The position numbers were made by a program, and so were the translations under genes. A stretch of 64,000 nt of DNA from an uncultured Gemmatimonadales bacterium (GTDB taxonomy: Bacteria > Gemmatimonadota > Gemmatimonadetes > Gemmatimonadales > GWC2-71-9), in NCBI GenBank assembly GCA_963695555.1, contig CAVOGR010000007.1, positions 736,001 to 800,000 on the forward strand, in the 5' to 3' direction. The notes under the pieces were generated by a model. That model was not told where the DNA came from. It did not search any database and worked only from the letters and a program-made list of their open reading frames with translations. Positions 1 through 64,000 of the stretch are shown in pieces (positions within the stretch are counted from its first letter, which is position 1; each line of letters begins with the position of its first letter).

Positions 1-1
1 C

Positions 2-517
2 GAGGCCGATGCTCAGGCGTCACGGGCGTCGTACAGCGCGTCGAAGTCCGCCTATTGGCCGACGCTTCGCTTGAGCGGCTCCTACACCTACAGCGGCAAC
101 AGCCGGGTCAATGACTACCAACTGTTCCAATCGCGCCAGGCAAGCCTCAGCCTGAGCTGGCCGATCTTCAACGGGTTCACCCGCGAGCGCTCCATCACCC
201 AGCAATCCGGCGCGATGGACGTGGCCGAGGCCACGGCACGGGATGTACGTCGGCAGATCCAGGCCGCGCTGACGCAACGCTTCGCCGAGCTGGACGCCGC
301 GGCGCTTCGCATCGACATCTCGCAGACCAGTGTGGTGGCCGCTGAGGAAGATCTTCGGGTCCAGCAGGAGCGGTATCGTCTCGGTGCCGCGACGATCTTT
401 GACGTCCTCACATCGCAAGAAGCACTCAACCAAGCGGAGGTAGACGTGGTCAACGCCCGCTTCGACTATCTACGAGCCAAGGCGCAGATCGAGGCGCTGA
501 TCGGACGGCAACTATGA
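2..517 (+). CDS. TolC-family outer-membrane efflux protein (5'-partial, C-terminal part only)
   Basis: Frame is open from base 2 ([26 protein letters not shown]...). OEP motifs [37 protein letters not shown]. Stop overlaps the next ATG. Confidence 0.9.
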
Positions 518-1269
518 GTCGCGGAATGCTCGATACCGCGGAACGCATGGCCCTCTTACCAGGCGACGTGCCCCGCGACGCCGTCATCGTCACCCGGGCA
601 CTGACGCGGGAATACGACATGGGCGGGGAAATTGTCCACGCGCTCCAAGGAGTCGACGTCATCATTCGCAAGAATGAGTTCGTCGCCATCATGGGACCGT
701 CGGGTTCCGGGAAGTCGACCCTGATGAACATGATCGGCTGCCTCGACACGCCCACCGCCGGGGAGTACTGGCTCAACGGCCATCGGGTGTCGGAACTAGG
801 CGACAACGAGCTGGCGCGGATCCGGAACAAGGAAATCGGGTTCGTGTTCCAGACCTTCAACCTGCTCCCCCGGGCCACCGCGCTGCACAACGTGGAGTTG
901 CCACTGGTGTATGCCGGCAGTGGCAGCAAGGAGCGGCGTGCGCTCGCCGAGGAGGCCCTGCGCCGAGTCGGCCTCGCCGACCGGATGGAGCACCGTCCCA
1001 ACGAGCTGTCGGGCGGACAGCGCCAACGGGTGGCGGTGGCGCGGGCGCTGGTGAATCACCCCAGCATCCTCCTGGCAGACGAGCCGACCGGGAATCTCGA
1101 CTCGGTCACGAGCGCCGAAATCATGGAACTGTTCGAGGATCTCCATAGCGACGGTCAGACCATCATCTTGGTGACCCACGAAAAAGACATTGCTGCGCAC
1201 GCCGACCGCGAAATCCACCTGCTGGACGGTCGGGTCGAGCAGGACCTTCAAACGAAGAGAGTTCACTGA
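514..1269 (+). CDS. ABC transporter ATP-binding protein, MacB/LolD family
   Basis: Walker [10 protein letters not shown], signature [13 protein letters not shown], Walker [14 protein letters not shown]-loop VTHE. Confidence 0.95.
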
Positions 1270-2786
1270 TGCGGACACGTAGCGTACTGATCGCGGTCGG
1301 TGCGGCAGGCTTGACCGCTGCCGGGTGTAATGGCAAAGAAGAGACGACCGTGGTGTACCAGGCCTTGCCCGTCGTGCAACGCGACATCGTCCTGTCGGCC
1401 CAGGCGGCCGGAATCATCGAGCCGGACACCACGGTGGAGGTCAAGTCCAAGGCCTCCGGCGAGATTCTGGAGATTCGGGTTGAGACCGGCGAATTGGTCG
1501 AGCGCGGCACCCTCATGGTCCGGATTGACCAACGCACCCCGCGCAACAACCTGGCACAGGCTGATGCCGAACTCGAAGTGGCGAAAGCGCAGCTGGCCAA
1601 CGCCCTGGCCCAGAAGCGCCGGGCGGACGAGTTGTTCACGTCTCAATCGATTACCGAGACCGAGCACGAGAAGGCCGACCTCGATTACGCCAACGCCAAG
1701 GCCACGGTGGTGCGCGCCGAAGTCCAGGTCGAGAACGCGCGTATCCGGATGGACGACACCGACGTCCGCGCGCCCATCACGGGCACCATCATCGAGAAGA
1801 ACGTGGAACGTGGCCAGGTCATCTCCTCGCCCACCTCCGACGTAGGTGGAGGGACGGTGCTCTTGCAGATGGCCGACCTGAATCTGGTCCAAGTGCGGAC
1901 TCTGGTGGATGAGACCGACATCGGAAAGATCCAACCAGGCCTCCCAGCCACGGTATTGGTGGCCGCGTTCCCGAACCGGCCGTTCGACGGCACGGTCCTC
2001 AAGGTCGAACCGCAGGCCGTCACGCAGCAGAACGTGACCATGTTCCCGGTGCTGGTGCGCATCGAGAACCGGGAGCTGTTGCTGAAACCCGGCATGAACT
2101 CCGAAGTCGAGATTCATATCGGCCGGCGCGACGGCGTGTTGGCCGTCCCCAACGCGGCGCTCCGCACCCGGGCAGACGTCGGCTCCGCCGCACAGGTACT
2201 GGGACTGACCATGGAGCGAGTGCAGGACCAGCTGGCCCAGGCCGAACAGCCCGCCGGCGATTCCGACGTGAGCCAGGCGTCGCTCGCGGCCAAGGCCAAC
2301 GGCGACTCGACCACCAAGGCCGAGACGATCCAAATGCCCAACGGCACAACAGTGACCCTGCCGGAGGGCGTGAGCGCGGCTCAGGTTCGCGCCATTTTCG
2401 CCAAGTTCCAAAGCGGTCAGCGCCCCACCGCTGAGGAGCGGGCCCTGCTTCAGAAGATCCGTGGAGGCAGCGGCGGAGGTGGCGGCCGCCCGCGCGGCGG
2501 CGGACAGCAGAGCCAAATCGATGCGCAGATGGGCGGCCAGTACATCGTCTTCGTGCTACGCGACGGACAGCCGACCGCGGTGACCATCCAGACCGGCCTC
2601 ACCGACTTGGACTACAGCGAAGTCGTGACCGGCGTCACGGAGCGCGACTCGGTGTTGGTGCTCCCAAGTGCAGGCCTGGTTCGGTCCCAGCAGGAGTTCC
2701 AGGACCGGATCAACCGCGTGACCGGGGGGGGCGGGTTGCCCGGCGTTCGGTCGTCCAACTCACCCAGTTCATCGAACTCGCGCTAG
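1269..2786 (+). CDS. Efflux periplasmic adaptor (MacA/HlyD-family membrane fusion lipoprotein)
   Basis: Lipobox AAGC; VEVKSKASGEI, RAPITGTI, VDETDIGKI, LKPGMN, VPNAAL. TGATG overlap with the ATPase gene. Confidence 0.92.
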   Translation: MRTRSVLIAVGAAGLTAAGCNGKEETTVVYQALPVVQRDIVLSAQAAGIIEPDTTVEVKSKASGEILEIRVETGELVERGTLMVRIDQRTPRNNLAQADAELEVAKAQLANALAQKRRADELFTSQSITETEHEKADLDYANAKATVVRAEVQVENARIRMDDTDVRAPITGTIIEKNVERGQVISSPTSDVGGGTVLLQMADLNLVQVRTLVDETDIGKIQPGLPATVLVAAFPNRPFDGTVLKVEPQAVTQQNVTMFPVLVRIENRELLLKPGMNSEVEIHIGRRDGVLAVPNAALRTRADVGSAAQVLGLTMERVQDQLAQAEQPAGDSDVSQASLAAKANGDSTTKAETIQMPNGTTVTLPEGVSAAQVRAIFAKFQSGQRPTAEERALLQKIRGGSGGGGGRPRGGGQQSQIDAQMGGQYIVFVLRDGQPTAVTIQTGLTDLDYSEVVTGVTERDSVLVLPSAGLVRSQQEFQDRINRVTGGGGLPGVRSSNSPSSSNSR

Positions 2787-2798
2787 GGGATCCAGAGC

Positions 2799-4013
2799 AT
2801 GTTATTCGGCGAGACCCTACAGGTCGCCTTTCAATCCATCCGAGCGAATCTGCTGCGTTCCCTCCTCACCATGCTGGGAATCATCATCGGGGTGGCCGCG
2901 GTCATCACCATGGTGGCCTTGGGGACGGGAGCTCAGCGCGCGGTAGAGGAACGCATTTCCAGCCTCGGCGCCAACCTGCTCCAGATATATGCGGGTCAGT
3001 CGATGCACCGCGGCGTGGCTTCGTCGGAGCGGGTAAGCCTGACGACGGATGATGCGTACGCGCTCAGGAGAGAAGCACGACTCCTTTCAGAAGTCGTTCC
3101 GGAATTACAGCGATCACTGCAAGTGAAGTACGGCAACAAGAACCTCAACGTCAATATCAATGGAACCACCCCGAACTTCTTTAAGGTCAACAACTTCAAG
3201 CTGGCCAATGGACGCCTGCTGACCGCAGGCGACAACGAAGCGCGCCAGCGCTTCGCAGTGCTCGGCGGGGCCATTCCGACCATGCTCGAGGTGAACCCCG
3301 CCGCGCTCATCAATCAGACGCTGCTGATCCGGAGCATCCCCTTCACGATCATTGGAGTTCTCGAAGAGAAGGGGGCGGAGGGAGCGTGGAGCAACCCCGA
3401 CGAACAAATCGTGATTCCACTGGGCACGGCACAGTACCGGGTGTTCGGCACCGATCGGCTCCGGTCGATCACCGTCGAAGTGGCCAAGAACGTCCCGCTC
3501 GAGCAGGGTATGGTGGACCTCGAACGCGTGCTGCGGAAAGAGCACAAGCTCCCCCCGGGCCGCGACAACGATTTCCAGATTCGCAACCGGCAACAGATCC
3601 TCGCCACCCAACAGGAGGCGACGCAGATCTTCACCTATCTCTTGGCGAGCATCGCCGGCGTCAGTCTCCTGGTGGGCGGCATCGGCATCATGAACATCAT
3701 GCTGGTCTCCGTGACCGAGCGGACCCGTGAAATTGGAATTCGGAAGGCGCTCGGCGCCACCAAGACCAATATCCTGATGCAATTCTTGGTGGAAGCGCTA
3801 ACGCTGTGTCTGGTCGGCGGCGTCCTCGGCATCCTGCTCGGTGTTGGCGCCGCGGTTGCCCTCGCCGAGCTCGCCGGCTGGAACACGCTCGTGTCGCCGA
3901 CGGCGGTCGGGGTTGCCTTTGCCTTCAGCGCCGCAATCGGCCTGTTCTTCGGAATCTGGCCCGCGCGACGGGCATCGCTCCTCGATCCGATCGTCGCACT
4001 CCGGTTCGAATAG
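2799..4013 (+). CDS. ABC transporter permease, MacB/FtsX family
   Basis: RSLLTMLGIIIGVAAV, GGIGIMNIMLVSVTERTREIGIRKALGA, PARRASLLDPIVALR. Confidence 0.95.
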   Translation: MLFGETLQVAFQSIRANLLRSLLTMLGIIIGVAAVITMVALGTGAQRAVEERISSLGANLLQIYAGQSMHRGVASSERVSLTTDDAYALRREARLLSEVVPELQRSLQVKYGNKNLNVNINGTTPNFFKVNNFKLANGRLLTAGDNEARQRFAVLGGAIPTMLEVNPAALINQTLLIRSIPFTIIGVLEEKGAEGAWSNPDEQIVIPLGTAQYRVFGTDRLRSITVEVAKNVPLEQGMVDLERVLRKEHKLPPGRDNDFQIRNRQQILATQQEATQIFTYLLASIAGVSLLVGGIGIMNIMLVSVTERTREIGIRKALGATKTNILMQFLVEALTLCLVGGVLGILLGVGAAVALAELAGWNTLVSPTAVGVAFAFSAAIGLFFGIWPARRASLLDPIVALRFE

Positions 4014-4028
4014 GTCCGGGTCCGGCAT

Positions 4029-4070
4029 GCGTTGAGGTCCCGGAAGGTACGCCGGGACCTCAACGCGTTT
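4029..4070 (+). terminator. Stem-loop, probable intrinsic terminator of the ABC exporter operon
   Basis: Perfect 15-bp stem GCGTTGAGGTCCCGG / CCGGGACCTCAACGC with an 8-nt loop, followed by GTTT, 15 nt after the stop. Confidence 0.7.
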
Positions 4071-4186
4071 CCCCTCGCGCAACTCTCGACTACATTGTCC
4101 CCGCGTTCGGAGCGCTGCGACGCCGCTCGATCATGAGCTGACCGAGAGGTAGACCCGACTCACTCCCGAGGGCGCCCACGTCGGAT

Positions 4187-6469
4187 ATGCTGGCACTCTT
4201 CCTCTTCCTCCAAGGCACCACGGCCACCCCTCAAGCGGCGGTGGTTGGCCAAGGAGCACCCACGGTTACCGTGCCCCGCCTCGAGAGCTCGGTCGTGGTC
4301 GACGGCCGGCTCGACGAGCCGGTCTGGGCCGAGGCCGTGCGCCTGACCGGGTTCCACCAATACCAGCCGGTAGACAGCCGCCCGGCCGAGGAGCGCACCG
4401 ATGTCCTGGTGTGGTACTCGCCCCAGGCGCTCCACTTCGGCGTGTTGGCCTTCGACCGCAACCCGGCCTCGATCCGAGCGTCCGTGGCGGATCGCGACAA
4501 CCTGGGCGCGGACGACCGGATCGTGATCTACCTCGACACGTTCAACGACCGGCGCCGCGCCTTCTTCTTCGGCGTCAATCCGTTGGGCGCGCAACAAGAC
4601 GGCGTCCGGACGGAGGGGGGGTCGCCCAGTGCCGGCAACTTGTTTGGCGGATCGATCGACCTGAACCCGGACTACTATTTCGAATCGAAGGGCACCATCA
4701 CGGACAGCGGCTACGTGGTGGAGATCCGTATCCCGTTCAAGAGTCTCCGCTATCCGGGCAACGGACCTCAGCGCTGGGGCCTGAATATCGTGCGGAACGT
4801 CCAGCGCACCGGGTACGAGGATACCTGGACCGATGTCCGCCGGGCCAATGCGAGCTTTCTCGCGCAGGCCGGCGTTATCGAGGGGCTCCACGATCTCGAT
4901 CGCGGGATCGTCGCCGAGGTCCAGCCGTTCGTCACAGCGACGGCAAACGGGGCGCGAAACCAAACAACCGGCCGGTTCGACCGCGACGCCCTCGATCCGG
5001 ATATCGGCGTCAATGCCCGCTTGGGATTCACCAATCTCTCCATCGACCTGACCGGAAACCCCGATTTCAGCCAGGTCGAGTCCGATGAGGGACTGGTGAC
5101 GGTCAACGAGCGTTTCGCGCTGTTCTTCCCCGAGAAGCGGCCCTTCTTTCTCGAGGGGATCGAGTTGTTCTCCACCCCCAACCAACTCGTGTATACCCGC
5201 CGAGTGGCGAACCCCGTTGTCGGCGCGAAACTCACCGGAAAGCTCGGAGGTCTCGGGTTGGCCCACCTGACCGCCCTCGACGAGACGGCAGGTGACGACG
5301 CCCTGTTCAACATCACCAGGATCCAGCGAGACCTGGGCGCCAACTCGCTGGCTGGGCTCACGGTGACCAACCGCGACCAGGGCCGCGAGTACAACCGTGT
5401 GATCGCCGGCGACGCACGCATCGTCTTCGGGAAGCTCTACTTCGTGGACGGGCAGCTCGGGGCGTCGTGGACCGGCGACGGATCCAGCTCGCGCTCGGCG
5501 GCCCTGTGGCGGGCGACCTTCGATCGAACGGGTCGGTCCTGGGGTTTCAACTACCAACTGACCGGCATCGGTGAAGACTTCGAGAGCCGAGCCGGTTTCG
5601 TTCCGCGTGCCAATATCGTCACGGCCCACGCCTTCAATCGGCTCACGTTCTATGGCGGGCGTGGAGCGTTGATCGAGAATTTCACGACGTTCTTCGGCCC
5701 TACCCGACTCTGGACGTACACGGCCTTCGGATCGGAGACCCCGATCGAAGGAGAGGAGTCCGTCACCTTCAATGTTCAGCTGCGCGGAGGCTGGTTCGTG
5801 AGGGCCAACGTCGCCCGCCGGTTTCAACGATTTGATGCTGCCGCCTATGCCGATGTCCAGGTCGATCGGGGTGGCGGCGTGCTGGAGCCTTTTCAACCCC
5901 CGGACGAGCTCACCAATCAGTTCGGGACATCTTTGTCGATCACCAGCCCAACCTACCAGAGCTTCGATGCGTCGCTCAGTTGGTCGTACGGAGAAGTTCC
6001 CATCTTCGACGAAGCCTCCGAGGGTCGGGAGACTCGGCTCAGCGGCAGCGTGCGGATCCGTCCGACGGGATCGGTCCGGATCGAGGGGAGCACGCGGGTC
6101 GCCTGGATTCGGCGGGCACGCGATGGATCGGAGTTCGCGCGGACCATCCTGCCGCGGCTCAAGATCGAGTATCAACCGTCGAGGGCCCTCTTCTTTCGGT
6201 TCATCGGGGAATACCGCTCCGAGCGCCGAGCCGCTCTGCTCGACCCCCAAACCGGCGACCCGCTGGTCGAGAACGGTGCGGCCGCTCCGCGACGCGATAC
6301 CAACACCCTGCGAATGGATTGGCTGGCTTCCTATGAACCCACGCCTGGGACGGTGATCTTTCTGGGATATGGAGCCATTCTCGCGACCCCGAAGACGTTC
6401 GACTTCACGGATCTGAGCCGGGAGCTCGACGGTGTGTTCATCAAGCTGGCCTATCAATTCCGCCGGTAG
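4187..6469 (+). CDS. Outer-membrane protein with N-terminal CBM9-like domain and DUF5916-type beta-barrel
   Basis: VDGRLDEPVW, EIRIPFKSLRY, NPDFSQVESD, ERFALFFPEKRPFFLEG; C-terminal FIKLAYQFRR. Confidence 0.8.
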   Translation: MLALFLFLQGTTATPQAAVVGQGAPTVTVPRLESSVVVDGRLDEPVWAEAVRLTGFHQYQPVDSRPAEERTDVLVWYSPQALHFGVLAFDRNPASIRASVADRDNLGADDRIVIYLDTFNDRRRAFFFGVNPLGAQQDGVRTEGGSPSAGNLFGGSIDLNPDYYFESKGTITDSGYVVEIRIPFKSLRYPGNGPQRWGLNIVRNVQRTGYEDTWTDVRRANASFLAQAGVIEGLHDLDRGIVAEVQPFVTATANGARNQTTGRFDRDALDPDIGVNARLGFTNLSIDLTGNPDFSQVESDEGLVTVNERFALFFPEKRPFFLEGIELFSTPNQLVYTRRVANPVVGAKLTGKLGGLGLAHLTALDETAGDDALFNITRIQRDLGANSLAGLTVTNRDQGREYNRVIAGDARIVFGKLYFVDGQLGASWTGDGSSSRSAALWRATFDRTGRSWGFNYQLTGIGEDFESRAGFVPRANIVTAHAFNRLTFYGGRGALIENFTTFFGPTRLWTYTAFGSETPIEGEESVTFNVQLRGGWFVRANVARRFQRFDAAAYADVQVDRGGGVLEPFQPPDELTNQFGTSLSITSPTYQSFDASLSWSYGEVPIFDEASEGRETRLSGSVRIRPTGSVRIEGSTRVAWIRRARDGSEFARTILPRLKIEYQPSRALFFRFIGEYRSERRAALLDPQTGDPLVENGAAAPRRDTNTLRMDWLASYEPTPGTVIFLGYGAILATPKTFDFTDLSRELDGVFIKLAYQFRR

Positions 6470-6508
6470 CGGGACGAATACGCACGGCGGGGCCCGCCCG
6501 GCACGCGT

Positions 6509-7765
6509 GTGACGCCGGATCTCAGGAGGTGGGCGGCCCCGCTGACCATTACGGTGGCGCTCCTCGTCGCCCGGGTCGCCTCGGTTCCGGCTATTACCGA
6601 TCCCACCGGCGCACCCCTGCCGACCGGGCTATCGCTCTCGACTCCCTGGCTCCATGTGGTAGCCGCCCCTCTCTTCACGCTCTGGGACGGGATGTCCATG
6701 CTCAGCATGAGCAGGCTCGGAAGCTGCCTGCTGGGAATGGCCGGCCTCTATGTTCTGTGGAGGGTGATCCGCTGGTGGCAACACCGGCGCGTCCTGCGTG
6801 AACTTGGCTACGCGGCCCTCGCGCTGGTGGGGTTCGCGCTGTTCATCGTGGCGGGGGCCATCTGGCACCGCCCCATGGTTTCTCTGACCGGCGTTCCCGG
6901 CGGGATGGTCGCCGTCGATTTTCATTCACACAGCAACGCGTCGCATGATGTCGAAGGAATCATGCAAAACTGGGATGTCCAAGCGGTTCGCCGCTGGCAC
7001 GCCCGGGCTGGGTTCGATGCCTTCTTCCTAACCGACCACAATACCCAAAACACGGCCCCTCGGCAGATTCCGACAGAAAGGCCCTACGTCTGTCCCGGCA
7101 TCGAGGTCAGCGCTTGGCGCGCCCATGTCGTACTGCTCGGTACCAGCGAAGTCGTCGATCGCGGGCCCTACGCCCAATCACTCGACGGCGTGTTCGCGCT
7201 GCTCCGCGATGCGTCGGCCAAACTTAACGCCATCTCCATCGCATCGATCCCCGAATACGAGCGGAACCACTGGGACAACCTCGAATCCTGGGTGGCCGCG
7301 GGCCTCGGCGGATTCGAGATCGTGAACGCCTCGCCCAAGGCGAATGAACTCTCTCGTGTCCGGCGCGACTCGGTGATCGCGCTCGCACGCCGCACCGACC
7401 GCATCGTGGTCGGCGTGAGCGACCAACACGGGTGGGGCGCGACGAGCATGGTGTGGAACCTGGTATCGGTGTCCGATGGATCAGCCCGGAGCGGCGACCC
7501 GTGCGCCGCAATCCTCGGTCGCCTGACCAACTCCGGATTCCGGGCGGTGCAGGTCGTGGAGCGCCATCGCCTGCGGGCCGACTCGACCTGGCCCGCCTGG
7601 CTCACCGCGATCGGCCTGGTGTGGGAGACGTGGCGCGCGATGAGTTGGCCCCTCGTGGTGGGCTGGCTCGCGTGGATTTGGCTCGGGGCCGCCCTGGCCG
7701 TCCGCTTCGGCCGCGACCGAAGCCTTGTGCCGACCCAGGGAGGGAGTCCAGAATTGGCGGTATGA
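6509..7765 (+). CDS. Membrane-anchored PHP-domain metallophosphoesterase
   Basis: PHP motifs DFHSH, TDHN, GIEVS, SDQH; hydrophobic segments at the N- and C-termini. Confidence 0.75.
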   Translation: MTPDLRRWAAPLTITVALLVARVASVPAITDPTGAPLPTGLSLSTPWLHVVAAPLFTLWDGMSMLSMSRLGSCLLGMAGLYVLWRVIRWWQHRRVLRELGYAALALVGFALFIVAGAIWHRPMVSLTGVPGGMVAVDFHSHSNASHDVEGIMQNWDVQAVRRWHARAGFDAFFLTDHNTQNTAPRQIPTERPYVCPGIEVSAWRAHVVLLGTSEVVDRGPYAQSLDGVFALLRDASAKLNAISIASIPEYERNHWDNLESWVAAGLGGFEIVNASPKANELSRVRRDSVIALARRTDRIVVGVSDQHGWGATSMVWNLVSVSDGSARSGDPCAAILGRLTNSGFRAVQVVERHRLRADSTWPAWLTAIGLVWETWRAMSWPLVVGWLAWIWLGAALAVRFGRDRSLVPTQGGSPELAV

Positions 7766-8757
7766 AACGATCTCACATCGTGGGCACTGGGTTTGCCGTG
7801 CCCGACCGCGTTGTTACCAACGACGATCTCACGCGATGGATGGACACCTCGGACGAATGGATTCGGGCGCGAACCGGCATCGAGGAGCGGCGCTGGGTCG
7901 AGGAAGGACAGACCAGCACCGCCCTTGCGGTCCAGGCCTCCGAGCGAGCGCTCGCATCGGCCGGATTGGCGGCCGACGACCTGGATGCTATCGTGTTCGC
8001 CACATCCACGCCCGACCATTTCTGCCCGGGCGGCGGGGTCCTGCTTCAGCACGCATTGGGCATCGGGACGGTCCCCGCCATCGACATCAGGACCCAATGC
8101 AGCGGATTCGTCTACGCGCTCGCCGTGGCGGACGCGTGGATCCGGACCGGGCTGTTCCGCCACATCCTCGTTGTCGGCGTCGAGATTCAATCGACCGGGA
8201 TGGATTTGACCACGGCCGGACGCGACACCGCCGTGATCTTCGCCGATGGGGCCGGAGCCGCCGTCCTCGGCGAATCCCAGGATCCCGAGCGAGGCCTGCT
8301 GGCGTTCGACCTGCACGGCGAAGGCGAATACGCCCAGAAACTCTGGGTGGACAGCCCCGGTTCGCAGTACCATCCCCGCATCGCCCAGGACCACCTCGAC
8401 CACGGCCGGCACCTGCTCCAGATGGAGGGCCGGGAAGTCTTCCGCCACGCCGTGACGCGAATGCCCGAGTCGACCACGGCGGTCCTGGCCAAGGCGGGCC
8501 TTTCGCTGGCCGACTTGAACCTGCTCATCCCGCACCAGGCCAACTTGCGGATCTCCGAGGCCATGCAAAAGAGGCTCGGCCTTAAAGACGACCAGGTCTA
8601 CAACAACATCATGCGATACGGCAACACCACGGCCGCGACCATCCCCATCGCGCTGGATGAGTGCCTCCGGGGCGGCAGAATCACCCCCGGCATGATCGTG
8701 GTGCTGACCGCGTTTGGTTCGGGCTTTCTTTGGGGGAGCGTCGCCATTCGCTGGTAG
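7762..8757 (+). CDS. fabH: 3-oxoacyl-ACP synthase III
   Basis: DTSDEWIRARTGI, catalytic Cys TQCSGF, PHQANLRI, YGNTTAATIP, FGSGFLWG. The real start is the ATG at 7762 (ATGA overlap). Confidence 0.92.
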   Translation: MKRSHIVGTGFAVPDRVVTNDDLTRWMDTSDEWIRARTGIEERRWVEEGQTSTALAVQASERALASAGLAADDLDAIVFATSTPDHFCPGGGVLLQHALGIGTVPAIDIRTQCSGFVYALAVADAWIRTGLFRHILVVGVEIQSTGMDLTTAGRDTAVIFADGAGAAVLGESQDPERGLLAFDLHGEGEYAQKLWVDSPGSQYHPRIAQDHLDHGRHLLQMEGREVFRHAVTRMPESTTAVLAKAGLSLADLNLLIPHQANLRISEAMQKRLGLKDDQVYNNIMRYGNTTAATIPIALDECLRGGRITPGMIVVLTAFGSGFLWGSVAIRW

Positions 8758-8832
8758 GTCAGGGGGTTGAATCTTTCCGGCCGTTCGTTTCGTACTGCAA
8801 CACACTGATCTCCCACACCTGAGGAGCCTGGA

Positions 8833-9102
8833 ATGTCGGTGTTCATCAGCCTCATCGCGATCGCAGCGATTGGCATAGTCAGCTTCACGCTCGCGCGAAA
8901 CTATGTGAAGCGGCGGCTCCGGTTCGTCGATGCGATCTATTCGCCGCTCGCCCCTGTGGTGGCGGCGGTCATCGGAGGGCTGCTCACGTGGCCCCTCGCC
9001 ATCCTTCCTTTCATTACAACGGGGATGGCGGCCATCTTCGGCATCGGCTCGGGGCTGGGCACGGCGAGTGCCGTGAAGGCCTTGAAACGCGGCGAGGTGT
9101 GA
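8833..9102 (+). CDS. Small membrane protein of unknown function
   Basis: GAGGAG RBS, 89 aa, three hydrophobic segments. Confidence 0.75.
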   Translation: MSVFISLIAIAAIGIVSFTLARNYVKRRLRFVDAIYSPLAPVVAAVIGGLLTWPLAILPFITTGMAAIFGIGSGLGTASAVKALKRGEV

Positions 9103-9154
9103 TCGCCTCCGAGCGGGCTTTCACGCGCGCGTCAGGCTCGATATCTTGGGGCCC

Positions 9155-9397
9155 ATGACGACCATCGATTGCATCCGGTGCGGCAACACTGGAAGCCGTG
9201 TTGCGTTCCAGCCGTTTCAGAACGACCTCGGGCGCCGGGTATATGAGGAGATCTGCAGAACCTGCTGGGCGGAGTGGCTCAAGCATCAGCAGGCTCTGAT
9301 CAACCACTATGCGCTCAATGTCCAGGAGCCTCAGGCGAAGGAATTCCTCTACCGGAACCTGGACGAGTATCTGTTCGGCACCACGAGTTCTCCCTAA
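9155..9397 (+). CDS. yggX: Fe(II)-trafficking / oxidative damage protection protein, YggX family
   Basis: PF.NDLGRRVYEEIC..CW.EWLKHQQALIN.Y.L pattern; N-terminal CxxC plus a second CxxC. Confidence 0.85.
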   Translation: MTTIDCIRCGNTGSRVAFQPFQNDLGRRVYEEICRTCWAEWLKHQQALINHYALNVQEPQAKEFLYRNLDEYLFGTTSSP

Positions 9398-9434
9398 CCC
9401 ACTCGGTTGAGTGGCATTGCTCTTTCGCCACGCG

Positions 9435-9470
9435 AAGCCCCCTCCGAGTTCCAGGCCCGGAGGGGGCTTT
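9435..9470. terminator. Probable bidirectional terminator between convergent genes
   Basis: 12-bp stem AAGCCCCCTCCG / CGGAGGGGGCTT between the yggX stop and the PDZ gene stop. Confidence 0.7.
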
Positions 9471-9496
9471 ACCATTGTGACGTGTCGCCCACGGCT

Positions 9497-10411
9497 CTAT
9501 CGCCGCATGGCATCGAGCGACCCGGTGATGGTGAGCCGGCGTTGCTTCCGCATAATGGTCAGTGGGATCGACTCCTTCGCATCGTAACTCTGCAGGATGC
9601 GGAGCAGGTGCGACGGACTGGTCGGCTTCCGATCGCCAACGGCGAGCACCACATCGCCTCCCTTGAGATTGAGCTTCGACCCGGCCGGGACGCTGATGAC
9701 CAGCACGCCGTCGGATGTGCCGAAGTATTCCGCCAGTCCTGGATTCAGCGGAACCAGTTCGAACTCGAAAAGTGGAGGGAAAAACGCCATGTCCGCGCGA
9801 CCCTGGAGCCCGCGCAGTGTCTCCAGACGAGGCATGAAGCCACGCAGACCATCGATGGAATCGACCCGAACATTGAACGTATCCGTGCCGAACACGTACC
9901 CCTGGGCACCATCTGGTGTCCGCCAGGTTTGTACGTAGAACGGCGGCGGCCCGGCCACGATGGCGCTGTGTTTCGTCTCGGCAGCGCGCCGGAAGATGAC
10001 CTGAACGGTGTCGCCCGGATCGAAGCGGGCAGCAAGTTCGATCAGACGCAAGCCCGGCAGGGACGCATTCGGGGTTCGTCCCCTAACCCCGATGCTCTCG
10101 AGCAAGGACTCCCCAGCCAGCGAAGTGATGATGTCGCCGGTACGAATACCGGCGTGGTCGGCCGGTCCATTGGGTGATACCGAATGGATCAGCGCACCGA
10201 TCGAGTCGGAAGCGCTCGCACGGGTGTTGACAGTCAGGCCAAGGTAGGCTCGGCGAAACTCGAGAAACTGGACGTACTGACGCGCTACCGAGTCGATTAC
10301 TCCGGCGTCCGGCCGGGCACGCTCCAGGCGGCGCACGTCATCGCGCTCCTGGCCGATGAGCGGGCTCGCTATGATCACGGATAGAGCGACTGCAAGAAAT
10401 GCCCGGCTCAT
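9497..10411 (-). CDS. Secreted tandem-PDZ-domain protein
   Basis: Signal peptide MSRAFLAVAL...; PDZ motifs AYLGL..VSPNGPADHAGIRTGDII and GVLVISVPAGS.LNLKGGDVVLAV. No trypsin domain. Confidence 0.8.
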   Translation of the reverse strand: MSRAFLAVALSVIIASPLIGQERDDVRRLERARPDAGVIDSVARQYVQFLEFRRAYLGLTVNTRASASDSIGALIHSVSPNGPADHAGIRTGDIITSLAGESLLESIGVRGRTPNASLPGLRLIELAARFDPGDTVQVIFRRAAETKHSAIVAGPPPFYVQTWRTPDGAQGYVFGTDTFNVRVDSIDGLRGFMPRLETLRGLQGRADMAFFPPLFEFELVPLNPGLAEYFGTSDGVLVISVPAGSKLNLKGGDVVLAVGDRKPTSPSHLLRILQSYDAKESIPLTIMRKQRRLTITGSLDAMRR

Positions 10412-10433
10412 CACCCCGACCAACCCCTCCCTG

Positions 10434-11042
10434 TCACAGCCCGACATTGCTGGCCCGAGTCAGGTGCACGTTGACCAGTGCATCCATCAGTCCTACTCGC
10501 TGGCGCCACAGATCGAGTAATGCACGATCCCCTTCGGGGGCCGGGGCCATTTGTGTCATTTGGAGCTCTTGGTCGAGGGCCGAGATACGGTCCTCGAGCT
10601 CGGCGGCCACCCGAGCAGTGTAGCCATCGGTCACCCGCCGCTCGGGGGCATACTGTGTCAGCGCCCGCTCCAGGAGACGCGACTCGAGCATGGCAGCCTC
10701 GAGCTCGGCTTGAGCATTCGGCGATGATGACGGTGGCATGGGCAGGGCCGGCCGGAGTAGGAATACCAGGGCAATGGATGCCGCGAGCGCCAAGCCGCCC
10801 ACTCCACCCCAGGCATATCGTCGGCGACGAGCCCTCACGAGTCGCGAGCGCACTACCGGCCAACTATCGCGCGGCGGGGTGAGCGTCGGCAGCGCCTTGA
10901 GTTGCGCCACCCGTTGATGCAACCGCTCCAGTTCGGCCTGGCAAAGGGGGCATTGGGCGACGTGATCACGGGCCGCTGCGCCCCCGGGCTCAGTCAGCCC
11001 GTCGCGCAACTCCAGCAGTTGGTCCATGGTCAGGTGCGTCAT
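10434..11042 (-). CDS. Zinc-binding membrane anti-sigma factor
   Basis: ZAS motif H...HVAQCPLC, one transmembrane helix (WGGVGGLALAASIALVFL), ATGA-coupled to the ECF sigma gene. Confidence 0.8.
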   Translation of the reverse strand: MTHLTMDQLLELRDGLTEPGGAAARDHVAQCPLCQAELERLHQRVAQLKALPTLTPPRDSWPVVRSRLVRARRRRYAWGGVGGLALAASIALVFLLRPALPMPPSSSPNAQAELEAAMLESRLLERALTQYAPERRVTDGYTARVAAELEDRISALDQELQMTQMAPAPEGDRALLDLWRQRVGLMDALVNVHLTRASNVGL

Positions 11043-11593
11043 ACGGCGACCTCCTCACCCAGCCAGCGCCGCAGCCGCTCATGGGCGCGCGCGAGTTGGG
11101 ACTTCGAAAAACTCGTGGTCTTCCCCATCATCTCGCCGATCTCGGCATGCGTGTACCCCTCGACGTCGTGCAACCAGACCACCGCCCGTGATACGTCGGA
11201 CAGACGCTCCAGCGCCGCTTCGAGGTCCATGCGCAAGAGTCCGTCTTCGCGACGGCGCGGCGTCACGTTCTCATACAGTTCTTCCGTCTCACGGTATCGA
11301 TTCCGGCGAAGCCGCATGAGGGACTTGCTCGCTGCGATGGCACGGATCCACCCCCACAAACTTCCTTCGCCCCGGTACTTCCGAATGCTGCGGGCCACCT
11401 CCAGAAACGTCTCCTGCGACACGTCCTCAGCGTCCTCGACGGAGCGACAGATCCGCCGAGCCACGTTGTAGACCGGCCCCTCAAACGCGCGATACAGTGC
11501 CTCGATGGCCGCCTGGTCTCCCCGGCGGGCTCGAGATACGACCTGCTCGGCGTCGGCCAACGGAAACGGATCCAAAGCCAGTGCCCTTGTCAT
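11039..11593 (-). CDS. ECF (sigma70 group 4) RNA polymerase sigma factor
   Basis: DAEDVSQETFL, WGWIRAIA, LHDVEGYTHAEIGEMMG..TSFSKSQLARA. The likely start is the ATG at 11593. Confidence 0.9.
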   Translation of the reverse strand: MTRALALDPFPLADAEQVVSRARRGDQAAIEALYRAFEGPVYNVARRICRSVEDAEDVSQETFLEVARSIRKYRGEGSLWGWIRAIAASKSLMRLRRNRYRETEELYENVTPRRREDGLLRMDLEAALERLSDVSRAVVWLHDVEGYTHAEIGEMMGKTTSFSKSQLARAHERLRRWLGEEVAV

Positions 11594-11600
11594 TGCTGCA

Positions 11601-11632
11601 TTAGAAGATGCCGAGCCCCACCGGAGGGTTGC
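11601..11632 (-). promoter_or_regulatory. Candidate autoregulatory ECF promoter
   Basis: Minus strand GCAACC-N15-GCATCTTCTAA, just upstream of the sigma ATG; resembles the AAC/GTC-type ECF consensus. Confidence 0.5.
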
Positions 11633-11804
11633 AGTCCGGGCCATGCCCCGCCAACTGCCACGACGGTTGTTCGGGGAAATCGCCAGGCGGTTGGCCCCGG
11701 GTCGCACACAGCTAACACAATGAAATATAATCTGTTACGCTCATTCGAGTCGCATCGTGTGGCCCAGGCCCGGTACCACGGCCGCGGCGCGTTAGATTGG
11801 GCGC

Positions 11805-12935
11805 ATGACCGAGCAGCAGGCACCCACCCTGGCTCCCGCCCTTTGGCTCGAACACCTGCGAGACGAGGCGGACGCGGCCTTCCTCTACACCGAGCTCAGC
11901 CGGCAAGCGGCGGATCCCAAGCGCGCCGCGCTGTATCAGCGGCTGGCCGAGGTGGAACAGCGCCACGTCCAAACCTGGCAGCGGCTTTTGCTGGCGGAGG
12001 GCCATCCCGTACCAGACGTCCAGCCGAGTGCCCGCGCCCGGTTCATGGTCTGGCTGGCCCGGCTGTTCGGCACCAGGTGGCTGATCCCCATGCTGCTCGA
12101 AGAAGAGGGCCGTGAGGTCAAGAGCTATCTCCAGCTGTACAGCGATGCTCCGGAAGGAGCCACCGCCTCGACCGCGTTACGATTGGCAAGAGAATCGAAG
12201 GAGCATGCCGAGACCCTTGCCACCATTACGGGCGGCGTAGGAGAACCCTGGCACAAGACGCACGCCGGCGGCTTCCTCCGCAACGTCGTGTACGGCTTCA
12301 ACGACGGCCTGACGGCTAACTTCGGCCTGGTTGCCGGCATGATTGGCGCGCAGGGCGGCCTGCACGTCAGTCACACCGTGGTCTTGGCCGGTGTCGCCGG
12401 CACGGTCGCCAATGCCCTGTCGATGGGGTCCTCGGGGTATCTCGCCGCGAAGAGCGAGCGGGAAGTCTTCGAGCACGAGATCGCCATGGAACGCGAGGAG
12501 ATCCGGGTCATGCCCGATCTCGAACGCGAGGAACTGAGCCTGCTCTACCAGGCCAAAGGCATTCCGGAGGCCCAGGCGTCGGAACTAGCCGAGCAGGTCA
12601 TGCGCGATCCCGAACGGGCCTTGGCGGAGAAGGTGCGGGAGGAGCTGCAGATCGGTGCGAGCACCGCGACACCGCTCAAGGAGGCGTGGCTCACGGGAAC
12701 CGCGACCGCACTCGGGTCGCTGATTCCCGTGCTGCCCCTCCTCATCAGCAGCTCGGCCGTGGCGGTCTGGTTTTCCTTTGCAATCGCGATGGCCTCGCAC
12801 TTTGGCGTCGGCGCCGCACGCAGCATCTTCACCGGCCGCGGCGTGATCCGGAGCGGGATGGACATGTTCTTGGTGGGCCTGGGCGTGGCCGCCGTCGGAT
12901 ACTTGGTCGGCGACTGGTTGGTGACCCTGCTCTAA
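11805..12935 (+). CDS. VIT1/CCC1 iron/manganese transporter with N-terminal ferritin/rubrerythrin-like domain
   Basis: ExxH motifs (EQRH, SKEH); LRNVVYGFNDGL, ALSMGSSGYLAAKSE. Confidence 0.88.
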   Translation: MTEQQAPTLAPALWLEHLRDEADAAFLYTELSRQAADPKRAALYQRLAEVEQRHVQTWQRLLLAEGHPVPDVQPSARARFMVWLARLFGTRWLIPMLLEEEGREVKSYLQLYSDAPEGATASTALRLARESKEHAETLATITGGVGEPWHKTHAGGFLRNVVYGFNDGLTANFGLVAGMIGAQGGLHVSHTVVLAGVAGTVANALSMGSSGYLAAKSEREVFEHEIAMEREEIRVMPDLEREELSLLYQAKGIPEAQASELAEQVMRDPERALAEKVREELQIGASTATPLKEAWLTGTATALGSLIPVLPLLISSSAVAVWFSFAIAMASHFGVGAARSIFTGRGVIRSGMDMFLVGLGVAAVGYLVGDWLVTLL

Positions 12936-12938
12936 TCC

Positions 12939-15377
12939 TCAGCCAACCACCAGGTTAATGAGACGATTGGGCACGTAGATCCGCTTCTGGATCGTCTTCC
13001 CCTCGAGGTGCCGCGAGGTCTTGTCGTCGGCCATCGCCGCGGCCAGCACCGCGCTCTCGTCGGCCTCGCGCCGGACCCGCACCGTGGAGCGTGTCCTGCC
13101 GTTCACCTGCACCACGACTTCGATGTTGTCCTCGACCAGCAGCGCGGCATCCCAGGTCGGCCACGAGGCGAAGAAGATCGAGCGGTCGTGCCCAAGCCGC
13201 TCCCAACACTCCTCCGCGAAGTGTGGCGCGAACGGGGCTAGCATCACCAACATGTCCTCAATGATGCGCCGCTCGTGGCATTGCACCTCGCGCATGGTGT
13301 TGAGCAGTTCCATGAGTGCGGCGATCGCGGTGTTGTATTTCAGTTCCTCGATGTCGCCGGTAATCTTCTGCTTGGTCTGGTGCCACTTGACCATCACCGC
13401 GTGTTTGACCTCACCGACCGCATCCTCCGTCACACAGCGCTCGACGAGGCCCCACACTTTGTCGAGAAACCGTCGGGGCCCACTGATTCCGGCATCGCGG
13501 AAGTCGCCCCCTTCCTGGAACGGCCCCAGCGACATCAGGTACATCCGAAACGTGTCCGCTCCCCAGCGCGCAATGTAGTCGTCGGGTATGACGACGTTGC
13601 CGCGCGACTTGGACATCTTGGCCCCGTCCTTCACAATGAGCCCGTGCGCTCGGAACTTGAGGAACGGCTCGTCGAAGTCGAGATGGCCCAGCTCGTGGAG
13701 CACCATGGCGAGGAATCGGGCGTAGAGCAGGTGAAGCACGGCGTGCTCGTTCCCACCGATATACGTGGTGACCGGGCACCATTTCTGCGTTCGCGTCCGA
13801 TCGAACGGCTGATCATCGAACTCCGTGCTCGGGTAGCGCAGGTAGTACCAGCCTGAATCGAGGAACGTATCGGAGACGTCCGTTTCCCGCCGGGCGCGCT
13901 GTCCGCAGCTGGGGCATGGAACGAAGAACCAATCCTCGTTCCGAGCCAGCGGTGACGTGCCGCTGTCGTCGGGTCGGAAATTTTCGAGCGGCGGTAGCAA
14001 GACCGGAAGATCCTCTTCCGGTACGGGCACCGTGCCGCACGCGTCACAGTAGATCACCGGAATTGGTGGTCCCCAGTACCGCTGCCGGGAGATGCACCAA
14101 TCGTACAGTCGGTATTGTACCTGGCCGCGCCCCGTGCCACTCTGTTCCAACCACTGAATGATGTCGCGAAGCGCTACCGACGCCGGCTTACCGGTGAACT
14201 GACCCGACGCGAGGAGCCGATCGTTCTCGTCGATGACCTGCACCACCGCCAGGTCGTAGGTCTCGGCAAACTCGAGGTCGCGCTCGTCATGGGCCGGCAC
14301 AGCCATGATGGCACCGGTGCCGTATTCCATAAGGACGTAGTCCGCGATCCAAATTGGAATGTCGGCGCCGGTGGCCGGGTTGACGGCGTACCCGCCCGTG
14401 AACACGCCCGTCTTGTCGCGTTCACCTACGCGCCGGGAAACGATGTCCGTGGCCGCCGCGGCACGGATGTAGTCCTGGACAGCTTGCCGCTGAGCGTCGG
14501 ACGTTACCGACGCGACCAGGGGATGCTCCGGCGCGAGGACCATGAAGGTGGCGCCAAAGATGGTGTCGGGTCGAGTGGTGAATACGGCGAGGACGTCATC
14601 GCGCCCCACGAGCCGGAACCGGATCTCCGCGCCTTCGGACCGACCGATCCAGTTGCGTTGGGCCGCAGCGGTGCTCTCCGACCAGTCCATTTTGGCTGGG
14701 TCGTCGAGGTGGCCCAGCAGTTGTTCGACATACTCGGTGATCCGGAAATACCACTGCTCGAGGGTCCGTTGCTCAACCCGCACATCGGGATGTCGTTCGC
14801 AATACCCGTCGATGACCTGCTCGTTGGCCAAGACCGTCTTGCATTCCGGGCACCAATTGACCGCACCGAGTTTCTTGTACGCTTTGCCGGCCTTGTACAG
14901 CTGGAGAAAGATCCACTGAGTCCACTTGTAATAGGCCGGGTCGGTGGTAGAGACCTCGTGTCGCCAGTCGAACATGCCTCCCATCCGCCGGAGTTGGCGG
15001 CGGAAGGTGGCGATGTTTTGGGGAATGAGCTGGGCCGGATGCGTGCCCACTTTGATCGCGTAATTCTCACTGTGAATTCCGAACGCGTCGAACCCGATGG
15101 GTTCGAACACGTCGAACCCCTGCAAGCGCTTGAAGCGCCCGTAGACGTCGCTCCCCGTGAAGGCGAACATGTTGCCGACATGGAGCCCCTCGGCCGAGGG
15201 GTAGGGATACATCATGAGATTATAGAATGGGCGCGCAGCACGGTCGAGATCGGGCTCATTGACGTGCTCCGCCGCCCACCGCGCCTGCCACTTGGCCTCC
15301 ACAACCTCAGGATCGTACACCGCGGCTGCCGGTGCAGGCGGGCGTTTGCTTGCGCGGTCACGCGGCTTCGTCCCCAT
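12939..15377 (-). CDS. leuS: Leucine--tRNA ligase
   Basis: [11 protein letters not shown] (HIGH), FTTRPDT and [12 protein letters not shown] (editing domain), [22 protein letters not shown]. Start at 15377 or 15389. Confidence 0.96.
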
Positions 15378-15522
15378 TGACTCTCCCATGCTCCCTGGTG
15401 GAGGTGTGAAATGTACCTGCGGGTTGGATACTGACCAAGGCGGTTCGCCCGCCTTGCCGCCCCAAACCACCTCCCCTAGTTTTGCCTCACCCGCCGATGC
15501 TCACCCTGCATCCGGAAGCCCA

Positions 15523-17625
15523 TTGAGCGATCTCAGCACGCATCTGACGCACCGCATCCATGCCATGGGCATGGCGGCCATCATCTTCCTCGGCGTCCTG
15601 GTCGCCACGGTCATTTCGACTGGTGAGGCCCGCTATGTGCGCCGGCGGACCGACGCGAGGCTCGAAGCGCTCGCGAGCCGCGGGGCCGCACTCCTCAATC
15701 AAGCCCTGGCTGAACGGCGCCGTGAGCTCGACCTCCTAGCCAGTATGCCGGTAGTACGGTCGGCCACGACCGCGGCCGCCAGCCAGAGCCGACGGCTCGG
15801 CCTCGCGCAGCTCCCCGCCACCGAGCTCGACCGACGCTATGCCGAGGCCGGTATCTCCGGAAGCACACCGGCCCTCGCCACGTTTCTACGGGAGTGGGTG
15901 GCACGGAGCCCGTTTCAGGATGTCCTGCTCGCCGAGGCCCACGGCCTGACCGTGATGTCCACCACGCCGGCCGGCACGCTCAATCACGCCCGACAGGCGT
16001 GGTGGCGAGCCGTGACCACTGCCGGATACTTTCTGGCCACCGGGCCGAACGATGTGCGAGGGCGTGCGACGTTGCGTCTGGCGGTTCCTGTTCCGAGCCC
16101 CGACGAGTCTGCGACGATCAGCGGAGCGCTCCTCGCCACCCTTCCACTCGACTTCCTCACCGAATTCCTGCCCACCGAACGCACCGAGACGGGCTTGGCC
16201 GAGCTTGCGCTGGTCCACGGTCCCGACTCACTGGTGTGGAGCAGCAACCCGGGGGCGTCACTCGGACGCCCGGTTGCGGGCGTCCTGCACGAGACGGCCC
16301 GCCCGGGCCTGCGTCTCGCGACCACCGGGGACGGCCAGCGTCTCGCGGTGATCCCGTTGGCGTATGGGGAGTGGAGCATCGTGGCACGCACCGCCGCCCC
16401 GGATGACTTGGTGAGCGCACGCGGCAGCCGGGTCTGGATCACGGCGGGATTCATCATCGTCTTTGGTGTCACCATTCTGTTCCTCGTCAGCCGCTGGATC
16501 GAGCAGCGTCTCCTAACCCCCCTCGTGCTGGCGGAAGACGTCGCCGCCCGCGTTGCAGAAGGCCATCTCAACGAATCGATCGCGAGGCTGAGCCGGGAGG
16601 GCCCGAAGGCCGACCGGCTCATCGCGGGCATTGCTGCCATGGTCGAGGCGCTCCACTCTCTGGTGGGGGCAATTCAAGCGGCATCGAGTGAAGCAGCCGC
16701 TATGGCCGAAGAGATTTCGGCCTCGACCGAAGAGATGACAACGTCGACGCACCAAGTGGCCAGCACCACCAGCGACTTGACCAATCGAGCCACGCACCAT
16801 GCCTCCCTGGTGCGGGCCGCGTCCAGCGACGCGACACGCATTCTGGGCATTGCCGAGGAACTCGACGTGGGATCGTCGGAGGCGGCCGACCGGAATGCCG
16901 CCCTTGCCGAACTCGCGCGCTCGCACAAGGAGCGACTCGACAGGAGTACGGTCGAACTCGAGCGTCTGTCCAAGGACATCGTGGAAGGAACGCTCGAGGC
17001 TGAGGCGCTAGCCGAAGCGTCCGGGGAAATCGAGAAGTTCGTGGCCCAAACGAAAGCCATCGCCAAGCAGACTCACATGTTGGCCTTGAACGCCGCCATT
17101 GAAGCGGCACGCGCCGGCGAGGAGGGCCGCGGCTTCAGCGTGGTGGCCGACGAGATCCGCAAGCTGGCGAACCAGGCGGCCCAGGCCGCTACGTCCACGG
17201 CGACGACCGTGCACGGGGTGCTCGACCGGGTGCACTCGGCTCGGGAGCGGTTGCTGCAACTCGGCGCGGGCGGGGGGAGGGCACGCGAGGCCGCCGACGA
17301 AGCGGCCAGCGGCCTCCGGCGGGTGGCCGAGGAGGCCGCCATCAACAGCAGCTGGACCCAGGCCATTTCCCAATCGTCCGCCGACGTTCGGGCGCTGGTC
17401 GCCGGGATCGTCGACCGGATGGTCGAAATCTCGAGCGGCACCGACGACGTCGCGGTGGCCGCCCAGGAGATCGCGGCAGCGGCGCAGCAGTTGAACACGT
17501 CCACTGAGGAGGTGTCGGCCTCGGCGGCTCGTCTTGCCGAAGCGGCCGACCAGCTCACCGCAGCGGTCGGCGTGTTTACCTTGGGGCCGTCGGGAACCGG
17601 GGCTCGGGAGACTCTCGCCGAATAG
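15523..17625 (+). CDS. Methyl-accepting chemotaxis protein with periplasmic Cache-like domain and HAMP
   Basis: Two transmembrane helices; hairpin tip [37 protein letters not shown]. Start is uncertain (TTG at 15523 or a downstream ATG). Confidence 0.9.
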
Positions 17626-17762
17626 TCACTGCGCGGGTACGAGGCGCGAGAGTTGGCCCAACAGCGCCTCGAGGTGTGTGAGTGACCTGCAGGTCGCCCA
17701 TGTGGACGTCCACCGAGCCGGGCAGAAACGAGCGGCCGAATGTCATCGCCGCGTGGGCACGG

Positions 17763-18428
17763 CTACGGCGTCCCGGTGAGATACGACTCGAGAATGTCGT
17801 TCTCGAGGATGTCCGTCGACGTAATCAGCCGCACGCCTTCGTCGCCCCACTCCCGCATGAGATGCTCGGCCACGTGGGCGTGAATCGCTTTCGCGGCGTC
17901 GGTCACGAAGTAGAGGCGGGTCTGGGGACGGTGGCGCAGGAGGCCCTCGATCGCATACTTGTTGCACACGTCCAAGGCCACGCCATACAGCACGATCACT
18001 TCGGGGTTCAGGACCCGCAACACCGTGTCGACGCTGGCGTTTGTGAATACGTCAAACCAATGCTTCAGGAACAGAACGTCGCCGCGGTGCCGACCGACCT
18101 CCTCGGCCAGGCGATCGACATCCATGGGCTCCGGCTGGATGACCATGGGGTCGATGAGCGTCGTCTCGGGAATTTTCCGTTGTCCCGGTGTCCCGCGCAT
18201 GCAATGCTCTGGAAACGTCTCATGAAAATCCGGCGTTGGACTGAGCTCTTTGTGGCCCGGGACATGATCGTCCGCGCTGGCGACGATCCGGATGCCGCGA
18301 TCGTGGGCAAAGTCGGTCAGCCGTTTGAGCACCGGCATGATCTCCTCTGCGCCGGGCACGTAGAGCTTCCCGGTGGGCATCATGAAATCGACTTGGGTAT
18401 CGACATCCCAGAATATCAGACGCTTCAT
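17763..18428 (-). CDS. pncA: Nicotinamidase (isochorismatase-family cysteine hydrolase)
   Basis: DVDTQVDF, D.H, FPEHC, K, GVALDVC catalytic Cys; adjacent to the nicotinate phosphoribosyltransferase. Confidence 0.85.
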   Translation of the reverse strand: MKRLIFWDVDTQVDFMMPTGKLYVPGAEEIMPVLKRLTDFAHDRGIRIVASADDHVPGHKELSPTPDFHETFPEHCMRGTPGQRKIPETTLIDPMVIQPEPMDVDRLAEEVGRHRGDVLFLKHWFDVFTNASVDTVLRVLNPEVIVLYGVALDVCNKYAIEGLLRHRPQTRLYFVTDAAKAIHAHVAEHLMREWGDEGVRLITSTDILENDILESYLTGTP

Positions 18429-18471
18429 GGTCCAGAGCCTCGGAGTGAGAGCGTAACGAACGCCACCGGTC

Positions 18472-19530
18472 TTATGTGACCGGCTCCAGACGGGGGTTTG
18501 GCCGGTATTCGCGGCCTACCTTGGCGCATGGTACGCCGTCTTTCAGCACGACATCCGCGGTGAAATCGTAGCGGCCCTGGAACAACGAGGATCCGACGCC
18601 ATAGGCATCGACCGGAACGCCATGGGATTCGAATTCTTGAATCTTCTCGACGTCGAAGCCGCCGGAAACGACAATCCTAACGTTCTGAAATCCCGCGCGG
18701 TCCAGTGCGCTGCGGACATTCCACACGAGCTGCGGGCACACGCCGGTCGGCTTGAAGCGCCCCATCTGCGGAATCACGGAGCGATCAACCAACTTCTCAC
18801 TGGTATCCAACCGCACGCCGTACAGCCGATCACCCATGGCCCGCGCAGCCTTGAGCGAAGTCTCAACGCAGTCATTCTCGAAATCGACCAGGGTCACCAC
18901 CTGCACGTCTGGCGGACAGTACTCCGCGAACTTCTGCGTGGCCAGGATCGTGTCGCCATCATACGTGGCGATGAGGGCGTGGGGCACCGTCCCGATGCCC
19001 TCGCTGCCCCACCAGGACGCCTGGGCGTCGGTGGAGACCCCAATCGCGCCAGCGACATGCGCCGCGTACCCGTCACCGGTTTGGACCAACCAGTGATCGT
19101 GCCTGGCGGGGAAGAACATGATTTGCTTCGGGGCGGCGGCTTCGACCACGCGCCGCGTATTGGTGCCAACCCTGGTCCGGCGTGACAGGACGCCAAGATA
19201 GAGCGTTTCGAGGTGCGCGAAGGCGTCATACGGGCCCTCGACGAGGAGCACGGTTTCCCAGGGCTCGACCTCGTCCCCGTCGTACAGCGCCTGCACGGTC
19301 AGCTCCTCCCAATCGGCGGAGCACAGTTTGAGAATTGCGATCGCCTCGTCGATCCCGCCGAGAAAGGCGTGCGTCTTGCCGAACACCTGCATGGTCACCC
19401 GGGGCCGATACTGATCTGCCAAGAGAACATCCCGGGTGCGGACGAAGTACTTGTCGGAGTAATAGCCCGACCGCATGCGTTCGACAGGCAGATGAAAGAT
19501 GCTGGGGTCTAGACGTTGACGACGCGGCAT
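18472..19530 (-). CDS. pncB: Nicotinate phosphoribosyltransferase (type II PRTase)
   Basis: SDKYF, FFPARH, GTVPH, GVRLDTS, IVVSGG, DAYGVGS. Confidence 0.8.
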   Translation of the reverse strand: MPRRQRLDPSIFHLPVERMRSGYYSDKYFVRTRDVLLADQYRPRVTMQVFGKTHAFLGGIDEAIAILKLCSADWEELTVQALYDGDEVEPWETVLLVEGPYDAFAHLETLYLGVLSRRTRVGTNTRRVVEAAAPKQIMFFPARHDHWLVQTGDGYAAHVAGAIGVSTDAQASWWGSEGIGTVPHALIATYDGDTILATQKFAEYCPPDVQVVTLVDFENDCVETSLKAARAMGDRLYGVRLDTSEKLVDRSVIPQMGRFKPTGVCPQLVWNVRSALDRAGFQNVRIVVSGGFDVEKIQEFESHGVPVDAYGVGSSLFQGRYDFTADVVLKDGVPCAKVGREYRPNPRLEPVT

Positions 19531-19557
19531 GACAGGTGCTCTCCGACGGGAAGGCCG

Positions 19558-20223
19558 TTACCGGCCGAAATGGGCTGCCTTCAGGGCGGCCAGAACGCTC
19601 CGCATTTGGCGGATGCGCCGAGAATGAGGATACCGATCAATCAGCCGGCGAAGCTCGGCCATGGCTCGACCGGGGTCGTGGAGACTGAATTCATGAATGT
19701 CCGCCAGGGCAAGACCGATGCGGATATCGTCGCCAGCCGAGATTCGGGTGCCTAGTTCCTCACGCAACCGGTTCAATTCGAGGACGGCCCCATCGGCGGT
19801 CCCGAGCGGGCCGGTCAAGAGGGCTGCCCGCCGGAGCGTCGCCGCTACTCGGTCGCGTCGCTCGCGCGCCCGCTCCCGATAGGCCTCGGCGGCCGCCTCG
19901 TACTGGCCGCGCGCAACCATGGTCTCGATCGCCGAGTACCCTCCACCGGCTCGCACCAGCCCGACGCTGCTAAAGGCCTCGGCCGCAAAATCGATCACGG
20001 GCTCGAGCACCCCGCTGATCAGGGCCGTGACGAAGCCGTATAAGGCCCACAACGCCCCAGCCAACAGCAGCGCGCGAGGGGCGACCCCGGTGACGGCAAG
20101 CAGCACTGCCACGGCGCTACCGGCCAGGAGCAGGGTCCCGACCACGACACGAAGGAGCCGCAGCGGGTCGTGGCCGACTTGGTACTGCTCGGCAGCCGTG
20201 CGCAGGAGTTTGGAGGTCCGCAA
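19558..20223 (-). CDS. Membrane protein with C-terminal TPR-like helices
   Basis: Two N-terminal transmembrane helices; GQYEAAAEAY, AMAELRRLIDRYP. Confidence 0.7.
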   Translation of the reverse strand: MRTSKLLRTAAEQYQVGHDPLRLLRVVVGTLLLAGSAVAVLLAVTGVAPRALLLAGALWALYGFVTALISGVLEPVIDFAAEAFSSVGLVRAGGGYSAIETMVARGQYEAAAEAYRERARERRDRVAATLRRAALLTGPLGTADGAVLELNRLREELGTRISAGDDIRIGLALADIHEFSLHDPGRAMAELRRLIDRYPHSRRIRQMRSVLAALKAAHFGR

Positions 20224-20229
20224 GCTGGC

Positions 20230-20288
20230 AAGTTAGGAACGCCGCGCCGGGGCGGCAAGTTGACACCTTGCAGGCAGGCGCCTTAAAT
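20230..20288. promoter_or_regulatory. Back-to-back sigma70-type promoters
   Basis: Plus strand TTGACA(20260)-N17-TTAAAT(20283). Minus strand TTGCCG-N17-TAACTT, with the -10 element at 20235-20230. Confidence 0.6.
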
Positions 20289-20331
20289 CCCTCACGCCTG
20301 AGCGCCTCAACCACTGCCTGGAGAGCGTGCC

Positions 20332-21375
20332 GTGATCGAACCTGTGACCCGTCGTGCCTTTCTCGCCGTGACCGGCGGTGCGGTCGGCGCCGCGACTATT
20401 CACCCGTCTTTGCGAGGCGGCCTCGCAGCCCCGGCGATACACCTGCGCGGAGCCGCCCGGCCCGTTGCGATCAGCTCCGCTAACAGCCTCGCACCGGTGT
20501 CGCGGGCTCTCGCACTGATGCTCGAAGGATCGGATACCCTGGATGCGGCGGTCGAGGGGGCGAAGATCCAGGAACTCGATCCGGAGGACGCCTCGGTCGG
20601 GTATGGCGGCCTCCCAAACGAGCAGGGCGTGGTGCAGCTGGATGCATCATGCATCCACGGACCGACCCGGCGAGCTGGTGCCGTCGGTGCGCTCGAAGGC
20701 ATCAAAACGCCAAGCGAGGTTGCCAAATTGGTCCTCAAGTACACCGACCACATCATGCTGGTCGGCGAAGGGGCCAAGCGGTTCGCGCTGTCGTACGGAT
20801 TCAAAGAGGAAGATCTTCTGACTCCGCGCTCGCGCGAGCGCTGGCTCCGCTGGCGTGCCAACCGGGGAAAGGATGACGACTGGCTCGATGTGCCGGACGA
20901 CGAGCACATGGTGCGGCCCACGGGCACGATCAATCTCAACGTCATCAATGCGGCAGGCGACATTTCTTCGGTCACCACCACCAGCGGTTTGTCCTGGAAG
21001 ATTCCCGGCCGGGTCGGCGACTCGCCCATCATCGGCGCCGGCCAGTACACCGACAACGATGTCGGCGCGGCCGGCTCCACCGGCCGGGGGGAATCGAACA
21101 TCATGGTGTGCGGGGCATTCCTCACGGTGGAGCACATGCGGCGCGGCATGACGCCGGCCGATGCCTGCCTCGAAACCCTGCGCCGCGTGATTGCCATGAC
21201 CCCGGCACGCCTGATCCGTCCGGATGGGCGGCCTGCCTTCGATCTCAAATTTTACGCGGTCAATAAGCTGGGCGACTTCGGCGCAGGCTCCCTGTACCCC
21301 GGCCGGTTCGCCGTTCATGATGGACGCGAGGCAACCTTTCGAGATGCGGCCCATCTCTACGAGCGAGCCGGCTAG
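20332..21375 (+). CDS. Tat-exported Ntn hydrolase, glycosylasparaginase/isoaspartyl peptidase family
   Basis: TRRAFL Tat motif; SVGYGGLP, LDAS, nucleophile G-TIN, TTSGL..KIPGRVGDSPIIGAG, TGRGE. Confidence 0.9.
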   Translation: MIEPVTRRAFLAVTGGAVGAATIHPSLRGGLAAPAIHLRGAARPVAISSANSLAPVSRALALMLEGSDTLDAAVEGAKIQELDPEDASVGYGGLPNEQGVVQLDASCIHGPTRRAGAVGALEGIKTPSEVAKLVLKYTDHIMLVGEGAKRFALSYGFKEEDLLTPRSRERWLRWRANRGKDDDWLDVPDDEHMVRPTGTINLNVINAAGDISSVTTTSGLSWKIPGRVGDSPIIGAGQYTDNDVGAAGSTGRGESNIMVCGAFLTVEHMRRGMTPADACLETLRRVIAMTPARLIRPDGRPAFDLKFYAVNKLGDFGAGSLYPGRFAVHDGREATFRDAAHLYERAG

Positions 21376-22493
21376 TGCGCCGTTCGATTCTCCTTGCCGC
21401 GCTCGTCCTCCTGGGGGTCGGTGCACCCCTCCGAGGCCAGAGCTGGGGGGCCAGCTATTTCCCGTACGTCACGAGCCGCTCGAGCGAGTTCCCGGTCTTC
21501 GCATTCCGGTATCTCTATGCGAAACCAGCTGAATGGGACGCTCCCTACGTCGCCGCCGGCGATGTCCGAGCGGACGTGGGCGTGGGCGTGCGCGGGGGTT
21601 GGCTGGCAGGGGTGCGGTTCCGAGCACCGGGGCTTTGGGACGGATGGCGTCTGCAGGCCGAGGTCTCGGCCGCCCGCGCACCCCGCCAACACTACTTCGG
21701 ACTCGGCAACGCGACGGTGGTCGATGACCAACTCGCAAATAGCGAGGAATTCTTCTACCGCGTCAAGCGTGCACGCTACCGGGCCAACGTTGAGGTCACT
21801 CGCCGGCTCGCCGGCCGGTTGCATCTTGCCGTCAGCCCGTCTCTCTCGTTTGTCAGGTATTCCGCGCACCCGGGAGCCTCGGTATTCACCAACGACTTCG
21901 GCCCGAAGCTCGAAGACACCGACGCCACGCTGCGCACCAGCTTGATCTACGATAGCCGAGACACCGACTACAACACCCACCATGGGGTACTGCTCGAAGT
22001 GGGCGGAGCGGTCGGCAGCGGGGGTGATGGCTACACGCGCCTCTATACGAACTTGCGGGGCTGGCTCACACTCCGTGAGGGCACGGTCGTGGCCGGGCGC
22101 GTGGTTGCGGCTGGCATGGGCGGCACCCCACCGCTCGACGCCCGCTTCAACCTGGAAATGTGGGAGAAGCAGGTTGGGGCCTACGGCGGTGATCAATCCA
22201 ACCGTGGGACGTCCGACGGCCGCTATCTCGGCACGGACGCCCTATTTGTCAACGCGGAGGTACGCCACGACCTGCTCAACCTGGGTAACTATGGGGCCGT
22301 GAGCCTGCTTGCCTATTTCGACGCGGGCCGGGTGTTCGAGCGCGAGTCGTTCCGCCTCACAACTGAGGACTTCCACGTGGGCGTCGGCGGTGGCCTCGCC
22401 GTTCGTATCCTCCGGTCGAACATCGTCACTTTCAACTTCGGTGATGGCCCGGAGGGGTTCGAGTTCGAGTTCGGCAGCGGATGGATGTTCTAG
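21375..22493 (+). CDS. Omp85/BamA-TamA family outer-membrane beta-barrel (no POTRA domains)
   Basis: Signal peptide; YDSRD, NRG...GRY, FDAGRVF, GGGL; C-terminal Phe (GWMF). Confidence 0.75.
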   Translation: MRRSILLAALVLLGVGAPLRGQSWGASYFPYVTSRSSEFPVFAFRYLYAKPAEWDAPYVAAGDVRADVGVGVRGGWLAGVRFRAPGLWDGWRLQAEVSAARAPRQHYFGLGNATVVDDQLANSEEFFYRVKRARYRANVEVTRRLAGRLHLAVSPSLSFVRYSAHPGASVFTNDFGPKLEDTDATLRTSLIYDSRDTDYNTHHGVLLEVGGAVGSGGDGYTRLYTNLRGWLTLREGTVVAGRVVAAGMGGTPPLDARFNLEMWEKQVGAYGGDQSNRGTSDGRYLGTDALFVNAEVRHDLLNLGNYGAVSLLAYFDAGRVFERESFRLTTEDFHVGVGGGLAVRILRSNIVTFNFGDGPEGFEFEFGSGWMF

Positions 22494-23047
22494 CCTGCCG
22501 AGCGTCGCTCCGGCTGGGCTGACACGGGTAGCTGGGCTGCTTCCAACACCTCCCTGAGAATCGTCCGCCCACGGTCTTTCGCGTACCACCGCCGTACCAG
22601 CGGATACAACTCCCCCTTCGGTACGACCGACCGCCGCTCCAACACAAAGCGTTGGAGCTCGCGCGGCCGCGGGCCCCAATGCCCGAGCTCCTCGAAGTCG
22701 GGGCCCAACGCGATGACGATGGGAATCGACCGCGACCCTTCCGTCAGATACGCATCCATGACCGCGGGGTGTTCGTCCCGGCGGAGGATCTTGAGGTCGA
22801 GACCCGCGGTCTGATGGACCCACTTGGCGATGACGGGCACGGCGTTGGATGCGTCGCCGCACCAGTCCTCGGCGATGGCCAGGAACCTCCGCGTGGTCCC
22901 TGCTGGAACGGCCTCGCTGGCCCACTGGGGGATCTCCGCCACCCGGTAGACGCCACTCCATAAGCCGTGGTGCTGCGCCGCCCCGGCGACGAAGTCTTCA
23001 TACGAGAGCGCTGCGTCCCAGAGCGCTCTGAAATCGAGTTCAGTCAT
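22490..23047 (-). CDS. Thioredoxin-like protein (single-Cys WCGD type)
   Basis: AEDWCGDA, RSIP (cis-Pro loop), WGPRP. Confidence 0.85.
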   Translation of the reverse strand: MTELDFRALWDAALSYEDFVAGAAQHHGLWSGVYRVAEIPQWASEAVPAGTTRRFLAIAEDWCGDASNAVPVIAKWVHQTAGLDLKILRRDEHPAVMDAYLTEGSRSIPIVIALGPDFEELGHWGPRPRELQRFVLERRSVVPKGELYPLVRRWYAKDRGRTILREVLEAAQLPVSAQPERRSAG

Positions 23048-23074
23048 GATGAATAAAGAACACCAATCGACCCG

Positions 23075-24217
23075 TTAGAGTTCCTGAAGGGCGATGCCGC
23101 GTCCCGCAAGCTCCGCGACGTATCCGTCGAACGGCACTGCGTCGTCCGGCATGCGAACCCCCCGGGCCGTGATCCGGCCGTCGACCTGCATTTGGCCCGT
23201 GATCGAGAGCGAATATCCCGTCGTCCGCATCATCGCGCTAATACCGCGTTCGGCATCGTAGTAGTCGACGAGCCGCCACCGGAATGTGCACGGCGCGCCG
23301 TTTTTGATCCCGGCCACCTCCACCCGGAGGGCCACGAGATCTCGTCCTTCAGGTTTCCGAAGCTTGGGGCCCACGGCCGCGACGAACACATCTCGCGGCA
23401 CGACCCGCTGGCCCTTGACCTCGATGGGTTCGAGAGCGAGTAGCCCCAGCTCCCGAATCGGCCTCATGACGGCCATATGCCCGGGGTACCGCAGGGTCTT
23501 GTACTCCATAGTGTCGATCTTGCCCTCGTACTGCCACGGCATAGTGCTGATGCCCCCGGCCGTATGAAATGCCTCGAGCCTATGGATCGGTGCCGGGAAT
23601 TCCAAGTGCTCCAGCTCACTCAAGGAATCCACCTGCACCCGCCGTCCCTCGCGCAAGACGAAGGACGGGGTGGTGTAGTAGTCGAGCGCACCCTCGAGCG
23701 AATAGACGATTTGATAGTTCAGCGGAGGCTCGGGATGCTGGGGCAATCCCCCAACGTAGATCTTCACGCTTTGCGCCTTGGTAAGACGCCGGATTCCCTC
23801 GGCGGCCACGATATTGATCATGCCCGGCGCGAGCCCGCAGTCGGGAATCAGCGAGAGGTTCTTGTCGCGCGCCGCCGCATCGAGTTGCTGCTGCTCGAAC
23901 ACGATCTCGGTATTGCCACCAAGATCTGCGAAGTGACACCCTGCCTCGACAGCGAGCTTCGCCATGGTGCCGTTGAAGTAATACGGCAACGCGCACATGA
24001 CGCTGTCGTGACGTTCCATCAGGCTCAGCACGGCGGCGTGATCGGTCACATCCAAGGGCACCGGGCGCAGTCGCGGGTCGGCACGGCTCGCGAGGAAGCT
24101 CCGAATTCGATCGGGTTTCAAGTCGGCTAGGGTCACCACTCGCACGGCGGGATTGTTCAGCAGGTCGTAGGCGCAGGCCGATCCCTGCAGGCCAGCCCCA
24201 AGCACCAGCATATTCAT
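23075..24217 (-). CDS. Saccharopine dehydrogenase family / lysine 6-dehydrogenase
   Basis: VLGAGLQG Rossmann motif, ALPY, DLGGN, DCGLAPG, VGGLP, YKTLRYPGH, AMMRTTG. Confidence 0.9.
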   Translation of the reverse strand: MNMLVLGAGLQGSACAYDLLNNPAVRVVTLADLKPDRIRSFLASRADPRLRPVPLDVTDHAAVLSLMERHDSVMCALPYYFNGTMAKLAVEAGCHFADLGGNTEIVFEQQQLDAAARDKNLSLIPDCGLAPGMINIVAAEGIRRLTKAQSVKIYVGGLPQHPEPPLNYQIVYSLEGALDYYTTPSFVLREGRRVQVDSLSELEHLEFPAPIHRLEAFHTAGGISTMPWQYEGKIDTMEYKTLRYPGHMAVMRPIRELGLLALEPIEVKGQRVVPRDVFVAAVGPKLRKPEGRDLVALRVEVAGIKNGAPCTFRWRLVDYYDAERGISAMMRTTGYSLSITGQMQVDGRITARGVRMPDDAVPFDGYVAELAGRGIALQEL

Positions 24218-24281
24218 AACGAAGCCTTATGGTCGAAGTAAAAAGCCACCGAATGTACCGAGACCCGCTCCACGCTTCAAC

Positions 24282-25115
24282 TCACTTGCCGGCGATACGC
24301 CCCGGCCCGCCGCTGAAATAGGTCGGCATCCTGGGATGACGCGGTGCAGATGTGAGCACGACTCGACGGACGCTGCCCGGTCCCAAGGGACGAACTTCGA
24401 GGTCACCCTGTCTGACATAGCCGATCGAATCCGAGCCCCACCGCACGGGGTCGTGTCCACCGGTTACCAGCAGCGTCTCCGTGCCTGCGGGCGGATACAC
24501 GCAGAGGGCGGACTCGGTGCCCTTCCACGAACACGCGCGCACTTCCGCAAAGGCCGGTGACCCGACGTAGACTCGGAATGCCGAGTCTGCATCCGCCCGG
24601 GATGACGGCGGAACGGCGACTGCAGCCGCCCTCGCTGGAGGCGGTTCCAGGAGGTACACGCCGACATTGGTGGCCACATAGAGCGACGCGCCGTCGAGGC
24701 TCCACCCGATGTGGTGAATCAACTCGTTGGTGGACGCGCGAAAGAGCGTGCGCTCGGCGCCGTTCAGGAGGTTCAACACGACGATCCGGTAATCAGCCGA
24801 GTCGGCCGCCTGACGGCTTCGGAGAAACGCGACCGTGGTGCCGTCAGGGGCCAGCAGCGGCATCGTCTCGTGCAGGCGGGTAAAGGTGACCGGATGGACT
24901 GCTCCGCCGGCCGCAGCAACGGCAAAGAGGTCTCCTGCGCCCTCCTCGCCGTCGCCGACGAAGATGACAAAGGGTTCGGCGCCAACCGCGATGCGATTCT
25001 GGAGCGGCGAGAACGAGACGCGGCAGCCGAGCGTTCCGAAGCTCAGGATGGCGATCAGCCCAGCGACACGGCGATTGCGAATCCACCGACCCGCGGGAGT
25101 TGTGTTCTCCGTCAG
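24282..25115 (-). CDS. Lipoprotein with TolB/PD40-like repeats (non-canonical start)
   Basis: The frame of the 24282..24863 ORF stays open to 25124 and contains a signal peptide with lipobox (RRVAGLIAILSFGTLGC). PD40-like motifs DLFAV, PDGTTVAF, WSLDG. Confidence 0.65.
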   Translation of the reverse strand: MTENTTPAGRWIRNRRVAGLIAILSFGTLGCRVSFSPLQNRIAVGAEPFVIFVGDGEEGAGDLFAVAAAGGAVHPVTFTRLHETMPLLAPDGTTVAFLRSRQAADSADYRIVVLNLLNGAERTLFRASTNELIHHIGWSLDGASLYVATNVGVYLLEPPPARAAAVAVPPSSRADADSAFRVYVGSPAFAEVRACSWKGTESALCVYPPAGTETLLVTGGHDPVRWGSDSIGYVRQGDLEVRPLGPGSVRRVVLTSAPRHPRMPTYFSGGPGRIAGK

Positions 25116-25124
25116 CGGAAGCGC

Positions 25125-26222
25125 TCAGTCTCGAGCGGGGTTGGCATACACCCCGTCGAGCGCGGTCGAGGGACTGGGCAGCTCGGCCCGGCTGGCCAAC
25201 GCCCGCTCCACTGCCAGATCGACCTCTCGGGTCACGGCATCCTCCACGACCTGCAACCGGGAATCGGGCACACCGGAACGTGTCAGGTACTCCTCGTAGA
25301 GGCCTATGGGGTCGCGCTTCCCCCAATATGCAAACAAATCGGGAGGAAACGTCTCCCGCGCCTCACGCTCGTCGTGCGTCGCGTGGCCCCCCATTCGAAA
25401 GGTCTCGGCCTGCAGCAGCACAGGGCCGCCGCCCCTCCGGCACTGATCGACGGCCAGCTGGGTCGCGGCGTACGCGTCGAGAACGTTGTTGCCATCGAAC
25501 CCCCAGCCCGCCATGCCGTAGGCGGTGGGCCACTCCGTGAAGTCACGTGCCACGTGGTGTTGGTTCAACCTTGTGCCGAGGGCCACCTGATTGTTCTGGA
25601 TGATGAACACGACCGGGAGTTTGGCGACGGCGGCGAAATTCAGGCCTTCATGGACCACGCCGGCCTTGGTGGTGCCGTCACCAATCCAGTTGAGCACCAC
25701 AGCCTTCGCGTGCCGCATTCGGTTGGCCAAGGCCACGCCGGCGGCGACCGGCACCATTGTCCCAACCGGCGAAACGGGTTGCAGCACGTGGTGTTCCACG
25801 GACCCGACGTGGAGATCGCGTCCTCCCGACGGGGAATCCGCGCTCGCCAGGTAGGCCCGCAGCATGCAGTCGAGGGGCATACCCATGTCGCAACAGGCCG
25901 CGGCGTTCCGAATCATCGGCACCGCGTAATCCATCCCGGGCGTGAGGGCAAAGACGGGGCCGACGGTGGACGCTTCCTCGCCGGTGCCGAGCCAGGCTTT
26001 GGAGATCACGCCCTGGCGCACCCAGCGTGAGAGTGCAATGTCCTGGAGCCGAGCCCTGACCAGGCGCCGGTAGAGCTCGAGGAGGTCGTCCCGGTCGAGT
26101 TCGGCAATCAGCCGCTGCCGGTCCGGGTCTTGGGCGACAGTCGCTTCGAAGGCGTCGACCAGATCGGGATCGGCTATCCAGCCCACGTACTCCGGAGGCT
26201 CGAAGGCGGAGTAGCGTTTCAC
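25125..26222 (-). CDS. TPP-dependent 2-oxoacid dehydrogenase E1 alpha subunit
   Basis: GTGEEA, TPP motif GDG...HEGLNFA...PVVFIIQNN, VGFDGN-like segment, TFRMGGH, DPI. Confidence 0.88.
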   Translation of the reverse strand: MKRYSAFEPPEYVGWIADPDLVDAFEATVAQDPDRQRLIAELDRDDLLELYRRLVRARLQDIALSRWVRQGVISKAWLGTGEEASTVGPVFALTPGMDYAVPMIRNAAACCDMGMPLDCMLRAYLASADSPSGGRDLHVGSVEHHVLQPVSPVGTMVPVAAGVALANRMRHAKAVVLNWIGDGTTKAGVVHEGLNFAAVAKLPVVFIIQNNQVALGTRLNQHHVARDFTEWPTAYGMAGWGFDGNNVLDAYAATQLAVDQCRRGGGPVLLQAETFRMGGHATHDEREARETFPPDLFAYWGKRDPIGLYEEYLTRSGVPDSRLQVVEDAVTREVDLAVERALASRAELPSPSTALDGVYANPARD

Positions 26223-27262
26223 GAACTCGGACTCGGCACCGCGCCGCTCCCCTCGAGGGCCGTGAGAAAGGCGGCCATGCTGGGATAGCGATCGGTGGGA
26301 TCCGTGGCCAGGGTCGTGCGAATGACCGCCTCGAGGGCGGGTGGGAACGCTGGCTTGATCGACCGGATGCCGCGGGGAGCCTTGGTGAGACGCGCGATCA
26401 TCTGGTCCTGGGGTGTGCGGCCCTGGAAAGGCAACTCGCCGGTGAAGAGTTCGAAGGCGAGCACGCCGAGTGCAAAGAGATCGCTTCTCTCATCGAGCGC
26501 TTCGCCACGCACTTGCTCGGGGCTCATGAATTCAGGCGTCCCAAGTACGATCCCCGTCGCGGTGAGTTTTTGCAGCTCGGCCGTGGCAGCCATGTGCTTC
26601 GCCAGGCCGAAGTCCATGACCACGCCGCGTTCCCCCGCGGGCCGCTCCGGCGCCGCCACCAGCATGACATTTTCGGGCTTGAGATCTCGGTGGAGGATGT
26701 GCACCCGATGGGCGTGTGCCAGGCCATGAGCGACATCGACGAGCAACGGCACGCCGGTCGAGAGATCGAATGCCCCTCGGGTATCGAGGGCCTCGGCCAG
26801 GCTTTGACCTTTGAGGAACGGCATGACAAGGAAGAGAAAGCCTTCCACCGTCTCGCCGACAAACAGAATAGGGCAGACGTTGGGGTGATCGAGCTGCATG
26901 GCGAGCTGCGCTTCGCGACGTAGCCGCTCGACGGCTTTCTCGTCGTCTGCCAACTGGGGAGCCAGCACCTTGAGTGCGCACACGGCACCGGTGTCGCGCT
27001 CCCGAGCCTGGTACACGATGGCCATCCCGCCTTCGCCGACTCGCTGGACGACTTCGAACCGATCAACCAGCACCTGTCCCATGAGCGTTCGTGCCTGGCT
27101 CGCCCGCGTCGCAGCCGCGGCTTGCGCTCCGCCTGCGGGGCGCGGTGTGCCACGGGCGGCGGCGCTTCGTCCGGCGGGCATCTCGACCAGCGGCGAGCCG
27201 TCGCGCGGGCAAAACCGTGCTGGCGGTGAGTACGTTGTCTGACAACGAGGGCAGCGTCGCAC
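26219..27262 (-). CDS. Cytoplasmic Hanks-type Ser/Thr protein kinase with N-terminal zinc ribbon
   Basis: CPRC..FCPRDG; GEGGMAIVY, ALK, HRDLKPEN, DFGLAK, GTPEFMSPEQ. No transmembrane segment. Confidence 0.92.
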   Translation of the reverse strand: MRRCPRCQTTYSPPARFCPRDGSPLVEMPAGRSAAARGTPRPAGGAQAAAATRASQARTLMGQVLVDRFEVVQRVGEGGMAIVYQARERDTGAVCALKVLAPQLADDEKAVERLRREAQLAMQLDHPNVCPILFVGETVEGFLFLVMPFLKGQSLAEALDTRGAFDLSTGVPLLVDVAHGLAHAHRVHILHRDLKPENVMLVAAPERPAGERGVVMDFGLAKHMAATAELQKLTATGIVLGTPEFMSPEQVRGEALDERSDLFALGVLAFELFTGELPFQGRTPQDQMIARLTKAPRGIRSIKPAFPPALEAVIRTTLATDPTDRYPSMAAFLTALEGSGAVPSPSS

Positions 27263-27264
27263 GC

Positions 27265-28695
27265 CTAGTCCCGATAGCAGTTGCGGCCTTCGCGCTTGGC
27301 CCGATACAGATTCTGATCTGCAAGGTGCAGAAACGATGCCTCATCCGGAGCGCTGGCGTTGGGAAAGGTCGCTCCACCGATGCTTACGGTCAGGCGAATT
27401 GGAGAGGCTCCATCCCCGAACGTGCGGCCGCCCACATCACGGAGGATGCGTTCGGCAAAGATCCGGGCTCCGGTGGCCCCGGTTTCAGGAAGCAGGACGA
27501 CGAACTCTTCTCCACCGTAGCGGGCGACGAGGTCCATGGCCCGTTGTTCGCGCTGCAGCATGGACGCGAACTGTCGGAGGACCCGGTCCCCGACCGCATG
27601 GCCATACGTGTCGTTCACTTCCTTGAAGTTGTCGATGTCGATCATCAAGCACGCAAGTATGGTGCTGAAGCGATTGGCTCGATCCATCTCCACCGCGAGC
27701 CGGTCCGTGAGCGCTCGGCGATTGTAGGTTTCGGTTAGCGGGTCCAGTTCCGCGAGCCGCTGCATCTCTTCCCTGCTGGCAACCGCCGCCTCGACGTCGT
27801 GCGCCTTCTCCAGAGCGGACACCGCGGCCGTGATGACCTGTTGCGCGAATCGCGCGTCGGCTTCGTTGAGGGGAGGATCCTGCGCCGTGGTGCGAAGGAA
27901 GAAGACCCCGGCCAATTGTTCTCGCAACGAGAAGGGGATCGAGACGACCGATTTCGTCGGGACGATCATGCCGTCGGCCTCCCACTCGGCACGGATGCCC
28001 TGATAGAGCGGATCGGTCGTGACATCCTGCACCAGGACCATGGTTTGGCGATCGAGGGTTTCCAGAATCTCGGGGTAGCGTTTGAGATCGACCTCGAGGC
28101 TCCGCAGGTTCGGGTTTTCATAGGCCGCCGCGACCGTGCCGGTGGAGTCCGACGTGCCCGCCAGGATAATGGAGCATTTTGAGATGTTGAGCCCACGGGC
28201 CACCCGCCGGACCAGGATCTGGTAGATCTCCGCGGAACTGATGCTCATGGTGACTTCCCGCATGATATCCATCATCGCTTCGCGGGATCGCGCCTCGGCG
28301 CGGGCCTGGTCCAATTCCCGACTGGAACGCAGGTGTGCTTTCACCCGCGCCAAGAGCTCCCGAATCCGAATCGGCTTGGGGATGAAATCGGCGGCGCCCA
28401 GTCCGAGCGTGGTGATCGTGGCCTCCTCCGGAGGCATGGAGGAGATCATGAGCACCGGCAAGTACTTGAGCTGCGGGTGCGTTTTGATGCCCTCCAACAG
28501 ACTGAGCCCGTCGCTCTCCGGCATGAGGATATCCAGCAACAGCAGGTCGTAGTGGCCAGCAAGAAGCCGCTCGATCAAGTGCAGGCCGCTCGAGATGGTC
28601 TCGACCTCATAGCCGCTGTCCTTCAGAACCCAAGAGAGCGTTCGGTTCAGCGTCTCATCGTCGTCGGCGATGAGGATCTTCGGGGCCAGAGTCAT
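27265..28695 (-). CDS. Response-regulator diguanylate cyclase (REC-GAF-GGDEF)
   Basis: ILIADDD, LLLDILMP, KP; GAF-like middle region; DIDNFKEVNDTYGH, I-site RAMD, GGEEF. Start at ATG 28695 (ATGA overlap). Confidence 0.92.
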   Translation of the reverse strand: MTLAPKILIADDDETLNRTLSWVLKDSGYEVETISSGLHLIERLLAGHYDLLLLDILMPESDGLSLLEGIKTHPQLKYLPVLMISSMPPEEATITTLGLGAADFIPKPIRIRELLARVKAHLRSSRELDQARAEARSREAMMDIMREVTMSISSAEIYQILVRRVARGLNISKCSIILAGTSDSTGTVAAAYENPNLRSLEVDLKRYPEILETLDRQTMVLVQDVTTDPLYQGIRAEWEADGMIVPTKSVVSIPFSLREQLAGVFFLRTTAQDPPLNEADARFAQQVITAAVSALEKAHDVEAAVASREEMQRLAELDPLTETYNRRALTDRLAVEMDRANRFSTILACLMIDIDNFKEVNDTYGHAVGDRVLRQFASMLQREQRAMDLVARYGGEEFVVLLPETGATGARIFAERILRDVGGRTFGDGASPIRLTVSIGGATFPNASAPDEASFLHLADQNLYRAKREGRNCYRD

Positions 28696-29684
28696 CCGTC
28701 CACCAATTGCTGGAAGAGCGTGGGGTCGATGTTGCCGCCGCTCACGATTGCAACCGTCGGGCCGTGAGATCTGACTCCACCCGTGAGGAGCGCCGCCGTG
28801 GTGGCCGCGCCGGACGGTTCTGCCCGAACGCCGCATTCCCGCCAGAGGAACCGGACGGCGCTGGCGATCTGGTCATCGCCGACTTGGATGGTCTGATGCA
28901 CCACCGGACGGATCATCGGGAAGGTCAGGCTGCCGATTGCGAGAGGAAGCAGGCCATCTGCGACACTCTCAGCCCGCTCGAGCGACACCGGCCTCCCGGC
29001 GGCCATGGCGGCGGAGAGTTTGGCCGCGCCCGAGGGCTCGACGCCGATGACATGAACGTGGGGCTTGAGCGCGGCCACGACCAGACAGATACCGGCGAGC
29101 AGCCCTCCCCCGCCGACCGGGACCAGAATGGTCTCGACGTCAGGGGCCTGCTCGAGGATCTCGAGGCCGCATGTGGCCTGGCCAGTGATGACTTCCGGAT
29201 CATCGAACGGGGGAATAATGGTGAGGCCTTCCGCACTGGCGAATGCCTCCGCCTTGGCTCGCCGGGTGGTAGACGTGGGCCCGCCCCACCGGACCTCGCC
29301 GCCGAGTCGCTTGACTCCGTCCACCTTGATGGCCGGGGCATGATCGGGCATCACCACTACCGCCCGAGTGCCGAGCCGTCCGGCCGCGTATGCCACGGCC
29401 TGCCCGTGATTGCCGCTCGAGTAGGTGATCACACCGGCGGTTCGCTCTTCTTCCGACAGCCGGGCGATGGCCGTGTAGGCGCCTCGGATCTTGAACGCCC
29501 CCACCGGTTGGAGATGCTCCCCCTTGAGGGCGACCATGCCACCGGTTTCTCGCTCCAAGGATGGGACGGTAATGAGGGGGGTTCGGACGGCAACGCCTTC
29601 GAGCGCACGTGCGGCATCGCGCACGCTCTCGAGCGTGAGCGCCGGGTGTAGTGGACCCCGGCGGGGGATCGAGGCCTCCGTCAC
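28692..29684 (-). CDS. PLP-dependent threonine/serine dehydratase (fold type II, no regulatory domain)
   Basis: LKGEHLQPVGAFKIRGA, SSGNHGQA, VPVGGGGL, EPSGA, SGGN. Confidence 0.9.
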   Translation of the reverse strand: MTEASIPRRGPLHPALTLESVRDAARALEGVAVRTPLITVPSLERETGGMVALKGEHLQPVGAFKIRGAYTAIARLSEEERTAGVITYSSGNHGQAVAYAAGRLGTRAVVVMPDHAPAIKVDGVKRLGGEVRWGGPTSTTRRAKAEAFASAEGLTIIPPFDDPEVITGQATCGLEILEQAPDVETILVPVGGGGLLAGICLVVAALKPHVHVIGVEPSGAAKLSAAMAAGRPVSLERAESVADGLLPLAIGSLTFPMIRPVVHQTIQVGDDQIASAVRFLWRECGVRAEPSGAATTAALLTGGVRSHGPTVAIVSGGNIDPTLFQQLVDG

Positions 29685-29693
29685 CTGGGCTGC

Positions 29694-32174
<2,481 letters not shown>

Positions 32175-32229
32175 CGGGGTCCGAGGCTCGAAAATGTGAC
32201 GGCTGAGAGGCAGGCAAAACGAACCGTTA

Positions 32230-32259
32230 AATATACCCGCACCGAGGCCACCGGGGCAA
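32230..32259 (-). promoter_or_regulatory. Candidate sigma70 promoter of the gyrA operon
   Basis: Minus strand TTGCCC-N18-TATATT, about 55 nt upstream of the gyrA ATG. Confidence 0.5.
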
Positions 32260-32356
32260 CCACCGGGCCGGTGAGTAACTCCATATTGGTCAACGGGTTA
32301 TACCGGCGGTTTCCGGCCTCGCACGGCCGACGGTTTCGCCCCGATCGCGGGGTGCC

Positions 32357-35300
32357 TCAGGGCCGTGGTCGGACGCGCCTGAAACCGGGAAGCAGGGCCG
32401 GCAAGACCACGAGGGCCGCCAGGGTGCCGGCAGCCACGCCGCCGGTCGTAGCCAGCGCAATCGACCCAAAGAGGCTGTCCGACTCGGTCCCGATGGCGAG
32501 CGGGAGCAGGCTGGCCAAGGTGGTCAGGGTGACCAACACGATCATGCCGGCACGATCGCGGCAGGCGGACACGACTTCCTGCTTGGTGAGCCCAGCCCTT
32601 CCGGTTTGCGCGAGCCGCCGACGGCGCTTTTCGAGCGCCGCGTCGATCAACAGGATCGCCTGGTTGACCGCGAGGCCCACCACCAGAATCACCCCGACGG
32701 CGGCCTCACGCGTGAAGGCAGCCTTGGCAATCCAAAAGGCCGCCCCGACTCCACCCAACGCCAACGGCAGGCTCAGGAACACTACGCCCGCCGCCCACAC
32801 CGAATCGAACACCATCGCCACCACGAGAATCACCAGCGTCACGCCCACGCCGAAGACCAGCCACAGCCCCTTACCGCTCTCGTCTTCTTCCCACGCGAAC
32901 ACCTCGTCATCGACCTGGTAGCCGGCAGGCACGCCGATCGATGCCATGAACGCGTCGTGGGTTCTCCGGGCAAGCTTGCTTGGCCCCCGGAAATCGTAGC
33001 TCAAAATCCTGACGTACTGCTGATCTTCCCGGCTGATGTTGCTGAGGGTTTCGCGCTCACCCACGCGCGCCAGGTCGCCGATCCGCACCGGGGCGCTTAC
33101 CGCATTGGGGACCACGGCGGAGCGCAGTTCGTCGAGCGTACGCTCGACAGCGCCCGCGGTCTTGAGTGTGACCGGCAACTCTTCTCCGTCGATCTCGATT
33201 CGTTGACTGCCCGCAGGTCCGCGGACCTCGCGGGCTACCGCCGCGGCCAGTTCGGCGCCGGTGATGCCGTGCCGGGCCAGGGCGTCGCGGTCGGGCTCCA
33301 ACGTCACCGTAAAGGCCTTCTCGCGGAACCAGAAGCTGCCCGCATTGACATCGACGTCCCGTACCCGGCGAATGCGCTCCAAGCGTGCCTTGAGATCATA
33401 GGCCAGGCGCTCGACGCCTGAGAACGAATAGCCGAGAATCTTGATTCGAAAGGACACGCTGCCGCCGCCACCGAATCCCGAGCTGAAGCCGGGTCCCTGA
33501 CCACGAACCGCGACCCGTGCCCCACCGATGAAGACCGCCCGCTGGGTCAGCGCCTCTTCGAGTTGGCGCGGCAAGGCGGTGAGTCCCGCATCCTTCTCGA
33601 ACAGGACCTGCATGCTGGCGCCCCCGCCAAACCCGCGTCGCGTTCCGCCACCGGCGGTGACGACCTGCTCGACGCCCGGCACTCCCACTACGAGGGTTTC
33701 GAATTCCCGCATCCCGCGATCGAGGCTCTCCGGATCCGATCCGCGGGGGAAGCTCAAGAAGACGGACAGCGTGGTCCGTTGTCCAAACCAATCGCCCCAC
33801 GAGGTGCGCGGAACCTTGGTGATGAACCCCCAGGTCACGAGCCCGAGCGCTCCGACAGCTAAACCGAGCGTGACCCAGCGCCACCGAAGCAGTCGAATCA
33901 CCACCCGCCGGTAGAACCGGCTCATCCGTGGCCAGTGCGCCTTCGACGCCCCGTGCCCGGCGCTCAAGGCGGGAATCATGATCACGGCCGAAACAACCGA
34001 ACATCCGAGGGCCAGGGCGAACGCGGCGGCAAAGGGCATGAAGGCAGCGCGGGCATTGCCTTGCAAATAGAGGAACGGGAAGAGCACCACGGCGGTGGTC
34101 ATGGTCGCACCGAGGAGCGCCGGCAGAATCCGGACCCCGACTTCCGTCCGGCCCTCGGTCGTGTCCGGCGCCCGCCGGAGCCGCTCCACCACGACGAGGC
34201 CGTTCTGAACCAGAATCCCAACACCCATCCCCAGCCCGGCGAGGGTAAGGAGGTTGGCGGGGATACCCAGGAGATACAAACCGAGCGCCGTACCGAAGAT
34301 GGCCACCGCCGCGCTGCCGAGCACCAGCAGCACCGACTTGGCATTGCGCAGCGTGACGGCAAGTACCAACGCGACCAGCACAAAGGCGATCGCACCGCGT
34401 CGGCCGAGATCGCGCAGTTGCTTGGCCAGGTCGACGCTTTCGTCCGTGGCGACGGAGAGGCGGAGCCCTTCGGGCAGGGCGGGTTCGAGCTCGTTCATCA
34501 GACGTCGAACCCCCGCCGCGGTCTTGATCGCGTCCGCCCCGGGCAACCGCGAAATGCGCATCGAGACGGCGGGGCGACCGTTGATTCGATAGAAGCTGCC
34601 TCTGGCATCTTCCTCCTGCCGAATCGACGTGATGTCGGACAATTGATAGACCAACCCGCCCGCTCCGCGCACGGGCAATCGGCCGAGATCGTCGAGCGCT
34701 CCGGGCTGATCGCGGAGCACGACGCGTCGTTCCGTCGCGCCGGCCTGGTCCTCACCCAGCGAGCGGACCACCCGCGACTGCCCCAGTACCCGCAAGAGTT
34801 CCGCGGGGCTGATGTCGAGCTGCCGCAGCTGGACCGGGTTGTACGACACCGATACGCCCAAGTCGGCCCCGCCCGATGGCTCGCCGACGGCCACGCCGGG
34901 AATTGCGCTCACCCGGGGAAGGATGCGTTCGCGCGCAATGCGCTCGAGGGCGCCGGGAGTGTAGGGACCGGACAGGGTGTACTCGAGCAGCGGGACTTCG
35001 TCCAGTTCCTCGGGCACGAAGTTGGTGACCGAGGCTGGCGTCGTCCCCGGCGGGAACTCCGGACGCAGCAGCTCGAGGCGCTCGAGAATTCCCAACCGTG
35101 CCATCTGCACGTTTGCGTCGGGCTCGAGCTCGACCTCGAGCGACGCGAAGCCCTCGCGCGATTCGCTCGACGTCTTCTTGACGCCCCGGACTGCTTGGGT
35201 AGCCGCCTCGACGGGGGCGGTGAGATACATTTCGACCAGTTCGGCCGCCGAGCCGGGCCAACCGATGGTAATCTGCAGGCGCGGCAGCTCGACCGTCGTC

Positions 35301-35404
35301 TTGGTGGCAAGCGGTAGCCGCGTGAACGCTACCGCTCCCGCGAGAATAATGGCGACCGCAACGGCCCAGATCACCGCCGGCCGTCGGACAGCCCACCCGA
35401 TCAC
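32357..35404 (-). CDS. RND efflux permease (AcrB family), divergent subunit
   Basis: 1015 aa RND architecture; NLLTLAGL, AMVFDS...LPLALGG, TTLASLLPLA. TM4 reads GILVQNG. Confidence 0.88.
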   Translation of the reverse strand: MIGWAVRRPAVIWAVAVAIILAGAVAFTRLPLATKTTVELPRLQITIGWPGSAAELVEMYLTAPVEAATQAVRGVKKTSSESREGFASLEVELEPDANVQMARLGILERLELLRPEFPPGTTPASVTNFVPEELDEVPLLEYTLSGPYTPGALERIARERILPRVSAIPGVAVGEPSGGADLGVSVSYNPVQLRQLDISPAELLRVLGQSRVVRSLGEDQAGATERRVVLRDQPGALDDLGRLPVRGAGGLVYQLSDITSIRQEEDARGSFYRINGRPAVSMRISRLPGADAIKTAAGVRRLMNELEPALPEGLRLSVATDESVDLAKQLRDLGRRGAIAFVLVALVLAVTLRNAKSVLLVLGSAAVAIFGTALGLYLLGIPANLLTLAGLGMGVGILVQNGLVVVERLRRAPDTTEGRTEVGVRILPALLGATMTTAVVLFPFLYLQGNARAAFMPFAAAFALALGCSVVSAVIMIPALSAGHGASKAHWPRMSRFYRRVVIRLLRWRWVTLGLAVGALGLVTWGFITKVPRTSWGDWFGQRTTLSVFLSFPRGSDPESLDRGMREFETLVVGVPGVEQVVTAGGGTRRGFGGGASMQVLFEKDAGLTALPRQLEEALTQRAVFIGGARVAVRGQGPGFSSGFGGGGSVSFRIKILGYSFSGVERLAYDLKARLERIRRVRDVDVNAGSFWFREKAFTVTLEPDRDALARHGITGAELAAAVAREVRGPAGSQRIEIDGEELPVTLKTAGAVERTLDELRSAVVPNAVSAPVRIGDLARVGERETLSNISREDQQYVRILSYDFRGPSKLARRTHDAFMASIGVPAGYQVDDEVFAWEEDESGKGLWLVFGVGVTLVILVVAMVFDSVWAAGVVFLSLPLALGGVGAAFWIAKAAFTREAAVGVILVVGLAVNQAILLIDAALEKRRRRLAQTGRAGLTKQEVVSACRDRAGMIVLVTLTTLASLLPLAIGTESDSLFGSIALATTGGVAAGTLAALVVLPALLPGFRRVRPRP

Positions 35405-38400
35405 TCCGCCCCTCCGACACCGGCCGGCACCGTCGCGGTTTCTTCACCGGACCGACGCCGACTCGCGGCACCGCCTTTCCACCGCTCCACGACGACGTAC
35501 CCGGCGGGCATTAGAAAGAAGGTCACCACCAGCGCGCTCGCGGCACCGCCGATCACGCTCGCCGCCAGCGGCTGATAGAGCGCGCCACCGCTGCCGAACC
35601 CGAACACCAGCGGGAACACACCCGCGATGGTAGTCAACGAGGTCATGACCACCGGTCGGAGCCGCTGACGCCCACCCAACGCAATGGCCTCTTCCAACGG
35701 GTGCCCCGCTTGGCGGAACCGCTCGATGGCCGCGAGCTTCACCACCGCATCGTTGTCTGCGATGCCGATCATGACGATCAAGCCGATGAGCGACACGGCA
35801 TTGAGGCTTTGTCCGGTGAGCCACAGGGCGATGATGCCGCCGCCTGCGGCAAGCGGAACGGTGAGCATGACGACGAGCGGTGTCGTGAAGGACGCAAACT
35901 CACCGGCTAGCACCAGGAACACCAAGGCCACCGAGAGCACCGCCACCAAGCCGAATTCCGAAATGGTCCGGCGTTGTTCGATGTCGGCGCCGGTGAGTTC
36001 CCACGTGACACCGGGCGGTGCGCCGGCCGCCGTGAGGCGCTTGGCGACCTCCGCCGCGGCGCGAGCCGTGCCGCCGCGCTCGACCCCGGCTTCGACGATC
36101 GACACCGGCCGCTGGTTGACCCGCACCACCTCGATCGGAGCCCGCGTCTCCTTTACCGAAACGAGTTGCCCCACCGGAATGCCGCCCACCTGTGTTGTGA
36201 GCGCCGTGGCCAGATCCTCGTTGGCCGCCCCAGCAAGCCGCACGCGAATCGGCGTCCGCCGGTCGGTTTCCCTGAGTTCCGTGGCCTCGACACCGCCGAG
36301 TCCACCTGCCAACGCATCCGCCACGGTCTCGACGTCGAGGCCGTGCTCCGCAATGCGATCCCGGCGGAATTCGATCTCGACCACCGCTTGGGTTCCGCCG
36401 TAGGCATCGCGCACATCGACGAGAGTGGGAATGCTGTCGAGCACGGCCTCTGCCACGGCGGCCCACGCCTCCGCTTCATCCGGTCTGGCGGCTCCGACTT
36501 CGACCCGCACGATGCGCCCTTCACGACCGATGAGGCTGCCGAATTCCGATTGCCCTGCAAGGTCGATGGCCAACGACCCGTGCGCCAGGTCGGGAACGCG
36601 AGCGCGCAGGCGATCCGCGAAGCGCGCGGCGTCGGTCCCGGCTCGGACGGGAGCGAGGAGTTGGGCCGTGCTCGACGAGCCCGGCAGAGCCCCGGACAAC
36701 ACCTCCTCGTCGGTGGCCTTTCCAATTCGGCTGTAGATCCCGGTCGACCCCGACTCCAGCGCGGCCGTTTCGATGCGCGCCACTTGGCGGGCGGTTTCTT
36801 CGATGGTGGTCCCATCGGGCAGGGTCAGCTCCACCACCAGGACCCCTTCGTCCACCTGAGGCAGGATTTCCCTGGGCAACTGGAGGGCCAACACCACCAT
36901 GAGGAGAAGGCCGGCCCCACTCAACGCGAAGACCCGCCCAGGATGAGCCAGGCTCCAGCGCAGGCCGCGTTCGTACCAGTCGCCAAACCGCCGACCGAAG
37001 GCGTCGAGCGCTTCGCGCCGAGCGCTGGGGCCGGCGGCTTCGGCCCGCGTCCGGGAGGGTGCCTGCCGTGTCCCGCGGCGGCGGCCGGCGAGGATGACAG
37101 GCAGCAATGTCAGGGCGAGCACCAAGGACGCGCCGAGCGCGGTCACGACGCTCAAGGATAAATCCCGGAACAAAGCCGCCGCGAGTCCGCGCACAAACAC
37201 GATGGGACCAAAGACCAGCAGCGTCGTGAGGGTGCCGGCGATCAGTGGACCAGCCACTTCTTCGGTTGCGCGCACGGTGGCGTCGGCCGGCGACAGGCCC
37301 GTGTGCTCGAGTCGGCCGGTAGCCTCGGACACAACGATCGCGTTGTCGACCAGGAGACCGACGCCCAAGGCGAGGCCGCCGAGCGACAAAATATTGATCG
37401 ACACGTTGAGCAGCTGGAGCAGGACCAACGCAACCAACACTGACAGCGGAACCACCAGGCCGATGGCGAGCGAGCTCCGAAGGTGACCCAGGAAGACCAG
37501 GATAACGATCAACGCGAGGGCGCCGCCGAGAAAGATCTCGCGGCCCAGGTTGGCCAGCGCAGCGGTGACGAACTCCGCTTGCGCCGCGACCACCGACATG
37601 GTGATGGCAGGAAATTCTTCCGAGAGCGTCTCGATCGTCCGGTAGATGCCCTTGGTCACGGTTACCGTGTTGGCGCCCGCGTCCTTATACACCACCAGCC
37701 CGACGGCCGGCGACCCGTCGAGCCGCGTCATGGTTTCCGGGTCGCCGCTCGCGAGCGTGATCGTGGCCAGATCGCGCAATCGGGTGCTTCCGCCGGGCGG
37801 ACCGACCGGCGTCTGGCCCACCTCGTCAACATCTTGCAGCTCCGTCAGCGCCCGGACCGAGAACCGGAACTGACCGCGGCGGATGGTCCCGCCCTGGGCC
37901 GTCGCGTTGGCATTCCGAACGGCGGTGGCAATATCGGAAGGCGAGAGGCCCAGTGCGCGCATCCGATTCGGATCAACATCGATCCGGATCTCGTCCTTGG
38001 GCGCGCCGACCACGGCCACGCTGGCCACACCCTGCAGCTGCTCGAGTCGCCGGGCGTGGACTTCTTCGCTGGTGCGCGCGATGGCGCGGAGGGTACCCGG
38101 TCCCGTAAGTCCGATGACGGCGATGGGCCGCTCACCAGGGTCGCTGGTCAGGAGCGTGGGGCGCGTGGCCCGCTCCGGCAGCTGCGACCTGACATTGTCG
38201 AGGCGCTCGCGCACGTTGAGCACGGTCGTCGCCATGTCCGTGCCCCACGCGAACCGTGCCGTCGTCGTCAACTGCCCGTTCCGGCTCACCGAACGCAGCT
38301 CGACCAGCCCCGGCGTTGCCGCGATGGCCTCTTCGATCGGCTCGGCGACGAACCGCGAGACCTCGGTGGCCGCCGCGCTTTCGTAATCGGTTCGAATGGT

Positions 38401-38535
38401 GAGAAGCGGGAGGGTCACGTCCGGCAAGAGCGACACGGGAAGCCGGCTGAGCGAAACGCTCCCGACCAAGACGAGGGCCAGCACGGCCGCGACCGTCGTG
38501 ACAGGCCGCCGGACCGCCGCGTGTGTCAGCGACAT
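35401..38535 (-). CDS. RND efflux permease (AcrB family)
   Basis: LPVSLLPD, NILSLGGLALGVGLLVDNAIVV, RLRPVVMTSLTT. Confidence 0.92.
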   Translation of the reverse strand: MSLTHAAVRRPVTTVAAVLALVLVGSVSLSRLPVSLLPDVTLPLLTIRTDYESAAATEVSRFVAEPIEEAIAATPGLVELRSVSRNGQLTTTARFAWGTDMATTVLNVRERLDNVRSQLPERATRPTLLTSDPGERPIAVIGLTGPGTLRAIARTSEEVHARRLEQLQGVASVAVVGAPKDEIRIDVDPNRMRALGLSPSDIATAVRNANATAQGGTIRRGQFRFSVRALTELQDVDEVGQTPVGPPGGSTRLRDLATITLASGDPETMTRLDGSPAVGLVVYKDAGANTVTVTKGIYRTIETLSEEFPAITMSVVAAQAEFVTAALANLGREIFLGGALALIVILVFLGHLRSSLAIGLVVPLSVLVALVLLQLLNVSINILSLGGLALGVGLLVDNAIVVSEATGRLEHTGLSPADATVRATEEVAGPLIAGTLTTLLVFGPIVFVRGLAAALFRDLSLSVVTALGASLVLALTLLPVILAGRRRGTRQAPSRTRAEAAGPSARREALDAFGRRFGDWYERGLRWSLAHPGRVFALSGAGLLLMVVLALQLPREILPQVDEGVLVVELTLPDGTTIEETARQVARIETAALESGSTGIYSRIGKATDEEVLSGALPGSSSTAQLLAPVRAGTDAARFADRLRARVPDLAHGSLAIDLAGQSEFGSLIGREGRIVRVEVGAARPDEAEAWAAVAEAVLDSIPTLVDVRDAYGGTQAVVEIEFRRDRIAEHGLDVETVADALAGGLGGVEATELRETDRRTPIRVRLAGAANEDLATALTTQVGGIPVGQLVSVKETRAPIEVVRVNQRPVSIVEAGVERGGTARAAAEVAKRLTAAGAPPGVTWELTGADIEQRRTISEFGLVAVLSVALVFLVLAGEFASFTTPLVVMLTVPLAAGGGIIALWLTGQSLNAVSLIGLIVMIGIADNDAVVKLAAIERFRQAGHPLEEAIALGGRQRLRPVVMTSLTTIAGVFPLVFGFGSGGALYQPLAASVIGGAASALVVTFFLMPAGYVVVERWKGGAASRRRSGEETATVPAGVGGAE

Positions 38536-38573
38536 GGCAAACCAGATCTACGGCCGGCCGGCACGGCTCCCGC

Positions 38574-39737
38574 TCATGGCGTGGTGGGCCGCTCGGCGAC
38601 CGTCTCGAGCCGGACCGGCGCATCGTGGGTAAGGGTGAGATGACCCTCGATGAGCACGGTGTCGCCAACCGCAACCGGGATCAGCCCCGACACCGAGTCG
38701 GGTTCCACCGCGGTGTCGACGCCGTTGGTACGGCCCGGGGTGATGTAGACCCACTGGGCGCGCCCGTCCTTCACCACGAAGACCAACGGGCGGCCGTCCC
38801 GCTCGATCACCGCACGGGCCGGCACCAGAATCCGGTCGGCCAGCCGGGTGGCCTCCAAACGCACGTCGGCGTACATGCCCGGCCGCAGGGTTCCGTCTCC
38901 CCGGATCTGGACCAGTGCACGGCCGGTGCGGGTGACGCTGTCGACGACCGGCAGGACGGTCGCGATGCGTCCGACGACCGGGCGATCCGGTGTGGCCGCG
39001 GTGGTGATCACGGCCTGGCCGCCCGGCTTGATCAGCGGAAGATCGTGCTCGAGCACCGACGCCTCGAGCCGGAGGTTCGTCATGTCCACCACGACGGCGA
39101 CTTCCTGGCTTACACTGAGCCGCTCACCCACGCTGACCTGCACACGATCCACCACGCCGGCAAACGGGGCGCGGATGGTAGCCCGTTCACGGTCGAGCTT
39201 GGCTTGCTCGTATCGGGCCCGCGCGGCTTTGAGGCCGCTGCGGGTTTCCGCGTTCGCGCGCCGCTCGGGCGTCGGTGCCTGCCCCGATACGATCGAATCC
39301 GGCAGCAGGTTGTCGACGTAGCGGAGCTGCGCCTCGTCGAGTGCGGCCTCGGACTCTTCGAGGGCCAGGTCGAAGGGCCGCGGATCCAGCTGGACCAGGG
39401 CTTGCCCGGCCGCGACACGGCGGCCCGGCCGCACCAGCACTTGCTGGACCGTGCCGGTCGCTTCGGCGCGCAAGGTGGCTGAGGCCTCCGAGCGCACTTG
39501 CCCGGTGGTGGTCACCGACAGGAGCAGGTCGCCTTTCCGGACAGTCTGACCGACCACCGGCAGCGACAGGGTGCTCGACGCTTCGGCGCCCTCATTGTCG
39601 TTGTCTCCCTCCGCCGCCTTGGCCTTGCATCCTGCCGCAAGCGCCGTCATCGCCATGATCAGCAGGAGGCCGGAGTAGCTCCTCAGGTTCGCCACGTGCA
39701 TAGAGTTCTCCAGGCCAGGCGCGTCCACTTCTTTCAT
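38574..39737 (-). CDS. RND periplasmic adaptor (membrane fusion lipoprotein)
   Basis: Lipobox AAGC; IRAPFAGVV, LRPGMYADV, VPARAVIERDGR. The start may be the ATG at 39701. Confidence 0.9.
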   Translation of the reverse strand: MKEVDAPGLENSMHVANLRSYSGLLLIMAMTALAAGCKAKAAEGDNDNEGAEASSTLSLPVVGQTVRKGDLLLSVTTTGQVRSEASATLRAEATGTVQQVLVRPGRRVAAGQALVQLDPRPFDLALEESEAALDEAQLRYVDNLLPDSIVSGQAPTPERRANAETRSGLKAARARYEQAKLDRERATIRAPFAGVVDRVQVSVGERLSVSQEVAVVVDMTNLRLEASVLEHDLPLIKPGGQAVITTAATPDRPVVGRIATVLPVVDSVTRTGRALVQIRGDGTLRPGMYADVRLEATRLADRILVPARAVIERDGRPLVFVVKDGRAQWVYITPGRTNGVDTAVEPDSVSGLIPVAVGDTVLIEGHLTLTHDAPVRLETVAERPTTP

Positions 39738-41041
39738 GAGAGCGGCCGTCCGATAATGGCTTCGATTTGCGCTTTGGCGCGCAGGAAGTCGACGCCCGCG
39801 CTTACCGCCGCTTCCTCAGCGCGTGTCAGCGATTCTTGTGACGTCAGCACTTCGACGTACGTGATCGAGCCCAAGCGGTAGCGTTCGAGCTGAACCCGAA
39901 GATCCGCCTGTGCCGCTTCGAGACTCAGCTTGGTCACGTCGATCCGGACCCGCGCCGTGGTCAGCGCTGCGAGCTGGGCCGTGAGGCTGGCCTCGACCTG
40001 GCGGCGATCGTCGGCCAGCGTGGCCGCCACGTTATCGAATAGTACCGAGCTTTGATCGAGCTGCCGCTCGCGATTGAATCGATCGAACAGAGTCCAGCTG
40101 AGGCCCACGTTGATGTTCGAGGTTCGCTGAAGGTCGTAGTCGTCCAACTGGCTGCCGGAAAGCTGCGTATTGGCGCTCAAGCTCAAGGAAGGCCAATACC
40201 CCGACTTGGCGGCGGTGACTTGGGCCCGCGCCGACCGCATGTTCGCATCAGACGCCAGGATCCGGGGCGATCGCTCGATGGCTTCCTGCAGCAACACATC
40301 AGGGTCCAGGTCCATGTCGGTGGTATACAGCGACGGGTCGTCCACCGCCGAGATGCGCCCCTGTTCGCCTATCAGACGTGCCAGATTGGCCTCTGCCGTA
40401 GCCAGTTGACGCTCGGCTTCGAGCAGCTGCACACGGGCCTCGCCGAGCGTCACCACCGCACGGAGCGAGTCCGACACCGTCGCGGCCCCGGTGCTGAGTT
40501 TGGCCACCGCGATCTTGAATTGCTCTTCGGCTCGCGTGATGCCTGCCTCCCGAGCCCGGACCAACTGCTGCCCCGCGAGCGCATTGAAGAACTCGAGGCT
40601 GGTGGCCAGCGCCACCTGCGCTTCTTGATCGGCGAGCGAGGCCTCGCTCGCCTCGCGATCCGCCTTGGCGGACCGAATGGTTGCCTCGCGGCGGAAACCA
40701 TCGAATAGAATCAGGCTCGAATTGATGCCGAAGTTGACGCTCCTATTGGAGTTGAGGCCGGTGAGGAGCTCGCCCGTTTGGGGGTCGAGCCGCGATTGGG
40801 CCTGTGGGAAGAACGACTGGCCGGCGCCCGCGCTCCCGGACAACGACGGGAGGTAGGCGCTGTACGCCGACCGGACATCAGAGCCGGCTACCGCGAGCGC
40901 ACCGCGAGCCTGAACCACGGCCGGCTGTACCCGCCGGGCCATGGCAATGGCCTCGGCCAAGGTCACGGCCCGCTGTTGGGCCCCAAGCGGCGCGACCAGG
41001 AGAAGCCAGCACAGCCCTGCCGCGAAATGGATTGGTTTCAC
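39734..41041 (-). CDS. TolC-family outer-membrane efflux protein
   Basis: GGAGG then GTG at 41041; signal peptide; TLAEAIAMA, YLPSL, LFDGF, ERYRLG. Confidence 0.9.
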   Translation of the reverse strand: MKPIHFAAGLCWLLLVAPLGAQQRAVTLAEAIAMARRVQPAVVQARGALAVAGSDVRSAYSAYLPSLSGSAGAGQSFFPQAQSRLDPQTGELLTGLNSNRSVNFGINSSLILFDGFRREATIRSAKADREASEASLADQEAQVALATSLEFFNALAGQQLVRAREAGITRAEEQFKIAVAKLSTGAATVSDSLRAVVTLGEARVQLLEAERQLATAEANLARLIGEQGRISAVDDPSLYTTDMDLDPDVLLQEAIERSPRILASDANMRSARAQVTAAKSGYWPSLSLSANTQLSGSQLDDYDLQRTSNINVGLSWTLFDRFNRERQLDQSSVLFDNVAATLADDRRQVEASLTAQLAALTTARVRIDVTKLSLEAAQADLRVQLERYRLGSITYVEVLTSQESLTRAEEAAVSAGVDFLRAKAQIEAIIGRPLS

Positions 41042-41250
41042 GACGCTCGTCACCTCCGGTCTCCATATCCCATTACCACAACGATGCATTGGGACGCCGT
41101 GGCGTCGCTCCTGAGCGCAAACGACCTCACCTGTGGCCGATAGACGCCTGCGGCGGCCCAGCAATCGCGTTCAAGTTACTGTGATATGAGTGAACCGGAT
41201 ACCGGTCCGAGCGGACGCCGGCAGGGAAACGACCGGGGGTTCAGCACCTG

Positions 41251-42036
41251 CTAAAGCAGCGGCGATTCGCTCGGCTCGATCTCGAAGAAGGTCTGTTTCA
41301 GTCGATCCCAGGCCGCCGCATCAACGTGGGTGTGCAGCTCACTCACCAGCCTACCCCCGTCGGCCAGCACCGCGATCTCCTCCTCACCGAGCAAGGTACT
41401 GATCAGCCGGTCCACCTCACGCTGGAACCAGGCCTGCGCCCGATCCCCGCGTAACAGGCGCCGGCGCTCGCGACGGAGTCCCTTCCCCTCGAGCTTCACT
41501 ACCCACCCCTCACCGTAGGGGTCCTCGTTCAACAACGTCGGCCGCCGGCCGAGGGACGCATTGTGACCCACCACCGTTCCCGACACCGGGGCACGCAGGT
41601 CGACGCTGCGTTCACCTTGACGCAACCGGAAGAGCGACTGACCACGGCTGACCTTGGTGCCCTTGGCGGGCAGAATTACCGTGTCGACCGGGCCCAAGGT
41701 GGCCTGCACCAAATCGTCCGCGCCCACTACCGCCTCGCCATGTCTGACCCGGGTCCACGTATGGCCGGAAGCGATGGCGACATTGGCGCCGAGTCGCAGT
41801 CCCTTATGGAACAGCATGGGTTCGAACTGCGCACCGAACCAGGTGCGGAAGGAGGGGCTCACGGCGTAGGACACAATTCCGCCTATTAACGCGACCCCGA
41901 AGACTGCGACCACCCCCGCCCGCACCATCAGCGCCGCAAGGCCCAACAGCGGCAATCCGACGACGAAGAGCGCCATCACGACTATGACGGCTCCGATTGT
42001 GAGCGCCGTTCGATACCATCGGTTTTCGGTTCGCAT
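41251..42036 (-). CDS. Membrane-anchored glycine cleavage H-like protein, lipoyl Lys absent
   Basis: Two N-terminal transmembrane helices; GcvH fold HTW..VGADD..LG...LP..G...RAPVSG.V...N....P.LLNEDPYGEGW. The ESVK loop is replaced by RQGE. C-terminal LADGG extension. Confidence 0.8.
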   Translation of the reverse strand: MRTENRWYRTALTIGAVIVVMALFVVGLPLLGLAALMVRAGVVAVFGVALIGGIVSYAVSPSFRTWFGAQFEPMLFHKGLRLGANVAIASGHTWTRVRHGEAVVGADDLVQATLGPVDTVILPAKGTKVSRGQSLFRLRQGERSVDLRAPVSGTVVGHNASLGRRPTLLNEDPYGEGWVVKLEGKGLRRERRRLLRGDRAQAWFQREVDRLISTLLGEEEIAVLADGGRLVSELHTHVDAAAWDRLKQTFFEIEPSESPLL

Positions 42037-42079
42037 GGTGCAACCTCCGAGCCTGTGCTCCAATCCCCAGCTCTCTCAA

Positions 42080-42095
42080 TGCATGCCCCGCACCA
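42080..42095 (-). promoter_or_regulatory. sigma54 (-24/-12) promoter for the membrane GcvH-like gene
   Basis: Minus strand TGGTGCGGGGCATGCA = GG-N10-GC, 44 nt before the ATG. Confidence 0.6.
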
Positions 42096-42192
42096 CACCG
42101 GCCTGGCCTTGGGCGCGCGCTGGAAGTTCATAAATTGCAATAGTTTTCGCCGTTTCATCTGGAGCTGTGTAACCACCGGACGTCATGAACCC

Positions 42193-42230
42193 TGACGAAT
42201 TCGTCAACATGACTGTTGAGAAGATCAACA
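42193..42230. promoter_or_regulatory. Tandem enhancer (UAS) sites for a sigma54 activator
   Basis: TGACGAATTCGTCAACA (42193) and TGTTGAGAAGATCAACA (42214): 17-bp TGT-N11-ACA-like dyads, 21 bp apart. Confidence 0.65.
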
Positions 42231-42235
42231 TGATG

Positions 42236-42985
42236 TCAGGTCGTCATTTCACGAAGGAGTTGCAGGTACCGGTCACCGCCGAGTAATTGGCGCATGTCGG
42301 TCAGGACTTGGCCACCGTCGGGCAGACATGAGCCGACCTCAGCCGTGTCGGCCAGGAGGTGGAGGGCCGCACGGCGTCGGAACCCGCGGAGGTCGAACTC
42401 CGCCTGTTTCCGAGCGTCCTCCGCACTCAGCAGCCCATTGGGAGACGTACCATCAACTGGGTCGAGTTCGGTGATCCAACCTTCCCCATAGGGATCGGCG
42501 CGCACCGCCCGCGGGTCTCCGGCCAGCACTTCGTTCCATCGCATGACACAACAGCCGAATGGAGCGCCGATTGGCAGCGTGCCCTGAGCAAGTTCGATCT
42601 CGAAGAGGAGATCGCCACCGTTCAAGCGGCGCGGGATGCCTCCGCAGTGGACTGCCGCGCAGTCGCCGATGAGATCGGAGACAAAGCCGTCGAGGCCTAT
42701 TCTCAGGGTTGCCCCGTCGGTCGGACTGGCCTGGATCCAGAGGTGGCCGGTAGAGTATCGCCGATCCTCTGGGAACTGAGCGGCGTGTCGACTGGGAAGG
42801 GCGGTCAGGTGGTCGGACCGGGGAGCGAGTGGCGCGTTGCCTCCACGGAGGGCGGCATCGAGCGCGCAGCCATCGCAATCGAACTCGCGGTCACAGAGCC
42901 GGTAGGCCACCAACCCCGCGCTCATCCACACGCAGGGCAGAGCGCCTGCCGGAAGGATCCGGTGCTGCTCTCGGCTCATCACCAT
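42236..42985 (-). CDS. Cys-rich glycine cleavage H-like protein, lipoyl Lys absent
   Basis: AAGGGAG RBS; N-terminal C-x12-C-x5-C-x2-C (CVWMSAGLVAYRLCDREFDCDGC); GcvH fold YSTGHLW..IGLD...AP...DPYGEGW with ELAQ in place of ESVK; C-terminal LPDGG. Confidence 0.8.
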   Translation of the reverse strand: MVMSREQHRILPAGALPCVWMSAGLVAYRLCDREFDCDGCALDAALRGGNAPLAPRSDHLTALPSRHAAQFPEDRRYSTGHLWIQASPTDGATLRIGLDGFVSDLIGDCAAVHCGGIPRRLNGGDLLFEIELAQGTLPIGAPFGCCVMRWNEVLAGDPRAVRADPYGEGWITELDPVDGTSPNGLLSAEDARKQAEFDLRGFRRRAALHLLADTAEVGSCLPDGGQVLTDMRQLLGGDRYLQLLREMTT

Positions 42986-43073
42986 TGGCCGCTCTCCCTT
43001 GCCGAATCGCGGCCGGGAGGCGACCCGACGTCGTTGCGAAGAAGACTCGCCTCCCAACCTCACACCACCGAAT

Positions 43074-43089
43074 AGCAAGTCGGGAGCCA
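43074..43089 (-). promoter_or_regulatory. sigma54 (-24/-12) promoter for the Cys-rich GcvH-like gene
   Basis: Minus strand TGGCTCCCGACTTGCT, close to the consensus TGGCAC-N5-TTGCW. Confidence 0.75.
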
Positions 43090-43161
43090 GCAGACGGGGG
43101 GGCCGAGAAGGCCGCAGATTGGGCCTAACCCCAGAGGCGATGCGACCGCGGCTTCCCGTGT

Positions 43162-43198
43162 CGTTGAATTCATCAACGGTTCATTGAAAATTCCTACA
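43162..43198. promoter_or_regulatory. Second pair of tandem enhancer (UAS) sites
   Basis: CGTTGAATTCATCAACG (43162) and CATTGAAAATTCCTACA (43182), 20 bp apart; same GTTGA-N5-TCAAC core as the site at 42214. Confidence 0.6.
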
Positions 43199-43258
43199 TC
43201 GCTCGATACCGTTCAGATGCCTGCATATCCGCGTCCATGACGGTACGCGGGAGCACTC

Positions 43259-44965
43259 ATGACCCCGACGCTCAGGGCGCGTCGATCGCTCGGGATACGC
43301 CTTCTCCTTCCGCTGGCCCTCACGGTCGGCGTCGTCTTCGCCGTTCATTCGCTGGTCAACTATCGCTCCACGCGGGCGGACCTCGTGGGGTTCCTCCGGT
43401 CGGCGGCGGACAACGACAGCGACCTCATTCGTCGCGCTACCCATGACGGCATGCTGCTCAACCGGCTCGATGATGTCCAAGAGCTCGTCACTCGCTTGGC
43501 CGAGGGTCCCGGTGTGGCGGCAATTCGGGTCTACGACAAACACGGTGTGATCGTGCTTAGCGCCCATCGCGAGGAGATCGGCCGCTACATCGCGCTCGAT
43601 TCAGAGACCTGTGTGAGCTGTCACCAGCAAGAGCATACCTCGGACGTGGGCGAACTCGAGCGCAGCGGGCTGGCGCGTATGCCTGAAGGGGTCGAAGTGC
43701 TCCGCCACTTGTCGGTGATCCCCAATGAGCCGGCCTGTGCGACAGCCGGCTGTCACGATCCCCCGGGCCAGAAGCGGATCCTGGGGGTCCTCGACGTGGA
43801 GATGTCGATGCTGCCGGTCGAGTCCACTCTTCGGGCGGCCCAGCAACGCATCATCGCCACGACCTTGGCGCTGATTCTCATCATCGGCGTCGTCTCGGTG
43901 GTGTTCTTCAATCAAGTGATCCACCGACCGGTGGCGGCGCTGCACGAGGGCACACGGCGCATTGCGGCGGGCGACTTGGAAACCCGGATTTCCGTACGCG
44001 GCCAACATGAGCTATCCGAGCTGGCCCACGCCTTCAACCGCATGTCGGAGGATCTGAGTACGGCGCGGCAGGAGCTCAAGGGATGGTCGCAGAAACTCGA
44101 AGCCAAGGTCCAGGAGAAGACCAGTGAGCTCCAACGGGCTCAGCGCCAGGTACTGCACATGGAGAAGATGGCGTCGCTCGGCAAGCTCTCGGCCACGGTC
44201 GCCCACGAGCTCAACAATCCCATCAGCGGGATGCTCAACTACAGCCGCTTGGTGGAGCGCGGCCTCGAGGAGCAGCCGCTCGATCCGGACGCGCGCGAGG
44301 AACTCGGACGGTACCTCCATTTTCTCCAGAAGGAGTGCAGCCGGTGCGGCAAGATCGTCACCAACCTGTTGCTCTTCGCGCGGCGGACAGGAGCCGACAT
44401 GGAGCCGATCGATCTCAACGAGATCGTGGAGCGGAGCCTGATGTTGGTGCAACACCATCTCAAGGTCAGCAACATCGAGCTCAGCACCCGGCCCCTCACG
44501 GGCAATGCCATGGTCGTCGCCGACGGCGGGCAGCTCCAGCAGGCCTTGGTGGCCCTGATGGTCAACGCGGTCGAGGCCATGGGCGGGGCGAGGAGCGGCG
44601 GCGGCGACGTCTTGAGCGTGCGGCTGGACGCCTCTGACGGTGAGGTCACACTCGAGATCGCCGATACCGGCCCCGGTATTTCGTCGGAGGTCCTGCCCCA
44701 CATCTTCGAGCCGTTCTTCTCAACCAAGGATCAGGAGAGCGGTGTCGGCCTGGGCCTCGCGGTAGTCTACGGCATCGTCCAGCGCCACGGTGGAACCATC
44801 GATGTGGATTCCGAGCCGGGCATGGGAACCAAATTCACCCTGCGGTTACCGCGCCAGCGGCCACCGGAGGCAAGCGGCTTCTCTGCCGCCAACCCGGAAT
44901 TCGAACTGCACCCGGCCGGTGGCGCAACGCGGCCCGAAGGAGACGACCCCCATGAGCACGCATGA
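43259..44965 (+). CDS. Membrane sensor histidine kinase with periplasmic c-type haem motifs and HAMP (NtrB-like)
   Basis: Two transmembrane helices flank CVSCH and CATAGCH; HAMP; EKMASLG..VAHELNNP; NAVEA, DTGPGI, IFEPFFSTK, GVGLGL. Confidence 0.93.
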   Translation: MTPTLRARRSLGIRLLLPLALTVGVVFAVHSLVNYRSTRADLVGFLRSAADNDSDLIRRATHDGMLLNRLDDVQELVTRLAEGPGVAAIRVYDKHGVIVLSAHREEIGRYIALDSETCVSCHQQEHTSDVGELERSGLARMPEGVEVLRHLSVIPNEPACATAGCHDPPGQKRILGVLDVEMSMLPVESTLRAAQQRIIATTLALILIIGVVSVVFFNQVIHRPVAALHEGTRRIAAGDLETRISVRGQHELSELAHAFNRMSEDLSTARQELKGWSQKLEAKVQEKTSELQRAQRQVLHMEKMASLGKLSATVAHELNNPISGMLNYSRLVERGLEEQPLDPDAREELGRYLHFLQKECSRCGKIVTNLLLFARRTGADMEPIDLNEIVERSLMLVQHHLKVSNIELSTRPLTGNAMVVADGGQLQQALVALMVNAVEAMGGARSGGGDVLSVRLDASDGEVTLEIADTGPGISSEVLPHIFEPFFSTKDQESGVGLGLAVVYGIVQRHGGTIDVDSEPGMGTKFTLRLPRQRPPEASGFSAANPEFELHPAGGATRPEGDDPHEHA

Positions 44966-46319
44966 GGCCAACATCCTGGTGGTGGACGACGAATTCGCCG
45001 TCCGGGACTCGCTTTACAATTGGTTCCGCAAAGACGGTTACCATGTCCACGCGGCCGAGAATGCCACCGAGGCGCTGCGCGCCCTCCAAGACCAGGCGTT
45101 CGACGTCATTCTGCTCGACATCAAGATGCCCGGCATGGACGGGATGGAGCTCCAGTCACGGATCCATACGATCGATCCGGAGATCGCCGTCATCATGATC
45201 ACCGCGTTCGGATCGGTCGAGACCGCCGTACAGGCCCTCAAACAAGGCGCCTTCGACTACGTCACGAAACCGATCGACCCCGACGAGTTGAGTCACTTGG
45301 TCCACCGAGCACTCGAGCAGCGGCGACTCCAAAAGGAGAACGTGCAGCTGCGGGAGACCATCGACGAGATCGGGGCCGCCGACACGATCGTGGGCGAGAG
45401 TCCTGCCATCCTCAAGGTGCTCGAGTTGATCCGCCACGTCGCCAAGACCGAAGCGACGGTCCTCATTCGAGGTGAGAGCGGTACGGGGAAGGAATTGATC
45501 GCCCGGGCCATCCACGCGAACAGCGCCCGGCGCTATTTCCCGATCGTGCCGGTCAACTGCGGCGCCGTGCCTAACGAGCTGCTCGAGAGCGAGTTGTTCG
45601 GGCACGAGAAGGGAGCCTTTACCGGGGCGCAGCATCGGCGCAAAGGCCGTATCGAAATGGCGGACGGCGGGACGCTGTTCCTGGACGAGGTCGGAGCCAT
45701 CAACCCGAAGATGCAGGTCGATCTCCTCCGGACGCTGGAGACCAAGGAATTCACCCGGCTCGGCGGCTCGAAATCCATCAAGGTGGACTTCCGGATCATT
45801 TGCGCCACCAACGAAGACTTGGAGGTGGCGGTCGAGGAGGGGCGGTTCCGCGAGGACTTTTACTATCGCATCAACGTCTTCACTATCGAGGCTCCGCCGC
45901 TTCGGAGCCGGCCCTCCGACATACCCCTATTGGCCGAGCACATCGTGAAACGGCTCGCGAGGCAGATGGACAAGCGAATCACCGAGATCCACCCCGACGC
46001 GATGCAGCTCCTGATGGACTATGCGTGGCCCGGGAATGTGCGGGAACTCATTAACGCAATCGAGCGCGCCATGGTCGTGGGGACCCCGCCGACCATCCAA
46101 CCAGAGGATCTCCCGGTCTGGGGAAGGCGATCGGTGAATGCATTCTCCGGCGAATCGCTCGCTGACGTGGAGAAGGATCACATCGCGTCCGTGCTCGAGC
46201 ACACGGGATGGAACATCACGCGTGCCGCAGAAATTCTCCGGGTCGATCGCGTGACCGTCTACAACAAGATCAAGAAATACGACCTCCGGCAGCCGGCGAC
46301 CCGGGGCGGTAAGAAATGA
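44952..46319 (+). CDS. sigma54-dependent response regulator (NtrC/AtoC/ZraR family)
   Basis: REC domain (VVDDE, LLDIKMP), GESGTGKE, GAFTGA, LFLDE, WPGNVREL, Fis-type HTH. Start at ATG 44952. Confidence 0.95.
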   Translation: MSTHEANILVVDDEFAVRDSLYNWFRKDGYHVHAAENATEALRALQDQAFDVILLDIKMPGMDGMELQSRIHTIDPEIAVIMITAFGSVETAVQALKQGAFDYVTKPIDPDELSHLVHRALEQRRLQKENVQLRETIDEIGAADTIVGESPAILKVLELIRHVAKTEATVLIRGESGTGKELIARAIHANSARRYFPIVPVNCGAVPNELLESELFGHEKGAFTGAQHRRKGRIEMADGGTLFLDEVGAINPKMQVDLLRTLETKEFTRLGGSKSIKVDFRIICATNEDLEVAVEEGRFREDFYYRINVFTIEAPPLRSRPSDIPLLAEHIVKRLARQMDKRITEIHPDAMQLLMDYAWPGNVRELINAIERAMVVGTPPTIQPEDLPVWGRRSVNAFSGESLADVEKDHIASVLEHTGWNITRAAEILRVDRVTVYNKIKKYDLRQPATRGGKK

Positions 46320-46393
46320 CTGCGCGTTCCGTAGGAAGAGCGGGCCGGGCCGATCCCGGTGGCACCGCCGACATGGCTTCATAGGGCACCGCG

Positions 46394-46933
46394 GTGCCGG
46401 TGCTCCACGTCGTCCCGTTCTATTGCGGCACGGCCACCGACTTGATCGATGGGTTGGAGGCGCGTCTGGCGCGGGTGTTCGGCGTCCGGGTGGAGCACCA
46501 TCCGCCGTCGTTCGAGCCGGAAGTGGCCTACGATGCCTCACGGGGCCAATACAACTCGCGGATCCTGCTTGCCCAGCTGCTCCGTCAGGTACCCGCCGAC
46601 GACTCACGGATCCTCGGCGTGACCGCGCTGGATCTGTTCATCCCGGTGCTGACCTATGTCTTCGGCGAGGCCCAGGTGAACGGCAAGGCGGCCGTCGTCT
46701 CATCACATCGACTCGACAATGCCCTATACGGCTTGCCCGCGTCCCAGGAGCTCCTATTCGAGCGGCTCTGCAAAGAAGCGATCCACGAGTTGGGCCACAC
46801 TTTCAACCTGGTGCATTGCCACAATAGCGAGTGCGTGATGACGAGCTCGATGCAGATCGACGGCGTCGACCTCAAGTCCGACCGGTTCTGCGGTCGTTGC
46901 AAAGCCGCGCTGCGGCACAACGGGGTGTGCTGA
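46394..46933 (+). CDS. Archaemetzincin-family Zn metalloprotease (peptidase M54)
   Basis: AYD..RGQY, DLFIP.LTYVFGEA, KEAIHELGHTFNLVHC...CVM (Met-turn), FCGRC. Confidence 0.88.
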   Translation: MPVLHVVPFYCGTATDLIDGLEARLARVFGVRVEHHPPSFEPEVAYDASRGQYNSRILLAQLLRQVPADDSRILGVTALDLFIPVLTYVFGEAQVNGKAAVVSSHRLDNALYGLPASQELLFERLCKEAIHELGHTFNLVHCHNSECVMTSSMQIDGVDLKSDRFCGRCKAALRHNGVC

Positions 46934-46936
46934 GCG

Positions 46937-48127
46937 TTACAATCGATAGCGCTCGAGCCACTGCAAGTCGTCTTCGTCGATCCGCACCAGATACACCGAT
47001 TGCTTCCCGAAGCCGACGACCTCGGTCTCGGGCGGCAGCTGGACCCGCCGCACCAACTTGCCGGATCCGTCGAACACATCATAGACCGGCGTCGGATCAT
47101 CCGCCGGCCGTGTTCGCAAGAGCCACAATTCGCCGCTTGGCGCCACCGCGACCGCTCCGGCCAGGAAGGGAGGCTTGTATTCCGGCCATTCGCGCTCGTC
47201 GATCTCCGGGGGCGGTACGCGCACCAGGCGCGACCGACCGTTCTCCATCTCTCGACCCATACTACTGCCCATCCGCTTCTGCCAGGCGCGATAGTCGGCC
47301 TTGGAGACCTTGATCGGCTTGTACGCGAAGGCGGCACCGGCCGCACGCGTACCGTCGGGCGCGAGCCACTCCACCCTGAGGCCTCCGACTCGGGCAATCC
47401 CGATCCGCCCATCCAGGGTCACCCCCCATTCATCTTGCGTGGGCATCGGAGCCGGGCGAATGCGAAGCTCACGGCGGTTCTGATCGCCGCTGGCCTGGAT
47501 GTTCATCGCCGGCGCCTTGACCAGACCCAGCGTATCGACCTTCCGCGACGTGCGGTTATATCGGATGATGGCAGACGAGTCGATGGATTCGGGCATGCCG
47601 CTGGGCCCGGCCCGCATGGGTCGACCAGCGAAGTAGATCCCTCCCTGATTATCGATGCCCCGCGGCGGGCTCAGAAAGCGTGCACCGGGACCGCCGCCGG
47701 TCTCCAGGGTGGGCATGAACGTGTCTCCCGGCTTGCCCTCGGGTGTGAGCACCAGGAACCGATTGTTGCCCATGTCGAACACCAGGGTGGAGTCGTTGGG
47801 CAAGGCGTAGAGTCCCATCGGGGTGTCGTACTCGCCCGGCCCGGCCCCCTTCTGGCCCACTTGCGTGGCCGTTCCGCTCGCCAGGTTGATATGCTGGATG
47901 GTCTGGTCGATGCGATCGCCCACCAGCAGGGTGCCGTCGCTCAATTCGCGAAGACCGCTGAGGGCACTGAACGGCTCATCATATGTCGCGTTCGGTTGGG
48001 CTAGTCTGACCGTGGGGGTGTTCTCTTGGGCGGTTGCGGCGGCTCCGAACGCCACGGTCACGAGCACGCTTGGGAACACGCGAAGCCAGGACGTCCTACC
48101 GAGGGCACGAAATGATACCTGGGTCAT
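46937..48127 (-). CDS. Secreted beta-propeller protein (6-bladed/NHL-like)
   Basis: Signal peptide; VGQKGAGPGEY, DSTLVFDMGNNR, VYDVFDGSGKL. Confidence 0.75.
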   Translation of the reverse strand: MTQVSFRALGRTSWLRVFPSVLVTVAFGAAATAQENTPTVRLAQPNATYDEPFSALSGLRELSDGTLLVGDRIDQTIQHINLASGTATQVGQKGAGPGEYDTPMGLYALPNDSTLVFDMGNNRFLVLTPEGKPGDTFMPTLETGGGPGARFLSPPRGIDNQGGIYFAGRPMRAGPSGMPESIDSSAIIRYNRTSRKVDTLGLVKAPAMNIQASGDQNRRELRIRPAPMPTQDEWGVTLDGRIGIARVGGLRVEWLAPDGTRAAGAAFAYKPIKVSKADYRAWQKRMGSSMGREMENGRSRLVRVPPPEIDEREWPEYKPPFLAGAVAVAPSGELWLLRTRPADDPTPVYDVFDGSGKLVRRVQLPPETEVVGFGKQSVYLVRIDEDDLQWLERYRL

Positions 48128-48286
48128 ACGGAAGTCTCCTTGTCACCACTCCAATGCGTTGCACTGACGCGGAAGCCTAGAGGTGTTAAACCGAAGAAGG
48201 CAAGTGGACACCGTCGGGCGCCGGCGTGATACGACCGGTGCTCAACTCACGATGGGAGATGCAGCAGAGGGAGATTTGGTCGCGAC

Positions 48287-48520
48287 TCAGACCCGACTTG
48301 GTTGCCAGTGAGGCCGGAGCCGGGAGCGACGGGAGTGCGAGCGCGTTCGAGCGACGGATCGCTCCAGATACACGGTGCCTTCACCGGGGCCAAGCACCCG
48401 ACGCCCCACCGGATGACGAACCTTGCCGAGGCGTACACCCTTCGTGTCGTATACGACAACGCTCTGTGAGTCGTCAGAAGAAAGCTGAACCATGGGTAAT
48501 CTCGACTGAGGTCCATGCAA
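48287..48520 (-). pseudogene. Possible remnant of a beta-propeller paralogue (last blade only)
   Basis: VVVYDTKGVRLGKVRHPVGRRVLGPGEGTVYLER resembles the neighbour's C-terminus YDVFDGSGKLVRRVQLPPETEVVGFGKQSVYLVR. Confidence 0.45.
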
Positions 48521-48641
48521 TCAGAGCCATCGCTGCCTAAGTCTTAGATGCGATCCATCGGCGAAAGGTTGCGTCCGAGCCACCGGACGCACCCAATCCC
48601 GACCCCAGCCCTCGGACCTCTCCGCGCTTAGATTTGTCGGC

Positions 48642-49721
48642 ATGCGATCCCTTGGACGTGTGACCACTCTTCTCGCCTTGGCCGCAACCACCGGCGCATG
48701 CGGCGAGGGTCAGCCCGATCTCCCGATCGCGGCCTTGGCACAGCCTCGCGACACCATCGAGGTGCCGTTCACCCTCGTTACGGCCGCAACGTGGCTCGGC
48801 GGCGGGCGGTGGGCGGTCTTGGCCCCCAATGAGGACGTGGTTGCGCTGATCGACTTCACCGATGGATCGGTGGACACGCTCGGCGGCCGCCACCACCCGG
48901 CCTATCACAACCCCCTGAGTATTTTTGCCGCACACGACACGCTCTACGTCAGTGATTGGGGCCTTCGACGCGTTACGGCTTGGGATCGTACCGGCCGCCT
49001 GCTCGATTCGTTTCCGGCCTTCGCCGCCCTGCGTGGAGCCCTCCCGCAGGCGGCCGATGGTGCCGGCCGATTCTACAGCAAGCTCCCGCCTCGCGGGGGG
49101 GCCGGCGGCGGCGACTCGGCCGCCGTAGTGCGAACGGCGCCCGGCCAGCAGTCGGCCGATACCATTGCGACCTTGGCGCCGCTCGACATGGTCGAGGTCC
49201 AAAGCGAGCGCGGTGTGCGCCTCGAACGGCGCATCCTGAGTGGCGAGGACGTGTGGGGAGTCCGGAGCGACGGCGCGGTATGGGTCGCGCGGGTCGGGCA
49301 AAATCGCGTGACCTGGTATGCGCCGGACGGGCAGCAGCGCGATGGGCCGCTCCTGCCGGATCGAGTCCTCCCGGTGACCCAAGTCGATCGCGATCAGTTC
49401 CTCGAAGGGTTCCCGCCGGCGCTGCGAAGCACCGCGCAGAAGCTTCCGTTCGCCGCGATCAAGCCCGCGTTTGTTGCTGGGAACACCACTGCCGACGGCG
49501 ACGTTTGGCTGGAGCGGAGCCGCGCCCCGGCCGACACCATGCAGCAATACCAGGTCATCGATTCGGCGGGGCAGCTGGTGGCGGTGGTTCACATTCCCGG
49601 TTGGGGGCGCGTGCGCGCGTTGGCAACGGGCGCGGCTCTCGTGGCCGAGCCATTCGATGAGAGGGTACTCTTGTTGCAGTTCGAGTTGCCCGCGCCCCGA
49701 CAGGAACGCGCCGCGAACTAG
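48642..49721 (+). CDS. Beta-propeller lipoprotein, paralogue-like to 46937..48127
   Basis: Lipobox TGAC; DTLYVSD, DSAAVVR, DTIATL, DVWGV..DGAVWVARV, KPAF, GDVWLER, YQVIDSAG. Confidence 0.75.
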   Translation: MRSLGRVTTLLALAATTGACGEGQPDLPIAALAQPRDTIEVPFTLVTAATWLGGGRWAVLAPNEDVVALIDFTDGSVDTLGGRHHPAYHNPLSIFAAHDTLYVSDWGLRRVTAWDRTGRLLDSFPAFAALRGALPQAADGAGRFYSKLPPRGGAGGGDSAAVVRTAPGQQSADTIATLAPLDMVEVQSERGVRLERRILSGEDVWGVRSDGAVWVARVGQNRVTWYAPDGQQRDGPLLPDRVLPVTQVDRDQFLEGFPPALRSTAQKLPFAAIKPAFVAGNTTADGDVWLERSRAPADTMQQYQVIDSAGQLVAVVHIPGWGRVRALATGAALVAEPFDERVLLLQFELPAPRQERAAN

Positions 49722-50755
49722 TTCGGAATTTCGATCACGATCTTGCCGAACTGCGTGCCCTTTGCCAAGCGGTCAAAGGCCCGGCGCGCGTCCGCCAGCG
49801 GCACCACGGAATCGATGACGGGCCACAGCTTGCCCTGGCCGGCCAGCCGGGCAATGGCCTGATACTCCGCGTGGCTCCCCATGGTGGAGCCGTAGATCTC
49901 CCACTGATACCAGAACAACTTCCGCACGTCCGTCGTCACCATGGGTCCGCTGGTCGCTCCACAGCTCACCAGCCTGCCTTGGGGACGGAGCGACCTGAGC
50001 GACTCCATCCACGTGGCCTCGCCGACGTTGTCCACCACCACGTCGACACCCCGGCCGCCGGTGAGTCGCCGGACCTCCTTGCGAACATCAGCCGTCACGT
50101 GGTTCAGGCCATGATCCGCACCCAACTCCATGGCGCGGGCGAGCTTCGCATCGGATGAACTAGTCACGATCGCGGTCGCGCCAACCAGTTTGGCGATCTG
50201 CAGCGACGCCTGGGCGACCCCGCCGCCGATACCCCAGATCAGCACCGTCTCGCCGGCGTGGAGCCTGACCCGGGTCGTGAGCATGCGCCACGCAGTCAGG
50301 TTGGCCAGCGAGAATGCAGCGGCGCGATCCCACGGCATGCTTTCCGGAATCACCGCCAAGTTGTGGGCCGGGAGCACGATGTACTCCGCGGCGGTGCCGG
50401 GACGGTGCTCCCCGAGCAACTGATAGGTGTCGCACAGCGAGTGCTCTCCGGCTTCGCATGCTTCGCACTGCATACAGGACAGCCCTGGGTTGAACATCAC
50501 GCGATCGCCGACGTGGACATTGTCGACCGCATCGCCTGCGGCCTCGACAACCCCGGCACCGTCCCCGACCATCACGTGGGGCCATGCATGCGTGATTCCC
50601 GGTAACCCATTCAACACGAACAGGTCCAGATGGTTGAGCCCCGCCGCACGGACACGCACCAAGACGTCGTCCGGCTTGGTGATGACGGGGGTCGGGACCT
50701 GGGCCACGGCGAGCTGCTCCGCGCCGCCTGGGCCCGTGAGGACGAGAGCTTTCAT
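49718..50755 (-). CDS. Zinc-binding medium-chain dehydrogenase/reductase
   Basis: GLNHLD, structural Zn CMQCEACEAGEHSLC, GIGGGV, GATSG, FGKIV. Start at ATG 50755. Confidence 0.9.
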   Translation of the reverse strand: MKALVLTGPGGAEQLAVAQVPTPVITKPDDVLVRVRAAGLNHLDLFVLNGLPGITHAWPHVMVGDGAGVVEAAGDAVDNVHVGDRVMFNPGLSCMQCEACEAGEHSLCDTYQLLGEHRPGTAAEYIVLPAHNLAVIPESMPWDRAAAFSLANLTAWRMLTTRVRLHAGETVLIWGIGGGVAQASLQIAKLVGATAIVTSSSDAKLARAMELGADHGLNHVTADVRKEVRRLTGGRGVDVVVDNVGEATWMESLRSLRPQGRLVSCGATSGPMVTTDVRKLFWYQWEIYGSTMGSHAEYQAIARLAGQGKLWPVIDSVVPLADARRAFDRLAKGTQFGKIVIEIPN

Positions 50756-50772
50756 GGCACCCCGCGGTGGTG

Positions 50773-52986
50773 TCAGAAGGAAGGGTCGGTCACGCGCTCG
50801 AATGTCGGCAAGGATAGTCGTATCACGGGGTCCATCGTCGCAAGAGACGCCCGCCACAGCCGGGAATCGGAGACGAAGACGAGCGTCTCCCCGTCGCGCG
50901 AGACGGCCATGGTACTGACGGGACGGTCCGTCGAGTAGACCGCCGTGCTCGTGCCCGAGCGGAGATCGAGGCGAAAGATCTCGCTGCCCCGTCCGTCCGT
51001 GTCTCTGGCATACAGGATCCGCCCGTCTCGCAAATGAGCGGGCCGAACTTCGGGGGCAATGTCATGGGCCACGCGCCGGATGCCCCGCGACGCCCCAGTC
51101 AGGTTCAAGACCGCGAGATCGCTGCCGTCGGAGCCTGACACGATGAACGAGAGCGTTCCGCCATCGGGCGAGATCGCGGGCCGGCTGTAGGTCTCGCCTT
51201 CGGGTGCGGTTGCCAGTGCGCGAACGTTCTGCACGGTTATGCCCGTGATGAGAATCTGTGACCGGTCGCTCTGTTGGCTCGCAAACACGATGGACTGCCC
51301 GTCGGGCATCCAGGCCGGATGGGTCTGGTCACCGGCATCTTCCGTGAGGCGAACGAGCGACTCGCCGTCGGAATCCATGAGATAGATGTCGAAATCGCCG
51401 GACCGATCGGAAGCCAACGCGATCTTGGTCCGGTCTGGGGAATAGACCGGACTTCGGATCGCCGTCCCGTCCCGCAACACCTCGGTTACCCGCGACGGAT
51501 CGCGCGACCGAACCTGCGCGATCGCCGACCCCGCCCGGGCTCGATCGATGACCAGCAGGAGGTCGGCCACGACGTGGACCGTCGATACCGCGACATCGCC
51601 CCATGGAGTCGCGGCGGTCACCGTAGCCCGACCCTCCTTGAGCCCGAGAATCACGCCAGCGGAATCGACACTGACGACGTCTGGCGGTCGCGCACTCCAG
51701 GCCGTTCCTGAGGCCCGCCCCATAGACATTCCTGAGGGATCCGTAAACCGCGCGACCAGGGTGTCCCTGGTCATCGGCTCGATCACACGGTCAGCCTGCT
51801 CTACCGCGATGGCCATGGGTTCAACGCGAACGGCCCAGGCGATCGGGTCGAACCCTCGCACGCGAAGGGTGAGGCTGGTCGTCCCGCTGCGCTTCCCGTA
51901 CAAGTCTCGAGCGACGGGATCGAATTCGGCAATGCCAGAGTCTGCGACTTCCCACTCGAGCAGCGCTTCAGGCACCGCCAGCGAGTCCGCGCTCGCAGGA
52001 TTCACCGTGAAGCTGCGCGCTCCGAGCAGGGGCACCGGCAAAGGGTCGGGACCGGGCGACGGCATGAGCGTGAGCCGGCTCACCGGACGGTGAACCACCA
52101 ACGGCAGGCGGCGTTCCTGCTGGAACCCTTGGAGCACCAGCTCAGTCGACCCGAGACCGAGCGCTTGGACGATGCCGGTCGGACCAACCCGGGCAATGGA
52201 TGGGTTGACCACCCACCATTTGAGCCCAGCGGTGAGCCGACGATACCCCTGACTCGGCACGACCACCGTGACCGTGTCGAAATCTTCCGGTCGCATCACG
52301 AGCCGCGAGCGGTCCGCCCGGAATTCCCCATCGGACACCAGCACTGGCACCGTGTCCGCCACGGCCCCTGCCTCGAGCCGGGCGATGAGCTCTGCCCGAC
52401 CAGGGTTCCGGGCACGGAGAGCGCCGGATGGGTCCACCTGCGCGATGGCGGTGTCGGTCGACACCCAATCGGGTGTCACGTCTCCGACTCGCGAGCCGTC
52501 GGGCCACTCGACATAGGCGCTCGGGCGTTGCAGTTCACCGGGGAGCAGCTGCACCGGGTTGGGCTCGATCACCACGCGTCCACCGCGACCGAGCGCGGTG
52601 TCGAGGCCCGCCGGTTCTCGCGGCGGGGGTCGCCCGGGGGCGGGTGATTCGGGTGAGAACACCGCGACGTGGACCTTGGCGACAGCAGACCCGGCTCGAA
52701 TGACAATTGTGGCGGAACCCGCGCGTATGCCGGCCACGGTGCCGTCGGGCTCGACACGGGCAATCGCGGTATCCGTAGTGGCGAAAATGAAGCCGGGATG
52801 CGGAACGAGCCGACCACGTGCGTCGAAGGCGGAGACGAATACGCGTTCCTCCTGCCCGACTTCCAGCGCGAGCGCGCTTGGTCTGGCGCGCACTTCCACC
52901 GGGGCCTGCCCCTCGCCGACCGATGGCACCATGGTCGCGAGAGCAGCCAGGAGGAGAGCGCCTGCTCGCGCCCGCAGGAGTGTCAT
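50773..52986 (-). CDS. Secreted protein with tandem bacterial Ig-like (Big_2) domains and a C-terminal TolB/PD40 propeller
   Basis: Signal peptide; repeated W.S.D..IA.V...G.V.....G motifs; SPDRTKIALASDRSGDFDIYLM, PAWMPDG, PAISPDG. Confidence 0.8.
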   Translation of the reverse strand: MTLLRARAGALLLAALATMVPSVGEGQAPVEVRARPSALALEVGQEERVFVSAFDARGRLVPHPGFIFATTDTAIARVEPDGTVAGIRAGSATIVIRAGSAVAKVHVAVFSPESPAPGRPPPREPAGLDTALGRGGRVVIEPNPVQLLPGELQRPSAYVEWPDGSRVGDVTPDWVSTDTAIAQVDPSGALRARNPGRAELIARLEAGAVADTVPVLVSDGEFRADRSRLVMRPEDFDTVTVVVPSQGYRRLTAGLKWWVVNPSIARVGPTGIVQALGLGSTELVLQGFQQERRLPLVVHRPVSRLTLMPSPGPDPLPVPLLGARSFTVNPASADSLAVPEALLEWEVADSGIAEFDPVARDLYGKRSGTTSLTLRVRGFDPIAWAVRVEPMAIAVEQADRVIEPMTRDTLVARFTDPSGMSMGRASGTAWSARPPDVVSVDSAGVILGLKEGRATVTAATPWGDVAVSTVHVVADLLLVIDRARAGSAIAQVRSRDPSRVTEVLRDGTAIRSPVYSPDRTKIALASDRSGDFDIYLMDSDGESLVRLTEDAGDQTHPAWMPDGQSIVFASQQSDRSQILITGITVQNVRALATAPEGETYSRPAISPDGGTLSFIVSGSDGSDLAVLNLTGASRGIRRVAHDIAPEVRPAHLRDGRILYARDTDGRGSEIFRLDLRSGTSTAVYSTDRPVSTMAVSRDGETLVFVSDSRLWRASLATMDPVIRLSLPTFERVTDPSF

Positions 52987-53270
52987 CCACATAATCGGCC
53001 TAGGGCCGCAAGTCACAGGCCACCTCTTGACCCAGCGTAATGACTTATGAGACAACGACTTTGAGGAATCGACCGAAGGCCAAATCGCCGCATTCTGCAG
53101 GGACACCATCCGCGGAGACTCTTCGCGTCGTGTGGCCTCGCATCGGAGCGGCACGGTGGGCAGAACACCTTGCGTGAAAGTGTATTATCCTGAGATTGTG
53201 AGATGGCCGGGGATCGACACGCTCCGGCACCTGCGGCGGGTCGCGCCGCCACAGCATGCGAGGAGTGACC

Positions 53271-53651
53271 ATGGCCGAGATGATCGACAGGGAAGTCGGA
53301 TGGTCCGGCGCGGGATGGATGGAGCCGATGCCACTGGCCAGTGAGCCACCCCCGCCTCCGCCTCCACCCCCGGCGCCAGCCAAGCCGGCAATGGTGGCTA
53401 AGCCGAAGCCAAAACCCAAGGCCAAACCAAAGCCGAAGGCCAAGGCGAAGAAGAAGGTCAAGAAGGCCAAGAAGGCCACGAAGCGTGCTGCGAAGAAGAA
53501 GGTCAAGAAGGCCAAGAAGGCCACTAAGCGCGCTGCGAAGAAGAAGGCCAAGAAGCGGCCCGCGAAGAAGGCCGCCAAGCGCCCCGCGAAGAGGAAGGCC
53601 GCCAAGCGCAAGAAGACGGCTCGGAAGCGGGCGGCGAAGAAGAAGAAGTAG
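53271..53651 (+). CDS. Histone H1-like Lys/Ala-rich nucleoid protein with a poly-Pro linker
   Basis: AGGAG RBS; acidic N-terminus, P9 tract, KP repeats, then KKAKKATKRAAKKK repeats; strong AAG/GCC codon bias. Confidence 0.8.
   Translation: MAEMIDREVGWSGAGWMEPMPLASEPPPPPPPPPAPAKPAMVAKPKPKPKAKPKPKAKAKKKVKKAKKATKRAAKKKVKKAKKATKRAAKKKAKKRPAKKAAKRPAKRKAAKRKKTARKRAAKKKK
53445..53545 (+). repeat. Tandem 42-bp coding repeat (two copies plus a partial third)
   Basis: GCGAAGAAGAAGGTCAAGAAGGCCAAGAAGGCCACNAAGCGNGCT-like unit repeated; encodes AKKKVKKAKKATKRA. Confidence 0.65.
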
Positions 53652-53669
53652 GAGTCTTGGCTCCGCCGG

Positions 53670-53694
53670 GGCGCTTCGCGACGCACGAAGCGCC
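53670..53694 (+). terminator. Stem-loop after the H1-like gene
   Basis: GGCGCTTCG / CGAAGCGCC inverted repeat, no U-tract. Confidence 0.4.
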
Positions 53695-53772
53695 TCGTGA
53701 CGTCGGGCGGCCGTCGATTAGGCGACCGCCGCGATGTCGGTCGTCCTCCTCACCGACCCTCGTCTGGACCTC

Positions 53773-54231
53773 ATGCGAACCACGCTCATCGGCTGCATTC
53801 TCTTCCTTGCTGCGTGCGCCCCTTCCGAGTCACCGCCGACTGAGGAAGCAAACGTCGCAGCGATAACCGTCACGCTGGCCAGGCAGTTTCAACACGCTGC
53901 CGCCGCATGGAATCGGGGCGACCTGGATGCGTTCATGTCCGACTATCTCGCGGACAGCACCACCACCTTTGTGGGCAGCGGCGGATTGCTCCACGGGGTT
54001 GACGCCATCCGCGCCCGGTATGCGCCACTCTTCGGCCAGGGGGCAAGCCGCGACAGCCTCCGGTTCGAGCAATTCGAGGTCCGCGTGCTCGGGAATGGCC
54101 TCGTGCTCGTGACGGCTCGCTACATCCTGCATCGCGGGCCGGAAACAACGGCAAGCGGTCCATTTACCCTGATCATGCGCCAGGGTCCTGACGGTTGGAA
54201 GATCATCCATGACCACTCAAGCAGCGACTAG
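53773..54231 (+). CDS. NTF2-like (SnoaL/DUF4440) lipoprotein
   Basis: Lipobox LAAC; AWNRGDLDAFM, GPFTLI, GWKIIHDHSS. Confidence 0.85.
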   Translation: MRTTLIGCILFLAACAPSESPPTEEANVAAITVTLARQFQHAAAAWNRGDLDAFMSDYLADSTTTFVGSGGLLHGVDAIRARYAPLFGQGASRDSLRFEQFEVRVLGNGLVLVTARYILHRGPETTASGPFTLIMRQGPDGWKIIHDHSSSD

Positions 54232-55585
54232 AAGCAGGGTCCTCCTCCTTTCGCTGTTGCTGCTGCTCGGATTGGCGGCATGCGGCGACCGGTCCCAAGA
54301 GGCACACTTTGCCGTAGTGGGCGGAACGCTCATCGACGGCACCGGCGGCCCGCCACTGGTCAACGCGACGGTGGTGGTGCGCGGCCGATACATCGAAGCC
54401 ATTGGGCCGGGTGACGAGGTCGTGCTCGAGGATGGCATCACCAGGGTGGACGCGACAGGAAAATGGATCTTGCCGGGGCTGATCGACGCCCACGCCCACA
54501 TCCAGCGGTGGATGCTGCCGCGGTATCTGGCGGCCGGTGTTACCACCGTGCGAGGCCTGCACGGGGAGCAGGAGTCGATTCTCGCCCTGGCCGAGCAGGC
54601 CAACCTCAACGCGTTTCCAAGTCCGCAGCTGTTCGTCGCCGGTGCCATGATCGACGGGGTGCCGCCGACGCTGACAGACGCGACGGGCGTGGGCGACGAC
54701 ACGGAGGGGCGGCAAGCGGTCGATCAGCGCTCCCTTGCCGGAGTCGACCAGATCATGACCTACACGCGGATTACGCCGTCGATCCTTGGCGCGATCGTCG
54801 ATGAGGCGCGATCGTTCAATCTCCCGGTGGCGGCGCAGCTTGGGCTGACCGATGCCCTGACCGCGGCACGGCACGGCGTGCGCTCGATTGAACAACTCAG
54901 CGGAGTGGCGGAAGCCGCGTCGGGGAACGCGAATGGACTGTATGCCGCCCATCGGCAGGGATATTGGCAAGGGTGGACGGCGGCCGAGCAAAGCTGGGCA
55001 CGGCTTCGCCCGTTGGCGTTGAAAGACGTCGCGGAGCGGCTAGCCGCGACCGGCGTCGTTCTCGTCCCGATGTTGGCCACCCACGACGTCTATAGCCGGC
55101 TGGACGATCCTACCGTCGTGGAATCGGCCGGCTCCCTCAGCACCCCCGATTCGATTCGGGCGCGCTGGGATCCGGCGGCACTGACTGCCGCCGCCGGGTG
55201 GTCGCTCGAGTTCTTTCGAACGGCTCGACTCGCGCGTGAGTCGCAGAACCGCTTTCTCCGAGACTTTGCCGCGGCGGGCGGTATCATCGCTGCGGGGTCC
55301 AACGCAGGAGAAGATTTTTTCGCTGCGGGTGACGGTCTCCACGCCGAGATCGAGCTCCTGGCGACCGCCGGCCTCTCGCCCTCCGAGGCCATCGTGGCCG
55401 CAACGGGCAACGGTGCCCGCCTACTGGGCGCCGACTCCATCGGCACCCTCGCCGCTGGCAAGGTGGCCAATCTCGTGATTCTCGCGCGCGATCCGCTGAG
55501 CGACATACGAAACACCCGCTCGGTGGAACGCATCATCCTTCGCGGCGCCATCATGCCCACGGACTCGATCCGGGCGTCGTGGTAA
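54209..55585 (+). CDS. Amidohydrolase-superfamily lipoprotein with a degenerate metal site
   Basis: Lipobox LAAC; DATGKWILPGLIDAHAH, GVTTVR, LHAEIELL, AT.NGA, GTLAAGKVANLV. Confidence 0.85.
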   Translation: MTTQAATRSRVLLLSLLLLLGLAACGDRSQEAHFAVVGGTLIDGTGGPPLVNATVVVRGRYIEAIGPGDEVVLEDGITRVDATGKWILPGLIDAHAHIQRWMLPRYLAAGVTTVRGLHGEQESILALAEQANLNAFPSPQLFVAGAMIDGVPPTLTDATGVGDDTEGRQAVDQRSLAGVDQIMTYTRITPSILGAIVDEARSFNLPVAAQLGLTDALTAARHGVRSIEQLSGVAEAASGNANGLYAAHRQGYWQGWTAAEQSWARLRPLALKDVAERLAATGVVLVPMLATHDVYSRLDDPTVVESAGSLSTPDSIRARWDPAALTAAAGWSLEFFRTARLARESQNRFLRDFAAAGGIIAAGSNAGEDFFAAGDGLHAEIELLATAGLSPSEAIVAATGNGARLLGADSIGTLAAGKVANLVILARDPLSDIRNTRSVERIILRGAIMPTDSIRASW

Positions 55586-55769
55586 GCCCTGCGTAGCGCA
55601 CCGGTCTCTCGCGAGCTATATATCCGTTAATCCGCGCCACCAGAAGGCCGGGTGCCCACTGCACCAGGATTTCTCGACCCCCGAGCCGTGGGGCGCGGGG
55701 CGCCGACCGGCGCCGTTGTTGGTATTGCCTCGCCCCGTCGGGCCGGGGTCCGCTGGTGGAGGTTCCGCA

Positions 55770-56711
55770 ATGCAGCCGTCTCCCATGCTCCAACCCGATG
55801 CTCTCGCCGCCGCGGTGGACCGGCTCGAGCGCTATTTCGCCAAGCCCGGCAATCGCCCGGCGATCCTGGCACGGCAGGCGCTGGGCCGGGCCCGCCCGAC
55901 GGACCTCGGCCTCCGGGACCGCCTCGTCAGAGAAATGCGCGCGGAGACCAAGTTCGATGGCAGCATCAGCGGCGCCGTAATTCCGACCATTTGGCGGGCC
56001 CATGAACTCATGCAACTCGACCACCGCGGCGACCAGGTGGGCACGATCCGGGTTGTCGGCTGGATCCTCAATCTCCAAGGAAAGCCCGGCGCCTTCGGTG
56101 AAGGCTGCACGCCGGCCCGCCACGAGCATCGGGCGTGCAACCATCATGTGGGAGGGTTCTTTTCCCCGGGCCCGAGCGCCCAGCGGATGTCGCCGGTGAC
56201 CCTGCCGAACGGAGCCGTCTATCACACGGAAGAGGCGGCCCGATTCGCCATCAGCTGTTTCGCGCTGCGAGCCGTCCTTCGCGCCGGTCAGGAGAAAAGG
56301 CCGCTGGTGGGTCAGCATCTCCAGAGCCTCGTGGATCTCCAGGAGTTGTGGACGGAGTGGGGCGGATACTTTGCTCCCGACATGGCGACCGCCGCGCTAC
56401 ATGCCCTCGCGATCGGACCCCCGCCTTACCGGGCCGCCCTGCCCAAGGCCGCCGCCTTCGTCTCGGCCCAGCAGGCGCCCGACGGCTCGTGGCCGGGAGC
56501 GGACCTGTTCCAGGCGGTCGACGCCCTGGCGGCTGCCGGAACGGCCGAGGCTCGCGCGGCCATCAGCCGGGCAGTCCCGGCACTCTTGGCACAGCAGCAA
56601 CCCGACGGAACGTTCGGTCCCGTGGCCAGCGATGAGCGCGCCCTGATTGCGTTGCAGGGAATTCTGCTGGCGCAGCGGGAACTCGACCTCCGCACCACAA
56701 GCCCGCTCTGA
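55770..56711 (+). CDS. Hypothetical alpha/alpha-toroid protein with prenyltransferase/squalene-cyclase-like QW repeats
   Basis: GGAGG RBS; repeats TKFDGSI, QGKPGAF, QAPDGSW, QQPDGTF. Confidence 0.6.
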   Translation: MQPSPMLQPDALAAAVDRLERYFAKPGNRPAILARQALGRARPTDLGLRDRLVREMRAETKFDGSISGAVIPTIWRAHELMQLDHRGDQVGTIRVVGWILNLQGKPGAFGEGCTPARHEHRACNHHVGGFFSPGPSAQRMSPVTLPNGAVYHTEEAARFAISCFALRAVLRAGQEKRPLVGQHLQSLVDLQELWTEWGGYFAPDMATAALHALAIGPPPYRAALPKAAAFVSAQQAPDGSWPGADLFQAVDALAAAGTAEARAAISRAVPALLAQQQPDGTFGPVASDERALIALQGILLAQRELDLRTTSPL

Positions 56712-56723
56712 GGCGGACCCGCG

Positions 56724-57446
56724 CTACGCGGTCAGCACGCCCAGAGCCCGGATCAACCACCACAATCCCACCACCACACCGGTAGCACCGAGCACTATTC
56801 CGGCGCTCCGGCTCAAGTCGATCGAGCGCGATGTGGCGCGCGTGATGGCGAATGCCGCAGCGCCAGCGAAGGCCATCATGGACCCGATCACTCCGAGCCC
56901 GAACGCGGCCAGGTAGGCGAGACCGACACCAACGTTATCGATCAATGTGACCGGGACCAGCGCGACGGCGGCGCTGCTGCCAGCGAGGCCGTGCAGCAGG
57001 CCGACGAGCACCAGTGCCTTCCCATGACGATGGCGCGTGGTGCCGGTCGCGGGGTGCGCGTGCGCGTGGGCGTGATGATGCGGGTGAAGCCCTTCTGGGT
57101 GGGCATGCAGGTGAAGGTGGTCGCCGTGTTCCTCGGGCGGGTGGAGGTGTAGTTTCTTTGCACGGCGGATGGCCCAGACCCCGATGCCGATGAGCATCAG
57201 ACCGACCAGCAGCTCACCCATGCCGTCATAGCGCGCGGGCCACCGGACGCCCGACAGGAGCAGAAGTCCGCCGACGACAAACACGGCAATGGCATGGCCC
57301 AGACCCCAGCGTGCGCCGAATTGGACTGCTGCTCGGAGCCCGGGCCGCTCGGTGAGAAACGATGACACCGCGATCATGTGGTCCACATCGAGCGCGTGGA
57401 TCGAGCCCAGCATGATTGCCGTGAGGAGACTAAGCCACCCGGTCAA
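56724..57446 (-). CDS. His-rich Ni/Co transporter (UreH/HoxN/RcnA-like)
   Basis: AGGAG RBS and TTG start; GSIHALDVDH, WGLGH, His-rich loop, GLLHGLAGS. Confidence 0.85.
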   Translation of the reverse strand: MTGWLSLLTAIMLGSIHALDVDHMIAVSSFLTERPGLRAAVQFGARWGLGHAIAVFVVGGLLLLSGVRWPARYDGMGELLVGLMLIGIGVWAIRRAKKLHLHPPEEHGDHLHLHAHPEGLHPHHHAHAHAHPATGTTRHRHGKALVLVGLLHGLAGSSAAVALVPVTLIDNVGVGLAYLAAFGLGVIGSMMAFAGAAAFAITRATSRSIDLSRSAGIVLGATGVVVGLWWLIRALGVLTA

Positions 57447-57547
57447 GGCGACTCCTGAATCGTCACCAAGTTCTCGGAAGAGAGGGAACCCCGGCTCGAC
57501 AGCTGCCGATCAGTCACCTGTTTGATTTCTCGAAGCAGTGAGGCCCC

Positions 57548-58621
57548 ATGAATGAGACCCCGCAAGATAAGCGCCCCAGGATCCGCCTGACCACGCTTTC
57601 CCACGGCGCCGGTTGAGCATGTAAGCTCGGCGAAGCCGATCTGGCGCAGGTCCTGCGCTTTCTACCTGCCGTGGCCGATCCACGCGTGTTGGTAGACGCC
57701 GCCTCCCATGACGACGCGGCGGTGTTTCGGCTGTCCGCAGACCGGGCGCTCGTGGCCAGCACTGATTTCTTCACGCCCATCGTCGACGATCCGGCGACGT
57801 GGGGCGCGATCGCCGCCGCCAACGCCCTGAGCGACCTGTACGCCATGGGCGCAACGCCGCTCTTCGCGCTCAATCTGGTGGCCTGGCCACGTGACACGTT
57901 GCCGTTCGAGCTGCTGGGCGACGTGATCGCGGGAGCGGCGGCCATCGCCACCGCGGCGGGCTGCCCCGTCCTCGGTGGCCACTCGATCGACGACCCCGAA
58001 CCGAAGTTCGGCATGGTAGTCCTCGGAGAGGTCCACCCCGACCGCATCCTGACCAACGCGGGGGCCAAACCGGACGACGCGCTCGTGCTCACCAAGCCGC
58101 TGGGTACCGGCATCATCACTACCGCGCTCAAATACGGGGTCATTGATGACGGTGATACTGCCCAAGCCGTCCGCTCGATGACGACGCTCAACGCCGGGGC
58201 CGCGCGGGTTGCCGTGGACCAGGGGCTCAGGACCGTGACCGATGTGACCGGCTTTGGCCTGCTTGGCCACCTCCGCAACGTCCTCCTCTCCAGCGGGGTG
58301 AGCGCCACTCTCGAGTTCGCGGCGCTGCCGCTCCTCGATCGCGCGCTCGAGCTCGCCGGCCGCGGCCTGGTCCCGGCCGGGACCAAACGGAACCTTAGCG
58401 CGGCACAGGATGTGACCTGGGATGCCTCGTTCACCGAGCCGGAGCGATGGCTCTGCGTGGATGCGCAGACCTCGGGCGGTTTGCTGTTGGCCGTCCCGAA
58501 GGCCCAATTGGCCAAGGTCCTCGAGGGCCTCCGGTTGGAGGGGACCCTGTGCGCTGCTGTCATCGGCCGCGTCACGGAGGGACGACGACCGGGCGCAATC
58601 ACCATGAGGCGGGGAGCGTGA
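57548..58621 (+). CDS. selD: Selenophosphate synthetase (selenide, water dikinase), selenoprotein with Sec23
   Basis: GAGG RBS and ATG at 57548 give MNETPQDKRPRIRLTTLSHGAG-TGA(57614-57616)-ACK, in frame with DDAAV, DFFTPIVDDP, NALSDLYAMG, GGHS, TKPLGTG, TDVTGFGLLGH, DAQTSGGLL. Confidence 0.93.
57617..57658 (+). promoter_or_regulatory. Candidate bacterial SECIS element
   Basis: Hairpins directly 3' of the UGA: TCGGC-GAA-GCCGA (57627-57639), GATCTG-GCG-CAGGTC (57638-57652) and the alternative GCGCAG-GTC-CTGCGC (57644-57658). Confidence 0.6.
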
Positions 58622-58854
58622 CCTCCCGCCGGCGCGGAATGCGCCTATCCCCGGCGCTCTATAACGAGCTCGAGGCAGCGGCCGCCGGTCACCGCAGAGT
58701 GGCGCTCACGCGCCGGGGAAGCGAGTTCGTGGTCATCGCACGGCGTATCATTACTACTCCACGGGAGGCCCTCGTAGGCTTGCTTCCGATGACCGGGGAA
58801 GAGATGGTCTTTCCATTGGAGGAGATCGACACATTCAATATCGTCGATCGGTAG
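58618..58854 (+). CDS. Small hypothetical protein (78 aa)
   Basis: GGAG RBS and a GTG overlapping the selD stop (GTGA); fills the gap before rnhA. Confidence 0.65.
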   Translation: MTSRRRGMRLSPALYNELEAAAAGHRRVALTRRGSEFVVIARRIITTPREALVGLLPMTGEEMVFPLEEIDTFNIVDR

Positions 58855-58909
58855 CGCTTGATATTTCTCGCCGACGGGCACACCCTCACGGCATGAGGCT
58901 ATACGATTG

Positions 58910-59545
58910 ATGCCAGGTCCATCGCTCCCAATTGCGGTCATCCATCTCGACGAGAGCTGTTTGGGAAACGGGCGAGAGGGGCAGACGCCGGGCGGTGCCG
59001 CGGGCCTCATCGAGGTGCGGCTGCGGCACGGCATCGAACGGCGCGACTTCTATCTCCACGCGGCCGACACAACCAACAACCGCATGGCCCTCGCGGGCGC
59101 GATTGCCGCACTCCAGCTCTTGGCGCGGAAGGGGCGGCGCTTACGTGTGCTGGTAGTGTCCGATTCCGAGTACCTGGTCAAGGGAATGCGCCAATGGGTC
59201 CCCTCGTGGATCCAGCGCAATTGGCGGCGAAAGAGCGGGGCGATCGAGAACTTGGCGCTGTGGCGCGCGCTGGTCGAAACCGCTCAGTCGCATGAGGTCC
59301 AATGGACCTGGGTCCGAGGCCACACGGGACACGTCAAGAACGAGTATGCCAACGATCTGGCGGTTGCGGCGGCGACGGAGCAGAAGACGTCGGATGGAGC
59401 GATGCCGTCCGGGCTTTCGGCCTGGCTCGCTGCCAAACAGGCACGCGGCCTCTATCCCGACTCCGACCCGGATGCGTCGTTCGCCGCAGCAGAACGGTTG
59501 ATGGCAAGCGATGAGCCGCTACCCATAGCCGAGGCAGTCGAGTGA
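58910..59545 (+). CDS. rnhA: Ribonuclease HI (variant active site)
   Basis: DESCLGNG..PGG, TTNNRMA, SDSEYLVKG, W..SW...NW, ENLALW, WVRGHTGH..NEYANDLA. Confidence 0.88.
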   Translation: MPGPSLPIAVIHLDESCLGNGREGQTPGGAAGLIEVRLRHGIERRDFYLHAADTTNNRMALAGAIAALQLLARKGRRLRVLVVSDSEYLVKGMRQWVPSWIQRNWRRKSGAIENLALWRALVETAQSHEVQWTWVRGHTGHVKNEYANDLAVAAATEQKTSDGAMPSGLSAWLAAKQARGLYPDSDPDASFAAAERLMASDEPLPIAEAVE

Positions 59546-59548
59546 ACC

Positions 59549-60232
59549 ATGAGTGACGTGGAACGCATGTTTCGTCTCCTGGTACGCACGCTGGCGGACG
59601 TGGACCCCTCGTGGCTTCATCGTCCGATCCCGCTCGGGGCGATGACCCGCGAGGTGATTCCGTATCGTGATGTCCGCAATCGCCTGAACCTGGCGTGCAA
59701 CGAAGATTATGAGTCGCTTCTGATTCGACTATGTGCCGGACAGGGAGGTCTGGCGGAACTCACGGACACAGATGCCCGGGAGCACTTCGCCCTGGCCGCA
59801 GCGAGTCCGCATCCCGACTTGGACTTACTCCGCCGCTGGTCGGAGACCACCGTCAGTCTCGACGCTCGAGCCGTGGCACGGGCGCTCGGCGGAGAACCAG
59901 AGGACGAGTATGCACCGACACCCGAACCGGCCACGCCAGTCGACCAAGCTTCTCCGCCACCCGAGACGCTTCCGTCCGAGTCGGCGGCCTCGGGCCGCGA
60001 CCGTCGCGTGCTCGACTTTCCGTTACCGCCCGCGTCATCCGCCCCAACCCCGGCCAGTCCGGCCGACCAATGCCTTTTCTGCGGTGGTGAGCTGCCGGCC
60101 GACCGTGAGACCAAGTATTGCCCACATTGCGGCCAGAGCCAGGTCATACTCCGCTGTCCCAATTGCGACGCGGAGGTGGAGATCGGCTGGCGGCATTGCA
60201 TCACGTGCGGGCAACCGCTGCCGCATCTCTAG
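59549..60232 (+). CDS. Double zinc-ribbon domain protein
   Basis: C-terminal CLFC, CPHC, CPNC, CITC after a Pro-rich linker. Confidence 0.8.
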   Translation: MSDVERMFRLLVRTLADVDPSWLHRPIPLGAMTREVIPYRDVRNRLNLACNEDYESLLIRLCAGQGGLAELTDTDAREHFALAAASPHPDLDLLRRWSETTVSLDARAVARALGGEPEDEYAPTPEPATPVDQASPPPETLPSESAASGRDRRVLDFPLPPASSAPTPASPADQCLFCGGELPADRETKYCPHCGQSQVILRCPNCDAEVEIGWRHCITCGQPLPHL

Positions 60233-61279
60233 GTGACCCGCCACAACATCGCCGTCATTCCAGGCGACGGAATCGGACCGGAAGTCGTGGAGGCGGCCCT
60301 GCCCGTACTTGCCCGAGCCGCTCGCCTGGACGGCGTCGAGCTTGGCTTCGAGCGATTCCCCTACGGGGCCGAGCACTTTCTCGCAACCGGCGAAACCCTG
60401 CCCGAAGCGGCGTTTCAGCGTCTCGAGCGCGAGTTCGACGCAATCCTGGTCGGCGCGCTGGGCGACCCTCGCGTGCCCCAAAACGAGCACGCACGCGACA
60501 TCCTACTTGGCCTCAGGTTCCGCCTCGACCTCTACATCAACTTCCGACCCGTCCGATTGCTGCATCCGCGGCTCACACCCCTCAAGAACTCACGGCCCAT
60601 CGATTTCGTGGTCTTTCGTGAGAACACGGAGGGACCGTATGGCGGGCGGGGACGCGCGCTCATGGTCGGCACGCCGAACGAGGAACAGATTTCCGAGGAA
60701 GTGCACACCTGGCGGGGAGTGACGCGCATTCTGGAAGCCGCCTTCGCGTGGGCCGAGGCACACGGACGGACGCGAATCACCCTGTGCGACAAGGCAAATG
60801 CCATCCCGTTCCACCGGATCTGGGCCGAGCGCTTTCAGGACATCGGCGCCAACCATCCCGGAATCGAGCGCGAACACCGTTACATCGACGCGCTCGCGCT
60901 CGACCTGGTACGCTCGCCTGGGCATTTTCAGCTCATCGTGACCAACAACCTCTACGGCGATATCGTGTCAGACCTGGGCGCAGGCCTGGTCGGCGGGCTC
61001 GGGCTCGCACCGAGTGCCAACCTGCACCCTGGGCGGCCCGGCCTGTTCGAGCCGGTCCACGGGTCCGCGCCTCCCTTGGCCGGTACGGGAACTGCCAACC
61101 CCATGGCCGCCATCCTCACGGGCGCTCTCATGCTCGAATCACTCGGCTATCCCGGCACTCGGGCCAGGCTCGAGGCCGCCGTTCAGCGCGTCATAGCGAA
61201 CGGGCCAACGACGCCGGACCTGGGCGGCGGGGCATCGACCGACCAGGTGGCGGAGGCCACCAAAACGGCCCTCGGCTAG
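60233..61279 (+). CDS. leuB: Isocitrate/isopropylmalate/tartrate dehydrogenase family enzyme (LeuB-like)
   Basis: IAVIPGDGIGPEV, NFRP, RENTEG, DKAN, NLYGDIVSD, FEPVHGSAP, NPMAAIL, TPDLGG. Confidence 0.75.
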   Translation: MTRHNIAVIPGDGIGPEVVEAALPVLARAARLDGVELGFERFPYGAEHFLATGETLPEAAFQRLEREFDAILVGALGDPRVPQNEHARDILLGLRFRLDLYINFRPVRLLHPRLTPLKNSRPIDFVVFRENTEGPYGGRGRALMVGTPNEEQISEEVHTWRGVTRILEAAFAWAEAHGRTRITLCDKANAIPFHRIWAERFQDIGANHPGIEREHRYIDALALDLVRSPGHFQLIVTNNLYGDIVSDLGAGLVGGLGLAPSANLHPGRPGLFEPVHGSAPPLAGTGTANPMAAILTGALMLESLGYPGTRARLEAAVQRVIANGPTTPDLGGGASTDQVAEATKTALG

Positions 61280-61412
61280 GACTCGTCAGATAGGTCCAGC
61301 GCAGGACCTGATGCGGGGTTCGCCGGAGGTCTTCGCTTGAGAGAGTCTCTCGGTACGGGCATATTTCACCGCTCACCGACGATCATCCGCGAAGATTTGG
61401 AGCCAGTCTCTC

Positions 61413-62624
61413 ATGAAGACTCAAGGCCATGGTACCGACGTCGTCTTCCTCTCAGGCGTCCGGACGGGCTTCGGCGCCTTTGGCGGCGCCCTCAAGTCCT
61501 ACAGCGCAATCCAACTGGGCGCGATTGCCGCCAAATACGCCGTCGAGCGGTCCGGCACGGACCCTTCGGCCATCGATCACGTGGTGTTCGGCAACGCGCT
61601 TCAGACTTCGGCTGATGCCATCTATCTGGCCCGGCATATCGGACTACAAGCCGGGCTGCCACTGGAGACGCCGGCCGTCACCGTAAATCGACTCTGCGGG
61701 TCGGGATTCGAGTCGATCATTCAAGGCGCCCAGCAGATCCTGCTTGGCGAGTCCCAGGTCGTCCTGGCGGGGGGCACCGAGTCAATGAGCCAGGCCCCCC
61801 ATATCGTCCGCGGCGCCAGGTGGGGCCTCAGGCTCGGCCCGGCTCCCCCGTTCGAGGACCTCCTGTGGGAGTCGCTGCAGGATCCACAGTGCGGCTTTTC
61901 CATGGCGGAAACGGCCGAGAACCTGGCCGACAAGCACGGGATCGCGCGGGAGGATGTCGATGCGTATGCCCTCAGGAGCCAGCAGGCGGCGGCGGCCGGG
62001 TGGAGCGAGGGGCACTTCGCCGAAGAGGTCATCCCCGTGCCGGTCAAGAACCCGAAGACCCGCCAAATGGAAGACTGGGCCGCGGACGAACACATGCGCC
62101 CATCCACCACCGCCGAAGCGTTGGCAAAGTTGCCGCCCTACTTCAAGAAGGACGGCGTGGTTACCGCGGGGAACGCATCCGGTATCTGTGATGGTGGCGC
62201 CGCGGTCGTGATCGCGAACGAGAGCTACGCGTCGAAGAGCGGGCTCCGCCCCATTGGTCGGCTGGTGGCCTGGGGGGTGGCGGGCGTCGAGCCGAAGTAC
62301 ATGGGGATCGGGCCGGTGCCGGCGGCCCGCAAGGCGCTGGCGAAGGCGGGGATGACCTTGGATCAGATGGATCTCGTCGAGGTCAACGAAGCGTTTTCGG
62401 CCCAGTACCTCGCCGTTGAGCGCGAGCTCGGGCTCGACCGCGAACGAACCAACGTCGACGGAGGCGCCATCGCCATCGGCCATCCGTTGGCCGCGTCCGG
62501 CACCAGGATCACCCTGCATTTGCTGCACGCGCTACGTCGACGGGGCAAGCGAATCGGCCTCGGAAGCGCATGTATCGGCGGCGGGCAGGGCGCAGCCGTC
62601 ATCGTCGAGGCGTTTCCAGCCTAA
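61413..62624 (+). CDS. Acetyl-CoA C-acyltransferase (thiolase)
   Basis: [41 protein letters not shown]. Confidence 0.95.
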
Positions 62625-62641
62625 ATCATCAAGAGGACATC

Positions 62642-63517
62642 ATGGAACTCATTATCGCCGCCGCCATTGGATTGACCTACGTCGCGGCCAGCCTCCGGGT
62701 GCTAAAGCAGTACGAGCGAGGGGTCGTCTTCTTCTTGGGGAAATACATCGCCACCAAGGGACCCGGACTCATTTTCTTGCCTGCCGGCTTCGCGGCCCAG
62801 AAACGGGTCTCCCTCAGGATCATGGCGCTCGATATTCCGCCGCAGGACGTGATCACGCGGGACAACGTCTCCGTCAGGGTAAACGCCGTCCTGTACATGC
62901 GCGTCATCGATCCCGCGCGAGCCATCATCGACATCGAGGACTATCTCTATGCCTGTAGCCAGCTCGCGCAGACGACGCTCCGCGCGGTGCTGGGTGAGAC
63001 GGAACTCGACGAACTCTTGGCCGACCGGGAAAAAATCAACGCCATCTTGAAGAAGATCATCGACGAGCGGACCGATCCCTGGGGCATCGAGGTGTCGGCG
63101 GTCGAGGTCAAGGACGTGGACCTGCCGGAGACGATGAAGCGCGCAATGGCGCGGCAGGCCGAGGCGGAGCGCGAGCGGCGAGCCAAGGTGATCGCGGCAC
63201 AGGGCGAGCTCCAGGCATCGCACACTCTCGCGCAGGCGGCGAATACAATGGCGAAGGAACCCATGTCGCTCCAGCTTCGCTACCTGCAGACCGTGATCGA
63301 GGTCGCCGCAGAGAACAACTCGACGACGATCTTCCCGATCCCGATCGACATGATCACGCCATTCATGAAGCAGGGACTCTTCGGCGGGAGCACGGCGGCG
63401 GCCGCCATCGGCGAAGGAGAGAGTGCACCGGCCCTGTCCGAGCCCAATCCGCTTACCATGCTCCCCCAGATCAAGGTGGAGGAGTCCAAAGTGCCGAAGA
63501 AGGAGCAGAAGGACTAG
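62642..63517 (+). CDS. SPFH/stomatin (band 7) family protein
   Basis: GAGG RBS, ATG at 62642; [46 protein letters not shown]. Confidence 0.92.
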
Positions 63518-63519
63518 GG

Positions 63520-64000
63520 ATGTCCAACCTAGTACCGGCGCGACGGATCGATCGCGAAGCGCTCGAACGCATCATCCAGCGCGCCACCGAACTGCAGACC
63601 GGCGAACGGGAGATCGCGTCGGACTTGACGCCGACGGAGGTGTTGGCGCTCGGGAAGGACGTCGGCATTCCCGAACGCTACCTGCAGCAGGCGATTCTGG
63701 AGGAGCAGACGCGCCGCCCCGTTCCGGCAGCGGCCGGGCTCTGGAATCGGCTGGCCGGCCCCCAGACGATAGCCGCCGAGCGGGTGGTGCGCGGTGAGAT
63801 CGAGGAGCTGGAGGCGGCGCTCGCGCGGTGGATGGAACAGAACGAGCTATTGACGGTGCAGCGGCAGCAGCGAGGGTGGATTACCTGGGAGCCGGTCACC
63901 GGATTCCAGGCGGCCATTCGCCGGTCGTCGGCGGCCTTGGGCGGCGGCAAGCGCCCGTTCATGCTCTCGAGGGCCACGGTCGTCTCCGCCACCGTGACCC
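63520..64000 (+). CDS. Hypothetical protein (3'-partial)
   Basis: ATG 2 nt after the SPFH stop; MSNLVPARRIDREALERIIQRATELQ...EVLALGKDVGI...; open to the end of the window, so absent from the ORF track. Confidence 0.75.
   Translation, partial: MSNLVPARRIDREALERIIQRATELQTGEREIASDLTPTEVLALGKDVGIPERYLQQAILEEQTRRPVPAAAGLWNRLAGPQTIAAERVVRGEIEELEAALARWMEQNELLTVQRQQRGWITWEPVTGFQAAIRRSSAALGGGKRPFMLSRATVVSATVT

Follow-up and report, generated by a model that had tools for sequence, protein, structure and literature searches.

A split haem-kinase and sigma-54 island in a Gemmatimonadales genome, with lysine-less GcvH-fold proteins as candidate accessory subunits of a quinone-linked membrane module

GcvH proteins (PF01597, TIGR00527; PDB 1onl, 3a7l) adopt a barrel-sandwich hybrid fold and carry the lipoyl-accepting lysine at a hairpin tip. 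Among membrane electron-transfer complexes, the Hmc complex of Desulfovibrio, which includes a cytoplasmic Fe-S subunit according to 10.1101/2023.11.02.564894, is expressed under the control of rrf1/rrf2, and the DVU3142-Ohc system of Desulfovibrio vulgaris (PMC4641369) has a sigma-54 activator with predicted control of another such complex via conserved sites. Systems in which sigma-54 governs a membrane redox complex are of a known kind. Haem-c Cache sensors are represented by Geobacter GSU0935 and GSU0582 (PDB 3b42 and 3b47) and by sCache_heme (PMC12889525), the Tll0287/GSU0582 type, with a canonical CXXCH at the insertion site; two-motif versions are mentioned in PMC3831638. For the archaemetzincins (M54), the consensus HEXXHXXGXXH-CX4CXM-CXXC is given in PMC3427221. 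We compared with these systems five genes lying in a 64,000-nucleotide stretch of DNA (the window) from an uncultured Gemmatimonadales bacterium. The five open reading frames are all intact, their Pfam domains bear out the gene assignments of an earlier sequence-only reading, and the activator start overlaps the kinase stop (Table 1). Other than the enhancer palindromes described below, a repeat finder returned nothing above the level of chance.

Table 1. Coordinates and properties of the window genes, their candidate control sites and the distal operon
Feature	Position	Strand	Properties
H1	41251-42036	-	261 aa; Pfam GCV_H above cut-off
sigma-54 -24/-12 site, H1	42095-42080	-	motif scan
enhancer pair, tandem palindromic, H1	42193..42230		units at 42193/42214, 21 bp apart; 37.2 bits
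H2	42236-42985	-	249 aa; Pfam GCV_H above cut-off; predicted soluble
sigma-54 -24/-12 site, H2	43089-43074	-	motif scan
tandem enhancer pair, between H2 and kinase	43162..43198		units at 43162/43182, 20 bp apart; 36.1 bits
membrane histidine kinase	43259-44965	+	Pfam HAMP/HisKA/HATPase; CxxCH and CX4CH in periplasmic single-Cache-like domain
NtrC-type sigma-54 activator	44952-46319	+	Pfam REC/Sigma54_activat/HTH_8; AAA+ with GAFTGA, Fis HTH
archaemetzincin (M54) protease	46394-46933	+	Pfam Peptidase_M54
hybA/hmcB-like, hybB/hmcC-like, H3 operon	C7:551.3-554.5 kb		223 kb from window; same enhancer upstream

H1 and H2 share the GcvH fold but lack its lipoyl lysine, which aligns to Glu in H1 and to Gln in H2, as had been proposed from the sequence. 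The H2 model matched PDB 1onl in Foldseek (E 1.4e-11, target-normalised TM 0.92, rmsd 1.7), and the TIGR00527 scores of the two proteins (65.1 and 47 bits) fell below the cut-off of 115.85. The lysine was found in 0/48, 1/80 and 0/119 members of three H-fold homologue sets. In these proteins the lipoyl function of the fold is lost. Lipoylation at the neighbouring residue P-7 was also considered and rejected, as H1 has Arg there and H2 has Gly; Lys occurs at this position in 32/119 H3 homologues and 5/48 mixed rows. In addition, the window proteins differ from GcvH in their termini: H1 consists of two predicted N-terminal membrane helices, the lysine-less fold and a C-terminal helical tail with LxDGG, whereas H2 begins with a four-Cys motif (C18, C31, C37, C40), kept in 69 of 79 H2 homologues, before the lysine-less fold and the LxDGG tail. 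Neither gene adjoins gcvP. The absence of gcvP and lipoate ligase from the window, noted earlier, holds for gcvP but does not extend to the genome, in which a cluster of the normal type on contig C1 contains gcvP beside a separate, true gcvH and a lipoate-ligase-like gene. In a quick H-fold tree, in which deep forks were unresolved and receiver fusions were not placed, H1 (97), H3 (97) and H2 (88) formed separate, supported clades. Among 8000 scored candidates, a single longer H-fold fusion protein, P0200, was matched; a likeness of its N-terminal part to a solute-binding protein was borne out by no Pfam or PDB match.

The window genes had been taken for a self-contained unit, which proved not to be so, as the same enhancer precedes a distal operon (Table 1) encoding first a tail-anchored Fe-S protein with a Tat signal, next an NrfD-type subunit and last an HmcD-like peptide fused to a third lysine-less H-fold domain (H3). 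The operon thus follows the Hmc order, and its best matches are HmcB, HmcC and HmcD, all below the cut-offs (279 vs 420, 408 vs 550 and 20.8 vs 34 bits, respectively), with likeness also to E. coli HybA/HybB; it differs from Hmc in the fusion of the HmcD-like peptide to the H-fold domain and in the kinase/activator pair predicted to control it in place of rrf1/rrf2. The N-termini of H3-type proteins matched HmcD in 14/14 and 3/3 tests (best 33.3 bits, cut-off 34), compared with 0/17 control segments. Inspection of the open reading frames revealed no HmcA, HmcE or HmcF and no cytochrome or catalytic subunit in the distal operon, and none with at least three CxxCH motifs on contig C7. This content of the distal operon and the Hmc scores below cut-off weigh against the proposed accessory role discussed below. 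A complex prediction for the HybB/HmcC-like protein with H3 gave a score of 0.00 in two runs in which the controls were unfolded, and carries no weight either way.

We then compared the regulatory regions. H1 and H2 each possess their own -24/-12 promoter and enhancer pair in the motif scan, as claimed earlier, and the regions of H1, H2/kinase and the distal operon share the enhancer consensus YGTTGA-N5-TCAACR. These tandem palindromes upstream of a -24/-12 promoter, together with the REC-AAA+-HTH activator containing GAFTGA, are features of NtrC-type control, and rpoN is present in the genome. A matrix trained on 62 sites, drawn from 22 loci outside Gemmatimonadales, was used to scan 3.57 Mb; the top four single sites were two distal and two window sites, and the top three pairs genome-wide were those of H1, H2/kinase and the distal operon (28.6 bits), followed by an unrelated pair at 19.5 bits, although there is some circularity in how the window sites rank, because the training sites had been picked by likeness to them. 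Genome-wide, the frequency of the -24/-12 motif is 0.036 per kb of strand, or about 0.006 expected per 170 nt; a site with at most 3 mismatches lies downstream of the enhancer in 21/24 first-gene regions and 11/15 H2 regions. The distal site is weak, with 4 mismatches, yet it is conserved in the related genome G023. Enhancer matches of at least 17 bits were present in 3/15 loci without an activator nearby, and absent in 8/20 loci with one. From these motifs, we consider it very probable that the predicted activator acts via the common enhancer on H1, H2 and the distal operon. The metatranscriptome run X1 was set aside as a source of expression data, since its flat depth of about 10 across the region and flanks is what DNA would give.

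The neighbourhood check in other genomes bore out the suggested co-occurrence, with kinase, activator and protease in 22 of 32 H2-seeded loci; hybA and hybB accompany H2 in 23 of the 32. In all 14 same-class loci retrieved (14 of 17 other positive genomes; a contig end truncates the first gene in one), the three H-fold genes, hybA, hybB, kinase, activator and protease form one block, and H1 in these unsplit relatives is the gene immediately 5' of hybA. Furthermore, in four of the nine H2-seeded loci lacking hybAB, the module is located elsewhere in the genome, each time behind enhancer sites; these include the planctomycete G302, which shows the same split. By gene content, the five genes make up the regulatory half of an eight-gene island that is widespread and, in this genome, split. 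They might instead be a fragment that is decaying or has recently moved, with the distal link a relic, as the patchy presence of the family (H2 homologues in 2/301 phylum genomes at E<=1e-20, H3 homologues in 19/301 class genomes) and a frameshift before the C-terminal anchor of the distal hybA-like gene in this assembly could suggest. However, the window reading frames are all intact, the frameshift is absent from G023, where the gene is intact, G304 matches over the 241 residues compared, and the distal enhancer and promoter sites are kept in G023, G304, G305 and G302 despite diverged flanking DNA, which makes a relic very improbable. A separate indel at another place in G023 resembles an assembly error.

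What the lysine-less proteins do within this split island was approached through their gene contexts. In a sister architecture, a TM-receiver-GcvH protein comes after hybA, hybB and the haem kinase and there is no sigma-54 activator, and the receiver-GcvH fusion was Pfam-confirmed in 4/4 scanned; in several loci (L047, L048, L052, L061, L065 and L076), a single membrane-anchored H gene lies beside hybAB. Both the receiver fusions and the H3 anchor resembling HmcD suggest that the quinone module is where the fold acts, at a step downstream of the kinase, and we lean, by a small margin of belief, towards H-fold proteins as accessory subunits docking on that module. The earlier suggestion that H1 and H2 modulate the kinase by feedback fares less well but retains part of its basis; in a wider form, they would act on the kinase or the activator and might relay how the quinone module stands, in an island that is mainly for signalling with the module as co-sensor. 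In all the split genomes examined (G000, G023, G304, G305 and G302), H1 and H2 accompany the regulators and not the module; in most loci seeded with H2, this gene adjoins that of the kinase or activator; and many loci lack cytochrome or catalytic genes. G301 and G303, which have H-fold genes, kinase, activator and protease, gave no hybB-like match in a search run without a positive control, in assemblies that may be incomplete. The invariant LxDGG loop is modelled with lower confidence than its flanks, as a partner-binding loop might be. On the other hand, the receiver fusions make the fold a kinase output, H3 with its anchor moves with the module, and a haem-Cache kinase of the same family at C2:406-408 kb of this genome has no H-fold gene; we regard feedback as a minority possibility, though a serious one.

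The four cysteines of H2 raise another role, in which the H-fold proteins would be cytoplasmic redox or metal/sulfur carriers replacing HmcE/HmcF, with an Fe-S cluster or metal held by H2 and electrons or sulfur passed on at the inner face of the module. This would fit the conservation of the motif and the cytoplasmic Fe-S subunit of Hmc. However, the homologue alignments show no conserved Cys or Lys in H1 or H3, the Cys-type H gene is absent altogether from many loci, and the receiver fusion suits regulation better than carriage, so that we consider carriers improbable.

The kinase had been credited with periplasmic haem-c motifs. One is a canonical CxxCH (118-122), but the second is a noncanonical CX4CH (160-166), which occupies the site of the family's haem motif in 28/28 rows, with the separate upstream CxxCH in 27/28. 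The sensor profile had 3b42 (E 0.001) and 3b47 (E 0.033) as its top matches, with the CX4CH placed opposite their haem motif in the alignment, so that the closest described relatives are the haem-c Cache sensors, from which the window kinase differs in having CX4CH in place of their canonical motif. PF21563 was matched by 11 of 26 kinase-sensor members at E<=0.1, with Cache-family scores below cut-off, and the model topology fits a single Cache fold between two membrane helices; the Cache assignment thus comes from sequence profiles. Given the CX4CH at the family site and the second CxxCH, the kinase is therefore probably a two-haem sensor; ccmF is present in the genome.

The protease scored 160.2 bits against NF033823 (cut-off 145) and retains the catalytic Glu, three His and four Cys, but departs from the M54 consensus, as quoted from PMC3427221, in a spacer of 16, not 17; it has Asn for the Gly of HEXXHXXGXXH, as do close relatives. 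It was proposed to turn over the H-fold proteins, which is not what the distribution indicates, as the protease tracks the sigma-54 activator and not the H-fold genes (20/20 loci with the activator, 0/15 without). In the literature as available to us, no description of this tight link was found.

Taken together, we place the probability at roughly 55% that the locus as a whole is a split island combining a common-enhancer regulon with H-fold accessory subunits on a quinone module. In this scheme, the predicted haem-c sensor kinase would respond to NO/CO or to the periplasmic redox state and phosphorylate the activator, which would switch on H1, H2 and the distal hybA/hmcB-like-hybB/hmcC-like-H3 operon through one enhancer. 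The lysine-less proteins would then dock on the membrane module and tune it from the cytoplasmic side, and the protease may reset the activator arm; haem attachment by the kinase, its phosphotransfer and the quinone chemistry of the NrfD-type subunit are expected from what is known of these families. A tentative extension, in our view possible but not probable, is that quinone-linked respiratory complexes have, in the lysine-less fold with its LxDGG tail, a switch subunit dedicated to them, with two interchangeable wirings, a receiver fusion phosphorylated directly or induction through a cross-phylum sigma-54 enhancer. The redox loop would then be closed, running through the module, the H-fold adaptors and the two-haem kinase, and the archaemetzincin would reset it by acting on the activator arm.

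As the sequence-only reading anticipated, no functional description of this combination was found in the published literature, nor was a parts list that joins lipoate-free H-fold subunits to a probable two-haem Cache kinase and to an archaemetzincin linked with the activator. The DVU3142-Ohc report concerns another complex, and its available text mentions neither H-fold proteins nor a protease (the word 'glycine' occurs 0 times). The split genomes are a natural experiment in which the enhancer travels with the displaced operon; they point to one precisely defined DNA site, to three promoters as targets and to a predicted cognate activator. Many 'glycine cleavage system H protein' annotations in these phyla are uninformative on glycine metabolism. 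Docking of the H-fold on the NrfD-type subunit, if it occurs, would amount to a new mode of respiratory control in many uncultured lineages.

All five genes named by the sequence-only reading were found as intact ORFs with their assigned domains, comprising the haem-motif histidine kinase, the NtrC-type sigma-54 activator, the archaemetzincin protease and the two H-fold genes, H1 and H2. Both H-fold proteins would indeed be non-lipoylated types, with Glu (H1) or Gln (H2) at the lipoyl lysine when aligned to solved H-proteins. Lysine occupied this position in 0/48, 1/80 and 0/119 rows of three homologue sets, which included the query proteins and left out two tandem proteins of >330 aa. A helical tail bearing LxDGG is common to all of the H-fold paralogues; no row of the 48-row alignment deviates from the motif, which is present in 77/80 and 119/119 rows of the other two sets. 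H2, whose predicted structure is an H-protein fold, carries an additional four-Cys N-terminus, found in 69 of 79 H2 homologues. The host genome yielded four GCV_H matches: H1, H2, a third lysine-less gene, H3, and a true gcvH on contig C1, which adjoins gcvP and a lipoate-ligase-like gene. Two H3-type proteins (P0088 and P0089) contain two tandem H-fold domains with a degenerate DGG motif, hinting that H-fold domains may pair. The protein P0200 (549 aa) ends in a lysine-less H-fold that includes the DGG tail, and also has a single membrane helix and a large N-terminal domain of no assigned family. The RND efflux operon beside H1 did not appear as a conserved island component.

The five genes had been taken as a self-contained unit, a view that no longer stands, as both H3 and the same enhancer were found outside the window. 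In this distal operon, H3 is preceded by hybA and hybB, which encode an Fe-S protein with a Tat signal and a membrane protein of NrfD type, whose best matches were HmcB/HmcC, followed by HybA/HybB, all under the cut-off. The frameshift in the distal hybA/hmcB-like gene is probably an assembly error; the gene is intact at this position in genome G023, which carries a different indel where the next gene begins.

Positions of H3 and of associated features. C1, C2 and C7 are contigs of the host genome; L001 (distal operon), L003 (C2 kinase) and L033 are fetched loci
Feature	Position	Fetched locus	Observation
H3	C7:553.7-554.5 kb		~223 kb from window genes; lysine-less; last gene of distal operon
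Distal hybA/hmcB-like gene	C7:551.6-552.5 kb	L001 11586-12470	Frameshift just before C-terminal membrane anchor
Fe-S subunit subtype		L033 7999-8766	No Tat signal peptide; C-terminal anchor kept
RND efflux operon	window 32357-41164		Directly downstream of H1; outer-membrane factor, membrane-fusion protein, two AcrB-like genes
H1 first membrane helix	window 41860-42036		Resembles, by eye only, the C2 receiver segment
C2 receiver protein, C-terminal membrane segment		L003 7799-7950	
AT-rich tract	window 42125-42150		Between H1 enhancer and promoter
Paralogous kinase locus	C2:402-408 kb	L003 6044-12301	Kinase with the same two haem motifs
Multihaem cytochrome cluster	C1:566-604 kb		Up to 21 CxxCH in a single ORF; Rieske/cytochrome b-like pair; frameshifted [NiFe] hydrogenase large subunit; ccm genes

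The -24/-12 sites and enhancer pairs of H1 and H2 sit where the sequence-only reading implied. The tandem YGTTGA-N5-TCAACR sites, spaced by 20-23 bp, are also present at the corresponding promoters of loci whose titles give Acidobacteriota, Planctomycetota, Deltaproteobacteria, Ignavibacteriaceae and Caldithrix, and the enhancer is, on this comparison of predicted sites, a cross-phylum motif. When the 3.57 Mb genome was scanned with a matrix of 62 sites from 22 non-Gemmatimonadales loci, two of the best four single sites lay at the distal operon and two in the window (23.5-21.0 bits, against 19.0 for the fifth), and the best three pairs were the H1, H2/kinase and distal regions, the window ranks being partly circular because the training sites were chosen by likeness to the window sites. 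The distal sites, where the window-derived motif recurs in front of the operon, had no part in defining or training it. Of the first-gene regions, 21 of 24 have a -24/-12 site with at most three mismatches 3' of the enhancer, as do 11 of 15 H2 regions; the site of the distal operon, which has four mismatches, is conserved in G023. The H1, H2/kinase and distal promoters would thus very probably form one enhancer-defined regulon. Neither the [NiFe] hydrogenase locus nor the large multihaem cytochrome cluster on C1 is among the top enhancer pairs of the genome. In the AT-rich tract upstream of H1, an IHF-type bending site would presumably be expected.

Among 32 H2-seeded loci, several on short contigs and two from one genome, the haem kinase occurred in 27, the activator in 27, the protease in 23 and hybA with hybB in 23. 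The proposed co-occurrence was supported, with the kinase, activator and protease found jointly in 22 loci; the complete gene set, hybA and hybB included, was present in 17. An H3 orthologue was detected in 19 of 301 sampled genomes of the class, and in 14/14 fetched genomes, taken from the 17 H3-positive ones beyond the host and G023, the eight genes formed one block in the order H, hybA, hybB, H3, H2-like, kinase, activator, protease. The split arrangement was seen in the host genome, genomes G023, G304 and G305, and the planctomycete G302, and enhancer sites precede the displaced hybA-hybB-H3 operon in all five. Genomes G301 and G303, whose completeness is not given, gave no hybB-like match, which counts against a strict link between island and module. 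In some variant islands, a small c7/c3-like cytochrome gene lies between or after two H-fold genes (L049, L059, L064, L079 and also L060), and others contain 8- to 14-haem cytochromes (L012, L032 and L063).

The kinase sensor retains CxxCH in 27 of 28 rows and CX4CH in all 28, two of these rows being from one genome. Its profile best matched the haem-c sensors GSU0935 (3b42, E 0.001) and GSU0582 (3b47, E 0.033), with CX4CH aligned to their haem motif, and the atlas and Pfam results agreed weakly with this match. PMC12889525 classes such domains as sCache_heme and reports one signalling-type member that bound NO and not O2, and PMC3831638 refers to forms that have a further haem motif. Both ccmF and rpoN are present in the genome. 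NO/CO or the periplasmic redox state would be the likely inputs. The locus of the paralogous kinase on C2 also encodes a sigma-54 activator with a frameshift, a receiver protein whose C-terminus is a membrane hairpin, and a fusion of a nine-haem cytochrome c to a cytochrome b-like domain; the locus contains no H-fold gene.

The archaemetzincin was present in 20/20 Acidobacteriota loci with the sigma-54 activator versus 0/15 without it, in a non-random sample selected for long contigs and deliberately including six of the receiver-fusion group. All 35 loci nevertheless hold an H-fold gene. The protease is part of the activator arm, and might act on the activator or the kinase, which is a guess.

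We then considered the role of the H-fold proteins. The N-termini of H3-type proteins matched HmcD, a hydrophobic peptide from the Hmc complex, in 14/14 and 3/3 tests (up to 33.3 bits against a cut-off of 34), whereas 0/17 control hydrophobic segments did so. In a sample of Acidobacteriota, the H-fold profile matched in 78 of 301 genomes, 21 of them with a shorter match without the tail. Each of six fetched tail-less-match loci encodes hybA-hybB-haem kinase followed by a single H-fold gene, and none contains the sigma-54 activator, the protease or an enhancer match. Pfam identified a receiver plus GCV_H in 4/4 proteins scanned, of which three belong to this group and one comes from L063; in the receiver-GcvH loci, the kinase's own response regulator has the H-fold as its output. 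Several loci also place a single membrane-anchored H gene beside hybAB. On these three lines, the HmcD-like N-terminus, the receiver fusions and the single H gene, we place the H-fold downstream of the kinase, where it would act on the module, with a probability of roughly 55%. The earlier proposal that H1 and H2 exert feedback on the kinase is a less likely but serious rival, as both genes accompany the regulators in each split genome.

The work 10.1101/2023.11.02.564894 deals with Hmc and with stand-alone modules of a tail-anchored Fe-S and a HybB-like protein, and "glycine cleavage" has 0 occurrences in it; its tables of ferredoxin-HybB loci could include members of the island. No description of the gene combination was found in open-access titles, abstracts and passages, among them passages of that work, PMC4641369 and PMC8076601 and the abstract of PMC3427221. 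The system is both real and conserved, is apparently undescribed, and represents a variant form of the control of quinone-linked membrane complexes by sigma-54, of which the most unusual part is the repurposed H-protein fold.
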